A DNA stretch of 64,000 nt from Spirochaetia bacterium (GTDB lineage Bacteria > Spirochaetota > Spirochaetia > SZUA-6 > Bin103), in contig CBDBOV010000006.1 in NCBI GenBank assembly GCA_965208575.1, positions 1,597,306-1,661,305 of the forward strand, written 5' to 3'. Every line of letters begins with the position of its first letter. Position 1 is the stretch's first letter. Below are positions 1 to 64,000 of the stretch, piece by piece. Made by a program: the position numbers and the translations under genes. The notes under the pieces were generated by a model. That model saw only the letters and a list, made by a program, of their open reading frames with translations, did not search any database and had not been told where the DNA came from.

Positions 1-6
1 GGCGGA

Positions 7-564
7 CTAGAGACCGATGTCGTCGGCCACTTCGCGCATCGCCAGAATGACCGTACGGATCAGGTCGTTCAGGTCCGTATCGAGCATTCCGGCGCCGCGT
101 TCGATCACCTCGCGGTCCACGCCGGCGGCGAAGTTGGCGTTCTTCCACTTCTTCCTGACCGACTTCACCTCCAGGTCGCGCACGCTGCGCGATGGGCGCA
201 CCAGGGCGCAGGCGGTCACGAAACCGGTCAGCTCGTCGATCGCGTACAGGGTCTTTTCCAGGTCGGAGAGCGGCTCGACGTCGGTGCAGATCTGCCAGCC
301 GTGCGAAATCACCGCGCGCACGTATTCGTCCGGCCAGCCGGCGGCGCGCAGGATCTGCTCGGTCTTGCTGCAGTGCTGCTCGGGGAACTTCTCCCAGTCG
401 AGGTCGTGCACCAGCCCGATCACCTCCCACGGCTCGGGCTCCTCGCCGCGTTCGCGGGCCACGTAGCCCATGGTGGCGGCCACGGCGCGGCAGTGGTTGC
501 GCAGCGCCGGGTTCTCAATGTATTGCTCCAGGAGCCGTTCGGCGTCGGTTCGGGTCGGTACCAT
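7..564 (-). CDS. HD/HDIG-domain metal-dependent phosphohydrolase
   Basis: C-terminal part of ORF 7..1821 from ATG 564 ([12 protein letters not shown]); motifs [23 protein letters not shown]. Confidence 0.85.
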
Positions 565-708
565 GGCACCGATTGTACGTGCCGGGCGCGCACAATGCAC
601 CCCGGCGGGGCCCGGCGGGCGCCCCGGAACGGCACGGCGGTGACGGCAGTCACGGCAGTGGCCGCGGATGACTTCGAGAGGGACGCGGCGGTATGTTTCG
701 CTGACTTC

Positions 709-2244
709 ATGGCCAATCTCCTCAGTTCCTACCTGGCGGCGACTCCGCCCGAGCACGTGACGGCGCCGATGGCCGCCTACGTTGCCGCCCTCGACCAGAT
801 GTACGACGGGTCCCCGGACGTCGCCGCCGCGGTGGTGCGCGAACTCGCCGACCAGCGCGCTCACCTGAAGCTGATCGCCAGCGAGAACTACGCTTCGCTC
901 GCGGTGCAGGCCGCCATGGGCAACCTGCTCACCGACAAGTACGCCGAGGGCGTGCCCGGGCACCGCTTCTACGCCGGCTGCGCCAACGTCGACGAGGTGG
1001 AGCAGCGCGCGGCGCATCTGGCGTGCGAGCTGTTCGGCGCCGAGCACGCCTACGTGCAGCCGCACAGCGGCGCCGACGCCAACCTGGTGGCGTACTGGGC
1101 CATTCTGGCCACGCGCGTGGAGCAGCCCCGGCTGGCCGACCTGCGGGCGAAGTCCGCGCTGGCGCTGAGCGAGACCGACTGGCAGCGGCTGCGCGCGGAG
1201 CTGGGCAATCAGCGCCTGCTGGGCATGGACCTGGGCGCCGGCGGCCACCTGACCCACGGCTACCGGCTGAACGCGTCCGGGCGCATGTTCGAGTGCCACT
1301 CGTACGGCGTGGACCCGGACAGCGGATTGCTGGACTACGACGCGCTGGAGCGCCAGGCGTGCGAGGTGCGCCCGCTGATCCTGCTGGCCGGTTACAGCTC
1401 CTACCCGCGTGCCCTGGACTTCCGCCGCCTGCGCGCCATCGCCGACGCCGCGGAGGCGGTGCTGATGGTGGACATGGCCCACTTCGCCGGGCTGGTGGCC
1501 GGCGGCGCGCTTGCCGGTGACCATGATCCGGTGCCGTTCGCCGACGTGGTGACCTCCACCACCCACAAGACCCTGCGCGGCGCCCGCGGCGGCCTGGTGC
1601 TGTGCCGCGGCGAGTTCGCCGAGGCGGTGGACCGCGGCTGTCCGCTGGTGCTCGGCGGGCCGCTGCCGCAGATGCTGGCCGCCAAGGCGGTGGCGTTCGC
1701 CGAGGCGAACCGCCCCGAGTTCGCAAGCTACGCCCGGCAGGTGGTGGCCAACGCCAAGGCGCTGGCGGACGGGTTGCTGGCACGCGGGCTGGCGCTGGTG
1801 ACCGGCGGCACCGACAACCACCTGCTGGTGCTGGACGTGGCGCAGTGCGGGGTGACCGGCAGGCAGGCGGAATCGGCGCTGCGCGACGCCGCCGTCATGG
1901 CCAACCGCAACGCCATCCCCGGCGACCGCAACGGGCCGTGGTATACCTCCGGGCTGCGCCTGGGCACCCCGGCACTGACCACGCTCGGCATGCGCGAGGA
2001 GCAGATGGAGCAGGTGGCGGCGCAGATCGCGCGCGTGCTCGATGCCGTGCAGCCGGCGCCGGTCACGCGCGGCAAGCTCGCCGGCACTCCGAGCCGCAGC
2101 CGCTACCGCCTGCCCGCCGAGGTAGCCGGCGGGGTGCGCGCCGACGTGGCCCGCCTGCTGGCCGGCTATCCCGCCTATCCGGGCCTCGACCTGGACGTGC
2201 TGCAGACCCTGCTGGCCGACGCCGACGGCAGGTGCTCAGGTTAG
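709..2244 (+). CDS. glyA: Serine hydroxymethyltransferase (long form)
   Basis: [39 protein letters not shown] (PLP lysine), [15 protein letters not shown]; start taken at ATG 709. Confidence 0.96.
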
Positions 2245-4338
2245 GGTAGCTATACTCGCCCTCAATTCGGCTAGTTCGGCAACGATATCGGGTCGTCTCC
2301 GGACCTCTCGTTCCACCTCCTGCCATTGCTCGAATTGCGTGATGAGGGTACCGAGATGGCCGGAGTTACGCTTCAGTACATCGTTCACTACGGCCGGCGT
2401 GGCACCGTTCCGGGAAGCGTTGAGGATACAGATCGCAACCATGCGGTGATCTCCTCCCAGGAAATCCAGATCCTGAGACAGGACTTGCGCGTACTCTTCA
2501 GAGCATCGTGTGGATGTTTCGGAAGCGTCTGGCGCTACGTCCAGCTCGCAATAAACCATCGGGTGCCAGCAGAACAACCGCTGGAGGTGGATCTCGATAG
2601 ATTCCGACAAATGACTCAGTGTCATCGTGAGCCAACATTCTCTCGTGCAGTCGAACAATGAGCGCCACAACACCCGCGCCTCATCGGAACGAGAGTTGGG
2701 CGGTGAGAGCAACCAAGCAACTGCCGACACTCCGACCGCGAGAAGAAAGAGAGAGGGAGCAAGTGCATCGCTGTCGTTCGTCCGGGTCCAGTGCTGGACG
2801 CGTCGGCGCTGCTCAACCAGCAAATCCCATGATTGGCGCCATCGCTCGGAGGGATTCGGTTGGTTCGCCACCAAGCTACCGAGGTAGCGTGCCGGCATGC
2901 CGTCAAGGCCCTCTCCTACATTCGTTTCCAGTTCGAATCCAGCGTGGCGCGAAGCCAGCAACCGATCGAACAAGCACAAGCGTTCCCGCTCCACATCACC
3001 GCACGAGTTGTCATTCGCAAAATCGACCAAGCGCATTGCGAGTAGCGCGCCAAGGCGATGATCGGGCGAATCGTCACGCGGTGCGGGCCGGCCCGGGGCG
3101 ATCTCGCCGCCAGGGGGCAGCGTGGAGAAGTCGACCTGATCAGCGATCGTGCCGGTGGTAAGGCCAGCCTTCGCGAGGCCCACGGCCACCCATTCGATCA
3201 GATCAGCTTGCGGGATGCGCCGATCGGAGCTCTGTCGAGTGAATCCAAGGTGGGCGCGCTGTTGACGTTCATCGCCGAGCTTCGTGAACAGCCACTGTTC
3301 AGCGAGGAACTGGCCGTCAGACCGGTCCATGATGACTCTGCCAAGCTGTTTGATCCATGGCAGGAGAGTGCGCTTCACTTTTTCAAGAACCTGCGGTCTA
3401 GTATCGTCCGGGCTATCCGCACATTCTACTCCCCATAGCGCGTCACAGTGATCACCCACGACCTGAAGTACGAGTAATGCGAACGGGTGATGGTTCCACG
3501 ATCGCCCATCATCGCTGCATGGAGGCGCCTTCTCGAGCAAAGCGGCGATTTCCTCGCGGTCATGGATAACTGGTGATCGAAAGAGAATCTGCTGTATCGG
3601 AAGCGGAAACTCCAAACGGTCCAAACAATCAACTATTTCGTCTCTGGCCTCGGCAAGGAGCCCGGGAATCATGCTCAGGAGCTCATCGTGGAAGTTTACG
3701 AACTCAAACTCCTTGAGTCTTTCAATCGACGGCTCCTTACTCCACGCGTCAGCGGCCTGCCTCAGCCCTTCCCGGTCTTGACTTAGAAACGTGCCAATAC
3801 CAGGATCTTCATTGATTTCGTTGACCCGTGACTCGAGCAGGTCAATGATTATGCGGCGAACCGACTGAGATCGACGAATCAGATCTCGTAACGAATCGAC
3901 AAAGCAGGAGGCGAGGAAGAACTCATGACCGATCACATTCCATAATTTGGGAACGAGTAGTCTGATCTGCTCGCTGTCCCGCTCTAGTGCGTCCACGAGA
4001 GCCTTCCCAAACAGCCGGCCCATGACGTCTCGTTGGGAGTGATCACGCCGTTCGATCACCGCCCTGAACCCCGCCTCTAGGGTCTGGCGTTGCCGAGGAT
4101 CCGAAATGGCGTGGAATGCTTCGTCCGGATACCGGGTGGTAAGCACCGCGGTGAAAGTAGCGAGGCCGTTTCCTCGGTCTCCGGAATCGAGCACGTCGGC
4201 TGCAAACAGCACGTCGCGGCACCACTCGGCTAGACCGACGACCATCGCTTCCGCGTCGACGACGCGTGCGGCCGCTTCGGACGCATCTTGGAGCCTCTTG
4301 TCGATGCGATGTTGCTCGAGTCTCGGGTCACGCATCAT
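2236..4338 (-). CDS. Hypothetical ~700-aa, probably alpha-helical protein; third gene of low-GC cassette
   Basis: Long ORF in low-GC DNA; ATG 4338 follows GGAG RBS and overlaps the end of the upstream gene; no motif recognised. Confidence 0.8.
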
Positions 4339-4966
4339 TTCGTCTCCAACATTCCTCGAAAAAGGGGACTGCACGTGTCGCCGTTTCCGGCCACGGCCCG
4401 CTCACTGCCGTCAATCCGGAGTGCCCACCGCCGACGGTCGCGCCGAAGTGCCAGAGGCCCCCGTCGATGATAGCAAACCGATCATGCAGGAACGGGTAAC
4501 GACCTGTGTCGAGGATCGCGCGCCAGTGAACCTCCACTTGGCGGCTGTCATGCCGCTCTTGGTTGCAGCTCCATGTGAGCATGTTCGCCAGTCGTGTCCT
4601 GACGACATCTCTTAGACGTCCCCTCCCCGTAAGCAGCCGCACGTCGTGGGCTTGGCTGGAAACCAAAGCGCCACCCAGAATATCGGCGCCCTGCTTGTCG
4701 AAGTGACGATCAAGCACGAACACATGCACCTCGGCACCCACTACGGCCTCCTCGAAGGCGATCAGACTGAGTTCGTTGCCAGCTTCGATTGAATCCCTCC
4801 TGGCACGGATTGCGTCCGCATCAGGAAAATGAGGGACGTCATGACGGTCCATGCGCTCTCCATATCTGATCGAGGGCCAGAGCAACTGCGGCCCTACCGA
4901 TGGTGTCGGAAGCTGCTCAACCGCTACCCGCGGGGCGACACCGGCTTTCGGCTGCAGAGGGGTCAT
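4328..4966 (-). CDS. Small PLD-like (HDR-variant HKD) nuclease-domain protein
   Basis: VFVLDRHF and FLHDRFAIIDGGLWHFGATVGG resemble the HxR/K-x4-D-x6-G PLD-like nuclease signature. Confidence 0.7.
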   Translation of the reverse strand: MTPLQPKAGVAPRVAVEQLPTPSVGPQLLWPSIRYGERMDRHDVPHFPDADAIRARRDSIEAGNELSLIAFEEAVVGAEVHVFVLDRHFDKQGADILGGALVSSQAHDVRLLTGRGRLRDVVRTRLANMLTWSCNQERHDSRQVEVHWRAILDTGRYPFLHDRFAIIDGGLWHFGATVGGGHSGLTAVSGPWPETATRAVPFFEECWRRNDA

Positions 4967-5002
4967 GCACTCTCGCCGGGTGCCGTCACAACGGTCGACG
5001 CA

Positions 5003-6574
5003 TCATACGGCGTGGTCCTCGTGCACTGGTAACAACTCCTGGTCGGCACGGTCGGCTAACCACTCCGAGAGAGGACGCGCCTGCAGCCAGAACGATTCGA
5101 GCCGCTCGACGACCGGTTCGGGGTCAGGCAACTTGACGATCATACCTGCCCGCTCCCCGATGCTGTTCAGTGAATTGCCTGAGAACCAGACGCTTCCGTC
5201 TATCACCAGGAAGCGATCGTGTACGGGTGGCGAATCTCCGAGGATCCTTATTTCCGGCTTGCGGGAATAGTCGTCGAACGTAGTCGTTTTAATCTTCTGA
5301 AGGTTCGATCCCGCTTCAAGCGCAGTCTCACCTAAGTCGGAATTCTTGAGACCCCTTGTAGAACTGAGGATACGAATGTGCACTCCGCTACGACTAGTAG
5401 CGTGACCAAACGCTAGTAATTCACGTCCGGCGAAATATGGATCCACAATGAATACCGCGTCGCGTGCCGAGCCAATTCTCGCACGTACAAACTGTGTCGC
5501 CTCTTGTGGAGTTTTGTAGAACCATTCTTGATCATAACCTTTGGCTGTCTGTCGACGAGAGCGTCGCATCTCCGCCTCCACAATCCGCGATAACGGATTG
5601 CGCGCCGTTTCTCCTATGATACTCTCTACTGTATCGCCGACTTCGTCTACTTGGTACCGCTCAAGCGGCCGCCGACGCCCTCCTGCGGGTACCTCAACCG
5701 TCTTTCGTCTCCGTATCATCCCTATACTCGTGCGGATCGATCTAACGAAAGGAGACGGTTTGCTCCAATACAAGAGACCGAACACAGGGTGAGTGATTGA
5801 GATACCTTCCTTGAAAATCCTGGTGGGAAAAGAAGTAACCTTGATCGGATCGTTGTCGAACTCGTGCACCTCAGGAGAGAGTCGACCGCGGACCCGTTCG
5901 TTCGTTATTTCCAATCGCAGCCCCTTGGGACACTGTCCTTGGCGTGTTACTACTCTGTATGCTACGGTCTCAACCGTATGCGTGTCCGTTGCGTTGCGGA
6001 GCGATCGATCGACTGACCGGAAGACAGGATTGGGTGCTGCTATACAAATGGCTCCCTGATATTCGCTATAGGTATCAATGATGTCAAAACCCAACCAATC
6101 CTCCAACTCTCTACGATTCCTGTCGGATTTTATAACATCTCGAACTTCGGCAGGAATAGAATCTCGGGGGAACAGAGAGTGTGATCGCGCGCTAACCATC
6201 CAGTCCGGCACAAAAGGAAGGTCGTTGGATGTGATGGTCTGTGGCCAGCACGGCTCTTGGACGAATGCGCCTGTGGACAGTGTAGCGCCGTCACCAGGTG
6301 TGGGAGTATTCGGATCGCACGGGAGAGTTATTGGGTTTCCTGCGGTTGCACTCCTATACCACTCGATCCCCTCCGTCGATTGCATTAAGAAGCGACGATA
6401 GTAGAGGTACTTCCGTCCGCTTGACGTGGCGCGATGTGTGTATTCTGGAGACCCGACCGCGTCGGGGAACTCATTCGGCCGCAGTTCGACCAAGCCGAAC
6501 AGCAGATGGCGCAGGTGATCGTCCCGGAACCAAGCAAGGTGGATGACGGCCTGACCATACCCAGTGCTCTCCAT
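5003..6574 (-). CDS. VPA1262-like protein with C-terminal PLD-like (HDR) nuclease domain
   Basis: Strong GGAGG RBS; VFIVDPYF and VHDRFLVIDGSVWFSGNSLNSIG at the C-terminus; family resemblance from memory, not searched. Confidence 0.72.
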   Translation of the reverse strand: MESTGYGQAVIHLAWFRDDHLRHLLFGLVELRPNEFPDAVGSPEYTHRATSSGRKYLYYRRFLMQSTEGIEWYRSATAGNPITLPCDPNTPTPGDGATLSTGAFVQEPCWPQTITSNDLPFVPDWMVSARSHSLFPRDSIPAEVRDVIKSDRNRRELEDWLGFDIIDTYSEYQGAICIAAPNPVFRSVDRSLRNATDTHTVETVAYRVVTRQGQCPKGLRLEITNERVRGRLSPEVHEFDNDPIKVTSFPTRIFKEGISITHPVFGLLYWSKPSPFVRSIRTSIGMIRRRKTVEVPAGGRRRPLERYQVDEVGDTVESIIGETARNPLSRIVEAEMRRSRRQTAKGYDQEWFYKTPQEATQFVRARIGSARDAVFIVDPYFAGRELLAFGHATSRSGVHIRILSSTRGLKNSDLGETALEAGSNLQKIKTTTFDDYSRKPEIRILGDSPPVHDRFLVIDGSVWFSGNSLNSIGERAGMIVKLPDPEPVVERLESFWLQARPLSEWLADRADQELLPVHEDHAV

Positions 6575-6657
6575 GATGTTCCTCCGTTCCGAGCAAGGGT
6601 ACCGCTTGCAGCCGCCAGTGCGACCGCAACGCGCAGCGTTCCCTCCTCAAGCAAACT

Positions 6658-6731
6658 CGCGTCCAGCGCGACTCGAACGCGCGACCCGCAGCTTAGAAGG
6701 CTGCTGCTCTATCCGACTGAGCTATGGACGC
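6658..6731 (-). tRNA. tRNA-Arg(TCT)
   Basis: Reverse complement GCGTCCATAGCTCAGTCGGATAGAGCAGCAGCCTTCTAAGCTGCGGGTCGCGCGTTCGAGTCGCGCTGGACGCG folds as a cloverleaf; anticodon loop CT-TCT-AA. Confidence 0.96.
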
Positions 6732-6750
6732 CTGGCGCATGTTCTGACGT

Positions 6751-6823
6751 TCGGGATGAGAGGACTCGAACCTCCGATCTCCTGCTCCCAAAGCAGGTGC
6801 CCTAGCCGCTGGGCTACATCCCG
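6751..6823 (-). tRNA. tRNA-Pro(TGG)
   Basis: Reverse complement CGGGATGTAGCCCAGCGGCTAGGGCACCTGCTTTGGGAGCAGGAGATCGGAGGTTCGAGTCCTCTCATCCCGA; anticodon loop TT-TGG-GA. Confidence 0.96.
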
Positions 6824-6851
6824 GGTACGGCACGCCAATGCCTGACACCGG

Positions 6852-6881
6852 AATATAGAAGCGCAATCGCCACGAGGTCAA
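6852..6881 (-). promoter_or_regulatory. Putative sigma70 promoter of the tRNA-Pro/tRNA-Arg unit
   Basis: Minus strand TTGACC (6881-6876), 18 nt, TATATT (6857-6852), about 30 nt upstream of tRNA-Pro. Confidence 0.6.
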
Positions 6882-6904
6882 CGGCCGCGGGCGGGCGGGG
6901 CGGG

Positions 6905-8140
6905 TCAGGCGAGCAGGCGCGGTGGCGCAACGCCGGGGTCGGCCTCGGCGCGGCCCACCAGGTGCGCGATCAGTGCCGCCGTGGTGACGTCGAGCAGTAC
7001 CGCGGCGCCGGTGAGCAGCGGCAGCACGGGCTGCATGATGAGCGGGCCGTCCGCGAGTCCGTTGCCGGACAGCGACCACAGTATGGTCAGGCTGCCCAGC
7101 GCACCGATGCCGGGCACGGCGCCGGCGGCGAAGGAGAGCAGGAACGTGAACAGCGCGGCAAACAGGAGCTGCTCGACGGTGACCTCGAAGCTGGTGTAGG
7201 AGCGCAGCACCACCAGGTAGCCGATGCCGGTGACCAGCGCGGTGCCGGCGCGTCCGAACACGGTGCACAGCGGGAACACGGTGGCGCTGACCCGGCGCGG
7301 CAGCCGGAACGAGTCGCGGCCGTGCACCACCAGCGCAGCGAGGCTGACGTAGGAGTCGCCGCTGACAAGTGCGGTGAGCGCCGGTCCCAGGGCGGCGTAG
7401 ATCGAGCGGTAGGGGTTGGTGCGCTCGCCGAGCAGGTAGAGCAGGGCCGGAAACACGCCCAGGTAGAGCACGCCCACGGCGACTGCCAGGACCACGATCA
7501 ACTCACGGTACAGCGCCAGGTCGGCCCCGCCGAGCTGCACCGCCGAGGCCGCCGCGATCACCACGACCGCCACCCAGAACAACTCCACCACCAGGGCGTT
7601 GATCTGATAGAAGATGCGGCACAGCGACTCGAACAGTTCCGTCACCGGGCGCCCTGCCGTGTCGTCGAAGTCGAGATGCGCCCCGAACACGAACCCGAGC
7701 GCCAGCAGCGGCAGCAGCATCGAGCCGTCGCCCACCAGCGCCTGGAACATGTTGCCGGGGAAGGTGCCGGCCACGAGGTCGATAAGCCCGGCGGGCGTGC
7801 GCGGCGCCTGCTCGACGATTACCACGATGGGAATGCGCTGCGGCGCCAGCAGCAGTACCGACGCCAGGCCCGCCACGGTGAGCAGGGCGCTGCTGCCGGC
7901 CAGGTACAGCGCCAGCCGCGCATACACGCGCAGCGCGGTGCCAGTCGAACGCAGCTCGTGGGTGCTCATGACCACGCCGAAGAAGATGACCGGGAACACC
8001 GCGTAGCGCCCGACCTGCAGGGCGACCCGGGACAGCCGCGGGAGGAGATCGGCGACCTCGCCGCCGCCGCCGCGGCTCAGCAGGACTCCGATCACCAACC
8101 CGGCCGCCGCCGCCAGCGCGGTCTTGAGCCACAGTTTCAT
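6905..8140 (-). CDS. Dicarboxylate/amino acid:cation symporter (DAACS family)
   Basis: Multiple TM helices, FPGNMFQAL, GDSYVSL, FPLCTVFGRAGTA, AGAVPG; start ATG 8140 (MKLWLK). Confidence 0.8.
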   Translation of the reverse strand: MKLWLKTALAAAAGLVIGVLLSRGGGGEVADLLPRLSRVALQVGRYAVFPVIFFGVVMSTHELRSTGTALRVYARLALYLAGSSALLTVAGLASVLLLAPQRIPIVVIVEQAPRTPAGLIDLVAGTFPGNMFQALVGDGSMLLPLLALGFVFGAHLDFDDTAGRPVTELFESLCRIFYQINALVVELFWVAVVVIAAASAVQLGGADLALYRELIVVLAVAVGVLYLGVFPALLYLLGERTNPYRSIYAALGPALTALVSGDSYVSLAALVVHGRDSFRLPRRVSATVFPLCTVFGRAGTALVTGIGYLVVLRSYTSFEVTVEQLLFAALFTFLLSFAAGAVPGIGALGSLTILWSLSGNGLADGPLIMQPVLPLLTGAAVLLDVTTAALIAHLVGRAEADPGVAPPRLLA

Positions 8141-8271
8141 CTCCGGCAAGGGTGCCGCCGCCGCCGGCCGCCGTCAACGCCCGCGGGTGCCGCGGTGCGC
8201 CACGGCGGCGCCGCCGGATCGGTCCGGGCGGGTCACGAAGCTGCCCGGCTTGCGGCAGGCGCCTGCCCTGT

Positions 8272-9156
8272 TCAGCGCCGGCCGGCAGCTTCCGGAGCAT
8301 GCGAGCGGTCGCCGGACGGGGCGCTGCAGCGGCGTGCCAGGGCGTCGTAGCGGGCGGCCTCGGCGGTACGACCGCGCTTGCGGCAGCCGGCGGCGTAGAT
8401 GCGCGCCTTGCGCGCCAGTTCGGCCGCGGCCGCGGCCCGTTGCGAGCGAGTGAAGTACCGGCAGTCGCCCCGTTCCACAAGGTCTCGCAGCGCGCGCAGG
8501 CGGAACAGCTCGATGTGGCCGTAGCGTTCGGAGAGCTGGTCGCCGTGGCCGGCGCGCTTGATCACCGACTCGCGCTCCACGTAGCCGACCGGGTGGCGCG
8601 CGGTGAGCCGCAGCCACAGCTCGTAGTCCTCGGCGATCTCCAGGTCCTCGCGGAAGCCGCCGGCGGCCTCGAACACGTCGCGGCGCAGCAGCACGGTGGA
8701 GGGGCCGATGATGCACTTGCGCAGCGAGTCCGCGAACAGGTAGCCGCTGCGCCGGTGGCGCTGGCCGCGCTGCGATACGACCCGCCCGCCGCGCAGCCAG
8801 CGTTCACGGGTGTGGTTGATGGCGTCGCCAGCGGCGGTGGCCGCGGCCACCTGCACCGCGAGCTTGTGCGGCAGCCACAGGTCGTCGGAGTCCAGGAACG
8901 CGAGGTACTCGCCGCGCGCCACGCGGACCCCGGCGTTGCGCGCCCGGCCCGGCATGCCGGTGTGGTCCTGGCGCACCAGGCGCAGGCCGCGAAACGACCG
9001 CAGGCGGGCGGCGGTGGCGTCGGTCGAGCCGTCGTCCACCACGATCAGTTCGCGCGCGGCGTAGTCTTGCGCCAGCACCGAGGCGATCGCCTCGCACAGC
9101 AGGGCGGCGCGGTTGTAGGTGGGAATGACGACCGACACCAGCGGCTGCGACTGCAT
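8272..9156 (-). CDS. Glycosyltransferase family 2
   Basis: VSVVIPTYNR, VVDDGSTD, ARNAG, AFLDSDD, EDYELWLR; start ATG 9156. Confidence 0.92.
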   Translation of the reverse strand: MQSQPLVSVVIPTYNRAALLCEAIASVLAQDYAARELIVVDDGSTDATAARLRSFRGLRLVRQDHTGMPGRARNAGVRVARGEYLAFLDSDDLWLPHKLAVQVAAATAAGDAINHTRERWLRGGRVVSQRGQRHRRSGYLFADSLRKCIIGPSTVLLRRDVFEAAGGFREDLEIAEDYELWLRLTARHPVGYVERESVIKRAGHGDQLSERYGHIELFRLRALRDLVERGDCRYFTRSQRAAAAAELARKARIYAAGCRKRGRTAEAARYDALARRCSAPSGDRSHAPEAAGRR

Positions 9157-9242
9157 CACGCACAGGATGCTACCGACGCCGGGCCATGCGCACCAGCGGC
9201 GGGTTGCGGAAATGACCTGCGACCGGCAGGCTCCGGGACGGT

Positions 9243-9743
9243 ATGGCATTGCCGGATCGAATCGCCCTGGTGGGATTCATGGGCTCGGGCAAGAGCACCG
9301 TGGGGCGGCTGCTCGCGACCGCGGTCGGCTACCAGTTCGTCGACGTGGACACGCTGATCGAGCGGGCCGCGGGGATGTCGATTCCCGAGCTGTTCCGGCG
9401 CGACGGCGAGGAGGCGTTCCGGGCCCTCGAGACGCGCATGCTGCTCGAGCTCGGCGCACGTCGCAGCGTGGTGATCGCGACCGGCGGCGGCGCTCCGATG
9501 CGCACCGTCAACCACGAGTTCCTGCGCACCAGGTGCCGCGCCTTCTACCTGCAGATCAGCGCCGCCGAAGCGCAGCGCCGAGTGGGCGGCTCAGGAGGCC
9601 GGCCGCTGCTGGCGGCCACGCCGGAAGGCATAGCGGGTCTGCTCGCGTCGCGCCACGACACCTACGCCGTCACCGGCGAAACCATCCCGGCCGAGGGACG
9701 CTCGCCACTGCAGGTGGTTGCGGCCATCCGTGCGCTGTTGTAA
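9243..9743 (+). CDS. aroK: Shikimate kinase
   Basis: GFMGSGKSTVG, DVDTLIE, GEEAFRALE, IATGGG, RPLL. Confidence 0.93.
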   Translation: MALPDRIALVGFMGSGKSTVGRLLATAVGYQFVDVDTLIERAAGMSIPELFRRDGEEAFRALETRMLLELGARRSVVIATGGGAPMRTVNHEFLRTRCRAFYLQISAAEAQRRVGGSGGRPLLAATPEGIAGLLASRHDTYAVTGETIPAEGRSPLQVVAAIRALL

Positions 9744-9764
9744 CCGGGGTAGACCGGCCCTCGG

Positions 9765-10073
9765 TCACCGCTTGCCGGCGGCGGCACGCGCGGCGAGAAT
9801 GTGCAGCACCTCGTCGAGCGGTACCTCCGCGGCTGCCAGCAGCACCAGCAGGTGATAGATCAGGTCCGCGCTTTCGGCTGCCAGTTCGGCGCCGGTGGCG
9901 GCGGTGATCACTTCAATCGCTTCCTCGCCCACCTTCCTGCGGATGGCGGCGTCGCCGGTGCGAAACAGGGCGGCGGTGTACGAGCCCTCCGGCAGCGTGC
10001 GGCGCCGGTCGCGGATTACTTGTTCCAGCCGTTCCAGGACAACGGCGGCCGATTCGGGCGTCGGGCGGCTCAT
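9765..10073 (-). CDS. hisE: Phosphoribosyl-ATP diphosphatase
   Basis: SYTAALF, KVGEEAIE, ESADLIYHLLV. Confidence 0.92.
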   Translation of the reverse strand: MSRPTPESAAVVLERLEQVIRDRRRTLPEGSYTAALFRTGDAAIRRKVGEEAIEVITAATGAELAAESADLIYHLLVLLAAAEVPLDEVLHILAARAAAGKR

Positions 10074-10858
10074 TGCGCCGGGTGGCGTTCGCGGGCGGCG
10101 GTCTCAATGTGCCCGCCGGCGCCGGCGCCGGCGTCGTCCTGCGGATAGCGGCGCAGCAAGTCGTCCAGGTCGACGCGGCCCTCAATCCACGCCTTGCCGA
10201 TGATCACGCCCACCACCCCCTCGGCGCGCAGGCCGGCCGCCGCGTCCACGTCGTGCGCCGCGCCGATCCCGCCCGACAGGATGACCGGCTTCCGTGCGCT
10301 GCGCGCCACCGCCACGGTGCGTTCGATGTCGGGACCGGCGAAGGTGCCGTCGCGGGCGATGTTGGTGTACACGATGGCGCACACCGGCTGTTCCTTCATG
10401 CGCGCGGCCAGGTCGGTGTCCGCCACGCCGCCGCCGGTGAGCCAGCCGTGGGTCTTCACCACGCCGTCGTCGGCGTCGATGCCGGCCACCAGCCGGTCGC
10501 CCACCTGCGCCGCCCAGCGTTCCGGCAGCTCCGGATCCTGCGCCAGCGCCGAGCCGACCACGACGCGGTCCACGCCCATGTCCAGCAGCCGGCGCGCATC
10601 GTCCAGCGTGCGCACGCCGCCGCCGACCTGCAGCCGCACCCCCACCGCGGCACGGATTGCGGCGATCAGCGTGCGGTTGTCGCCGCTGCCGCGGGCGGCG
10701 TCGAGGTCCACGAGGTGCAGCCAGCGCGCACCCTTCCGCTCCAGTTCGACGGCGCTGCCCGCGGCATCGCGCGCGTAGTCGGTAACGGCATCGAAGCTGC
10801 CCCTGGTGAGGCGCACCGGCCGCCCGTCGAGCAGGTCGATGGCGGGCAGAATGAGCAT
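10070..10858 (-). CDS. hisA: ProFAR isomerase
   Basis: ILPAIDL, LHLVDLDAA, QVGGGVR, YTNIARDGT, SGGIG, IIGKA. Confidence 0.94.
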   Translation of the reverse strand: MLILPAIDLLDGRPVRLTRGSFDAVTDYARDAAGSAVELERKGARWLHLVDLDAARGSGDNRTLIAAIRAAVGVRLQVGGGVRTLDDARRLLDMGVDRVVVGSALAQDPELPERWAAQVGDRLVAGIDADDGVVKTHGWLTGGGVADTDLAARMKEQPVCAIVYTNIARDGTFAGPDIERTVAVARSARKPVILSGGIGAAHDVDAAAGLRAEGVVGVIIGKAWIEGRVDLDDLLRRYPQDDAGAGAGGHIETAARERHPAQ

Positions 10859-10864
10859 GGGAAG

Positions 10865-11371
10865 CTACTGCGGGCCGGTGGAGTTGGCGCCGCCGCTCTG
10901 CACGCCGCTGCGTTCCACTTCGGCCTGGAACGCATGGCAGATGTGCTGCTGCAGCTCCTGCTCGGTCATGTCCCGGGTGAGCAGTTCGCTGAAGAACTGG
11001 CGCTTGCTCAGCCGGCAGATGCCGGACAGTGCCGTCAGGTAGTCGCGGTGGTTGTCGGGCGGTGTGGCGAGCACGAACAGCAGGCGTACCGGCTCGCCGT
11101 CGACCGAATGGTAGTCGATCCCGGTACGCGAGATGCCAAGCGCGATGGTGACCTCGCTGACGCCGTCGGTCTGGCCGTGCGCGGCGGCGACGCCGTGGCC
11201 GATGCCGGTGGTCTGGATATGCTCCCGGCGCACCACGGCACTCTCCACCGCTGCCCGCTGCTCACCGTTGGCGAACACGGAGGCGCGTCCGACGACCTCG
11301 TGAATGGCCGCGAACTTGTCCGTGCTCTGCAGGTTGTCTACCACGGTACCTGGTTCAAAACAACGCAGCAT
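10865..11371 (-). CDS. PTS EIIA-domain protein (PtsN/fructose-type)
   Basis: RREHIQTTGIGHGVAAAHG phospho-His motif, GIDYHSVDGEPVRLLF; start ATG 11371. Confidence 0.85.
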   Translation of the reverse strand: MLRCFEPGTVVDNLQSTDKFAAIHEVVGRASVFANGEQRAAVESAVVRREHIQTTGIGHGVAAAHGQTDGVSEVTIALGISRTGIDYHSVDGEPVRLLFVLATPPDNHRDYLTALSGICRLSKRQFFSELLTRDMTEQELQQHICHAFQAEVERSGVQSGGANSTGPQ

Positions 11372-11527
11372 TTGACGCTTCTTTTGCGAAACTATCAACC
11401 GCGGTTGATGGCGTCAAGAGCAGTTCGAGCGATCAATCGGTTAGATTGCCGTACCACGCGGGCCGAACGCCCGCGCGCCCGCGCGCGGGTGACCGCTTGG
11501 GACCGGTCTGCTACGGTACGCGCGGCG

Positions 11528-11647
11528 GATGCGGTTGAGACGCGGCGGGATGCGGTTGAGACGCGGCGGGATGCGGTTGAGACGCGGCGGGATGCGGGTT
11601 GAGGCGCGACGGGATGCGGGTTGAGGCGCGACGGGATGCGGGTTGAG
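11528..11647 (+). repeat. Tandem repeat over the purL start: 3 x 21 bp, then 2 x 22 bp and a partial unit
   Basis: GATGCGGTTGAGACGCGGCGG at 11528, 11549, 11570; GATGCGGGTTGAGGCGCGACGG at 11591, 11613; partial unit at 11635 contains the purL ATG. Confidence 0.93.
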
Positions 11648-14600
11648 GTCTGGTTCCGGGACGAGGTCGGCGACGGACGCGCGGCAGGCGTATTGGCGGC
11701 ATTGCGCGCCGGCGGCGTGCCGGACCTGCAGGCGGTAAGCATCCGCGACGTGTACCTGGTGGACGGGGTGCCGGGGCTGCGGCCGCGCGACCTGGTCGAC
11801 CTGGTGTGCGATCCGGTCGCGCAGCGGGCATCGGTACGCGCCGCGCCCGCCGGTACGGCGCCGCCCTGGGACCTGCTCCTGGAGGTGGCCGCCAGGCCGG
11901 GGGTGACCGATCCGGTGGCCACCAGCCTGCGCGGCGCGCTGCGCGCCGTCCTCGGGTTGCCGGTGCCGGACGCTGCGCTGGTGCAGACGGCGCGCCAGTA
12001 CCTGTTGCACAGCGGTGCGCTGCACGGCGGCGGGCTGCACGCCGTTCCCGAGCGGGCGTTCGGGGGCCTGTGCAACCCGCTGATTCAGGACGAGCTGACC
12101 ATCGCCGCGCACCAGTGGCGCGCCGGCCGCCGGCCGCCGCGCATCTACCCCGCGGCCGGAGGCGCCGCGCGGGTGCCGGCGTCCGGCCCGCCGCGCACCG
12201 CCCGCCTTCCGGTCGCGGCCATGTCGGACGGCGAGTTGGCGGCCCTCTCCGAGGAGCGCCTGCTGGCGCTGTCCGTGGCCGAGATGCAAGCCATTCGCGA
12301 CTACTATCGCATCCCCGCCACGCGGCAGCGCCGCCGCCGCACCGGCCTCGGAGATGCCGCCACCGACGTGGAGCTGGAGATGCTCGCCCAGACCTGGTCC
12401 GAGCACTGCAAGCACAAGATCTTTGGTGCGGCCATCGAGTACCGCGACGGCGACCGCGTGGAGGTGATCGATTCGCTGTTCGATACCTGCATCCGCGCCA
12501 CCACGCGCGCCGTGGACCGCGGCGACGGCTTCCTGCGCTCGGTGTTCCACGACAACTCCGGGGTCATCGAGTTCGATGCCGACACCTTGCTGTGCTTCAA
12601 GGCGGAGACGCACAACTCGCCGTCGGCGCTCGATCCCTATGGCGGCGCCATCACCGGCATCGTGGGGGTCAACCGCGACATCATCGGCACCGGCCGCGGT
12701 GCGCGGCCGATCTTCAACACCAACGTGTTGTGCTTTGCTCCGCCCGACCTGACCGACGTGCCGGCCGGCCTGCTGCCGCCGCGCCAGGTGCTCGCCGGCG
12801 TGCACCGCGGCATCGTGGACGGCGGCAACCAGTCCGGCATCCCGACCGTGGCCGGCGCGCTGCTGTTCGACGCCAGCTTCGTGGGCAAGCCGCTGGTGTT
12901 CTGCGGCACCGGCGGCATCCTGCCGGCACAGCTCGACGGGGCGCCGTCATGGGAAGCCGAGCCGCACGCCGGCGACCGGGCGGTGATGGCCGGCGGGCGC
13001 ATCGGGCGCGACGGCATCCACGGCGCCACCTTCTCGTCGCTGGCGCTGGACGAGTCCTCGCCGCTGTCGGCGGTGCAGATCGGCGATCCGATCACACAGA
13101 AGAAGATGGCGGACTTCCTGCTGGAGGCGCGCGACCTGGGGCTGTACCGCGCCATTACCGACAACGGCGCCGGCGGCCTGTCGTCGTCGTTCGGGGAGAT
13201 GGCGGAGGCGTGCGGAGGCGTGCGGCTGGAGCTGGATCGCGCGCCGCTGAAGTACCAGGGTCTGGCACCGTGGGAGATCCTGGTGTCCGAGTCGCAGGAG
13301 CGGATGAGCCTCGCGGTGCCGCCCGAGCACTACGAGGCATTGGCGGAGCTGGCCGCGCGGCGCGAGGTGGAGGTCACCGACCTGGGCGAGTTCACCGCGG
13401 ACGGCACCGTCGAGTTGCACTACGCCGGCGAGCTGGTCGGGCTGCTCGACCTGCAGTTCCTGCATCACGGCCTGCCGAAGATGAAGCTGCGCGCGGTGTG
13501 GCAGGCGCCGGAGCCGGCGGCGGTGGACGCGGGCCGCCCGCCGCCGGCGCCGCAAGAGGTGCTGCCGCGCCTGCTGGCGGATCCCAACATCGCCTCCAAG
13601 GAGCCGCTGGTGCGCCAGTACGACCACGAGGTGCAGGCGTTGACCGTCGGCAAGCCGTTTGTCGGCCGCCGCATGGACGGCCCCGGCGACGGCGCCGTGC
13701 TGCGCCCGCGCGCCGGCTCGACGCGGGCCATCACCGTCACGCACGGCATCTGTCCCTGGTACGCGGCGCACGATGCCTACCACATGGCGATGTGCGCGGT
13801 GGACGAGGCGGTGCGCGCCCACGTGGCGTGCGGCGGTGACCCGGAGCGGATGGCGGGCTTGGACAACTTCTGTTGGCCCGATCCGGTCGCCGGCCCCGAC
13901 AACCCGGAGGGCGAGTTCCTGCTCGCCCAGCTCGTGCGTGCCGCCCGCGGGCTCAGAGAGGCGTGCCTGGCGTACCGGCTGCCGCTCGTGTCCGGCAAGG
14001 ACTCGATGAAGAACAACGCCGTGGTGGACGGGCGGCGGATCGCGGTGCTGCCCACCCTGCTGGTGTCCGTGCTCGGCATCATGGCCGACCTGCGCCGCTC
14101 GCCGAGCACCGACTTCAAGCGGCCCGGCGACCTGGTCTACCTGGTCGGCGACGACCGCGGCGAGTTGGGCGCCACCGCCTACGCCCGCCTGCTGGCCGCG
14201 AGCGGTGCTGCGCTGCCGATTGCCGAGCGGCAGCGCCACTGTCCGACCGTGGATGCGCAGGCCGCGATGCGCCGCTACGGACGACTGCACGGCGCCATCG
14301 CAGCCGGCTGGGTCAATGCGGCGCACGACGTGTCCGACGGCGGCCTGGCCGTCGCCCTGGCCGAGTGCGCCATCGGCGGCCGCCTCGGCGCCCGTATCGA
14401 CCTGGCCCGGGTGCCGGCAGCCGACGAGCACATGCGTGCGGATGGCGCCGCGCACCGGCGCGCCGGCCTGCTGTTCAGCGAGTCCGCCGGGCGCATCGTG
14501 GTGACGGTGCCGCCCGCCGCGGCCGACCGCGTGGATCAGCAGTTTCGCGGCCTCCCGTGTGCGGCGGTGGGCGAGGTGACCGGCGACGACCGCCTTACCG

Positions 14601-14674
14601 TGCTCGATGGCGGCGAGCCGGTGGCCGCCTGGCCGGTGGCCGAGCTGGTACGCGCCTGGAAGACGCCGATATGA
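11636..14674 (+). CDS. purL: Phosphoribosylformylglycinamidine synthase subunit PurL (N-terminal PurS-like region)
   Basis: QTWSEHCKHKIF, KAETHNSPS, GRDGIHGATFSS, DNGAGG, SESQERM, QYDHEVQ, SGKDSM, HDVSDGG. Confidence 0.95.
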   Translation: MRVEVWFRDEVGDGRAAGVLAALRAGGVPDLQAVSIRDVYLVDGVPGLRPRDLVDLVCDPVAQRASVRAAPAGTAPPWDLLLEVAARPGVTDPVATSLRGALRAVLGLPVPDAALVQTARQYLLHSGALHGGGLHAVPERAFGGLCNPLIQDELTIAAHQWRAGRRPPRIYPAAGGAARVPASGPPRTARLPVAAMSDGELAALSEERLLALSVAEMQAIRDYYRIPATRQRRRRTGLGDAATDVELEMLAQTWSEHCKHKIFGAAIEYRDGDRVEVIDSLFDTCIRATTRAVDRGDGFLRSVFHDNSGVIEFDADTLLCFKAETHNSPSALDPYGGAITGIVGVNRDIIGTGRGARPIFNTNVLCFAPPDLTDVPAGLLPPRQVLAGVHRGIVDGGNQSGIPTVAGALLFDASFVGKPLVFCGTGGILPAQLDGAPSWEAEPHAGDRAVMAGGRIGRDGIHGATFSSLALDESSPLSAVQIGDPITQKKMADFLLEARDLGLYRAITDNGAGGLSSSFGEMAEACGGVRLELDRAPLKYQGLAPWEILVSESQERMSLAVPPEHYEALAELAARREVEVTDLGEFTADGTVELHYAGELVGLLDLQFLHHGLPKMKLRAVWQAPEPAAVDAGRPPPAPQEVLPRLLADPNIASKEPLVRQYDHEVQALTVGKPFVGRRMDGPGDGAVLRPRAGSTRAITVTHGICPWYAAHDAYHMAMCAVDEAVRAHVACGGDPERMAGLDNFCWPDPVAGPDNPEGEFLLAQLVRAARGLREACLAYRLPLVSGKDSMKNNAVVDGRRIAVLPTLLVSVLGIMADLRRSPSTDFKRPGDLVYLVGDDRGELGATAYARLLAASGAALPIAERQRHCPTVDAQAAMRRYGRLHGAIAAGWVNAAHDVSDGGLAVALAECAIGGRLGARIDLARVPAADEHMRADGAAHRRAGLLFSESAGRIVVTVPPAAADRVDQQFRGLPCAAVGEVTGDDRLTVLDGGEPVAAWPVAELVRAWKTPI

Positions 14675-15492
14675 GCACCGGCGTCCGGGTGTGCATCATC
14701 ACCGGTTTCGGCATCAACACCGACCGCGAGATGGCGAGGGCGTTCGAGCTCACGGGGGCGCAACCGGTACGCGTGCACGCCAACGACCTGATCGCCGATC
14801 CTGCCGCGCTCGACCGGTTCGCGATCTTCGTGGTGCCGGGCGGGTTCTCGTTCGGCGATCACGTCGGCTCCGGGGCGTTGCTGGCCGCCCTGCTGATGCG
14901 CTCCCTGCGCGAGCCGCTGGCGCGGTTCGTGGACCGCGGCGGCCTGGTACTGGGCGTGTGCAACGGCTTCCAGGTACTGGTGCGCATGGGCCTGGTGCCC
15001 GGCGGCGTCGCCGCAGGCGGCATGGCGCAGTCGGTGGCCCTGGTGCACAACGACTCCGGTCGCTTCGAGGACCGCTGGGTCAGGGTGGCGTTCGACGCCG
15101 CCTCGCCATGCGTGTGGACGCGCGGCATCGCCGCGCTGGAACTGCCGGTGCGCCACGGCGAAGGCAAGCTGGTCGCCTCGGCGGCGCAACTCGCCGCCAT
15201 CGACGCCGCCCACCTCGGCGCGGCCCGCTACGCTCTGACCGCTCCCGAGTCGGCGTCCGCCGGCGGATCTCCGCTGCCCTACCCCGCCAACCCCAACGGC
15301 TCACTGCGCGACCTGGCCGGCCTGTGCGACCCCAGCGGCCAGGTGCTCGGCCTGATGCCGCACCCCGAGGCGTTCCTGCACCGCTACCATCACCCCGCCT
15401 GGCGCAACGCCACCGGCGCCGCGGCGTCCGTCCTCGACGAGGCCGCCCTCGGGCTGTTCCGCAACGCCGTTCGCCACGCCGCATCCGCCTGA
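14671..15492 (+). CDS. purQ: Phosphoribosylformylglycinamidine synthase glutaminase subunit
   Basis: ATG overlaps purL stop; PGGFSFGD, GVCNGFQ, HGEG, NPNGS, LMPHPE. Confidence 0.95.
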   Translation: MSTGVRVCIITGFGINTDREMARAFELTGAQPVRVHANDLIADPAALDRFAIFVVPGGFSFGDHVGSGALLAALLMRSLREPLARFVDRGGLVLGVCNGFQVLVRMGLVPGGVAAGGMAQSVALVHNDSGRFEDRWVRVAFDAASPCVWTRGIAALELPVRHGEGKLVASAAQLAAIDAAHLGAARYALTAPESASAGGSPLPYPANPNGSLRDLAGLCDPSGQVLGLMPHPEAFLHRYHHPAWRNATGAAASVLDEAALGLFRNAVRHAASA

Positions 15493-15582
15493 CCATGAGC
15501 CGGTCGCGCGCAACGCTCGCGCACCGCGCCCGGGTGTCGACGCGGCACTGCCGGCAGCGGTATATTATCCGTCACGAACCGC

Positions 15583-15656
15583 GGGGGCGTAGCTCAGTTG
15601 GCTAGAGCGCGTGAATGGCATTCACGAGGTCGTGGGTTCGATTCCCGTCGCCTCCA
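15583..15656 (+). tRNA. tRNA-Ala(GGC)
   Basis: GGGGGCGTAGCTCAGTTGGCTAGAGCGCGTGAATGGCATTCACGAGGTCGTGGGTTCGATTCCCGTCGCCTCCA; anticodon GGC and G3:U70 alanine identity pair. Confidence 0.96.
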
Positions 15657-15865
15657 CACTCCACCAACCTCCACACTCTTGACCGCGACTAGCCCGCGAC
15701 CGTGCGCGGTGCAATTCGGCTCCAACGACGCTGCTCCTCGAACACCGCGGTACGACCGGTACGGTGACGAAATGGTGTTCACTCGGTGAAAGACAGTATT
15801 TCTTCCGTGTAATCCGCGAGTGACCCAGGCGACAGTCGCACACGTTCCGTGCAGTATTGACGGCA

Positions 15866-17986
15866 ATGGAAGCGGTCGAAGTTCACCGAGCCCCACTGAA
15901 CCAGTCGACGGCGACGCGTGCCGGGGGCCGGCGCCGGAGGTTCGCTCCGGCTGCGCTGGCGGTGTTTGTGACCCTGGTGTCGTCGGGCTGTTCCCAGGTC
16001 AGCCCGGTGGGGCCGGTGCAGCCGGTGGCGCCGGTGCGGTTCCAAGGGACCGTCGTCGACCGGACCTATTCGACCGGTGAGGCCATGGCGCTCGCCCTGC
16101 CCCCGGCCAGCGGCGGCAACGGCGCGCTGACCTACTCTCTGCGACCGGCGATCCCGGGGCTGGCTTTCGACGCGGATGAGCGCACGCTGCGCGGCACGCC
16201 GACCGAGCCCGGCCGCCACCGGATGACCTACACGGCGACCGATGGCAGGGAACGGGTGACCCACACCTTTACCATCACCCTCGAAGATGACTCCATCTAC
16301 CGTCTGAAACTCAGGTACCGCGGGACCGGGGATCAGGTGTTCGTGCTGAATCCGGATGGCGAGCATCTCGATGACACCCCCCATGCGCTGGATCTGGGAG
16401 ACGCCACGGCAGAGGTGTACCTGATCGCGACCAACACCGCGGACCACGACATGGATCCGCACGTCGAGAGAATCGACCTCGGGGACGGCGCGGCAGAGGG
16501 GCCGCATCCGGCGGCGCGGGACGACCGTGCGGGGCAGCCGAGAGCGGCGGCGAACGCGCGCGTGGCCGAACGGGAGTGGATCACCGAGTTCAACAACAAC
16601 CCGCCTCTGTCGGGAAGAGGCGCGGGGATGCGGTCGGTGGCAAGCGCCCCGTCGCGGCGAGGCGTCGCGGAGGGAGACCGGGAAATCTTCAGAGATCTGG
16701 ACGACAATCAGAACATCGTCTCCATCCCCGCCACCGCCCGCGAAGTGGTCACCGACGGATACCGGACGGCAGCGTTGTGGGTGGCCGACCGGGATTGGGG
16801 GCCGAACTGCCGCGGTGCCGGGCCGTGCCTGACCAGGGAGATGGTTGAGGCGTTGGGTGACCGGTTTCTTCGCCCCGGCGCCGGCAACGACATTTACGAC
16901 TGGGTGACGGCGATCTACGGAGATCCGTGGGGACGGCACCGCTATGTGAACTTGATCCCCGCGGCGGCCGCGCGCGAGATTCATATCCTGCTGTTCGACA
17001 TCGATCGCGACGGAGCACCGGAACCCGGTGAGTGCCGCATCGTTGGCTTCTTCTGGACGGTACACAATTTCCGCCGCAGTCCTGATCCTCCAATCAACCG
17101 AGTCTCGGCCGAGCGGCTGATCTTCTTCATGGATTCGGTGTACATGGCGCTCCCGGAAGGTGCCACCTGGGAGCTGACGGATCGGGGGCCGAGCGTGGTG
17201 ATTTCGGCCCTCGCGCATGAGTTCCAGCACATGATCCACTTCTATCAGAAGCCGGTTCTGCGTGACGCCAAGAGCGAGGCGTGGCTGAACGAGATGGCAT
17301 CGGAAGTGGCGCAGGATCTGATCGCCGACAAGCAGGGGGTGAACGGACCGCGCGGGGTCGCGTACGACGATCCGACCGCGGGGGCGCCGGGGAACAAAGC
17401 CGGTCGATTACCCTACTACAACCTGTTCAACGACGTTCAAGTCACGACGTGGGATAAGAAGATCGCCAACTACGCGGTGAACTACGCGCTCGGCGCCTAC
17501 CTGGCGCGCACGTATGGAGGAGCCGAGCTGTTCAGTGCAATCGTGCAGAGCAACAGCGCGGGGGTGGGCGCGATCGAAGCAGCACTGGCGGCTACCGGCC
17601 ATGCGGTGTCGTTCGGCGAGATACTGGCGGACTGGGCGGTGGCGGCGCTGCTGTCGGACAACCCCGCAGCCCCGAGTCGGTACCGATACAACCCGGGGAC
17701 CTGGAGCACCTCGTTCAGCGGCGGCGAGGAGTTCCGGCTGGGGTCGATCGATCTGTACCGTTACCGCTACGAGCCGCCGGAACAGGTGTCGGACTGCATC
17801 GGGCCGGACGTGGCGAACCGGCCGGCGCAGGAGGGCCCGTACCTGCACTCGCTGCAAACTTTCAACGCGCGTCCACAGCCGCCGCACTCCAACATGATCG
17901 CCGCGCTCGGACGCAACAGCGGGCGAGTCCGGCTGCGCGTCACCGCGGCCGGCGGCAACCGCATCACGGTAGTGGTGAAGGAATGA
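15866..17986 (+). CDS. Lipoprotein zinc metallopeptidase (M30/hyicolysin-like) with N-terminal Ig-like domain
   Basis: Lipobox LVSSGC; Ig-like LPPASGGNGALTYSL..GLAFD..LRGTPT; zincin ALAHEFQHMIH and WLNEMASE. Confidence 0.8.
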   Translation: MEAVEVHRAPLNQSTATRAGGRRRRFAPAALAVFVTLVSSGCSQVSPVGPVQPVAPVRFQGTVVDRTYSTGEAMALALPPASGGNGALTYSLRPAIPGLAFDADERTLRGTPTEPGRHRMTYTATDGRERVTHTFTITLEDDSIYRLKLRYRGTGDQVFVLNPDGEHLDDTPHALDLGDATAEVYLIATNTADHDMDPHVERIDLGDGAAEGPHPAARDDRAGQPRAAANARVAEREWITEFNNNPPLSGRGAGMRSVASAPSRRGVAEGDREIFRDLDDNQNIVSIPATAREVVTDGYRTAALWVADRDWGPNCRGAGPCLTREMVEALGDRFLRPGAGNDIYDWVTAIYGDPWGRHRYVNLIPAAAAREIHILLFDIDRDGAPEPGECRIVGFFWTVHNFRRSPDPPINRVSAERLIFFMDSVYMALPEGATWELTDRGPSVVISALAHEFQHMIHFYQKPVLRDAKSEAWLNEMASEVAQDLIADKQGVNGPRGVAYDDPTAGAPGNKAGRLPYYNLFNDVQVTTWDKKIANYAVNYALGAYLARTYGGAELFSAIVQSNSAGVGAIEAALAATGHAVSFGEILADWAVAALLSDNPAAPSRYRYNPGTWSTSFSGGEEFRLGSIDLYRYRYEPPEQVSDCIGPDVANRPAQEGPYLHSLQTFNARPQPPHSNMIAALGRNSGRVRLRVTAAGGNRITVVVKE

Positions 17987-18021
17987 GAGGTCGGTGTGGC
18001 TGAAGCTGAACGCAGTTGCCC

Positions 18022-18056
18022 TTGACAGGGATTAATGACCATTAATAACATTAATC
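18022..18056 (+). promoter_or_regulatory. Promoter with overlapping inverted-repeat operator
   Basis: TTGACA 18022-27 followed by GATTAATG-N11-CATTAATC (18030-18056) in an AT-rich patch. Confidence 0.6.
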
Positions 18057-18120
18057 AATAGTATTCTGCCCGGCCGCGGCTGCGCCGTCCTGTTCATAGC
18101 CGGGTGGGCGGAGGGTTACG

Positions 18121-18513
18121 ATGAAAGCGGTACGCTCCAACTACTCGTTACGTCTTCTCGGGCATCTTGCCTCCACGAGCTGGGTGGCGTGGGACACCAG
18201 GCACAACAGCCCCGTTCACGCGGTGAACGGTAAGCCGGAGACCATGGAGTTTCACGAAGACGGCATCTTCATATCGGTGGTCGCGTGCATCAGGACGGTC
18301 GGTACCTGGGACATACAGGAACTGCGATGCGGGGCGAGTCTGTGCGTCTGGGTGGGCAATCAGCTTTTCGGGTGGCCTGTCGAGATGATAGGCCAGGATG
18401 TCATGACCTTTCCGACCTTTGCCCATCCCGTGTACTACCGGAGGTGCCTGTTGATCGGGAGCGCGATACTCGTCAACGGCAAGCGCGGCGAGCATCTCGT
18501 CTTCTGCCGCTAG
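18121..18513 (+). CDS. Hypothetical 130-aa protein (possibly lipocalin-like beta fold)
   Basis: GGAGGG RBS, upstream promoter, fills the gap up to the convergent gene; fold guess is weak. Confidence 0.5.
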   Translation: MKAVRSNYSLRLLGHLASTSWVAWDTRHNSPVHAVNGKPETMEFHEDGIFISVVACIRTVGTWDIQELRCGASLCVWVGNQLFGWPVEMIGQDVMTFPTFAHPVYYRRCLLIGSAILVNGKRGEHLVFCR

Positions 18514-18514
18514 C

Positions 18515-18787
18515 TCAACGCCGGCGGCGGCGGAAGATGGGGTGCAGGTACTGGTCGAGGTTCCAGCGTTTCTGGACCCAGCGCATGACGGCTCCGTAGG
18601 CGAAGAAGGTGATCACGATCGGTACGCCGATGATCAGGAAGCCGATCAGCCCGGCCAGCGGGCTGGACGAGTCGCGGAACAGGGAAGAGGCGATCACGAA
18701 CGAGGCGATCAGCAGGACTCCCATCAGCAGCAGGTTGAATACCGTGGCGACCAGGATGAAGACGGCGGTGTTGGCTTTCTTGTTCAC
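18515..18787 (-). CDS. Small two-TM membrane protein of the type found downstream of lspA in spirochaetes
   Basis: MNKKANTAVFILVATVFNLLLM...; start overlaps lspA stop. Confidence 0.75.
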   Translation of the reverse strand: MNKKANTAVFILVATVFNLLLMGVLLIASFVIASSLFRDSSSPLAGLIGFLIIGVPIVITFFAYGAVMRWVQKRWNLDQYLHPIFRRRRR

Positions 18788-19317
18788 GGCGTATCCCTCC
18801 GATGTGCGCGCAGTTCCGCGCCGAGAAAGGTAACGAGCAGCAGGATGCCGCCCACCACGACCGACGAGTCGGCGACGTTGAAGGTGGGGTAGCGCTCCAT
18901 CCCGAACAGGCCGTAAAACTTCACGTCGACGAAGTCCACCACCCCCTGCGGGCGGAACACCCGGTCCACCATGTTGGCCAGACCGCCGCCGAGTACCGCC
19001 GCCACCAGCCAGCGCTGGAAGCGCGAGAGATCGTCGGTGCGCAGATAGTAGACCAGAACAAACGCCAGCACCACCAGCGGCAGGACCAGGAACAGGGGCC
19101 GGCGCACCTGCTCGGGCAACGAGTGGCCGATGGAGAAGGCGATGGCCGGGTTGTGCACCAGGGTGAGGCGCAGCAGGTCTCCGATCACCTCCTGGGGGCG
19201 CCCCGGCGGCAGGCTGGCGATGGCCAGCGCCTTGGTCGCCTGGTCGGCGGCGAGGATGACCGGCGCCAACAGCAGCGGCAGCAGGCGGCCCCTGCGCGCG
19301 GAGCGATAGTGGTTCAT
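18784..19317 (-). CDS. lspA: Lipoprotein signal peptidase II
   Basis: DQATK, HNPAIAFS, GGGLANMVDR, VVDFVD, FNVADS; start ATG 19317. Confidence 0.94.
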   Translation of the reverse strand: MNHYRSARRGRLLPLLLAPVILAADQATKALAIASLPPGRPQEVIGDLLRLTLVHNPAIAFSIGHSLPEQVRRPLFLVLPLVVLAFVLVYYLRTDDLSRFQRWLVAAVLGGGLANMVDRVFRPQGVVDFVDVKFYGLFGMERYPTFNVADSSVVVGGILLLVTFLGAELRAHRRDTP

Positions 19318-20096
19318 AGGCCGGTGGCGACGTCGATGAGGGTGGTTTCCACGCCCAGGTCGCCGGCCAGCCGCCTGGCCACCGAGCGCACGCCGAACAC
19401 CTCCGACAGGTAGTGGCCGCCGGATACCACGTGGATGCCCGCCTCCAGCGCGGCGTGGTAGTTTTCGTGCGACGCGTCGCCGGTCACGAACAGGTCCGCG
19501 CCGGCTTCGATCGCGGCGGCGAGTTCGCGGTTGCCGCCGCCGGAGACCAGCGCCACCCGCGCGATGCGTTCCGGGCCGAACGGCAGCACCGCCAGGCAGT
19601 TGTGCTCGCCGCCGAACAGCCGGTCCGCCACTTCCGCCAGCGACAGCGGATTCGGCAGCCGGCCCTGGATGCCGATCGCCACGCCGCGGTATTCGCCGAA
19701 CGGCGCCCGCCCGGCCAGGTCGAGCGCGTCCGCCAGGCCGGCGTTGTTGCCCAGCGTGGGGTGGCAGTCGAGCGGCAGGTGCAGGGCGTACAGCGCCAGG
19801 TCGTGCTCCAGCAGCGAGCGGACGCGCGCCAGGTGGGTGCCGGTGAGCGCCAGCGGGCGTCCCCAGAACAGGCCGTGGTGCACGAACAGCAGGTCGGCGT
19901 CCCAGTCGGCGGCGCGCTCGATGGTCTCCTGGCAGGCGTCCACCGCAAACGCGATGCGCGCCACGGTGGCGCCGGTGCGGCCCACCTGCAGCCCGTTCAT
20001 CGCTACGTCCACTCGCGCCGCCTGCGCCCCCGCCGGGTTCTCCGGCCCCGCCACCAGCAGCCGGTGGGCGATCTGTACGAACTCCTCCAACAACAC
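19314..20096 (-). CDS. Nif3-like dinuclear metal centre hexameric protein
   Basis: NGLQVG, FVHHGLFW, HLPLDCHPTLGNN, FVTGD, GGHYLSE. Confidence 0.92.
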   Translation of the reverse strand: MLLEEFVQIAHRLLVAGPENPAGAQAARVDVAMNGLQVGRTGATVARIAFAVDACQETIERAADWDADLLFVHHGLFWGRPLALTGTHLARVRSLLEHDLALYALHLPLDCHPTLGNNAGLADALDLAGRAPFGEYRGVAIGIQGRLPNPLSLAEVADRLFGGEHNCLAVLPFGPERIARVALVSGGGNRELAAAIEAGADLFVTGDASHENYHAALEAGIHVVSGGHYLSEVFGVRSVARRLAGDLGVETTLIDVATGL

Positions 20097-20255
20097 GGCT
20101 CCCCCTCAGTATAACCCAAGCGCACGCGCCGCAGGTTCCCATAGGTTCCCATAGGGTGAGGGTTGAAGTGTGTAGTCATCTTTGACAACTTATCGTGTGA
20201 CACCGGGACGAGACCGTCTCGTACTTGTCGGCCTTCTGCCGGAGGGTTACCATCG

Positions 20256-20753
20256 GTGCCCGTGAGTGACGGAGTCACAGCGCTGTTGGGCGTAGCGGGC
20301 GCGGTGGCGGCGATGTTGGCCGTACTGGTGCCGGTCATTCGCGCGCAGGGCGCGAGTCTGCGGCGCGAGATAGCAGCGCTACAGCACGCCCTGGATGCGC
20401 AGGGAGAGGCTTTTCGGCGCGCTCTGGATGCGCAGGGAGAGACGTTTCGGCGCGCTCTGGATGCGCAGGGAGAGACGTTTCGGCGTGCCCTGGATGAGCA
20501 GGGAGAGACGTTTCGGCGTGCCCTGGATGAGCAGGGCGCAAGTCTGAGGCGGGAGATCGACTCGCTACGGCGGGAGGTCGACGCGTTGCGCGTCGAAATG
20601 GGCGAGTTGCGTGCCGACGTCGCCGAGTTGCGCAGAGACGTGCATGCCCTGAGTGATCGAGTGGCGCGTGTCGAGGGCGCTCTGACCGGCCCATGGCGCC
20701 CCACCAACGGCACGCCGGCGCCCAGCACACCTCCAAAGGAGACCGACAAGTAG
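20256..20753 (+). CDS. Small membrane-anchored coiled-coil repeat protein
   Basis: GGAGGG RBS at 20241; N-terminal TM helix; (ALDAQGETFRR)n; heptad tail LRADVAELRRDVHALSDRVARVEG. Confidence 0.75.
   Translation: MPVSDGVTALLGVAGAVAAMLAVLVPVIRAQGASLRREIAALQHALDAQGEAFRRALDAQGETFRRALDAQGETFRRALDEQGETFRRALDEQGASLRREIDSLRREVDALRVEMGELRADVAELRRDVHALSDRVARVEGALTGPWRPTNGTPAPSTPPKETDK
20388..20537 (+). repeat. 33-bp intragenic tandem repeat, about 4.5 copies
   Basis: GC(C/T)CTGGATG(C/A)GCAGGGAGAGACGTTTCGGCG(C/T) units at 20388, 20421, 20454, 20487, partial 20520 (first unit has GCT in place of ACG). Confidence 0.93.
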
Positions 20754-20835
20754 CTCGCCCGGCCTTCCGCTGCATCGGCTGCTGCCAAGGTTGCGGGACA
20801 AACGCGGCGGGGGGCTGCCTCGCCGAGGAGGGTTG

Positions 20836-22146
20836 TTACAGGTCCAGGGTGCCGGTGGGGGTGAAGGGGAGGGGGCGGGCGGGGCCGGTGACGGCGGCGC
20901 CTGCGCGGGCGGCGACCTCGGCGGCCATGTTGGCGGATACCTGCAGGCGGTCGAGGGACAGGGTGTCGCGGACCCAGGCCAGGCGGACCGCGGCGGGGTC
21001 GGGGATGGTGGCGGTGCGGATGGCGGCCTGGATGGCGAGCCGGTCGTCCGGCATCACCATCGGGATCTTGACCGCCGCGGTGGCGGTGGAGGTGAGCGCG
21101 TTGGGGTAGGTCTCGGCGAACGAGAACTTGGCGAACAGTCGCTCGGTGGTGACGTCGACCACGCCGATGCCGTTGACGTTGCCGCCGGTGAGCGGGGTAG
21201 TGTCCAGCGCCACGATGCGGGTGATGTCGGGCCCGCCGCTGGCGTACGGCGTGGTGTAGCGGCCGACCACGTTGCAGTCCAGGCCGGTGCCACTGATCTC
21301 CTTGCCGACCCGGCCCAGCACCAGCACGTCCAGTTGGTCGAACGGCAGCCGCGGGTAGCGGTCCCAGGCCAGCTTGAGGAGCGCCGGCTCCCGGTCGGGA
21401 ATCGTGGCCGCGGGCACCAGTTCGACGTGGTGGGTCTGGTGGCGGGCGTTCTCCACCACCGCCAGGCCGCCGGCGACGTTGCCGCGCGCAAGCACCGCCT
21501 TGCCGACGGCGGCAATGCGGTCGGCCAACTGGCCGAAGCCGCGCGTATGGCAGGTCTCGGCGCCCTTCTGCTTGCCCAGGCCGATGGCCAGCATCTTGAT
21601 CAGCCCGCTCTCGTAGCGTCCGCGAAACGAACTGTGCGGCTTGACCCGGCCCAGGATGAGGGTGGCGTCGGCCGCCGCCGCCAGCTTGTCGCTGAACGCC
21701 GGCAGCCCCGGTGCCGCCTCGCCGAGCCCCACCACCTCCATCGACGCGCGGATCGGTGCGCCGACCGCCGCCTCGGTCACCCCCATCTTGGCCAGCAGTT
21801 GGGTCTGGCCATCCGCGGTGGCGCCGCCGTGGCTGCCCATCGCCGGCACCACGAACGGCTGCGCCCCGAGCCGGCGCACCGCCGCCGCCAGCAGCCGCAC
21901 CAGTTCCGGCAGGTTGGCGAGGCCGCGGCTGCCCACCGCCAGCGCCACCCGGCGGCCGGGCCGCACCATGCCGGCCAGGCCGCCGTCGGCCAGTGCCGCT
22001 TCCACCGCCGCCGCCAGGTCGTGGATCGGACTGGCGGCGAAGCGCTGCTCCACCGGCACCACTTCGGGCAGCGGCACCCCGGCGAGGATGCGCTCGATCG
22101 CGGCGCCCGGCGGCGTAGCGGGGGTGGCGGGCGCTGCTGCCTTCAT
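20836..22146 (-). CDS. LarA-like / DUF2088-DUF362 lactate racemase-domain protein
   Basis: ALAVGSRG, VPAMGSHGGAT, RVKPHSSFRGRYESGLIKM, GKEISGTGLDCNVVGR. Confidence 0.75.
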   Translation of the reverse strand: MKAAAPATPATPPGAAIERILAGVPLPEVVPVEQRFAASPIHDLAAAVEAALADGGLAGMVRPGRRVALAVGSRGLANLPELVRLLAAAVRRLGAQPFVVPAMGSHGGATADGQTQLLAKMGVTEAAVGAPIRASMEVVGLGEAAPGLPAFSDKLAAAADATLILGRVKPHSSFRGRYESGLIKMLAIGLGKQKGAETCHTRGFGQLADRIAAVGKAVLARGNVAGGLAVVENARHQTHHVELVPAATIPDREPALLKLAWDRYPRLPFDQLDVLVLGRVGKEISGTGLDCNVVGRYTTPYASGGPDITRIVALDTTPLTGGNVNGIGVVDVTTERLFAKFSFAETYPNALTSTATAAVKIPMVMPDDRLAIQAAIRTATIPDPAAVRLAWVRDTLSLDRLQVSANMAAEVAARAGAAVTGPARPLPFTPTGTLDL

Positions 22147-22240
22147 GCCGGTGGCTCCGCTGTGCGCGGTGCTTCGCCCACGCCTGCCGAGAGCCGCGGC
22201 GGGCCGCCGGCCGGCTGGTGCCGGTCCCGCGCGCGGACGT

Positions 22241-24421
22241 TCACTGCCACGTGCGCCTCCCCACCGCCACCGCGGCGTCGGCTATCTGGTCGTCGCTGAC
22301 CAGCGCGGCCAACTCCAGCGCGCGCGACACCGGGGTGGAGATGTCCAGCGAGGTGAGCACCGCGACCGGGGCGTCCAGGTGGTCGAAGAAGCGGCTCTGC
22401 ACCTGCTCGGCCACGGTCGCCGCGATGCCGTGGCTGCGCGCCGCCTCTTCCACGATCAGCACGGCGCCGGTCCTGGCCAGCGACGCGCCCACGGTGGTGT
22501 AGTCCAGGTCGACGTGGTCCAGGGTCTTCAGGTCGATGACGTCGGCGCTCACGCCCTGTTCGCGCAACCGCTCCGTCAGGCCCCGGCAGCGCCCCACCAG
22601 GTGGCCGTAGGTGACGATGGTGAGGTCGTCGCCCTGCGCAACCACCTCCGCCTGTCCGAATGGCAGGCAGTAGCCCAGGTCGCCGTCGGGCACCGGGAAC
22701 GACTGCGTGTAGAGCGCGTTGTGCTCCAGCATCACCACCGGGTCGAGCGAGTGCATGGCGCTGTTGAACAGGCCGATGTAGTCCGCGCTGGTGGCCGGCG
22801 CCACGATGCGGAAGCCCGGGAACAGCCCGTACAGTCCCACCGGGTCCATCGAGTGCTGCGCGCCGTAGCCGAGGCCGGTGCCGATGCGGGTACGTATCAC
22901 CAGCGGCACGTCGGTGGTGTCGCCGTACATGTGGCGGCCCTTGCTGATCTGGTTGAACAACTGGTCGGCGGCCACCAGGGCGAAGTCGGCGAACATGATT
23001 TCCACCACCACGCGCATGCCGAGCTGGGCGGCGCCGAAGCCGAGCCCGGCGAAGCCGCCCTCGGAGATCGGCGTGTTGATGACCCGGTCCGGGAACCGCT
23101 CCGGCAGCCCCCTGGTGGCGCCGTAGGCGCCGCCGCCGAGGTTGGCCACCTCCTCGCCGAACACGATGGCGCGCGGGTCGCGCTCCAGCCAGCGGCCGGT
23201 GACCGCGGCGATGGCGTCAGCGTAGGTCAGCTCGCCGTTGGCCGCCAGGTCGCGCGGCGACACGAAGGTTATCCCCTGCCACTCGGAGCCGGCGCTGCGC
23301 ATGCCGTCGGCAGCCGTCTCCGCCCGCGGCCACAACTCGGCGCGCACCGCCCAGGCACCGCCCGCGTCCTTGACCGCGCAGGCGTCCATCGCCGCCCGCA
23401 CCGCCTGCTCGCCGGTGGTGCGGATGTGCGCTACCTGCTGCGCCGACAGGATGCCCGCCGCCTGCACGGCTTCCGGCAGCACGCGGGTCACCTCGCGGCC
23501 GGCGTATTCGGCTTCCTCGTCGCGGCTGCGGTAGCGGAACGCGCTGCCGGGCACGTCGCCGGCGTGGTGGAAGCGGCGGTAGCACTTGGCCTCGATCATC
23601 GCCGGGCGCCCGCCGCCGCGCAGGCCCTCCGCGACGTGGCGCACCAGCCGGTAGATCGCCACCGGGTCGCTGCCGTCGACGATGTAACCGTCCATGTCGT
23701 AGGCGGCGGCGCGCACCGACAGATCCTCCACCGCCGACGCCTCGCGCACGCTCGTGGCGACCGCGTACCCGTTGTTCTCGACGAAGCAGATCAGCGGCAG
23801 CTTCCACAACCCGGCCATGTTCAGCGCCTCGTGCAGGGCGCCCTGGTGCAGCGCGCCGTCGCCCACGAAGCCCACCACCACGCTGTCGCTGCCGGCCTGC
23901 TTCTCGGCGTACGCCGCTCCCGCCGCCAGCGGCAGCCCGCCGGCAACGATGGCGTTGGCGCCAAGAAACCCCGCCTGTGCGTAGCGCAGGTGCATCGACC
24001 CGCCGCGCCCGCCGCAGTAGCCGGGCGCCAGCCCCATGATCTCCGCCATGGTGCGCCGCACCACCTGCAGCCCCGCCTCCGGCAGTTCCTCCGCCGCCGG
24101 GTTCCAGTCCGCCGGCAACTCGTACTGCAGCGCCTTGGCCAGGAACTGGTGATGGGAGCGGTAGGTGGCGGCGAACTTGTCGGCCGGGCGCAGCGCCGCC
24201 ACCACGCCGGCGGCGGTTGCCTCCTGGCCGACGCTGGTGTGCACCGGCCCCCACACCGCGTCGCTGCCCTTCAGCTCCAGCAGCGCCAGCTCGAAGCGGT
24301 TGATCAGCAGCGCGTCGAACAGCATGCGCGCCGCGACTCCCTCCGGCAGGGCCGCCAGGTCGCCCTCCTCGGAGCGCCAGCGCTGCCAGGTGAACGTGGG
24401 ACGAAGTTCCTCTTGCCGCAT
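22241..24421 (-). CDS. Fused E1 alpha/beta TPP-dependent 2-oxoacid/acetoin dehydrogenase
   Basis: HTSVGQEA, GRGGSMH, GDGALHQG..HEALN (TPP motif), TPISEGG, GAQHS. Confidence 0.9.
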   Translation of the reverse strand: MRQEELRPTFTWQRWRSEEGDLAALPEGVAARMLFDALLINRFELALLELKGSDAVWGPVHTSVGQEATAAGVVAALRPADKFAATYRSHHQFLAKALQYELPADWNPAAEELPEAGLQVVRRTMAEIMGLAPGYCGGRGGSMHLRYAQAGFLGANAIVAGGLPLAAGAAYAEKQAGSDSVVVGFVGDGALHQGALHEALNMAGLWKLPLICFVENNGYAVATSVREASAVEDLSVRAAAYDMDGYIVDGSDPVAIYRLVRHVAEGLRGGGRPAMIEAKCYRRFHHAGDVPGSAFRYRSRDEEAEYAGREVTRVLPEAVQAAGILSAQQVAHIRTTGEQAVRAAMDACAVKDAGGAWAVRAELWPRAETAADGMRSAGSEWQGITFVSPRDLAANGELTYADAIAAVTGRWLERDPRAIVFGEEVANLGGGAYGATRGLPERFPDRVINTPISEGGFAGLGFGAAQLGMRVVVEIMFADFALVAADQLFNQISKGRHMYGDTTDVPLVIRTRIGTGLGYGAQHSMDPVGLYGLFPGFRIVAPATSADYIGLFNSAMHSLDPVVMLEHNALYTQSFPVPDGDLGYCLPFGQAEVVAQGDDLTIVTYGHLVGRCRGLTERLREQGVSADVIDLKTLDHVDLDYTTVGASLARTGAVLIVEEAARSHGIAATVAEQVQSRFFDHLDAPVAVLTSLDISTPVSRALELAALVSDDQIADAAVAVGRRTWQ

Positions 24422-24438
24422 CGCGTGCTCCCGTCCCC

Positions 24439-25203
24439 CTAGTCCATGTGAAAGCCGCCGTTGACGTCGATGATCTCGCCGGTGATGTAGGCGGCGCGAT
24501 CGGACGCCAGGAAGGCCACCGCGTCGGCCACGTCCTCGGCGGTACCGTAACGCCCGAACGGTATGTTGGCGGCGAAGTCGGCGTTCACCTCCTCACCCCA
24601 GGCGCGCGTCAGGTCGGTGTCGATCGGCCCCGGCGCCACCGCGTTCACGTTCACGCCGTGGGCGGCGCCGGCCAGCGCCAGCGACTTGGTCAGGGTGATG
24701 ATGCCCGCCTTGGAAGCGGAGTAGTCGGCGGGCGCCGCGACGCCGCCGATCTTGGCCGACATCGACGAGATGCTGACGATCTTGCCGTGCCCCTGGCGGC
24801 ACATCGCGCGCAGCGCCTCGCGGCTGGCCAGGAAGGTGCCGCGCAGGTTGATCGCCATGGTGCGGTCCCACTGCTCGGCGCTCAGCTCCAGAATCGGGCA
24901 CAGCGTGATCACACCGGCGTTGTTGACCAGGATGTCGATGCCGCCGTGGTCGCGCACCGTGGCGCCGATCAACTCCACGATCTGCTCTTCGCTCGCCACG
25001 TCGGTCTGCCGGGCGTGGCCGCGCCGTCCGAGGGCCGCCACCCGCTCGGCGGTGGCGCGCGCCGCGTCCGCATCGATGTCGCTCGGCACCACGTCGGCGC
25101 CGTCGCGCGCCAACGCCAGGCAGATCGCCCGCCCGATGCCGCGCCCGGCGCCGGTGACCACCGCCACCGGCGCTCCGCCGGCACGCTTCCGTTCGCTGCT
25201 CAC
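24439..25203 (-). CDS. SDR family oxidoreductase (FabG-like)
   Basis: TGAGRGIG, NNAG, YSASK, VAPGPIDT. Confidence 0.92.
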   Translation of the reverse strand: MSSERKRAGGAPVAVVTGAGRGIGRAICLALARDGADVVPSDIDADAARATAERVAALGRRGHARQTDVASEEQIVELIGATVRDHGGIDILVNNAGVITLCPILELSAEQWDRTMAINLRGTFLASREALRAMCRQGHGKIVSISSMSAKIGGVAAPADYSASKAGIITLTKSLALAGAAHGVNVNAVAPGPIDTDLTRAWGEEVNADFAANIPFGRYGTAEDVADAVAFLASDRAAYITGEIIDVNGGFHMD

Positions 25204-25257
25204 CTGTCTCTCACCACTCCTTTGTCAGCCTCGCCGGCGCGATGCCGCGCACCGCGT

Positions 25258-25707
25258 TCAGCGCAGCGAGTCCGCAACCTCCCGCAACTCCACCACCTCG
25301 CCGTCGGGGCCGCGAAAGTACACCACCCACGCCCCGGACCGAAACTCCACCGGGGCGCCGAGGAAGCTCACCCCGGCGGCGCGCAGCCGCGCCGTCTCGC
25401 CGTGGATGTCCTTCACCCGCAGGCCGAAGTGGATGTAGCCGTGATCGGCCTGCGACCGCCGCGCGGCCCCGGCCCGCCCCTCCGGCACGCGGTACTGAAA
25501 CAACTCGAGCATGAACTCGCCGAGGTACAGGTGCGCGATGTCGGCCGCGGCGCCCGCCACCCCGATCACCTTGCCGAGCGGCAGGCCCGGGTCGGCCGGC
25601 AGCCGGCGCCGCACCTCGAACCCGAACAGACCGGTATAGAACCGGATCGACCGCGCCATGTCGGCCACGCTCAGGGCCACGTGATCGGCACCGAGAATCA
25701 TCGGCAA
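25258..25707 (-). CDS. VOC/glyoxalase family protein
   Basis: DHVALSVAD, LELFQY, HFGLRV, YFRGPDGEVVEL. Confidence 0.88.
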   Translation of the reverse strand: MPMILGADHVALSVADMARSIRFYTGLFGFEVRRRLPADPGLPLGKVIGVAGAAADIAHLYLGEFMLELFQYRVPEGRAGAARRSQADHGYIHFGLRVKDIHGETARLRAAGVSFLGAPVEFRSGAWVVYFRGPDGEVVELREVADSLR

Positions 25708-25954
25708 TCACCGGGTGTCGCCATGCGCCGATGGTAGCCATTGTGGCGCCGGCGCTACAACGCACAAGTGTGTATTTGCCCCCGGTCAATGTCGATACGG
25801 CCGGCAAGGCAACGCGCCGGGACCTACCCAACCACGGGCGTGGAGTGTTACGTTCACCCCCGGCGGCGCCGCGGTCGGCCGCCGTCCCCCGAATCATGAC
25901 GTTGCGCAACCTCCCCCGTCCTCAGTTCCTGGACCGCCGCCGGCGTAAGGCGGT

Positions 25955-26974
25955 GTGTGGATGATGCGGCCCCTGCGCCGGCTGCCGGCCGCGGCGGTGC
26001 GCGGCGCGGCCGTAGCCGCGGTCGCGGTGCTCGCCGGCTGCTTCCTGCTGCCCCGGGAGGAGGAGATACTGGCGCCGCCGCTGCTGGCCACGCCGGAGAT
26101 CGAGTACCGCGTCATCACCGCCACGCCCGGCGTGATCGAAGACCGGGTGACGGTCGGCGGCGTATTCATCTATCCGAGCCAGTACTCGCTCAAGTTCCGC
26201 TTCCGCAGCGGTCCGCTGCGCGCCATCTACGTGGGCTACGGCGACGACGTGGAGCCGGGCCAACTGGTCGCCGACCTGGACACCGGCAGCCTGGAGCTGG
26301 AAGTGCGCCGCCAGGAGATCCGCGTGCGCAAGGCGGAGCTGGCCGCCGAACTGGCCGCGGCCCGCGATGCCGACCGCTTCGCGCGCGAGAACGCCGACCT
26401 GGACATCGAACTGGAGCAGTTGCGCCTGCAGCAGCTCCGCGAGGAACTGCGCAAGTCGCGCCTGGTGGCGCCGGTGGCCGGCGAGGTGGTGTACATCGCC
26501 CCGCTCGGCGAGGGCGAACCGGTGGAGCCGTTCCGTACCGTGGTGCAGATCGCCGATCCGACCGAGACGCTGCTCAGCTACAACGGCCCCAAGCGATCCG
26601 AGTTTGCCCTCGGCGCCGAGGTGAGCGTGGACATCCGCGGCGACAAGTTCCGCGGCGAGGTGGTGATGACGCCGCTCAACGTGCCGCGCGATGCGCCGGA
26701 CGAGATGCGCGAACTGATCCTGATTCGCGTCGACGACCTGCCGGAGGAAGTGGAGAAGGGCGACACCGCCTCGGTGGTGCTGATCCGGGCGCGCCGCGAG
26801 GACGTCATCGTGCTGCCGCGCAACCTGGTGCAGACCTACCTGGGGCGGCGCTTCGTGTACGTGCTCAAGGACGGTCTGCGGGAAGAGCGCAACGTCGAGA
26901 TCGGCATCCAGACCCCCACCCAGGTCGAGGTGGCGGGCGGACTGGAGTTGGGTGAAGAGGTGGTCGTACGCTAA
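25955..26974 (+). CDS. Efflux periplasmic adaptor (MFP) lipoprotein
   Basis: Lipobox LAGC; lipoyl-like halves around a coiled coil (GDDVEPGQLVA..LVAPVAGEV); GLELGEEVV. Confidence 0.85.
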   Translation: MWMMRPLRRLPAAAVRGAAVAAVAVLAGCFLLPREEEILAPPLLATPEIEYRVITATPGVIEDRVTVGGVFIYPSQYSLKFRFRSGPLRAIYVGYGDDVEPGQLVADLDTGSLELEVRRQEIRVRKAELAAELAAARDADRFARENADLDIELEQLRLQQLREELRKSRLVAPVAGEVVYIAPLGEGEPVEPFRTVVQIADPTETLLSYNGPKRSEFALGAEVSVDIRGDKFRGEVVMTPLNVPRDAPDEMRELILIRVDDLPEEVEKGDTASVVLIRARREDVIVLPRNLVQTYLGRRFVYVLKDGLREERNVEIGIQTPTQVEVAGGLELGEEVVVR

Positions 26975-27026
26975 CGCCCCGAACCTGCCGCCTTCGGCGC
27001 CACGTCCGGCCGAGCCGGCCTGCACC

Positions 27027-29885
27027 ATGAGAGCGTCGCAATCCGCCGGTCTCATTGTCCTCGTCCTGCGCAAGATGGCCAGTCACCGCTGGCTGGTGCT
27101 GGCGCTGCTGGCCGGCTCGGTGCTCTCGGTCGGGCTGCTGGCCAGCATTCCGATCTACACCGACGGGGTGTTGCAGCGCCTGCTGACGCGCGACCTGGAG
27201 CGCTACCAGGAGCGCACCGGGCGCTACCCCGGCACCACCGCCGCCAGCTACAATTTCTACCGGCTGGTGGAAAAGCCGGCCGCCAAGGCGCCCTTCCACG
27301 ACGCGCTCGAGGGAGAGATTCTCACCCGGCTGGTTCCCGCCCTCGGCGTCCCGGTGGCCGCGCAGATGAAGCGCATGACGCTCGATTACCTGTACGACGT
27401 GCGCCCGCAGCCGGAGGAGAGCCGCGTCGAGTCGGTGAAGAAGTTCAGCCGCGTGGAGGCGATGCAGCACCTGCCCGATCACGTCGACCTCCTGCACGGG
27501 CGGATGTATGACCCGGAGCCGGTCGACGGAGTGTACGAGGCGATCGTCACCGGCGAGGCGATGCAGGACCTGCAACTGATCCTGGGCCGCACCTACCTGC
27601 TGTACGACCTGCTCACCGAACAGCCGCGCCTCACGGTGAAGGTGGTGGGCGTATTCGCCAAGAACGATCCGAGCGACCTGTACTGGTTCCGGCGCTTCAC
27701 GTCGCTGTCGGAGAGCTTTCTCATCGACTACGACACCTTTCTGCGCGACTTCCTGTACCAGCCGACCCGCAACCTGACCCATGGATCCTGGTACTTCGCC
27801 CTCGACTACCACCGGATCACCATCGACAACGTGCCCAACCTGCTGCGCCGCTACGACGAGTACCGGCGCGCCTCCGCGGAGCGCCGCGTCGAGCTGGACT
27901 TCGGCATCGCCGCGCTGCTCGAGGACTACAACCGCCGCGCGGCCGTGCTGAAGATCACCCTGTCGTTCCTGCACGTGCCGATCGTGCTGGTGCTGGCGTT
28001 CTTCATGTACATGGTGTCGCAGTTGATCGTCGAGGGCGACCTGGCCGAGATCGCCGTGCTGGAGAGCCGCGGCGCGGCCGGCAACCAGGTGTTCACCGTC
28101 TACCTGCTGCAGAGCCTGCTGCTCGCGGCCGCCGCGCTGGCGCTCGGGCCGCCGCTGGCGCTGGTTATCGTGCGCTTCCTGGGCGCCGCCAACGGGTTCC
28201 TGGAATTCGTCGGCCGTACCGCGCTGAGCGCCGAAATCGGCCTGCGCGCCTATTGGTTCGCCCTGGCCGGGGCGGCGATCTTTCTCGCCGCCACGCTGCT
28301 GCCGGCCAGCCGCGCCGCGCGCACCTCGATCGTGGAGTTGCGCGGGCGCGGCGCCCGTACCCGGCGCTACACGTTCTGGCGCCGCTTCTATCTCGACCTG
28401 GTGCTGATCGCCATCGCCGTGTACGGGCTGATCCAGTTCCAGCAGCGCCGCGAGATCCTGCTGCTCACGGCCGCCACCGGGTCCGACCTGCCGCTCGATC
28501 CGCTGCTGTTCCTGACCTCGGTGCTGTTCATCCTCGGTTGCGCCATGCTCGCCCTGCGCCTGTTCCCGCACCTGGTGCGCGCGCTGTTCGGGGTCGCCCG
28601 GCGGCGCTGGTCGCCGCCGCTGTACGCGGCCTTCATCCAGGTGGCGCGCGCCCGCGGCCACGAGCAGTTCCTGATGGTGTTCCTGATCCTCACGCTGGCC
28701 CTCGGCATCTACAACAGCAGTGCCGCGCGCACCGTGAACCGCAACATCGAGGAGCGCATCTACTACGCCGCCGGCGCCGACCTCACCATGCAACCCTACT
28801 TCCCGAGCGACCAGCCGCCGGAGGGCGCCGGCGGTATGCCGGGCGAGCCCGTGGCGGTCAGTTCGCCGGTGGTGCAGTACCGGGAGCCGCCCTATCACCC
28901 GTATACCCAGATCGCTGGCCTCGAGAGCACCACCCGGGTGCTGCGCCAGGCGCGCGCGCAGGTGTCGCTGCCCGGCAACCGGCGCACCATGTCGGCGCTG
29001 ATGGCGATCACCCCGGAAGAGTTCGGGCGCGTGGCGTGGTTCCGCTCCGACCTGCTGCCGGCGCACTGGCACCACTACCTGAACCGGCTGGCGGCGGACC
29101 CGAAGGCGATGCTGCTGTCCTCCTCGATTGCCGAGGAGTTCGAACTGAAGCTCGGCGACACCATACTGGTCACCTGGTCGAGCCAGGACGTGGTGGACGG
29201 GGTGGTGGTCGGCTTCATCGATCACTGGCCCACCTTCGTGCCGGTCGACGAACGCACCCCGCCGCGGCTGGTGGTGGCCAACTTCCCCTACATACGCGCC
29301 AAGATGGCGACCGAGCCGTACGAGATCTGGGCCAAGCGGGAGCCGCGCAGCAGTACCGCCGAAGTCTACCGGGAGATCGAGGAGCGGGAGCTGGACATCC
29401 TCAGCATGCACGACGCGACCCAGGAGGTGGTGGCGGCCAAGAACGATCCGCTGCTGCAGGGCACCAATGGGGTGCTGACGCTCGGCTTCTCGGTGGCCAT
29501 GCTGATCAGCGTCGTCGGCTTCGTGATGTACTGGGTGCTGACGCTGCGCTCGCGCACGCTGCAATTCGGGGTGTTGCGCGCCATCGGCATGTCGGCCCGG
29601 CGCGTGCTGGCGATGCTGGTGACGGAGCAGATCCTGATTACCGGTTCGGCGATCGTCGCCGGCATGGTGATCGGGCGGGTGGCGGCGCTGTTGTTCGTAC
29701 CGCTGCTGCAGGTGGTGTACGCCGCCGCCGACCAGGTGCCCGCGTTCCGGGTGGCCAGCGAGCGCGGCGACTTCATCCGCATCTACGTGGTGGCGGCGGC
29801 ACTGCTGGTGCTCGGCGGGGTGCTGTTCCGCGCTCTGCTCGCGCGCCTGGACATCCAGCAGGCGCTCAAGTTGGGAGAAGAGTGA
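27027..29885 (+). CDS. FtsX/MacB-like ABC permease (duplicated)
   Basis: Two FtsX-type TM blocks with EIAVLESRGA and QFGVLRAIGMS motifs. Confidence 0.88.
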   Translation: MRASQSAGLIVLVLRKMASHRWLVLALLAGSVLSVGLLASIPIYTDGVLQRLLTRDLERYQERTGRYPGTTAASYNFYRLVEKPAAKAPFHDALEGEILTRLVPALGVPVAAQMKRMTLDYLYDVRPQPEESRVESVKKFSRVEAMQHLPDHVDLLHGRMYDPEPVDGVYEAIVTGEAMQDLQLILGRTYLLYDLLTEQPRLTVKVVGVFAKNDPSDLYWFRRFTSLSESFLIDYDTFLRDFLYQPTRNLTHGSWYFALDYHRITIDNVPNLLRRYDEYRRASAERRVELDFGIAALLEDYNRRAAVLKITLSFLHVPIVLVLAFFMYMVSQLIVEGDLAEIAVLESRGAAGNQVFTVYLLQSLLLAAAALALGPPLALVIVRFLGAANGFLEFVGRTALSAEIGLRAYWFALAGAAIFLAATLLPASRAARTSIVELRGRGARTRRYTFWRRFYLDLVLIAIAVYGLIQFQQRREILLLTAATGSDLPLDPLLFLTSVLFILGCAMLALRLFPHLVRALFGVARRRWSPPLYAAFIQVARARGHEQFLMVFLILTLALGIYNSSAARTVNRNIEERIYYAAGADLTMQPYFPSDQPPEGAGGMPGEPVAVSSPVVQYREPPYHPYTQIAGLESTTRVLRQARAQVSLPGNRRTMSALMAITPEEFGRVAWFRSDLLPAHWHHYLNRLAADPKAMLLSSSIAEEFELKLGDTILVTWSSQDVVDGVVVGFIDHWPTFVPVDERTPPRLVVANFPYIRAKMATEPYEIWAKREPRSSTAEVYREIEERELDILSMHDATQEVVAAKNDPLLQGTNGVLTLGFSVAMLISVVGFVMYWVLTLRSRTLQFGVLRAIGMSARRVLAMLVTEQILITGSAIVAGMVIGRVAALLFVPLLQVVYAAADQVPAFRVASERGDFIRIYVVAAALLVLGGVLFRALLARLDIQQALKLGEE

Positions 29886-30607
29886 ACTCCGCGCCGTCGC
29901 TGCATTCGCCGTTCGTGCTCAGCGCCGCCGCCCTGAGCCGCTCATTCCAGGTCGCCGGCACCACCGTGCATGCGTTGCGCGAGGTGAGCGTGCGCGTGCC
30001 GCGGTCACGGCTGACCATCCTGCAGGGGCCGTCCGGATCGGGCAAGACGACGCTGATCAACATCCTCGGCGCCCTCGACTACCCCACCGGCGGCCGGGTG
30101 GAGTTCGAGCACCTGGACATCGTCGGCCTGAGCGACCAGGAGCGTGATGACCTGCGCCGGGTACGCATGGGCTTCGTGTTTCAATCGGTGGCGCTGATCG
30201 GGGTGATGTCGGCGTTCGAGAACGTCGACTTCGCGCTGCGCGTGGCCGGCTACGACGACGCGCAGCGCGAGCGGCGTGCCCGCGACTGCCTGTCCCTGGT
30301 CGGGTTGCGCGGGCGCATGGACCACCGGCCGGGTGAGCTGTCCGGCGGCGAGCAGCAGCGGGTGGCCATCGCGCGCGCCATAGCGCATGAGCCCACCCTG
30401 CTGTTCGCGGACGAGCCCACGGCGGAGCTGGACACGCACACCGGGCTGCAGGTGATGGCGCTGGTGCGGCGCCTGGTGCGGGAGCACGGCGTGACGGTGG
30501 TGATGAGCAGCCACGACCCCTATATCGTCGAGTTGGCCGATCAACTGGTGCAACTGGAGGATGGCCGCCTGGTGCAGCGCACCGGCCGTGAGGGATCGCC
30601 GCCGTGA
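29882..30607 (+). CDS. ABC transporter ATP-binding protein (LolD/MacB type)
   Basis: [21 protein letters not shown]; GTG overlaps permease stop. Confidence 0.92.
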   Translation: MNSAPSLHSPFVLSAAALSRSFQVAGTTVHALREVSVRVPRSRLTILQGPSGSGKTTLINILGALDYPTGGRVEFEHLDIVGLSDQERDDLRRVRMGFVFQSVALIGVMSAFENVDFALRVAGYDDAQRERRARDCLSLVGLRGRMDHRPGELSGGEQQRVAIARAIAHEPTLLFADEPTAELDTHTGLQVMALVRRLVREHGVTVVMSSHDPYIVELADQLVQLEDGRLVQRTGREGSPP

Positions 30608-31512
30608 CCAACATGATCAGCGCGGAAAACCTGGTGCGCATCTACAAGACCGCCGAGTTCGAGGTGATCGCCTTGCAGGGCCTGGACCTGGAGGTGGCGA
30701 ACGGCGAGCTGATGGCGATCATCGGCAACAGCGGCAGCGGCAAGAGCACGCTGCTCAATGTGATCGGCGGTCTCGACCTGCCCTCCGCCGGCAGAATCAC
30801 GGTGGCCGATCGCGACCTGTTGAAGCTGTCCCGGCTGGAGCTGCTGCGCTACCGGCGGGAGAAGGTGGGCTTCGTATGGCAGAGCAGCGCGCGCAACCTG
30901 ATCCCCTACCTGTCGGCGGTGCAGAACGTAGAGGTGCCGATGCTGCTTACCGGGCGCGGCGAGCGCCGGCGGCGGGCGCAGGAGCTGCTGGCCATGGTGG
31001 GCATGGCGCAGCGCGCCCACAACCGGCCGAGCCAGCTCTCCGGCGGTGAGCAGCAACGCGTGGCGATCGCCATCGCGCTGGCCAACGCGCCGCCGCTGGT
31101 GCTGGCCGACGAACCCACCGGCAGCGTCGACGGAGCCACCGCGTCGACGGTGCTGGGCGTGCTGCGCAAGATCAACCAGGAATTGGGCGTGACCGTGGTG
31201 ATCGTGACCCACGACCGGCGCATCGCCCAGCAGGTGGACCGGGTGGTGGCCATTCGCGACGGGCGCACCTCCAGCGAGTTCATCCGCCGCGGCACCTACA
31301 CGAGCGAGATCAGCGAAATCACCCAGCTTGCCGCCCACATGGAAGAGGCGGACACGCACCAGGAACTGGCGGTGGTGGACCGCGCCGGGCGGCTGCAGGT
31401 GCCGGGCGACTACCTGCGGGCGCTGGGCGTGGACGGCCGCGACCGGCTGCAGGTGGAGCTGGAGGATGACCGCATCGTGCTGCGCCGCCCCACGGAGGAT
31501 ACCGATGAGTGA
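30604..31512 (+). CDS. ABC transporter ATP-binding protein with C-terminal AbrB-like domain
   Basis: [21 protein letters not shown]; tail [14 protein letters not shown]...D.LQVE. Confidence 0.9.
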
Positions 31513-32023
31513 CCGAGCCGGCCCGGCAGCCGCACCGGTGATCGGGGTGATCATGGGCAGTGCGTCCGACTGGGAGACGATGCAGCATGCCGACGAGACG
31601 CTGCGCGAGTTCTCGGTGCCGTACGAGTGCCGGGTGGTTTCGGCGCACCGCACCCCGGAGCGGATGCGCGCGTACGCGCGCGAGGCGGCGGCGCGCGGCA
31701 TCGAGGTGATCGTCGCCGCGGCCGGCGGCGCGGCCCACCTGCCCGGCATGGTGGCCGCCTACACCTCGCTGCCGGTGCTTGGCGTGCCGGTGCAGAACCA
31801 CGCCCTGCAGGGCGTCGACTCGCTGCTGTCGATCGTGCAGATGCCGGCCGGCGTGCCGGTCGGCACCCTGGCCATCGGGCGTGCCGGGGCGGTCAACGCC
31901 GCCCTGCTGGCGCTCTCCATCGCGGCCCTCAGCCGCCCGCCGCTGCGTGCCGAGCTGGACGCGTACCGCGCCCGCCGGGCGGCGGCCGTGGAGGCCGCGC
32001 GGCTGCCGCCGGCGGATTCCTGA
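31505..32023 (+). CDS. purE: N5-CAIR mutase
   Basis: [33 protein letters not shown]. Confidence 0.96.
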
Positions 32024-32249
32024 TGTTCACGGCGTGCGCGGCAGCACCGACAGACGGCCGGCGCAGCCCGGTGCGGGCGCCCTCGCCCGCCCTGCGCGGG
32101 GTTGCCTGCCGGCGGCTGCTCGCCGCACCGCTGTCCGGTTGCGGGCGGCGCCGGTCGGTTGCCGCCGGCGCCGCGGCCGTTTCGCGGGTGGTGCGAGCGC
32201 GGCGGCTGACCGCGCCGCGCACCGCCGCCGCCCGGCGTCCGGGCCGGCC

Positions 32250-33479
32250 ATGAGCGGCATGGTGCGGGGCGCCGGCGCGGCGGATCCGATCCTGCCGGGG
32301 GCGACGGTCGGCATTCTGGGCAGCGGCCAGCTCGGGCGCATGCTCGCCGTGGCCGCGGCGGCGCTTGGCTACCGGGTGCACGTGTACTCGCCGGAGGCCG
32401 GGTCGCCGGCCGGGCTGGTGGCGGCGCGCGAAGTGGTGGGCGGCTACGACGACGTCGATGCGATCGCGGCGTTCGCCGCGGGAGTCGACGTGCTGACCTT
32501 CGAGTTCGAGAACCTGTCGAGCGCCGCGGTGGCGGCGGCGGAGCGGCACACCGTGGTGCGTCCCGGCGCCAACGTCCTGGCCACCGCGCAGAACCGCCGC
32601 GCGGAGAAGGAATTCCTCGGCGCCGCCGGGTTTCCGGTGGCGGCGTGGCGGCCGCTGCCGGCGGCGCCGGGCGAGCCGCGCGGCGCCGGCACTTCCGCCG
32701 CCGATCCGGTCGCGGCGGATGTCGGCTACCCGGCGATCGTCAAGACCGCCGGCTTCGGGTACGACGGCAGGGGGCAACGCCGCGTGCACGACGCCGAGGA
32801 GCTGGCGGCCGCCTGCCGTGCCGCCGCCGGCGAGCCGCTCATCGTCGAGCGCGTGGTGCCGTTCGACCGCGAACTCTCGGTGATCGGGGCGCGCACCGCC
32901 AGCGGTGAGTACCGCGACTTCGGGCCGTTCGAGAACGTGCACGCCCGCCACATCCTGGACGTCTCCAGCGCGCCGGCGGCGGGCGACCCGGCCGTGCTGC
33001 GCCGCGCCCGCGAGCTGGTCCGCACGCTGGTGGAGCAGTTGCGCGTGGTCGGGCTGCTGTGCGTGGAGCTGTTCGAGGTGGCCGGCGACCTGCTGGTCAA
33101 CGAGGTCGCGCCGCGGCCGCACAACTCCGGCCACCTCACCCTGGACGCGTGCGCCACCAGCCAGTTCGAGCAGCACGTCCGCGCCGTGTGCGGCCTGCCG
33201 CTCGGCGACCCGGTCCAGCACACGCCGGCGGCGATGGCCAACCTGCTCGGCGACCTGTGGCGCGCCGCCGCGGCCGGGTCCGCGGCGGACGCGGGGGCGG
33301 GCGCCGGTGCGCCGCCCTGGCACGCGGCGCTCGCCGTCCCCGGCGTCAAGCTGCACCTGTACGGCAAGCGGCAGGCGCGCCCGGGCCGCAAGATGGGCCA
33401 CCTCACGGCGCTCGCCGCCACCGCCGCGGAGGCAACGACGCAGGCCGTCGTGGCCCGCTCCCTGCTTGCCCCGTCGTAG
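32250..33479 (+). CDS. purK: N5-CAIR synthase
   Basis: GSGQLGRM, TFEFEN, GYDGRGQ, NEVAPRPHNSGH, HLYGK..RKMGH. Confidence 0.95.
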   Translation: MSGMVRGAGAADPILPGATVGILGSGQLGRMLAVAAAALGYRVHVYSPEAGSPAGLVAAREVVGGYDDVDAIAAFAAGVDVLTFEFENLSSAAVAAAERHTVVRPGANVLATAQNRRAEKEFLGAAGFPVAAWRPLPAAPGEPRGAGTSAADPVAADVGYPAIVKTAGFGYDGRGQRRVHDAEELAAACRAAAGEPLIVERVVPFDRELSVIGARTASGEYRDFGPFENVHARHILDVSSAPAAGDPAVLRRARELVRTLVEQLRVVGLLCVELFEVAGDLLVNEVAPRPHNSGHLTLDACATSQFEQHVRAVCGLPLGDPVQHTPAAMANLLGDLWRAAAAGSAADAGAGAGAPPWHAALAVPGVKLHLYGKRQARPGRKMGHLTALAATAAEATTQAVVARSLLAPS

Positions 33480-33596
33480 CGGACGCTCGGGCCGGCGGCA
33501 CCGTTCGGCGCGCATGTCCAGGTGCGGGAGGCGGCGCAAACTGCCGATGAAGTAGTTAGGAAGGTGGGCATGGTCCCGCCTTGGGAGAGTATTGCT

Positions 33597-34313
33597 ATGC
33601 GAATTCGTGCGCTGCCCGCCGCGGCCCTCCTGGTGGCCGTGCCGTCTCTGGCAGCATTCGCGCAGGCCTGGAACACCGGGGTGTACGTGGAGCTGAACGG
33701 CGGCGCGGTCCTGGTGGGGGAGGCGAACGACGTAGCGTCCAAGGTGGTGGGAGACGTCGGCGATGACACTTTGCCGGAGCTCGGCCGGGACTGGGAGTTC
33801 ACGCTCGGCGCCGGCGGCGCGGCGGGCATCGGCTATGACTTCGGCGCCATCCGGCTCGAAGGCGGGCTCTCGTACCTCTCCACCGGCATCAAGATCAGCC
33901 GTGACCAGAAGCTGGAAGAGGACGACAACAAGGACACCTTCACGGTGCTCGCCGCCACCGGCAACGCCTGGTACGACATCGACACCGGGTCGCCGTGGAC
34001 GCTCTACCTGGGCGGCGGGTTCGGCACCGCCAACGTCGGCATCCACCTGGACGAGATCAAGGTGAAAAACATACCGGACACGCCCAAGTACACCTTCTCC
34101 ACCTGGTCGCTGGCGTTCCAGGCGGGGGCCGGCATCGGCTACACCATCGCCGACTTCATGGTGATCGACCTCGGCTACCGGCTGCTCGGCTCCATCGACC
34201 CCAAGCTGGTCAAGTCGGGTTCCATCGATGGCAGCGACTTCGAGTGGCCGCTCGAGCCGGGGACGCTGCTGACCCACCGTCTCGGCCTCGGTCTGCGCAT
34301 CATCTTCCTGTAG
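33597..34313 (+). CDS. Outer-membrane beta-barrel protein (OmpW/Opa-like)
   Basis: Signal peptide; [40 protein letters not shown] strands. Confidence 0.85.
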
Positions 34314-34408
34314 CTCCGCGGGTTGCTCCCGGCCGCGAATCTCATGATCTTAGGCTCGTCCGCGCCAACTCGACCGCGAGACGGATCGACAGGGAGAGGA
34401 ACAGCATC

Positions 34409-34729
34409 ATGATTGTAACCACCACGCCCACCATCGAGGGCAGCAACATCGCCGAGTACCGGGGCATCGTCACCGGCGAGGCCATTATCGGCGCCAATAT
34501 CTTCAAGGATTTCTTCGCCGGCATCCGCGACATCGTTGGCGGACGTTCGGCCGCCTACGAGTCGGAGCTGCGCAACGCACGCGAGATCGCGCTCGCCGAG
34601 ATGGCCGAGGCGGCCGAACAGAGGGGCGGCAACGCGGTAGTCGGGGTGGACCTCGACTACGAGGTGGTCGGCCAGGGCGGCAGCATGCTCATGGTGACCG
34701 CCAGCGGGACCGCCGTTTCGGTCGCCTAG
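34409..34729 (+). CDS. YbjQ/UPF0145 family protein
   Basis: [39 protein letters not shown]. Confidence 0.93.
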
Positions 34730-34776
34730 GAGTCTGTCGGGTTGCGACGGACTCCCGCGCACAGGGGAGCAACCGC

Positions 34777-36135
34777 ATGAGCATCGATCAGCAGTACCTG
34801 GAGCGCCACCGGCGGTCCGCGGAGATCTATCGGCGCGCCGGCGGCGCGTTTCCCGGCGGCGTGACCCACGACACCCGCTTTCTGCAGCCGTTTCCGCTGG
34901 TCATGACGACCGCCGCCGGCAGCCGCAAGATCGACGTGGACGACAACGAGTACATCGACTACGTGATGGGCCACGGAGCGCTGCTGCTCGGCCACAGCCA
35001 CCCTGCCATCGTCGCTGCGGTCAGCGAGCAGTTGCGGCGCGGCACCCATCTCGGCGGCAACACGGAGCTGGAACTGCGCTGGGCGGAGGCCGTACGGCGC
35101 CTGATGCCGTCGGTGGAGCGGGTACGCTTCCACAGCTCCGGCACCGAGGCCACGATGATGGCGTTGCGCCTGGCGCGCGCCTACACCGGCCGGCCCACGG
35201 TGCTGCGCTTCAGCGAACACTTCCACGGTTGGCACGACTACGCTGCGGCGGTCCCCGGCGGCGATGACGACCCGTTCGCGGGACCCGGAATCCCGGCGGC
35301 GGTGGGCGGCACGGTGCGGGTCATCGCAGCGGGCGACGCCGACCTGGTCGATCGCACCCTCGCCGGCGACCGCTCCATCGGCGCCGTGATCCTGGAGCCG
35401 ACCGGCGCCATGTCCGGCCGCGTGCCGGTGGCGGCGGAATTCGTGCGCGACCTGCGCGCCATTACCGCGCGGCACGAGGTGCTGTTGATCCTGGACGAGG
35501 TGGTCACCGGCTTCCGGGTCTCGGCCGGCGGCGCGCAGCGACGCCTCGGGATTCGGCCCGACCTCACCTCCATGGCCAAGATCGTCGCCGGCGGCCTGCC
35601 CGGCGGCGCCGTCGGCGGCCGCGCCGACATTCTCGACCAGATCGCGCTGCCGGGCGGACGCCGGCGCGTCGCCCATCCCGGCACCTTCAACGCCAACCCG
35701 CTCAGCGCGGCGGCCGGCTGCACCTGCCTCGACCTGCTCGCCGGCGAGCCGCTACCGGAACGAGCCGAGCAGGCCGCAACGCGGCTGTGCGACGGCTTCA
35801 ACCGGGTTTTCACCGACACCGGCGCCGCCGGCTTCGCCTACCGCTCGAGCTCGTTCGTGCACGTGGCGCCCGGCCTGGCCGGCGACGGCAGCGAGGAGTC
35901 GGTGGCCGCCGCACTCCCGGAGCTGGGAGCGATGCGCGGCAGCCCCGAGGCGAGCCGGTTCCGGGTGGCCCTGCTCAACGAGGGCGTGGATGCGATGGCC
36001 GGGCTGACCTTCATCGTCTCCGCGGTGCACGACGACGCCGACATCGACGCCACCGTGGCCGCGTTCGGATGCGCATTGGAATCGCTGCGCGCGGAGGGCG
36101 TCCTGCAACCCCGCACCGCCGACGCGGCCGGATGA
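34777..36135 (+). CDS. Class III aminotransferase (glutamate-1-semialdehyde aminomutase-like)
   Basis: DYVMGHGALLLGH, SGTEATM, FHGWHD, LDEVVTGFR, AKIVAGG, GTFNANP. Confidence 0.88.
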   Translation: MSIDQQYLERHRRSAEIYRRAGGAFPGGVTHDTRFLQPFPLVMTTAAGSRKIDVDDNEYIDYVMGHGALLLGHSHPAIVAAVSEQLRRGTHLGGNTELELRWAEAVRRLMPSVERVRFHSSGTEATMMALRLARAYTGRPTVLRFSEHFHGWHDYAAAVPGGDDDPFAGPGIPAAVGGTVRVIAAGDADLVDRTLAGDRSIGAVILEPTGAMSGRVPVAAEFVRDLRAITARHEVLLILDEVVTGFRVSAGGAQRRLGIRPDLTSMAKIVAGGLPGGAVGGRADILDQIALPGGRRRVAHPGTFNANPLSAAAGCTCLDLLAGEPLPERAEQAATRLCDGFNRVFTDTGAAGFAYRSSSFVHVAPGLAGDGSEESVAAALPELGAMRGSPEASRFRVALLNEGVDAMAGLTFIVSAVHDDADIDATVAAFGCALESLRAEGVLQPRTADAAG

Positions 36136-36168
36136 GGCGGACATGCCGCGATAAAGGCGGCCGGGCAG

Positions 36169-36198
36169 TTGACAGCCCGCCTCCGCATCGCGTACCCT
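36169..36198 (+). promoter_or_regulatory. Putative sigma70 promoter
   Basis: TTGACA (36169-74), 18 nt, TACCCT (36193-98). Confidence 0.5.
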
Positions 36199-36220
36199 GA
36201 CCGTTCACGGAGGTGCCGAT

Positions 36221-36481
36221 ATGCGCATCACGATAGCGGTGGTCGCCATGGCGGCGGTCATCTTGGTAGCGATGTCGATGGTATTCGGCGATAACCTGCT
36301 TCCCTTTTCGTTGAACCTCTCTGAGGTGGTGGCAGACTCGGTGGAAGAGCCCGCTCCGGTGGTCAATTCGACTTCCGGCTTGACCATGTCGACGGCGGCT
36401 CAGACGCAGAGTCAGATCCAGGATGAGACGTTCAGCAAGGGGTATGCCGGCGCCGGATGCGCGTCCGGGTTGGGGCATTAG
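36221..36481 (+). CDS. Small exported or membrane-anchored 86-aa protein
   Basis: GGAGG RBS, hydrophobic N-terminus, own promoter and terminator. Confidence 0.7.
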   Translation: MRITIAVVAMAAVILVAMSMVFGDNLLPFSLNLSEVVADSVEEPAPVVNSTSGLTMSTAAQTQSQIQDETFSKGYAGAGCASGLGH

Positions 36482-36510
36482 GCTCAGGACCCGCGTTTTT
36501 CGACACGTTC

Positions 36511-36552
36511 GGGGGCTTCGCTGGCCGTAACGGCCCGCGAGGTCCTTTTTTT
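36511..36552 (+). terminator. Rho-independent terminator
   Basis: GGGGCTTCGC-TGGCCGTAACGGCCC-GCGAGGTCC hairpin followed by T7. Confidence 0.75.
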
Positions 36553-36558
36553 CGGCAA

Positions 36559-41094
<4,536 letters not shown>

Positions 41095-41174
41095 CACGAC
41101 GGCCTGCATGCGGCCTTGGGCGGCCTGCCGGCCGGTTGCAAAAGCGTGCGCGAAACCGTAGATTCTGTTGCGAA

Positions 41175-41921
41175 ATGGCTCCGGTAGCGGGCACCTCAAG
41201 CGTGCCATCGCTGGTGCGGACGCGCGCGGCGGATCGTATCGGCGCCATGTTCAATGGGCTTGCCCGTCGCTACGATCTTCTGAATCGCGTGCTGTCGCTG
41301 CAGCGCGATCAGCGCTGGCGCCGGCTGGCAGCGCAGTTGGTCTTGGCCAGCCGGCCCCGTACGGTTCTCGACGTAGCCACCGGCACCGCGGATCTACCCT
41401 TGATGCTCACCGATCTCGACCCACAGGTTCGCGTTACCGGCGTTGACATCGCCACCGAAATGCTGAGCCGCGGGCGCCTCAAGGCGCAGCACCATGCGGG
41501 CGGCGCGCGCATCGCGCTGGCGACCGGCAACGCCCTGGCCCTGCCGGTGGCCAGCGCGAGCGTGGACGCCGTCACCATTGCGTTCGGCATTCGCAACGTG
41601 GCCGATTACCGCACCGCCCTGAACGAGATGCATCGCGTGTTGCGCCCATCCGGCGCGTTGGCGATCCTGGAGTTCTCCTTGCCGAGCAATCCGCTGGTGC
41701 GCCTCCCGTACCTGGTCTACTTCCGCCACCTGCTGCCGTTGGTGGGCGGCTGGATCTCCGGCAACTCGAAGGCGTACCGGTACCTGAACCGCTCGGTGGA
41801 GTCGTTTCCGAGCGGCCCGGCATTCACCCGCCTGTTGACCGAGGCTGGCTTCGAACGCGTGCGCCGACTTGCCCTGACCTTCGGTATCGCCGCGATCTAC
41901 TGCGCGCGCAAGCCGGCCTGA
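41175..41921 (+). CDS. menG: Demethylmenaquinone methyltransferase
   Basis: RYDLLNRVLS, LDVATGTAD, AFGIRNV, ILEFS, YRYLNRSV; start uncertain. Confidence 0.9.
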   Translation: MAPVAGTSSVPSLVRTRAADRIGAMFNGLARRYDLLNRVLSLQRDQRWRRLAAQLVLASRPRTVLDVATGTADLPLMLTDLDPQVRVTGVDIATEMLSRGRLKAQHHAGGARIALATGNALALPVASASVDAVTIAFGIRNVADYRTALNEMHRVLRPSGALAILEFSLPSNPLVRLPYLVYFRHLLPLVGGWISGNSKAYRYLNRSVESFPSGPAFTRLLTEAGFERVRRLALTFGIAAIYCARKPA

Positions 41922-41924
41922 TCG

Positions 41925-43355
41925 ATGCACCCGGCACCGCAGCAACGGGAAGGCGCCGCCGTTCGTCCCACGCGCGAACTCGATCGCGCCCTGCAGACCC
42001 TGCGTCCGGGCGACTGGTCGATCGATGGGGCGGAGCACGGCGTAGCGTGGCAGCGCGCCGAGTTGGTGGTGCCGGACACCGACCCGCTGCTGTTCCTGCA
42101 CCGCCTCGCCGGCACCGCGCCGGCCGCGATCCACTACTGGTCCGACCGCCGCCACGCGCTGCAGAGCGCCGGTTTGGGCATCGCGGCCGAGGTGAGGGGC
42201 GACGCCGGCTTCACCTTTGCCGACGTGTGCGGCAGAGTGCGGGCGTTGATCGGCTGTCGCCGGCAACGGCTGTACGGCGGCTTCCGCTTCGGCGCCGCAC
42301 CCGACGGCGGCCCGGAACCGCTCTGGCAGCCGTTCGGGAGCTTTCGCTTCACCCTGCCGCGGGTGGAGCTGACGAGAACCGCGGGCGGCACCGTCCTGGC
42401 GTGCAACTTCCGGCCGGGCGAGCACCGGACGCTGCGGACTGCATTGCTCGCGCTGGGCGATGTGTGCGGCGAATCGTTGCGCACCACGCGCGCCGTCCCG
42501 TCCGCGGATGGGGCTCGTCCGATCCCCGAACATCCGTGCCGCCACGAGCCGGACCGCGCACGCTGGCGGCGGATCGTGGCCGAGATCCTGCGGCGCCTGG
42601 CGGGCGGCCTCAACGGCGGCGCACTGGAGAAGATCGTGCTCGCCCGCCGCACCTCGTACGCGTTCTCCGCGCCCATCGATGCGCTCGCGCTGCTGGCGCG
42701 GCTGCGCGGCGTCAACCCCACCGCCTTTCACTTCGCCATACAGCCGGCACCCGGCGTGACGTTCCTGGGCGCGTCGCCCGAGCGCCTGCTGCGCCTGGCG
42801 GGACCCACGCTGGAGACGGAGGCACTGGCGGGCACGCGGCCGCGCGGCGCCACGCGCGAGGCCGACGCGCGCCTGGAAGCGGAGCTGCTGCGTTCCGACA
42901 AGGAACTGCGCGAGCATGGGTTCGTGCACACCCGCATCGCCGAGTGCCTGCGCGAGCTGTGTACCGGCGTCACCACCCAGGAGGTGGTAAGCGTGCGCAA
43001 GCTTGCCCACGTGCAGCACCTTCACACTTCGTTCAGAGGTTCGCTGCGCGCCGGGCTGGGGCTGGCGGACGCGCTGCACTGGCTGCATCCCACCCCCGCC
43101 GTCGGCGGGTACCCCACCTGCGGCGTGAGCGACCTGATCGCGGCCACCGAGGGGTTCGACCGCGGCTGGTATGCCGGCCCGGTCGGCTGGATCGGCGCCG
43201 CGGAGGCGGAGTTCGCGGTCGCGATCCGGTCCGGCGTCGCGGCCGCCGAGCGGCTGCACCTGTACGCCGGAAACGGCATCGTGCGAGGCTCCACCGCCGA
43301 CGCCGAGTGGGCGGAGATGGAACAGAAGATCCTCCAGATTCTGGACGTGGTGTAG
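41925..43355 (+). CDS. menF: Isochorismate synthase
   Basis: KIVLAR, GASPERL, ALAGT, KELREH, LHPTPAVGG, RGWYAG, YAGNGIV. Confidence 0.9.
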   Translation: MHPAPQQREGAAVRPTRELDRALQTLRPGDWSIDGAEHGVAWQRAELVVPDTDPLLFLHRLAGTAPAAIHYWSDRRHALQSAGLGIAAEVRGDAGFTFADVCGRVRALIGCRRQRLYGGFRFGAAPDGGPEPLWQPFGSFRFTLPRVELTRTAGGTVLACNFRPGEHRTLRTALLALGDVCGESLRTTRAVPSADGARPIPEHPCRHEPDRARWRRIVAEILRRLAGGLNGGALEKIVLARRTSYAFSAPIDALALLARLRGVNPTAFHFAIQPAPGVTFLGASPERLLRLAGPTLETEALAGTRPRGATREADARLEAELLRSDKELREHGFVHTRIAECLRELCTGVTTQEVVSVRKLAHVQHLHTSFRGSLRAGLGLADALHWLHPTPAVGGYPTCGVSDLIAATEGFDRGWYAGPVGWIGAAEAEFAVAIRSGVAAAERLHLYAGNGIVRGSTADAEWAEMEQKILQILDVV

Positions 43356-43414
43356 CTCGTGCGACGCCGGGTTCCACCGCGGGCTGCCGGCGGCACGGGA
43401 AGCGTCGGGGCGCC

Positions 43415-45172
43415 ATGAGCGACGGGCGCGGCACCAACAGCCACTGGGCGCAGCTCATGGTCGAAGAACTGGCCCGCTGCGGGTGCCGCTACTTCGTCAT
43501 CTCGCCCGGGTCGCGCTCGACCCCGCTGGTGGTGGCCGCGGCGCGCCATCCCGGGGTGACGGCATGCGTGTGCATCGACGAACGCGGAGCCGCCTTCCAC
43601 GCGGTGGGTTATGCCCGCGCAACCGGATCGCCCGCCGCCCTGGTTTGCACCTCGGGCACCGCCCTGGCCAACTACCTGCCCGCGGCGGTGGAAGCCGCCC
43701 AGGACCAGGTGCCCCTGTTGGTACTGAGCGCCGACCGGCCGCCGGAGCTGCACGACGCCGGGGCGAATCAGACTATCCTGCAGCGCGGCATGTTCGGCCA
43801 ATACGCGCGCTGGTCCACCGAGCTGCCGGCCCCCACGCCGCGCATCGACCCGCGCGTGGTGCTGACCACCATCGACCAGGCGGTATTTCGCTGCACGGCG
43901 GACCCGGCCGGGCCGGTGCATGTGAACGCGCCGTTCGGCGAGCCGCTGGAGCCGGGTCCGGTCCCGGAGCCGCTGCTGGAGGGTGCGCAGGGACGGCGCT
44001 GGCTCACCACCGAAGAGCCGTTCACTTCCTACCGGTCCTCGCCCGGCGAGGTGCCGGTCAACGAACTGGCGTCCGTGGTCGCGCGGAGCGCCCGCGGCCT
44101 GCTGGTCGCCGGCGGCATGGCGCGCGGCGCCGGAGCGGCTGTGGAAGCGCTGGCCGGGCACCTCGGCTGGCCGTTGCTCGGCGATGCCGCCAGCGGCGCG
44201 CGCGGCGGCGCCGGCGTCCAGCTACTGCTGCAGAGCCCGGGCGGGCGCCGCACGCTGCGCCCCGACACCGTGCTGCACTTCGGATCGCACGTCGTTGCCA
44301 AGCAGTACCTGACGCTGTTGCAGGAGGCCGCGCCGCTCCTGGTGCAGATCGCGCCCGGCCCGCGCCGCATCGACCCCAGCCACTCGGCGGCGCTGCGCAT
44401 CGCCGCCGAACCGGGGCGAGTGGCGCGGGCGCTCACCGCGCGGTGTGCGCCGCGGGAACCCTCCGCCTATGCGGGACAGGTGGGACGCGCCGGCGCGCGC
44501 GCGGCGGCGGCGGTGGCCGGCTGGGCCGATGAACAGCCGGGAATGACCGAACCGGTGGCGGCGCGACTCGCGGCCGCGGCGGCCGCCGGATCGCCGCCGG
44601 CCGGGCTGTTCGCTGCCAGCAGCATGCCGATCCGCGACCTGGACTCGTTCGCGACGCCGCTGCCGGCGGGGGTCGCCGTTGCCGCCAACCGCGGCGCCAG
44701 CGGAATCGATGGCGCGGTTGCCAGCGCCGCGGGTTTCGCCGCCGGTCTGCGCCGCCCGGTGATCGCGCTGCTCGGCGACCTGTCCCTGCTGCACGACCTG
44801 CCCTCCTTGAGCCAGCTCGGCGCGAGCCGGCACGGGCTGGTCATCGTCGTGGTCAACAACCGCGGCGGCGGCATCTTCTCGCTGCTGCCGCTGGCGCGCG
44901 TGGACGAACCCGGCTTCGACGCCCTGTTCGAGCGCTACTTCGCGACGCGGCACGAGATCGGCCTCGAGCCCGTGGCGGCCGGATTCGCTCTGCACTATGA
45001 GCGCCCGGCAACACCGGCGCACCTGGAACACTGTCTCGCTGCCGCCGTGCGCCGCGCGGCAGATGGCGACAGCACGCTGCTGGAGGTGCGCACCGATCGC
45101 GGCGGCAACGCCGCCGTTCACCGCGAATTGAGCCTGCGGGCGGAGCGGGCGGTGCTGGCAGGCCGCGGCTAG
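43415..45172 (+). CDS. menD: SEPHCHC synthase
   Basis: SPGSRSTPL, DERGAAF, TSGTA, ADRPPEL, NRGASGIDG, GDLSLLHD, NNRGGGIF. Confidence 0.94.
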   Translation: MSDGRGTNSHWAQLMVEELARCGCRYFVISPGSRSTPLVVAAARHPGVTACVCIDERGAAFHAVGYARATGSPAALVCTSGTALANYLPAAVEAAQDQVPLLVLSADRPPELHDAGANQTILQRGMFGQYARWSTELPAPTPRIDPRVVLTTIDQAVFRCTADPAGPVHVNAPFGEPLEPGPVPEPLLEGAQGRRWLTTEEPFTSYRSSPGEVPVNELASVVARSARGLLVAGGMARGAGAAVEALAGHLGWPLLGDAASGARGGAGVQLLLQSPGGRRTLRPDTVLHFGSHVVAKQYLTLLQEAAPLLVQIAPGPRRIDPSHSAALRIAAEPGRVARALTARCAPREPSAYAGQVGRAGARAAAAVAGWADEQPGMTEPVAARLAAAAAAGSPPAGLFAASSMPIRDLDSFATPLPAGVAVAANRGASGIDGAVASAAGFAAGLRRPVIALLGDLSLLHDLPSLSQLGASRHGLVIVVVNNRGGGIFSLLPLARVDEPGFDALFERYFATRHEIGLEPVAAGFALHYERPATPAHLEHCLAAAVRRAADGDSTLLEVRTDRGGNAAVHRELSLRAERAVLAGRG

Positions 45173-45799
45173 CGGGCCGCGATCAATCCGGCACCGGCAG
45201 CATCGCTTCCACTTGGTGCGTCACTGCCTGCAGAACCTCCTCGCGGGTGCCGCTGCGAATCAGCACGCACAGGCCAAGGTAGATGCTGAGCAACGAGCGG
45301 GCGGTCTGCACCTCGTGCACGGAGGGGGCGACCTCGCCTCCCGCCGCGGCGCGTTCGATGGCCGACCGAAAGCTGTTCTCCATCTCCAGGAAGGCGCTCT
45401 CGACCACCAGGGTTACCTCCGGGTCGCTGTACATGAGCTGCATGGCCGTGTTGATCAGCAGGCAATGATCGCGCTGCTCGGTCGCACCGGCGGCGGCGAT
45501 GGCCAGCTCGAACACCCTTATCAGAGCGGCGCGGGGCGACTCCGCCGTGCCCAGGTCGCTCAACCCGGGCGCACGGCACTCGGCCCCGTAGCGGCGCAAC
45601 GTCTCCACGAATAGTGTATGCTTGTCGCCGAAGGTGGCGTAGATGCTGCTCCGGCTCAGCCCCAGGTGTTCGGCGATCTCGCGCATCGACGTGTTCTGGT
45701 AGCCGCGCTCCCAAAATAGCTCCATAGCTTTGTCAAGAGCTATCCCACCGGCCCCTGGGCCGGCGCAGTCATGAAAGAAACAAGGGTGAGCTATAGTGT

Positions 45800-46000
45800 G
45801 GGCAGAGTTCTGGGTGGAGCGCGAAAGTAGGCCGGCGCGTCACTGGCGTTACGTTCTGCGAACCCGTTCAAGAGCTTGGCCCCGGGGCGGGTGGCGTAGT
45901 CATTGGTGAGGTTGTCAGCCGGCGCGGCCGGGTGGCGATCATCCCGTTCAGGAGAATACCTGCTACACACGCCTTGGCCGCACCACTCAGTCGTAGCGGA
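45800..46000 (+). ncRNA. Putative IS110 bridge RNA
   Basis: TCAAGAGC (45868-75) equals left target flank plus core; TCAGGAG (45948-54) equals donor flank plus core; both follow CCCGT; boundaries approximate. Confidence 0.65.
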
Positions 46001-46006
46001 GGTTTC

Positions 46007-47395
46007 ATGGCACGACGCAGACACAGACGCAAGGGCAAGGGCAGTCGCACAGCGCAACCAAAGGTGATGCACCCGGACGCTGCCGGCTTGGACATAGGCG
46101 CTACCGAGGTGTACGCGGCTGTGCGCCCGGAGCGCGACCCGGACCCGATCCGGAACTTTGCTACGTTCACCGCGGACCTGCACGCCTTGGCCGACTGGCT
46201 CAAGGAATGCGAGGTCACCACGGTGGCGATGGAGTCCACCGGTGTGTACTGGATTCCGGTGTATCAGATCCTGGAGGCACACGGCTTCGACGTGGTGCTG
46301 GTGAATGCGCGTCACGTGCACTCGGTACCCGGTCGGAAGTCCGACGTGGCCGACTGCGAGTGGTTGCGCTACCTGCACTCGGTGGGATTGCTGCGCGGCT
46401 CATTCCGCCCTGCCGACGAGGTGTGTGCACTGCGCTCGGTGCTGCGCCATCGCGACACCTTGATCAAGATGGCGTCGCGCAGCGTGTTGCACATGCAGAA
46501 GGCGTACAGCCAGATGAACGTGCATCTGCACCATGCCATCTCTGACCTGACGGGGACGACCGGTCTGGCCATTACGGACGCTATCCTGGCGGGTGAGCGG
46601 GATCCGGCGCGGTTGGCCGCTCTGGCCGACCGGCGGATCAAAGCCAGCCGCGAGACCTTGATCAAGGCGCTGCAGGGCGACTGGCGCGCCGAGCACCTGT
46701 TGGCGTTGCGGCACGCGCGAGCGACCTATGCCCACTACCAACAACTCATCACGGAGTGCGATCAGGAAATCGAAGCCGGCATCCGCGCGTTCGAAGCCAG
46801 CAGCGAGCCACCCGGCGCGGTGGGCGACGACCCACCGGATGAGGGAATCGATGCGGAGCCCGAGGCGCCAACCGAGTCACCGGCCAAGCGGTTCGACCTG
46901 CGCGGCCACCTTACGCACCTGTTCGGCACTGACCTGACGCTGATTCCCGGCATCGGCGAAAGTACGGCGCTGGTTCTGTTCACCGAACTCGGCCCGGAAC
47001 TGTCCCGCTTTCCGACCGCACCGCAATTCGCCTCCTGGCTGCACCTGTGCCCCCACAACCAGATCACCGGCGGCAAGATCATCAGCTCGCACACCGGTCG
47101 GGGCACCAATCGGGCCGCCCAGGCGCTGCACTGGGCGACCCAGTCGTTGTACCGCAGCCCATCGGCCCTGGGCCAGCACTTCCGCCGCATGCGGGCGCGT
47201 CTGGGTACTCCCGAAGCGACCACTGCAGTCGCGCATAAACTGGCTCGGATCATCTACCATCTGATCACGCATCGCGTGGCCTACGATGACAGCATCCTCG
47301 CCGCCGAGGAGCGCCAGGACCGGCGCCGCTTTGAACGCCGGCTCCGAAGGCAGGCACACGCACTCGGTTATGAGCTTGTCCCGGAGGCCGCCTGA
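46007..47395 (+). CDS. IS110 DEDD recombinase/transposase
   Basis: GLDIG, AMESTGVYW, KSDVADC (DEDD); C-terminal IPGIG..FASWLHLCP..ITGG..AVAHKLARIIY. Confidence 0.95.
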   Translation: MARRRHRRKGKGSRTAQPKVMHPDAAGLDIGATEVYAAVRPERDPDPIRNFATFTADLHALADWLKECEVTTVAMESTGVYWIPVYQILEAHGFDVVLVNARHVHSVPGRKSDVADCEWLRYLHSVGLLRGSFRPADEVCALRSVLRHRDTLIKMASRSVLHMQKAYSQMNVHLHHAISDLTGTTGLAITDAILAGERDPARLAALADRRIKASRETLIKALQGDWRAEHLLALRHARATYAHYQQLITECDQEIEAGIRAFEASSEPPGAVGDDPPDEGIDAEPEAPTESPAKRFDLRGHLTHLFGTDLTLIPGIGESTALVLFTELGPELSRFPTAPQFASWLHLCPHNQITGGKIISSHTGRGTNRAAQALHWATQSLYRSPSALGQHFRRMRARLGTPEATTAVAHKLARIIYHLITHRVAYDDSILAAEERQDRRRFERRLRRQAHALGYELVPEAA

Positions 47396-47463
47396 TTGTT
47401 GTTTCTCAGGAGCGAATTCTATGGTAAATGTCTTCTTTCTCGGCATTGTGTCCGCCTAACTTG

Positions 47464-47482
47464 TGACCTTGGGAACAGGTCA
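47464..47482. promoter_or_regulatory. Palindromic operator candidate upstream of the split TetR
   Basis: TGACCT-N7-AGGTCA, 17 nt upstream of the ATG at 47446. Confidence 0.5.
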
Positions 47483-47568
47483 TAGTTTACCATACGTTCC
47501 AGATCAAGGCCACAGGTAATGCACGAAAAGATTACGAATGTCTTCGAAGTGCTCTTGGGCTGCGCGGA

Positions 47569-48150
47569 CTACGAGATGAGCGCCCCGGCCTGGCTCTTGA
47601 TTGCCTGCAGGACGGACATGTCGGGGTTGCTGCGCGTCAGAATGCGCAGTCCTATGTAGAGGCTCAGCAAGCTGCGCGCCGTCAGCACCGGGTCGACGGC
47701 GCGTGGAATCTCGCCCAATTCCTGGCCCTGCTCGATCAGCGCCCGGAACACCTGCTCGGTCTCGCGGAACAGCTCGGTAACGACCTCGGCGACCTCGTCG
47801 TCGTGAGCCGCCAGCTCGGCGGCGGTGTTGATGACGAAGCAACCATCGCGGGAGCCGCCCACCACCAGCGCCGCGATGGCGCCCTCGAACACGTTCAGGA
47901 TCGACTCCGACGGCGAGGTTGAATTCGCCAGCATGTCCTGGAGCGCGGACGTAACTACCTTGATGTAGTGGTCGAGGGATCGCATGAACAATCCACGCTT
48001 GCTGCCGAACGTGTCGTAAATGCTGCCACGCCCTATGCCCATGCCGTCCACCAGATCCTGCATTGACGTCGGGTGATAACCGCGGCCCCAGAATTCACGC
48101 ATCGCCTTGGTCAGCGCTTCATCGACCTCAAATTGTTTCTTTCTGGGCAT
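47569..48150 (-). CDS. TetR/AcrR family transcriptional regulator
   Basis: MPRKKQF..FWGRGY..TSMQDL..GSIYDTFGSKRGLF HTH; GCFVINTAAE. Confidence 0.93.
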   Translation of the reverse strand: MPRKKQFEVDEALTKAMREFWGRGYHPTSMQDLVDGMGIGRGSIYDTFGSKRGLFMRSLDHYIKVVTSALQDMLANSTSPSESILNVFEGAIAALVVGGSRDGCFVINTAAELAAHDDEVAEVVTELFRETEQVFRALIEQGQELGEIPRAVDPVLTARSLLSLYIGLRILTRSNPDMSVLQAIKSQAGALIS

Positions 48151-48307
48151 GATTCGAATTGTGCCTTGTAGGTTGCCTATAGCTTACCGCACAAGTCGAA
48201 TACCGCACAAGATGTCACTACAAGAATCCCGGATCACATTCACGCTGCCTGTTAGGCAAACATTCGCCGCTCGCGAACCGGGCATCGCAGATGCCAACCT
48301 GCCGCCG

Positions 48308-50848
48308 TCATCCCTGACGAAACAGACCGGGAACCAGCCGATGCGCCAGCGCCGGGTGGGTCGGCGTGATCCGTACCGTGGCGCCGAGCCGCCCCGTGGT
48401 GTGGCACACCACCTGCGTACGGTACGTGGCTGTTTCACCATCCTGTTCAACCAACTCCATCGCCGCGCACTCGCCACCCGTTATGGCATCGGCGCCCGCA
48501 TCGCGGGAACACAGTGTACCATGGTACAGCGACACCTGCACCTCGGCGGCGGACAGGCCGCCCAGGCGCACGTCCGCCGTCACTTCCAGCCGCTCGCCGA
48601 CGCGCAGCGTCCGCGGACTGCTGCTCGCCAGCCGCTCGACGGCGGTGGCGGGCCAATGCTGCTCCAACCTGGCCAGGTATTGTGCCAGGTCGACGGCATC
48701 GCGCCATTCGCCGCCGGCCATGCGCCGCGCCTGCGCCAGGGCGGGCGCATAGAACATGCGGTGATACTCGGCCACCATGCGCTGCGCACTGAAGCGCTGT
48801 CCCACCTGCTTCATGGAGCGGCGCATCTTGCCGATCCACGCCCGCGGCAGGCCGTCGATGCCGCGATCGTAGAACATCGGAATCACGTTCTGCTCCAGCT
48901 CGCCGAACACGGCGTCGGCTTCGATCTCGTCCTGCACCTCTCCGTCGGCGTAGCTCTCGCCCGCGCCCACCGCCCATCCGATTTCGGGACTGAACGCTTC
49001 GTCCCACCAACCGTCCAGGGTGGACAGCACCAGCGACCCGTTCACGGCCGCCTTCATGCCGCTGGTGCCGCTCGCTTCATGCGGGCGGCGCGGGGTGTTG
49101 AGCCACAGGTCGCAACCGGACACCAGGTAGCGCGCGACGCTGATGTCGTAGTCGTCGAGAAACACCAGCCGGCTGCGCAGATCGTGGTCGGCGACGAACT
49201 GGACGATGTGGCGGATCATCTCCTTGCCCTGATGATCGTTGGGGTGCGCCTTGCCGGCCATGATGATCTGCACCGGGCGTTCCTGGTCGGTGAGCAGGCG
49301 CACCAGGCGCTCCGGACGGCGGAACAGCAGGCCGGCCCGCTTGTAGCCGGCGAAGCGGCGCGCAAAACCGATGGTGAGCGCGTCCGGACGCAACGCCACC
49401 TCGGCCGCCTGCAGGTCGCGTTCGGATGCGTGCTCGCGGCGCAACTGGGCCACGACTCGCTGCCGTGCGAACCAGATCATGCGCTCGCGGCGGCGCTCGT
49501 GGGTGTGCCACAGTTCCTCGTCGGCGATATTGTCCACCTGTTCCCAGACGGACACTTCCGGCCCGTACTTCTCGTCGGAGGAGCCCAGGTAGCGTTCCAG
49601 CAGATCCTGAATGTCGTGCGAAATCCAACTGCGCGGGTGCACGCCGTTGGTGATGTGCCGGATCGGCACCTCGTCCACCGGCACGCCCGGCCACAGGCCG
49701 CTCCACATGCTGCGCGACACCTTGCCGTGCAGCCGGCTGACGCCGTTGCAGTAGGCGGACAGGCGCAGGGCCAGGGGCGTCAGGCCGAATTCGTCGTGGC
49801 CGGCGCGCCCAAGCGCCAGGAACTCCTCTTCATTCAGCCCCAGCTCTCCGCGCAGCGGCGCCGCCTGGTCGAGCACCAGGTGGTTGTCGAAGCTCTCGTT
49901 GCCGGCCGGTACCGGGGTATGGGTGGTGAACACGTTGGTGCTCCACACCGCCTGCCGCGCCTCCGCGAAGCTCAGACCGTGTTCGCGCATCAGCGCTCGT
50001 ATGCGTTCCAGACCGAGAAACGCCGAGTGCCCCTCGTTCATGTGGGTTACGGCGACCGGAACATCGAGCGCGGCCAGGGCGCGCACGCCGCCGACGCCGA
50101 GCAGCAGTTCCTGGCGCAGGCGCTCGCGCCGGTCCGCGACGTACAACTGCGCCGTGATACGGCGCGCCGACGGATCGTTGATCTCGATGTCGGAGTCCAG
50201 CAGGTAGAGGCTTACCCGTCCCACCTGGACGCGCCACACCTGTGCGAAGGCGCGGTCGTGGCCCAGCTCCACCGCCACCTGCACCGGGGCGCCATCGCTG
50301 GAGGTGCACAGGGTCAACGGGAGATGGTGGAAGTCGTTTGGCGGATACGACTCCTTCTGCTGTCCTTCCATGGTGACGTGCTGGCGAAAGTAGCCGGTGC
50401 GGTACAACAGCCCCACTCCCACCACCGGCAGTCCGAGATCCGAGCAGCTCTTCAGGTGATCGCCGGACAGCACGCCGAGCCCACCGGAGTAGATCGGCAG
50501 GGTGACATCGAGGCCGAACTCCATCGAAAAGTAGGCGACCACGGCATCGCGGTCACCGCGATACCAGGGCGCCGCGTCGCGGTAGGCGCGATAGCTGGCG
50601 TATACGCGGTCCATGTGGGCCAGGAACGACTCATCCTGCTTGAGTTCGTCGAGCTGCTCCTGGGGCGCCTCGGTGAGCAGCCGCACCGGTGTCTGGTTGG
50701 TTCTGGTCCACAGTTCGTTGCCGAACCGCATGAACAGCCTGATGGCGTCGAAGTGCCAGCTGATCCAGAAGTCCTCGGCCAGCGTGGCCAGCGGCGCGAG
50801 CCGGGGTGGGAGGTTTGGTTTGACGGTGAAAGTCAGTCGCTGTGACAT
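48308..50848 (-). CDS. glgP: Alpha-glucan phosphorylase
   Basis: YFSMEFG, YSGGLGVLSGD, HMNEGH, FARRFAGYKR, AGKAHP, EASGTSGMKA (PLP lysine). Confidence 0.95.
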   Translation of the reverse strand: MSQRLTFTVKPNLPPRLAPLATLAEDFWISWHFDAIRLFMRFGNELWTRTNQTPVRLLTEAPQEQLDELKQDESFLAHMDRVYASYRAYRDAAPWYRGDRDAVVAYFSMEFGLDVTLPIYSGGLGVLSGDHLKSCSDLGLPVVGVGLLYRTGYFRQHVTMEGQQKESYPPNDFHHLPLTLCTSSDGAPVQVAVELGHDRAFAQVWRVQVGRVSLYLLDSDIEINDPSARRITAQLYVADRRERLRQELLLGVGGVRALAALDVPVAVTHMNEGHSAFLGLERIRALMREHGLSFAEARQAVWSTNVFTTHTPVPAGNESFDNHLVLDQAAPLRGELGLNEEEFLALGRAGHDEFGLTPLALRLSAYCNGVSRLHGKVSRSMWSGLWPGVPVDEVPIRHITNGVHPRSWISHDIQDLLERYLGSSDEKYGPEVSVWEQVDNIADEELWHTHERRRERMIWFARQRVVAQLRREHASERDLQAAEVALRPDALTIGFARRFAGYKRAGLLFRRPERLVRLLTDQERPVQIIMAGKAHPNDHQGKEMIRHIVQFVADHDLRSRLVFLDDYDISVARYLVSGCDLWLNTPRRPHEASGTSGMKAAVNGSLVLSTLDGWWDEAFSPEIGWAVGAGESYADGEVQDEIEADAVFGELEQNVIPMFYDRGIDGLPRAWIGKMRRSMKQVGQRFSAQRMVAEYHRMFYAPALAQARRMAGGEWRDAVDLAQYLARLEQHWPATAVERLASSSPRTLRVGERLEVTADVRLGGLSAAEVQVSLYHGTLCSRDAGADAITGGECAAMELVEQDGETATYRTQVVCHTTGRLGATVRITPTHPALAHRLVPGLFRQG

Positions 50849-50911
50849 GGGCTTCGGTCTCCTTGAGGGCGCGCAGTCCCTGATCCGGGTGCGTCGTGCA
50901 TCGGCGGGCGG

Positions 50912-53900
50912 TCAGGACTGCAGTGCGGAAGCAGGTACGGTCTCCTTCAGCGCGTGCAATTCGTGCTGGTAGCGCTGGGCGGCGCGGTCCCACCAGACGA
51001 TGCTGCGCCGCGCGTTGTTGCGTGCGCGCCGGATCTGGCTGGCCGTCGCGTGGCGGAAGAACCAGGTGCAGCGCGCCATCGCATCGAGAAACGCGCCGGC
51101 GTGGTAGTCGCCGAACAGCACGCCGCAGCCGCGCACCGAGGCGCCGCTCACGTGCAGCGGCGTTACCGTATCGCGCAGGCCGCCGGTGGCATGTGCCACC
51201 ACGATGCACCCGCAACTCATCGCTTCGAGTTGCGAGATGCCGCCCGGCTCGAACTCGGATGGCATCAGGAACGCGTCCGCGGCCAGGAGCGGCAGGCTGA
51301 TCTCCTGGTAGCCGATGCGGGCGGCCACCGAGCCGGGGTAGTACTCCATGAGCGCGCGCATGCCCGCAGCGAGCTGCTCGGCGCGGTGGTCGTTCGGGGC
51401 GATCGGCCCGCCGAGTATCGCCTGCACGCCCAGGTCGCGAAAGATCCCCTGCGAGGCATCGAGCAGGATCTGGAACCCCTTCTGGTCGCTGACGCGGTGG
51501 ATCATCACGTACAGCACGCGGTCCGGATCGACGGTCAGGCCGTACTCGATCTGGGCAAGCAGCTTGGTGCGCATGCGAATCACTTCGTCGCGGCGCGCCT
51601 GACTGCGAAAGCGCACCGGTTCGCCTTCCCCGCCCAGCAGTTCCGGAAACCGCCGTTCCAGTTTGTCGCGCAGCGCGCGGTCGGCGCCGATGCGTTCCGT
51701 GAGGCGCGCGGCGTGGCGCCGCTCCAGCCCGGATCGGGCCAGGCGCTGCCCTACCCCGCGCCGAAAGTCCTTGCCGATGCCGTTGTTGATTCCGACCACG
51801 TCGCGCAGGAGCCCTTCCAGGCCGTCGCAGTCACGCTCGATCTGTCGTGCGTAGGTGGGGCTCACCGTGAACACCCGGTCCGCAAACCGTATGCCGGCGG
51901 CCATGAGATTGAACTGTGCCGGGTTGCGTGGATCGGTGAATCGCGCAGCGAGCTCGGACGGAAGGTTGAACAGACCGAACAGGTCGGCGCCCTCCTCGTA
52001 GCGGTCGTAGCAGTCGAAGTATTGCCAGCCGCCGTTGTGGATGATGTGCACGAAGCTGGTGTCGGCGAACGCGGCGCCGCCGGCGTAGTAGGGATCGCCG
52101 CGCACGATGCCGCTCACCAGGCTGGCCGCGGCATCGTTGGTGGCTACCACCTGCGGATGGAGCCGGAAGCGTGTCATCACCTCGGCGGCTGCCCGTCCCA
52201 GGGCCAGCCGGCGGCGGATGCGCTCGTTGGAGCGGTAGCCCCAGTACAGGCCGTCGAACAGTTCGTGATGGTCGAGCAGGAAGTAGGTCACCCCCTCTAC
52301 CTGGCCCCGGTGGACGCCCACCTCGAAGTCCTCGTTGCCGAGCCGGAAGTGCACGTTGATCCCGGTGTAGGCCACGCCGAAGCGGGCCACCGCGTCCCGC
52401 ATCTTGCCCACCGCGCGCCGCTCTCCGGTGCGGTACAGTGGCGTGATCACGTACATCGACTCGCCGAGGCGGGCCAGTTCGCGCGGCAGTTCGAAGGTGA
52501 CGTTGGCCAGGCCGCCGCTCTTGGAGAACGGCTCCGCCTCCGCCGAGACGAATACCAGCGGCCGGCTGCGCAGCAGCGCGAGGGCGCGTACCAGTACCTT
52601 GCCGGCGCGCGACAGCGGCGCACCGGCGTGCAGGTGGCCGAGCCCGGTATCGGGGCCGGCGCCGGCGTGCGCTTGCCGGTCGCGGTGGGCGTGGTACAGG
52701 GCGCGCTTCAGCCCGAGGGCGACCGCCTCGTCGGAGGACGGGTCGTACAGTGGCAGCAGCCTCTGGTCGACAAACCGCGCCAGCCGCTCGCGATCCGCCG
52801 CGGCTTCCGCCAGCGCCCGGTACGCGTAGGAGGCGGCGACCTGCTCGCGCGAGCGCGCCGCCAGCAGCCGATCGAAGGAGTCGCGCAGCAGGTCCTTCGC
52901 GGAGCCGCCCTCCGTTCGGGATCCGGCGTCCGCGTCCGCGGCGTCCAGGTCGATGCGCAACAGCTTTACCCGCTGCCGGTAGCTCACCGAGGTGGTGAGC
53001 GGGGTCACGCGCAATTCACGCCCGGTGTAGTGCGCGTACCTGCGGGTGACCGGCGAGTAGGTGGGATCGACCACCACGTAGCGCGCCGCATCGTCGATCA
53101 TCTCCGCCGCGCTCAGATCGACGCTCACCATGGCGCTGTCCGCCGAGAAGCTGCATACCGCCAGCCACAGGCCGCGCGGCGCCGGCTTGATCGCCGCCAC
53201 TACCTGCTCGTGGTCGGTCGGCACCAGCGTGCCGCGCCCCGGGTTGCGGCGGTGGAACGCGTACGCCTCGCTGAACACCCGCTCCACGCTGCGATCCGCC
53301 GCGTTGTCGAAGCGGTTCCAGTCCACGTACACGTTGTCGGCGAACACCTTCCATGCCTCGCCCTCGGCGTTGCCCTCGTAATCCATCAGCAGATTGACCA
53401 GGAACGACGTCAGCGTCAGCACCGGGCGCAGGTTGTCACGCCCGAATGTGTTCACCGGACGCCGCTCGTCGTGGTTGCCGAACATGCCCATCAACTCGGT
53501 GCCGGGCGGCAGCGCGTGCCGGTAGTGATCGTCGTACAGGTGGTAGATCTCGCTCACCGGGGAGGTGCCCTGCGCAACCCGCTCGCAGATCTTGAACAGG
53601 GCGGAGTTGTATGGCACCACCCCGACGCGGCTCAGGTACTGCTCGCGGCCCCAGTAGGACTCGGCGAGGAACAGGCTGAACTCCTTGCCGCAGCCGCGCA
53701 TCGCCTGTTCGAGCTCGCGCATCAGCAGGTAGTGCAGCGGACTGGCGATCAGGTCGCGGCACGCCGAGTCGAAGAATCCGGTGGTGATGAGGTGGTCGTC
53801 CTCACGCTCGTTGACCACGATGGTGCCCTCCACCTGATCCTCGTCGGAACGCGGGCCGGAGGGCAGGGCGGAGGCGTTGTTGCGTTTCATCACCACCGGC

Positions 53901-55828
53901 AGCGCGTGGGCGATGTCGCAGCGCACGCCGTCGACGTCGAACCGCTCCACCAGGGTTCGTACCGCGTCGGCGAGCCACTCCCACACCGCCAGGCGGCGGT
54001 AGTTGAGCAGCACTCCGTCGTTCCAGCTCCCGTAGCGGCCATCGGTCGAGGCGCGCCGCACCAGGTTACCGGCATCGTCGAAGCAGCGCACGGAGTACGA
54101 CTCCGGGACGTCGTGCACGCGGCGGTTGAGGTGCGGGATCACGTCCACCACCACCTTCATGCCGAGTTCGTGCGCCGCCTCGACCAACTCGCGCAGGCCG
54201 TCGTTGCCGCCCAGCCGAGGTTCCATCTCGACCAGGCTCTCCGGCGCAAACGGCGAGGCGGAGGTGGCGTGCGGCGACCAGTCCTCGCGGTTGCTGCCGC
54301 GTTTCTGCACCCCCAGCAGGTAGACGATGCTGAACCCGTGGCGGCGCTGGATGTGCGGCAGGTGGGCGGCCACGTCGGCGAAGGTGCCGAGCCGGATCAC
54401 CTCGCCATGCTCGTTGTACACCAGGCCGGGATGCTCGCCGTCGCCCCACCAGGCGCGGGTGTGGCCGTGGATGTCGGGGAAGATCTGCAGCGCCAGCTCG
54501 CCGCGCAGGTCGGGAATGACGTTGATGCGCCCGCTGCAGGCGGCGTCCTTCTGCCACTCCCGGCGGCCGCTCGCGTGCACCCGCACCACGCAGTAGTCGT
54601 AGTGGCCCGGTTCGCCGAACGAGTACCGCGCGGCCAGCGGCTGCCCCGGCCCGCGGCGCCGCAGCTCCACCTCGTCGTAACGGATGTCGGCCTCGCCGGG
54701 GTAGCGGTGGTGGGGCGCGCCGTGGTAGACGCGCACCAGGTAGCGCCCGCGCCGCGGCCGCAGGTCGAACGAGAACTGGTGCGTGGCGCCACGGGTGACG
54801 TTGGCAAAGGTACGCGCCAGCGGGGCGTCGAACTCCTTGGGGGCGAGCATGCGCTCCAGGAGCAGGTTGGCGTGGTTGCGCACCTCGTGCAGGTCGTGGC
54901 CGGCGGCGGCGACCAGCAGGCGCACCACGTCGCGGCGGGTGCCGGCGTCGCCATGCCGCTTGGCGCGCTGCGCGAGCCGCTCCAGGCTGCGCATCGCCGC
55001 GCCGCAGATGGCAGCGTCGAAGTCGAGCGGCGAATCGGCGCGGCGTGCGTTCAACTGGCGCAGGAACGCCTGCCGGCGGGCCGCGGTGACACGCACCGGG
55101 CGCCGCGGCGGCGGCAGCTTCTGTTCGGGCGCGACGAAGCCCAGCGCCGGCTCGCTCAGGGCGCGGTGCAACGACTCCAGGGCGGCGCGCTGCCGGGCGT
55201 CGACCGCCTCCACGTGCGAGTAACCGGTCTCGATGGCGCGCTCTTCCAGGCGCAGGATCAGCCCCAGTGCTTCCCGCGCCGCGCCGGCGGCGTCCTGCTC
55301 CGCGGCCACCAGGTCGAACAGCCGCAACCCGAGGTAGATGGTCGGCACCCGCGCCCCGACCGGCCCCTGCCCCACCCGTGCCACCACCGCGGTCGACGCC
55401 AGTTCGAAGAAGAAGGCCGCGCCCGGCAACTCGCGGATCAGCACCACGCGCCGCGGCGCCCCGGCGGTGCTGCCGCCGTCCTCGTTCGCCGTCAGCAGTT
55501 CGTGGGTCAGCCGAACGGCGTCGGCGAGCCGATGCATGAGACGGGCATCGCGGCTCAGCCGTTCCCGAGCCGCCGCGCTGTCCGGCGCCGCCGCCGCCAC
55601 CGCCTCGACGCGGAAGGCCGCGGTCAACCGCTGTCGCTCACCCTCATCCCCGGACGGCCACTGCGGGCGGTGCGCAAAGGCGAACGCTCGCTGCTCCCGG
55701 AACGCGCGCCCAATCGCCTCCTTTACCGCCGCATCGTCCACCTCCGCCCCGAACGGCACCGTCAGGCAAGCGCCGCCCCCGGTGCCCGGGCCCTCGCTGG
55801 ACCGGCGATCAGGTTCATCTGGCTTCAT
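50912..55828 (-). CDS. Fusion: N-terminal unknown + GH13 alpha-amylase-type domain + GT5 glycogen/starch synthase
   Basis: GH13: VVVDVIPH, DGVRCDIAH, FLAESYW, GNHDE; GT5: FSKSGGLANV, HRVSDQKG, PSEFEPGGISQLEAM, ATGGLRDTV. Confidence 0.85.
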   Translation of the reverse strand: MKPDEPDRRSSEGPGTGGGACLTVPFGAEVDDAAVKEAIGRAFREQRAFAFAHRPQWPSGDEGERQRLTAAFRVEAVAAAAPDSAAARERLSRDARLMHRLADAVRLTHELLTANEDGGSTAGAPRRVVLIRELPGAAFFFELASTAVVARVGQGPVGARVPTIYLGLRLFDLVAAEQDAAGAAREALGLILRLEERAIETGYSHVEAVDARQRAALESLHRALSEPALGFVAPEQKLPPPRRPVRVTAARRQAFLRQLNARRADSPLDFDAAICGAAMRSLERLAQRAKRHGDAGTRRDVVRLLVAAAGHDLHEVRNHANLLLERMLAPKEFDAPLARTFANVTRGATHQFSFDLRPRRGRYLVRVYHGAPHHRYPGEADIRYDEVELRRRGPGQPLAARYSFGEPGHYDYCVVRVHASGRREWQKDAACSGRINVIPDLRGELALQIFPDIHGHTRAWWGDGEHPGLVYNEHGEVIRLGTFADVAAHLPHIQRRHGFSIVYLLGVQKRGSNREDWSPHATSASPFAPESLVEMEPRLGGNDGLRELVEAAHELGMKVVVDVIPHLNRRVHDVPESYSVRCFDDAGNLVRRASTDGRYGSWNDGVLLNYRRLAVWEWLADAVRTLVERFDVDGVRCDIAHALPVVMKRNNASALPSGPRSDEDQVEGTIVVNEREDDHLITTGFFDSACRDLIASPLHYLLMRELEQAMRGCGKEFSLFLAESYWGREQYLSRVGVVPYNSALFKICERVAQGTSPVSEIYHLYDDHYRHALPPGTELMGMFGNHDERRPVNTFGRDNLRPVLTLTSFLVNLLMDYEGNAEGEAWKVFADNVYVDWNRFDNAADRSVERVFSEAYAFHRRNPGRGTLVPTDHEQVVAAIKPAPRGLWLAVCSFSADSAMVSVDLSAAEMIDDAARYVVVDPTYSPVTRRYAHYTGRELRVTPLTTSVSYRQRVKLLRIDLDAADADAGSRTEGGSAKDLLRDSFDRLLAARSREQVAASYAYRALAEAAADRERLARFVDQRLLPLYDPSSDEAVALGLKRALYHAHRDRQAHAGAGPDTGLGHLHAGAPLSRAGKVLVRALALLRSRPLVFVSAEAEPFSKSGGLANVTFELPRELARLGESMYVITPLYRTGERRAVGKMRDAVARFGVAYTGINVHFRLGNEDFEVGVHRGQVEGVTYFLLDHHELFDGLYWGYRSNERIRRRLALGRAAAEVMTRFRLHPQVVATNDAAASLVSGIVRGDPYYAGGAAFADTSFVHIIHNGGWQYFDCYDRYEEGADLFGLFNLPSELAARFTDPRNPAQFNLMAAGIRFADRVFTVSPTYARQIERDCDGLEGLLRDVVGINNGIGKDFRRGVGQRLARSGLERRHAARLTERIGADRALRDKLERRFPELLGGEGEPVRFRSQARRDEVIRMRTKLLAQIEYGLTVDPDRVLYVMIHRVSDQKGFQILLDASQGIFRDLGVQAILGGPIAPNDHRAEQLAAGMRALMEYYPGSVAARIGYQEISLPLLAADAFLMPSEFEPGGISQLEAMSCGCIVVAHATGGLRDTVTPLHVSGASVRGCGVLFGDYHAGAFLDAMARCTWFFRHATASQIRRARNNARRSIVWWDRAAQRYQHELHALKETVPASALQS

Positions 55829-56052
55829 AGGTTCCCGTTGGCACCAGAAGGATCAGAAAGGAAGTCACGTCCTCCACAGTTCGATCCCGACCCGTTCCGC
55901 AGGCCGTCCCGCACATTACTCCTACCGGCTGCTCAACCGTTAACTCTGGAGTCCTCGTCCATTGGACGCGCTACCGACGAAAGTCTGATCCAAGGGTGCG
56001 ACGATCGAGATCGCGCCGTGCGATCGCCGCCTGATGACGGGCAGCCGCCATT

Positions 56053-57336
56053 TCAGGATGGAGTATCTTCGTGGGATTCGACTTCAAGGTCGTGATCCTC
56101 ATGGTACGTCGGTTGGTATTCCTCGGTCTCCATATCGGGGTCGGCATCGCACAACCTCTGCAAATCCCATGTCGTAATGGCGGCACGCACTTTGTAGCGC
56201 ATCCGTTTCTGGTAGCCGGCGCCGCCGCCGGCCGCGCTGACGGAGGGTGCAGCCCAGTCGTATGCTCGGCTGTAGATGCGTCTGATGTGTTCCACGGCGG
56301 CATCCACGCGGTCGTCGGTCACTTCACTCAGTCGGGTACGGCGGGAAGACAGCCACTGCATGCCAAGTTCTGCCTGCCGCGCCATTTGTGCATCGCCTCG
56401 CTCACGCAACCTTGCCGGAACCTTGACGCGGTCGCCCTTCTCTTCGAGTATCGCCTCGACGAAGTCCTCCGTGATTGCCGCCACTACCACCAGCCCAGGA
56501 TAGCGGGCATCATCCGCTACGCCCATCCAGCGGGCCAGTTCGGCATACGACCGTGCCCGCTGCAACAGGCTGTAGCTGCCGATCAGTTCCAACTCGTCGA
56601 TCAGTACCACCCAGCCCCGGTGGCCGGACGTCTTTATCATTTCCAGGACGAAGCGCAATCGTTGCGGGGGCAGGTCGCGGAGTTTCGGCGCGCGAAACTG
56701 ATAGGTTCCCTGCTGCCCGATCTCGCGCAGTCCGCGCTTTACGTCGCCCACCGCCACCTTGTCACCCGACCAGAACCACCTGATGGCGTTCAGCATCTCC
56801 TGATCAGGTAGGCGTTCGTGCACCATGAGTGTCGCGGGGAAAATACGGTGCAGGTTGCTGGAAGCGCTGTCAGCCCAACGAAAGAAAGCAGCATAGCGGG
56901 GGTCCTTCGGACCGGCCAACCGGTTGCCGATTTCATCCACCATGGCACCGACTCTGCCGTCGGGAAGCACGCCGGTGTCGGCCGCGGCACGAAACATCTT
57001 GCCCAAGTCGTAGAAGGGCGTTTCCTTGCTCACGGCGACGCGGCTACAGACGAAACCCCGTTCCAGTGAGATGTTCTCGAAGTGCTCCAGCAGGTGCGAC
57101 TTGCCGGCGCCAAAGTCACCCGATATCAGCAGGCCGTCCGGATCTTCGCCATCGTCGCGACTGAGGCGTTCCTGGAACTGTCGCTCAGCCTGCGGCTGCG
57201 TGCTTCCGAGAATCCGCACTGCCACGCGGTTCGGCACCCCGTTGCGTAGCGCTTCTATCGCGCGGCGGCAGTCGAGCTGCTCGGGAAGGTACTCCACGCC
57301 ATCCTCCATCGCTGGATTCAACCCATCAACCGACAT
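56053..57336 (-). CDS. DUF2791/BrxD-like P-loop ATPase (intact)
   Basis: IEALRNGVP; Walker A GDFGAGKS; Walker B VVLIDELE. Confidence 0.82.
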   Translation of the reverse strand: MSVDGLNPAMEDGVEYLPEQLDCRRAIEALRNGVPNRVAVRILGSTQPQAERQFQERLSRDDGEDPDGLLISGDFGAGKSHLLEHFENISLERGFVCSRVAVSKETPFYDLGKMFRAAADTGVLPDGRVGAMVDEIGNRLAGPKDPRYAAFFRWADSASSNLHRIFPATLMVHERLPDQEMLNAIRWFWSGDKVAVGDVKRGLREIGQQGTYQFRAPKLRDLPPQRLRFVLEMIKTSGHRGWVVLIDELELIGSYSLLQRARSYAELARWMGVADDARYPGLVVVAAITEDFVEAILEEKGDRVKVPARLRERGDAQMARQAELGMQWLSSRRTRLSEVTDDRVDAAVEHIRRIYSRAYDWAAPSVSAAGGGAGYQKRMRYKVRAAITTWDLQRLCDADPDMETEEYQPTYHEDHDLEVESHEDTPS

Positions 57337-58268
57337 AGCGCCGCCGCCGGATTTTCGATTCTCTTGTCGCGAACGTCATCGATGATCCGCGTCTGCAACG
57401 CAGGATAAATCCCGACGCCGCGAGACCGTCGATCTGCCTCCTGGTCCAGAAACGCCGCGTCCGAGCAGGACACGATCATCGTCGCGAAGAGCAAGTCAGC
57501 GCTATCGATGAACTCCCGCATTATCTCGTAGAAATCCATGGTCATAGCTCTGGTGTAGTACCGTGAGCCGTCGGATGGCCTTGTCCGGTCCGTAACCCGA
57601 GTGCTGTCGAGAATTACCACGGTTCCCGGGTAGCCTGCCTTGGAGAACCAATAGAATGCCGAGCGAAGCAGATGCCGTGCCGTCGTACGGTTAATCGGAT
57701 TGTAGATCGAGAACGGCTTCACGTTCGAAATGCGCGTATTGACTCCCGTGAGCCAGTCGATGATTGGCTGTCCGGGATAGTGCTGCTCCGCGGAGCGCTC
57801 CATCAGGCACAGGTGCGACATCGCTACCCGAAAGTCTTTGGCCATATTCGCGTCATAGAATACGTCTCGTTGAAGACGTGGATTCAACGCCGTGAGGAGA
57901 AACTCCTTGCCAATCTTGTTAAGTTCAGCCACGGCCTGCAGCGCGTGCTCATCGGCGGGCGTAACGCCATCTGTCTGGTAGCCCTCACGTGCCAAGAGTC
58001 CCATAAGGTACCGGCGAGCCGCCAGCCGCCAGTCCACTTGTGCTGCAATGGCGAAAAACAGATCCTGCGGCATGTGGAATCGATGTGCCGCGGCATCCGC
58101 GCTCAACACGAGATAGCCACGATCCTGGGCGAGCTTGGTCAAGCCTTGTCGTACTGCGGACCGCTGCATCCCGTCACCGACAACGAACTTGACCGCGGCC
58201 CCGCCGCTCACCACGAAGGTAGCAAGGTAGTCACGCTCAATCTGTTCCAGCCAGTCCGTGACGTGCAT
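57318..58268 (-). CDS. DUF2791/BrxD-like protein with degenerate P-loop
   Basis: GGAAVKFVVG without GKS/T; TVVILDS in place of Walker B DE; YEIMREFID and YPALQTRI motifs. Confidence 0.7.
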   Translation of the reverse strand: MHVTDWLEQIERDYLATFVVSGGAAVKFVVGDGMQRSAVRQGLTKLAQDRGYLVLSADAAAHRFHMPQDLFFAIAAQVDWRLAARRYLMGLLAREGYQTDGVTPADEHALQAVAELNKIGKEFLLTALNPRLQRDVFYDANMAKDFRVAMSHLCLMERSAEQHYPGQPIIDWLTGVNTRISNVKPFSIYNPINRTTARHLLRSAFYWFSKAGYPGTVVILDSTRVTDRTRPSDGSRYYTRAMTMDFYEIMREFIDSADLLFATMIVSCSDAAFLDQEADRRSRGVGIYPALQTRIIDDVRDKRIENPAAALCRLMG

Positions 58269-58272
58269 TGAT

Positions 58273-59061
58273 CTACTCGGTGAATTGTATGCCGAAGTAA
58301 CGGATCACGTTGCCATTACGGTCCACAAAAGAAAGAATTCCGGAACTACGCCTCACGGAGCTAGTAAAGCTCACTCGGGCTCCCGACTTGGTGACCGCTA
58401 CCGATGAGGAATCGAGCAGGTAGACATCTCGCGCGAAATCGGTCTTCGTATACTGCGTGCTGACACCCGGCAGCGACGTAAACACCGCGTAGACCTCGGA
58501 AAGAGGAACCACTCGCGTCGCGTCGAACAACGGATCGGAGGTCTTTCCTCTTATTATCCTGAACGCCTTGTAGAGTGCCTCCAGAAAGCGCTGTTGTTGG
58601 GTGTCGCTCTTTGGGCGCATCCGGTCCTGAATGGCGCGCAGGTCGGCGGCCAGCTTTGATGGCCGGATAGCTGTGCGTTTCTTGCCGTCGATCTTCAGCG
58701 CCGCCTCAGCGGGCAAGATGCGGAGAATGGACGGGGAGCACACCAACGCCTCGTCGCGGGCGGACACGTTGAGGCCGATCGAAGCTGCGGCGCTGCTCAA
58801 CTCGCCCGCGTACCCTTCGCCCATGTAAGCGGTCGCCGCACAATCGTCGAAGGGCCACGCCGCCGCCGCACGCGCCACACTCTCATCGGTCGTGGACAAC
58901 GCGTTCGTCAGATGGTGCGCCTCTTTCTGGAGCTTGGCAACGGCTCCCTCTTGGGCAGCCCTTTTTAACCTGCGGGCGGTAGCAGCCAGTATCCGCACGG
59001 CGGCCTCCGCCTCCTCGGCGGCGGCTTCTACGGCAGCGAAGCCCTCTTCGAAAGTCGACAT
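58273..59061 (-). CDS. Hypothetical 262-aa protein, first gene of the ATPase cassette
   Basis: Helical N-terminus; C-terminal VPLSEVY..YTKTDFARDVYLLD; 4-nt gap to next gene. Confidence 0.78.
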   Translation of the reverse strand: MSTFEEGFAAVEAAAEEAEAAVRILAATARRLKRAAQEGAVAKLQKEAHHLTNALSTTDESVARAAAAWPFDDCAATAYMGEGYAGELSSAAASIGLNVSARDEALVCSPSILRILPAEAALKIDGKKRTAIRPSKLAADLRAIQDRMRPKSDTQQQRFLEALYKAFRIIRGKTSDPLFDATRVVPLSEVYAVFTSLPGVSTQYTKTDFARDVYLLDSSSVAVTKSGARVSFTSSVRRSSGILSFVDRNGNVIRYFGIQFTE

Positions 59062-59062
59062 G

Positions 59063-61981
59063 TCATCGCGTCCCGAGGGTGAGCAGGTAGTCGCGCAGGA
59101 CTTCGAGCTGGTGGCCGGTGTCGTCGTTCAGGATGCCCGGCGCGCCGAGCGGGTAGAACGCCGGCATGCGGGTGCCCGGCATCAGCGACTGCGGGTCGGC
59201 CAGCCAGTCGATGATCCACTCCGGGCGCAGCCGCTCGGCGGCGAGCGCGAAGTTGGGCGCCCAGCGGTCCGGGGTGCCCGGCGGGAACTGGTCGCCCTGG
59301 ATGTGACAGGTGGTGCAGTTGAAGTACTGCGGCGAGAACATGGTCAGCGCCGCGTCCAGCTCCTCCTGGCTCAGATCCGGCTGCACCGTCTCGGCGAACG
59401 GATAGTCGGCGTCGTCGAGCGCCGTGAAGTAGGCGGTCAGGTCGTTGCGCTGCCCGGCGCTCATGCCGTAGCTCGGCATGCGCATGCTCAGCCACGGCCG
59501 GATCGGCGACGGCTCGTGGAAGAAGGCGAACAGCCAGTCGGTCTGCACCTTGCGGCCCTCGCCGAGCAGGTTGGGCGGCGAGAAGCTGACCGCCAGCGCG
59601 CCCGCGTCGGCGGCGTCGCGCCCCTCGAACCGCTGCAGCCAGTCGGCCACCCGCTCCACCACCGCGCCGCCGTCGCCTTCGATAACGTGGCAGCCCTGGC
59701 AGTTCATCTGCCGCACCAGTTGCTGGCCCTGCTCGATGCGCAGGTTGCGCGGCGTGCGCGGCACGATCAGGGTGTTGTCCGGGTCGGTTTCCACGAATCC
59801 CGCGAGCGCGGTCACCACCGCCTCTACCTGCTCGTCGGTGAAGCGGAAGTTGGGCATGCGGCTTTTCAGCATCGGCGTCAGGTCGCGGTGGGTATCGAAT
59901 ATGCGCGGGTCGGTGAGCTTGGCCGTCCACCACGACGTGCGGCTGTGCTCGATGTCGATGAAGCCGTAGTCGAACTGGTGCAGCGCCTTGCGACCGATGT
60001 CGGTCAGCTCGGTGCCGATCGGCTGGGCGCCCTCGAAGCCGGCAATGTCATGGCAGGCGTAGCATCCGTACTGTCCGATGAGCCGTTCGCCGGCGTACTC
60101 CAGCTTCTCGTTCCGGTTCATGCCGGACAACTGCTCGCGGGCGGTAATCATCGGAGCCGTGTTGGAAAGGAAGTCCAAGACAATCTCGTCGACGATCGCT
60201 TCGTCGACGGCGGGCACCGGGCGGCTCACGAACGCGTTGTCGGTCGACCCCATCAGGTAGGCGGTGATGTCGGCCGCCTCCTGGTCGGTCAGGCGCAGAC
60301 TCGGCATGCGCGTGCCGGGATGGTAGCTGGACGGATCCTTGAGCCAGTTGTACACCCACTGCGCCGAGGTCTTGCTGCCGAGCCCCTGGAAGTTGGGGCC
60401 GAACTGACGGCGCAGGTCCTGGATGCCGGCGGCCGTTCGGCTGTCGCTGCCGGCGGTCTCCTCGGGTGCCTGGTGGCATGCCATGCAGCCGACCGAGGCG
60501 ACCAGCTCCTCGCCGCGGGCCGCGTCGCCGGCCACCGGGATCGAGGCCATCGCGTAAGGGGTGCTGTTGGCGAACAGGTAGCTCACCATCGCGCGCACCT
60601 CCTGGTCGCCGCGCGCTGCCGAGTCAGGGTCGCTGTTGTTGCTCTGCCCATAGTAGGAGGGCATCCAGGTCTGTGCGCGGAAGCCGGCCGGATCCGTGAT
60701 CCACTGAACGGCGAACTCCTCGGAGATCTTGGACGACACGTGGCGCAGCGAGGGACCGCGTTGCACCGACCGTTCGAAGCTGTCGATCTGGTGGCACGAG
60801 TAGCAGCCCGCCTGCTCGACCAGGGCGAGCCCGTAGTTGAGCTGGTCGGCGCCGCGCACCTGCGTCTGACCGCTGTGGCACTGGTAGCAGCCCGCCTCCG
60901 CGTAGCGCAGCGGATGCATCGGCTCCTCCCACAGGTGGTATTCCTTCCAGCCGAGGCGCTCTTCCCAGTCGTGTTCCTGGTCGGAGGAATCGGGCACGTG
61001 CACGGTGCCGTAAAAGTCGGTCGCGCGCCCGCGGCCGCCGTGGCAGCTCGTGCAGCCGAACTCCTCCAGCGGGTGCGGCGAATCGCTGGCCACGAACAGC
61101 GCCAGCCGCGGATGGGCGCCGTGCGGGTTCTCCACCCCTTCCAGGTCGGCACGCTCCACGCCGAGGTGGCAGGTCACGCAACGGTCCACGCGCGGCACCT
61201 GGGCAAAGTTGAGGTTCTCCTTGATGTCGGGCAGCACCACCTGGTTCACCTTCAGGGTGGGCTGCGCGAGGTCGAGTATCGGCAGGTCGCGGATGACGTT
61301 GGCCACCTTCACGCCCACCGGCGAAAACTCGGGGTCCATGCGCGTCAGCCGCCGCATCAGCAGATCGGCCTCGCGCGAGAGCTGGTCGCGGGTGCGCATG
61401 GCGGCGCGTACGTCGTCCTGGAACGCGGTCAGGGCGGTCTGCGCCCGGTCCAGGGCGAGCTGCGCTTCCTCCTGGGCCACCGAGGCGCCGACGAACTGGC
61501 TCTCCCAGCGGCCCAGGTCGCGGGCGGTGCGCTCGCTGCTCAGCCCCAGGCCCTCGACGCTGGCGGCCGCCTGCTCGTCGCGGTAGCGGGCCCGTTCCAA
61601 CTCCGCCTTCACGTTCTGGAACCGCGAGTTGACAATGTCGAAACGCGCCTTCAGGCGGTCCACTTCGCGGCCGGCGGAAGCCACGTCATCCTTGCGCGCG
61701 GTAAGCGATTCCTCGGCGGCGGCCACCTGCTCGCGCGCCCGCGCCAGGTCCGCGCTGCCCTCCATCTCGGAGGCCATCTCGTCGTAGGCGGCACGCGTCA
61801 CGCGCTGGTCGATGCGCCGGAACTCGCGCTGCCAGCGCTTCCACTCGCGCGCGTAGTCCTGGGCGAACCCGCCGATGATGGTGATCAGCAGCACGATGCT
61901 GCCGATCGCGAACCACTTGTTCAGGGTGCCGATCTTGTAGTGCCGCTCTTCCGGCTGCGGTGCTTGCGGTCGGACTGCCAT
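59063..61981 (-). CDS. Membrane-anchored octaheme cytochrome c with coiled-coil stalk
   Basis: N-terminal TM; eight CxxCH motifs (CVTCH, CTSCH, CYQCH, CYSCH, CMACH, CYACH, CQGCH, CTTCH). Confidence 0.9.
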   Translation of the reverse strand: MAVRPQAPQPEERHYKIGTLNKWFAIGSIVLLITIIGGFAQDYAREWKRWQREFRRIDQRVTRAAYDEMASEMEGSADLARAREQVAAAEESLTARKDDVASAGREVDRLKARFDIVNSRFQNVKAELERARYRDEQAAASVEGLGLSSERTARDLGRWESQFVGASVAQEEAQLALDRAQTALTAFQDDVRAAMRTRDQLSREADLLMRRLTRMDPEFSPVGVKVANVIRDLPILDLAQPTLKVNQVVLPDIKENLNFAQVPRVDRCVTCHLGVERADLEGVENPHGAHPRLALFVASDSPHPLEEFGCTSCHGGRGRATDFYGTVHVPDSSDQEHDWEERLGWKEYHLWEEPMHPLRYAEAGCYQCHSGQTQVRGADQLNYGLALVEQAGCYSCHQIDSFERSVQRGPSLRHVSSKISEEFAVQWITDPAGFRAQTWMPSYYGQSNNSDPDSAARGDQEVRAMVSYLFANSTPYAMASIPVAGDAARGEELVASVGCMACHQAPEETAGSDSRTAAGIQDLRRQFGPNFQGLGSKTSAQWVYNWLKDPSSYHPGTRMPSLRLTDQEAADITAYLMGSTDNAFVSRPVPAVDEAIVDEIVLDFLSNTAPMITAREQLSGMNRNEKLEYAGERLIGQYGCYACHDIAGFEGAQPIGTELTDIGRKALHQFDYGFIDIEHSRTSWWTAKLTDPRIFDTHRDLTPMLKSRMPNFRFTDEQVEAVVTALAGFVETDPDNTLIVPRTPRNLRIEQGQQLVRQMNCQGCHVIEGDGGAVVERVADWLQRFEGRDAADAGALAVSFSPPNLLGEGRKVQTDWLFAFFHEPSPIRPWLSMRMPSYGMSAGQRNDLTAYFTALDDADYPFAETVQPDLSQEELDAALTMFSPQYFNCTTCHIQGDQFPPGTPDRWAPNFALAAERLRPEWIIDWLADPQSLMPGTRMPAFYPLGAPGILNDDTGHQLEVLRDYLLTLGTR

Positions 61982-63088
61982 CTATACGTTGAGGAAGTAC
62001 TCCGGGATCGAGACGATATACTTCAGGTTGAACAGCCAGCGTGTGTACATCTTGATCGGCAGAGCCAACCCCATCAGCAACAGCACGATGAAAAAACTGT
62101 AGCGAACCACGCCGAGGCGCTGGAACAGCCGCTTGAACACGGTCTGCGCCAACAGCCCGGGCACGATCGCGAAGTACCCCAGGATCAGCAGGATCCCGAA
62201 CAACTCACGGACCAGGATATTCTTCGGCAACCCGGTGCGCAGCAGGAAGATGTACACGTATTCCGACAGGTTTACGTTGTTCAGCACCTCGCGCTTGTTG
62301 GGATCCCAGAACTCGAACGGTCCGAAGAAGTTCCAGTTCGGTCCGCGCAGGAAGGTGCCGACCAGGATCAGGAAGATCCACATCACCACGAAGCCGAACA
62401 GGAAGATGCTGATCGACTTCATGCGCGGCCGGTAGCTGTAGAAGCCCTGGCCGCCGGGGTTTATGTCCATGTAGGGGATGGCGACCAGACCGACGATGAT
62501 CAGCGTCGGCAGCACCACACCGGCCAGCCACGGGTCGTAGTAGACCAGCATCTCCTGCAGACCGAGGAAGTACCACGGCGCCTTCGACGGGTTGGGCGAC
62601 ACGGTGGGATTGGCCGGTTCCTCCAGTGGCGCCTTCAGGAACAGCGACCAGACGATCATCAGCGCCATCGACAGGATCAGGCAGATGAACTCCACGTACA
62701 CCAGGTCGGGCCACACCAGTACCTTCTCGTTGTCCAGCGCCTCGCGCGGCGGTTCGCCCTTCTCGGCGCGCAGGTCGTTGTCGCGCGCCTGCTTCATCGA
62801 GTACCAGAGGAAGAACGGCACCAGGAACAGGAGCGCCGTGATCGGAATGTTGTCCGGCTTGAATACGATGAGGCGGAAGTTCGCGTCGGTGATCCCCCAC
62901 AGGAAGAAGACCGCCAGCAGGGCGAAGAACACCGCGCCGCCGGCCGGAGTCCACAGCACGTCGAGCTTCAGGCGGCGGTTGAGCCGGTACAGCTTCTCGC
63001 CGGGCGGGAAAATGAAGAAGAACCCCACAATGAAGATCGAGAACAGGATGGCGGGGTTGGAAACCCAGTTGAAGAATTGCTTGAGCAC
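61982..63088 (-). CDS. Cytochrome b C-terminal / subunit IV-like membrane protein (extended)
   Basis: VWPDLVYVEF, APLEEPANP, PSKAPWYFLGLQE (PEWY-equivalent), PYMD; GTG 63088 after AAGGA. Confidence 0.85.
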   Translation of the reverse strand: MLKQFFNWVSNPAILFSIFIVGFFFIFPPGEKLYRLNRRLKLDVLWTPAGGAVFFALLAVFFLWGITDANFRLIVFKPDNIPITALLFLVPFFLWYSMKQARDNDLRAEKGEPPREALDNEKVLVWPDLVYVEFICLILSMALMIVWSLFLKAPLEEPANPTVSPNPSKAPWYFLGLQEMLVYYDPWLAGVVLPTLIIVGLVAIPYMDINPGGQGFYSYRPRMKSISIFLFGFVVMWIFLILVGTFLRGPNWNFFGPFEFWDPNKREVLNNVNLSEYVYIFLLRTGLPKNILVRELFGILLILGYFAIVPGLLAQTVFKRLFQRLGVVRYSFFIVLLLMGLALPIKMYTRWLFNLKYIVSIPEYFLNV

Positions 63089-63123
63089 CTTTCCTTGCGT
63101 CCTTGCCGCTTGGTCCTTGCCGC

Positions 63124-63984
63124 TTACGTGGGTCCGGAGATCCCGCCGTCCTTCCGGATGCGCCAGAAGTGGACGATCATCAGGATCATCACGATGAACG
63201 GCACCCCGATGCAGTGCAGCACGTAGAAGCGCAGCAAGGTCGCTTCTCCGAGGAAGCGCCCGCCGAGCAGGGCGAACTTGGCGTCGGCTCCGGCATGCAC
63301 GAAGTTCACGTCGCCGATCGACAGCAGAGACGCGCCCGGGCCCTCGTGGCCGAGAAACGGTGCCGCGCGAGCCATGTTGGCGCCCACGGTGACCGCCCAG
63401 ATGGCGAGCTGGTCCCACGGCAGCAGGTAACCGGTGTAGCTCAGGAACATGGTCAGGGTGAGCAACAGCACCCCGATCAGCCAGTTGAACTCGCGCGGCG
63501 GCTTGTAGGAGCCGGTCATGAACACCCGGAACATGTGCAGCCACACGGTAATCACCATCAGGTGCGCGCCCCAGCGGTGGATCTCGCGCATGATGCCGAG
63601 CGGCACCTGCGAGCCGATGTCGATGATGTCGCCGTAGGCGGCCTCGACGGTGGGCCGGTAATAGAACATGAGCAGGATGCCGGTGATGGTCAGCACCAGG
63701 AAGATGAAGAACGACAGCCCGCCCATGCACCAGGTGTACTTCACCTTGACCGCGTGCTTCGGCAGGCGCACCGGGTGGAGGTGCAGGAACACGTTGTTCA
63801 GCACGCCCATCATGCGCTGCCGGCGGGTGCGCGGTATGCCGGTGCGGAATATCGACTTGATTACCTGCGACTCGGCAAGCTGCTTGAGTACGTTGGGGCC
63901 CTTGCTGCCATTGGACCCGCCGCGGGCGCCGCCGCCGGCGCGACCGCCGCCCCGGCGACCGGATCGGGTTTCGGTGTCAGCCAT
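63124..63984 (-). CDS. petB: Cytochrome b6-like N-terminal subunit of a Rieske/cytochrome b complex
   Basis: WCMGG (heme ci Cys), REIHRWGAHLMV, HMFRVF..YKPPREFNW, TGYLLPWDQ, RFYVLH..VHFWRIRK. Confidence 0.92.
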   Translation of the reverse strand: MADTETRSGRRGGGRAGGGARGGSNGSKGPNVLKQLAESQVIKSIFRTGIPRTRRQRMMGVLNNVFLHLHPVRLPKHAVKVKYTWCMGGLSFFIFLVLTITGILLMFYYRPTVEAAYGDIIDIGSQVPLGIMREIHRWGAHLMVITVWLHMFRVFMTGSYKPPREFNWLIGVLLLTLTMFLSYTGYLLPWDQLAIWAVTVGANMARAAPFLGHEGPGASLLSIGDVNFVHAGADAKFALLGGRFLGEATLLRFYVLHCIGVPFIVMILMIVHFWRIRKDGGISGPT

Positions 63985-64000
63985 GGGTCGCGTTACTCCT

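Follow-up and report, generated by a model that had tools for sequence, protein, structure and literature searches.

A candidate defence cassette of three genes, with two H-D-R variant PLD-like proteins and a core homologous to Juno, in a Spirochaetia bacterium

Introduction

The canonical catalytic motif of PLD enzymes is H-x-K-x4-D (HKD), and in the single-motif nucleases of the PLD superfamily, such as Nuc, NucT and BfiI, one active site is built from two half-sites. PLD-like domains are also found in defence settings, as in DISARM DrmC and in the PADLOC candidate PDC-S05, a validated representative of which is described with a RhuM domain in the accessible text of 10.1101/2024.09.26.614923. 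The VPA1262 family (NCBIfam NF040699) was named Juno in an August 2026 preprint (bioRxiv 10.64898/2026.08.01.741415). Juno proteins are ~1000-1100 aa long, protect E. coli against phages as a single gene and lie in a mobile, defence-rich context; in the accessible part of the preprint, the proteins reported to protect are those of P. agglomerans and V. parahaemolyticus alone, and no mechanism is given (10.64898/2026.08.01.741415).

Here we analyse a locus from a Spirochaetia bacterium that had been proposed, from its sequence, as an undescribed defence system. The window is the whole 64,000-nt stretch of contig CBDBOV010000006.1 (assembly GCA_965208575.1) in which it lies.

Results

The three co-oriented and closely spaced genes announced by the original prediction directly below tRNA-Arg, with a GC content far under that of their flanks, are real. 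The locus comprises:

5003..6574, minus strand: gene A, 523 aa (open reading frame and translation; NF040700 match; AlphaFold2 model)
4328..4966, minus strand: gene B, 212 aa, a free-standing paralogue of the PLD-like domain of A
2236..4335, minus strand: gene C, 699 aa, a predicted acidic all-alpha solenoid (start inferred from homologues)
4328..4335, minus strand: overlap of the B stop and C start codons (sequence read directly)
6658..6731, minus strand: tRNA-Arg(tct), bordering the insertion on the right (ARAGORN and Rfam)
6751-6823: tRNA-Pro(tgg)
1000..2244, plus strand: 3' part of glyA, bordering the insertion on the left (ORF table, junction alignment)

Genes A and B are separated by 36 nt, and tRNA-Arg(tct) lies 83 nt upstream of gene A. 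In the ORF table the frame of gene C spans 2236-4374 (minus strand) and gives 712 aa from a GTG, but since its database homologues are 699-703 aa long and begin with MRDPRL, translation probably starts from the ATG at 4335. The resulting overlap with the B stop codon probably marks translational coupling of B and C.

The insertion between glyA and tRNA-Arg is 4.4 kb long and low in GC: 500-nt windows across 2251-6500 range from 0.51 to 0.63 against 0.66-0.77 in the flanks, and the two 2-kb bins that cover the cassette (0.593 and 0.581) are the lowest of the 32 in the window. glyA and gene C are transcribed towards each other and share 9 nt at their ends. The insertion site is empty in all five genus relatives examined, where the glyA part is 79-91% identical in DNA and tRNA-Arg lies ~30-38 nt from the end of glyA (5/5). 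A strong match to B was found in one of 301 genomes sampled from the window's own phylum. We looked at the island for an att-like direct repeat and for an integrase and found neither, and promoter and terminator scans of the island stayed at chance level; a putative terminator at 6658-6681 was discarded, being the tRNA itself. In the window's own genome the cassette is flanked by housekeeping genes and not by a defence island. RNA-library contigs from a relative match only parts of gene C; such contigs cannot show transcription.

Within A and B we mapped the following regions, all on the minus strand:

5612..6574: A residues 1-321, beta-rich N-terminal region
5738-6034: A residues 181-279, resemblance to an Ig/FN3-like sandwich
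5039..5566: A residues 337-512, predicted PLD-fold (Nuc-like) domain
5432-5443: A residues 378-381, partner strand DPYF
5165..5221: A residues 452-470, motif HDRFLVIDGSVWFSGNSLN, an H-x-R variant of the HKD motif (translation)
4700-4714: B residues 85-89, upstream strand LDRHF
4427..4486: B residues 161-180, motif HDRFAIIDGGLWHFGATVGG (translation)

The translation of gene A contains FIVDPYF and VHDRFLVIDGSVWFSGNSLN, and that of gene B FVLDRHF and LHDRFAIIDGGLWHFGATVGG. Both proteins thus carry H-D-R-x4-D instead of the canonical H-x-K-x4-D, each with its upstream DPYF or DRHF strand, as first described for this locus. Invariant positions are H452, D453, R454, F455, D459, G466, S468, L469, D378, P379 and Y380 in 56 diverse A proteins, and P48, D86, H161, D162, R163, W172, H173 and G175 in 64 B-family sequences. 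Because H-D-R and the upstream Asp are kept throughout both families, these motifs are not a product of chance. At this Arg position the alignments of A, of B and of Juno show no other residue. As the HKD Lys is replaced by Arg in every member, catalysis by A and B has to be assumed.

The AlphaFold2 model of A (pLDDT 88.6, pTM 0.70) predicts a Nuc/NucT-like PLD fold around the motif, in agreement with the original prediction. The top structural matches to this fold are SauUSI, NucT, Nuc and NgoAVII, i.e. single-domain nucleases and nuclease domains of restriction enzymes; phosphatidylserine synthase and phospholipases match it as well, as do the non-catalytic proteins MITD1, FAM83 and TrmB. 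In profile searches, A scores 26.5 bits on Pfam PLDc_2, whose gathering score is 27 bits, and 37 of the 56 A members match it at E≤0.01. A search for longer, fused forms of A found none, which is weak evidence. Neither A nor B has a hydrophobic segment.

Gene B is a free-standing paralogue of the PLD-like domain of A, as the alignment of the two families shows (hhalign probability 97.9%, E 3.7e-13, B 43-174 to A 329-467). The B protein itself has no match in Pfam, while 12 of 64 B-family members match PLDc_2 at E≤0.05, and the best match of the B profile among PDB sequences is MITD1, a weak one (E 0.094). The family counts 292 cluster representatives (50% identity level) at E≤0.001, and has its own conserved N-terminal extension of ~60 aa with a P.L.WPS motif.

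The third protein had been described as large and helical, and its model consists of helices throughout (pLDDT 87.6, pTM 0.86). With a net charge of about -30, C is modelled as a large acidic alpha-solenoid of no known family. It had no match in Pfam, NCBIfam, PADLOC (including PDC-S05) or PHROGs, and its PDB sequence-profile search found nothing; Foldseek gave no match at E≤0.001, just generic solenoids at TM≤0.25. No recurrent Pfam family was found in 65 C members. We rejected a membrane anchor in C, since its sole hydrophobic stretch (~aa 525-543) does not keep this character across the family.

The co-occurrence of the three genes elsewhere, a point on which the original prediction could have failed, proved extensive. 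A metagenome scan seeded with B alone gave 80 loci with 73 distinct B ORFs. Where the upstream flank is 1700 nt or longer, A lies directly upstream of B in 58/59 loci; where 2100 nt or more follow downstream of B, a C-family ORF is present in 54/54. Of the loci that satisfy both limits, 48/49 are A-B-C. C-family ORFs were recruited at E 1e-29 to 1e-165 prior to their entry into the profile, and among 3948 ORFs scored against the C profile no off-target ORF appeared even at E≤10. Matrices of pairwise identity, computed for each of the three proteins across 53 loci, are strongly correlated (r 0.94-0.98), and none of 999 permutations was as high. A-B-C is therefore a conserved unit, inherited together and spread across phyla. 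It occurs on plasmids of Azospirillum, Burkholderia and Klebsiella and on IMG/VR contigs (A and B on 4/4, C on all three that continue beyond B), and in four further phyla besides. None of 5,426 E. coli genomes matched the DNA of the Klebsiella cassette. A cross-phylum clade in a quick tree of A has 100% SH-aLRT support.

The B gene is not always part of the cassette. A first scan of genome contigs with C alone found nothing; four genome loci were nevertheless reached by way of C, two from Binatia and one each from Gemmatimonadota and Latescibacterota, and in these A lies beside C in 4/4 and B is also present in 3/4. A Gemmatimonadota locus (L008) and three others (L013-L015) consist of A and C only, and in the quick A tree L008 is sister to a B-containing locus. 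From these B-less forms we conclude that a second, different half-site is not obligatory in the wider family. The three-gene form outnumbers the A-C form partly by construction, because most loci were retrieved via B.

The neighbourhoods, whose inspection had been suggested together with that of co-occurrence, are rich in mobile or defence genes: one or both were found in 20 of 25 long, distinct loci, these counts being without background control. In 10/25, a credible PADLOC defence protein lies within ~5 kb (RM, DruA, PD-Lambda-4, AbiE, GajA/B, PDC-S10 or Mokosh-like), and in 13/25 there are integrase, relaxase, transposition or phage genes. PADLOC neighbours that are probably generic were excluded: QatD (TatD-like, L020), mad3 (ABC ATPase, L060) and TniQ_IB (L086).

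We then compared the cassette to Juno. Gene A had been likened to the VPA1262 family, and part of this holds: A scores 210.6 bits on NF040700, the N-terminal domain model of the family (478 positions, cut-off 80 bits), with aa 57-496 aligned to profile positions 3-476. It is, however, not a member of NF040699, the 1026-position model that demands a whole-protein score of at least 325 bits, and to which A has no match at E≤1; plasmid homologues of A reach just 14-42 bits at profile positions ~345-532, and a six-frame search of the window's own genome found no NF040699 match at E≤10. True Juno proteins are found in the window's own phylum. When A was aligned to true and near-true Juno proteins, hhalign gave a probability of 95.8% and an E of 7.9e-9 over A 251-511, making the core and PLD-like region of A homologous to Juno residues ~279-574. 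Both have the same H-D-R variant of HKD and the same D-P strand, with D-P and H-D-R-Y invariant in the Juno rows, and A-B-C loci share the mobile, defence-rich context of Juno. In view of this homology, the claim that the locus matches no named system needs correction, even if PADLOC names none there; nor is the VPA1262 family uncharacterised, as had been stated, being the one now named Juno and reported as anti-phage (10.64898/2026.08.01.741415).

There are also differences. Juno is one protein of ~1000-1100 aa where three genes are found here, A having 523 aa. It has one PLD-like region and lacks a B-like second PLD protein, and we found no B- or C-like neighbours of Juno in the two loci where we sought them (L122 and L123). 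C, for its part, shows no similarity to the C-terminal half of Juno (nothing by hmmsearch; 0.1% by hhalign).

Other known systems are more distant. Sequence identity to Nuc (1byr/1bys), to NucT (6ehi) and to the nuclease domains of BfiI (2c1l), NgoAVII (4rct) and SauUSI (7clg) is 7-18%. These single-HKD nucleases have Lys in the motif where A and B have Arg; A adds a beta-rich N-terminal region of 320 aa, and the cassette brings the partners B and C but no helicase or methyltransferase. Unlike DISARM, it lacks the helicase/DUF1998 core of DrmA and DrmB as well as the methylase in a PADLOC scan of the three proteins. PDC-S05 models match weakly and locally: A at 30.1 bits (aa 352-487), over just profile positions 175-292 of 306, which is the PLD-like stretch alone, and B at 13.9 bits.

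Discussion

We give a probability of about 0.5 to a joint reading in which the locus is a horizontally acquired, integrase-less islet of 4.4 kb with a single A-B-C operon, and the cassette an anti-phage or anti-mobile-element system related to Juno. Foreign origin is supported by the low GC, the empty site in genus relatives, the single strong B match among 301 genomes of the phylum and the cross-phylum clade in the quick A tree. The PLD half-site of A would pair with that of B into an A:B pseudo-dimer, a composite site that we propose by analogy, because single-motif PLD nucleases (Nuc, NucT, BfiI) use two half-sites. The beta-rich N-terminal region of A would position the substrate, most likely DNA, and C would act as a scaffold or sensor that holds the phosphodiesterase inactive as long as there is no infection cue; once this arrives, nucleic acid of the invader or of the cell would be cleaved and the phage stopped. 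Several points speak against this reading: some members of the family do without B, Juno works as one gene, Lys has changed to Arg, the fold is shared with phospholipases and non-catalytic proteins, and the flanks here are housekeeping genes.

The dispensability of B could also mean that defence is wired differently. A would be active as a homodimer, as single-gene Juno and the A-C forms must be in any case, and B would serve as a decoy or as a regulatory half-site, capping A in the manner of an antitoxin until it is removed by C or by a phage cue. That B-less cassettes exist, one of them nested among A-B-C cassettes, and that Juno has a single PLD-like region, with nothing like B or C beside it in L122 and L123, fit such a role, for which the N-terminal extension of B with its P.L.WPS motif could be a docking peptide. 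Yet all 64 B sequences keep H161, D162, R163 and D86, a conservation beyond what a cap alone seems to need, and we hold this arrangement to be rather unlikely.

The nature of the substrate gives rise to another doubt. The PLD-like pair might act on phospholipids, a nucleotide or another small phosphodiester instead of DNA, and any defence would therefore proceed via membrane damage or metabolite depletion. The K-to-R change does make the clade atypical, and MITD1 is the best, if weak, PDB match of the B profile; but nucleases and restriction-enzyme domains head the structural matches to A, and the absence of hydrophobic segments in A and B also makes such a substrate improbable. As for an immune role at all, the cassette could be a selfish module that serves addiction, stabilisation or competition between elements and is carried along by plasmids, transposons and islands. 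Its presence on conjugative plasmids, the integrases, relaxases, Tn7-like or phage genes that adjoin 13/25 loci and the housekeeping flanks in the window's own genome would suit it. A mobile context is, however, shown by defence systems as well, A is homologous to the Juno core, and RM, Gabija, AbiE and Druantia genes are co-located in 10/25 loci, so that we regard a selfish module as quite improbable.

Returning to a Juno-related defence system, we can only tentatively suggest that A-B-C is a distinct and widespread defence family and not a split Juno, namely a heteromeric phosphodiesterase formed by two different H-x-R half-sites, one free-standing and the other on a protein whose beta-rich domains bind the substrate, with a dedicated acidic alpha-solenoid as the sensor that holds and switches it. 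If so, H-x-R would define a new catalytic sub-clade of PLD, common to Juno. The Juno core, i.e. beta-strands and an H-D-R PLD-like domain, exists in modular form too, accompanied by a solenoid protein of its own and in many cases by another half-site that stands free, across several bacterial phyla, plasmids and prophage-like contigs. As the half-sites and the putative sensor are here on separate proteins, a Juno-like mechanism may be tested by mixing and mutating the parts, and the cassette draws attention to a form of the HKD motif in which Arg replaces Lys without exception.

Locus and insertion site

The original prediction placed three co-oriented genes directly below tRNA-Arg, and all three (A, B and C) are indeed there on the minus strand of the window:

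2236-4335, minus strand: gene C, 699 aa from the ATG used by database homologues
4328-4966, minus strand: gene B, 212 aa
5003-6574, minus strand: gene A, 523 aa
6658-6731: tRNA-Arg(tct), 83 nt upstream of A, with tRNA-Pro next
end at 2244: glyA, convergent with C

A and B are separated by 36 nt, and the stop codon of B is overlapped by the start codon of C, whose reading frame stays open further upstream, to a GTG at 4374. The low GC content reported for the cassette was confirmed (0.51-0.63 vs 0.66-0.77 alongside), the two bins over it being the lowest of the 32 2-kb bins in the window.

Five relatives of the same genus were examined at this site (genomes G001, G003, G007, G009 and G010). In all of them the gap from the end of glyA to this tRNA-Arg is just ~30-38 nt and is empty, so the cassette is an insertion. 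In a sixth relative (G006) the site is occupied by the same three genes, with protein identities of 96, 80 and 88%. Among 61 relatives' genomes the C query gave a strong match in two, the third match covering 40 residues, at chance level. The B profile had a strong match only in the window's own genome among 301 genomes searched across the phylum, the other eight matches being weak and to other phospholipase D (PLD)-like proteins. Neither an integrase nor an att-like direct repeat was found at the cassette.

In public runs, a contig from a sponge metagenome bears a ~93% identical cassette at this site. A contig from the best-matching run connects 2224 (glyA end) directly to 6657 (tRNA-Arg), skipping 4432 nt; with a shorter arm of only 27 nt, it weakly suggests an empty allele and cassette-free cells in that sample. 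Five contigs from a metatranscriptomic library (151-438 nt, 90-97% identical) fall on 2347-4000 of the window and belong to a related strain's gene C; they may stem from DNA carry-over, and are no proof of transcription.

Co-occurrence and spread

Starting from C, a genome collection yielded four loci (two Binatia, one Gemmatimonadota and one Latescibacterota), with A directly upstream of C in all four and B between them in three. In the Gemmatimonadota locus (L008, 6327-10151) B is missing, and A, which shares 55% identity with the A of the window, lies about 120 nt from C; in the Latescibacterota locus (L009, 7971-9659), C is devoid of roughly its first 170 residues. Starting from A, a plasmid collection gave nine records, of which seven were opened, leaving out H2 and H9 (second plasmids of the same two species). 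On plasmids of Azospirillum, Burkholderia glumae and Klebsiella variicola, A is accompanied by a small protein and one of 640-660 aa, with gene ends that overlap or abut, and those of Methylorubrum, Bradyrhizobium septentrionale and Rhizobium tumorigenes encode A and the large protein, without B. On one Bradyrhizobium barranii plasmid, A is followed by an IS630 element and then by a 557-aa ORF that the C profile did not recruit.

A metagenome scan from B alone returned 80 loci (73 distinct B ORFs). A was adjacent in 58 of the 59 loci with at least 1700 nt upstream, and a C-family ORF was present in all 54 with at least 2100 nt downstream. With both flanks available, 48 of 49 loci showed A-B-C, so the trio proposed from the window recurs elsewhere; the exception, L047, has B and C with no A within 1740 nt upstream. 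C homologues recruited in the second round scored E 1e-29 to 1e-165 prior to entering the profile (7e-40 for the Klebsiella C), and the C profile matched no other ORF among 3948, even at E≤10. When A, B and C were compared across 53 loci, their pairwise identity matrices correlated at r 0.94-0.98 (0/999 permutations as high), so the three genes travel together. An exhaustive search brought the B family to 292 representatives at E≤0.001, and in IMG/VR, A and B were found on four contigs, with C on the three long enough to reach it. B served to retrieve most of the loci, which biases the proportion of three-gene to two-gene forms.

In a quick maximum-likelihood tree built from 65 A sequences, those of the window and of G006 belong to an eight-row clade, with full support, that also includes Latescibacterota, Gemmatimonadota and Binatia sequences, a mixture that indicates transfer between phyla. 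The Gemmatimonadota locus without B has a B-containing locus as its sister, suggesting loss of B there. By these sequence comparisons A-B-C is a real, conserved and horizontally mobile three-gene system.

Proteins of the cassette

The AlphaFold2 model of A (56-sequence alignment; pLDDT 88.6, pTM 0.70) is beta-rich over residues 1-321 and forms an alpha/beta domain over residues about 350-515, the helix that links the two being poorly modelled. The alpha/beta domain has the PLD fold that had been predicted for A, and A scored 26.5 bits against Pfam PLDc_2 (cut-off 27). Residues 181-279 resemble an Ig/FN3-type sandwich with a middling Z (about 8-8.8), in a structural comparison that barely covered residues 1-180.

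B itself has no family match in Pfam, NCBIfam or PHROGs. Its family profile aligns with the C-terminal domain of A (hhalign probability 97.9%, E 3.7e-13) and 12 of 64 family members match PLDc_2, so B is a free-standing paralogue of the PLD-like domain of A. Every motif originally quoted is present in the A and B translations. Invariant residues are P48, D86, H161, D162, R163, W172, H173 and G175 in 64 B sequences, and D378, P379, Y380, H452, D453, R454, F455, D459, G466, S468 and L469 in 56 diverse A sequences. Both families hence have H-D-R-x4-D in common, instead of the canonical PLD motif H-x-K-x4-D.

C has no match in Pfam, NCBIfam, PADLOC or PHROGs, nor any PDB match by sequence. Its model (65-sequence alignment; pLDDT 87.6, pTM 0.86) is all-alpha and resembles generic solenoids only, under the tool's own noise level for helical repeats. 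The protein is strongly acidic (net charge about -30) and diverges fast, with identity down to about 11% and just a few residues conserved (W280, R338, D340, W348, W499, W503, R510, G535 and N643).

Relation to Juno

The VPA1262 family, called uncharacterised in the original prediction, has been renamed Juno, a single-protein anti-phage family, in a preprint (bioRxiv 10.64898/2026.08.01.741415). The likeness of A to this family stood in part: A matches NCBIfam NF040700 ('VPA1262 family N-terminal domain-containing protein') with 210.6 bits (cut-off 80), but has no match at E≤1 to NF040699, the model of the family proper (1026 positions, cut-off 325 bits). NF040699 has no match at E≤10 in the window's genome, and plasmid homologues of A reach only 14-42 bits, across the PLD region. 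Two of the 401 genomes sampled from the phylum carry a true Juno gene, above the NF040699 cut-off (loci L122, G438:C12, and L123, G190:C1; scores of 592 and 450 bits, with ORFs of 1111 and 1046 aa), with sub-threshold matches, full-length or partial, at four further loci.

Residues 251-511 of A nevertheless align with Juno 279-574 (hhalign probability 95.8%, E 7.9e-9), and D-P and H-D-R-Y are invariant in the Juno alignment: A has the Juno core and the same odd H-D-R motif. The B profile matches just the same single PLD region in Juno. Against all of Juno, C profiles gave nothing below E 0.2 with hmmsearch and 0.1% probability with hhalign, so C is not detectably Juno's C-terminal half, as judged with a five-sequence Juno profile only. 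Together, the NF040699 negatives, the A/Juno alignment and the C negatives show that the cassette shares the Juno core without being Juno. The earlier view that it matches no named system holds as to identity and needs correction as to kinship, the newly described Juno being its closest relative. No published description of an A-B-C cassette was found in a full-text literature search, with most subscription journals outside it.

Gene neighbourhood

We scanned 95 flanking ORFs at 25 long, distinct loci. Mobile or phage neighbours (Pfam) were found in 13/25: integrases, relaxases/coupling proteins, Tn7-like TniB/TniQ, terminase and portal, and primase-helicase. Ten loci had credible defence neighbours (PADLOC, E≤1e-20): type IIG/ISP and type I restriction, DruA, PD-Lambda-4, AbiEi/AbiEii (twice), GajA/GajB (three loci), PDC-S10 and a Mokosh-like helicase; a Mrr-type nuclease was seen at one further locus (Pfam only). 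The union is 20/25 loci, a raw count without background control. Defence or mobile surroundings are thus frequent elsewhere; in the window itself the neighbours of the cassette are housekeeping genes.

At L077 (21-3368), the gene for a 1115-aa AAA_11/AAA_12 protein with a PADLOC MkoC/MkoA match ends right at the A start, as does that for a 1314-aa 'ATP-binding protein' on the Azospirillum plasmid (L010, 1943-5887); these large ATPase/helicase genes may make four-gene versions or stacked systems with the cassette. A-C forms adjoin an annotated SIR2 family protein on the Methylorubrum plasmid (L013, 10452-13542) and a ThiF + DUF6527 pair on a Bradyrhizobium plasmid (L014, 1-1487), both gene types met in defence islands. 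Elsewhere in the window, a lower-GC stretch (0.60, 56-58 kb bin) holds two adjacent minus-strand ORFs (56053-58268; 427 and 316 aa) matching Pfam BrxC_BrxD, a BREX ATP-binding protein family (E 1.6e-21 and 5.6e-8); next on that strand come a 262-aa ORF without match and genes for multihaem cytochrome c and cytochrome b.

Possible function

PLD-superfamily enzymes need two HKD-type half-sites, which single-motif nucleases such as Nuc and BfiI bring together through dimerisation. The half-sites of A and B could likewise combine to form a single phosphodiesterase centre. The substrate, probably DNA, would be held by the beta-rich N-terminal region of A, with C acting as scaffold or sensor. We put the probability of a defence role for the cassette overall at roughly 65%; the specific A:B composite site is a tentative proposal, less likely than not. 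Its main rival is that A homodimerises, as has to happen in Juno and the A-C forms, and that B is a regulatory cap. Lesser rivals are that A and B act on a non-DNA substrate, or that the cassette is a non-immune selfish element. What this locus adds is a free-standing second half-site, B, together with family-wide evidence.
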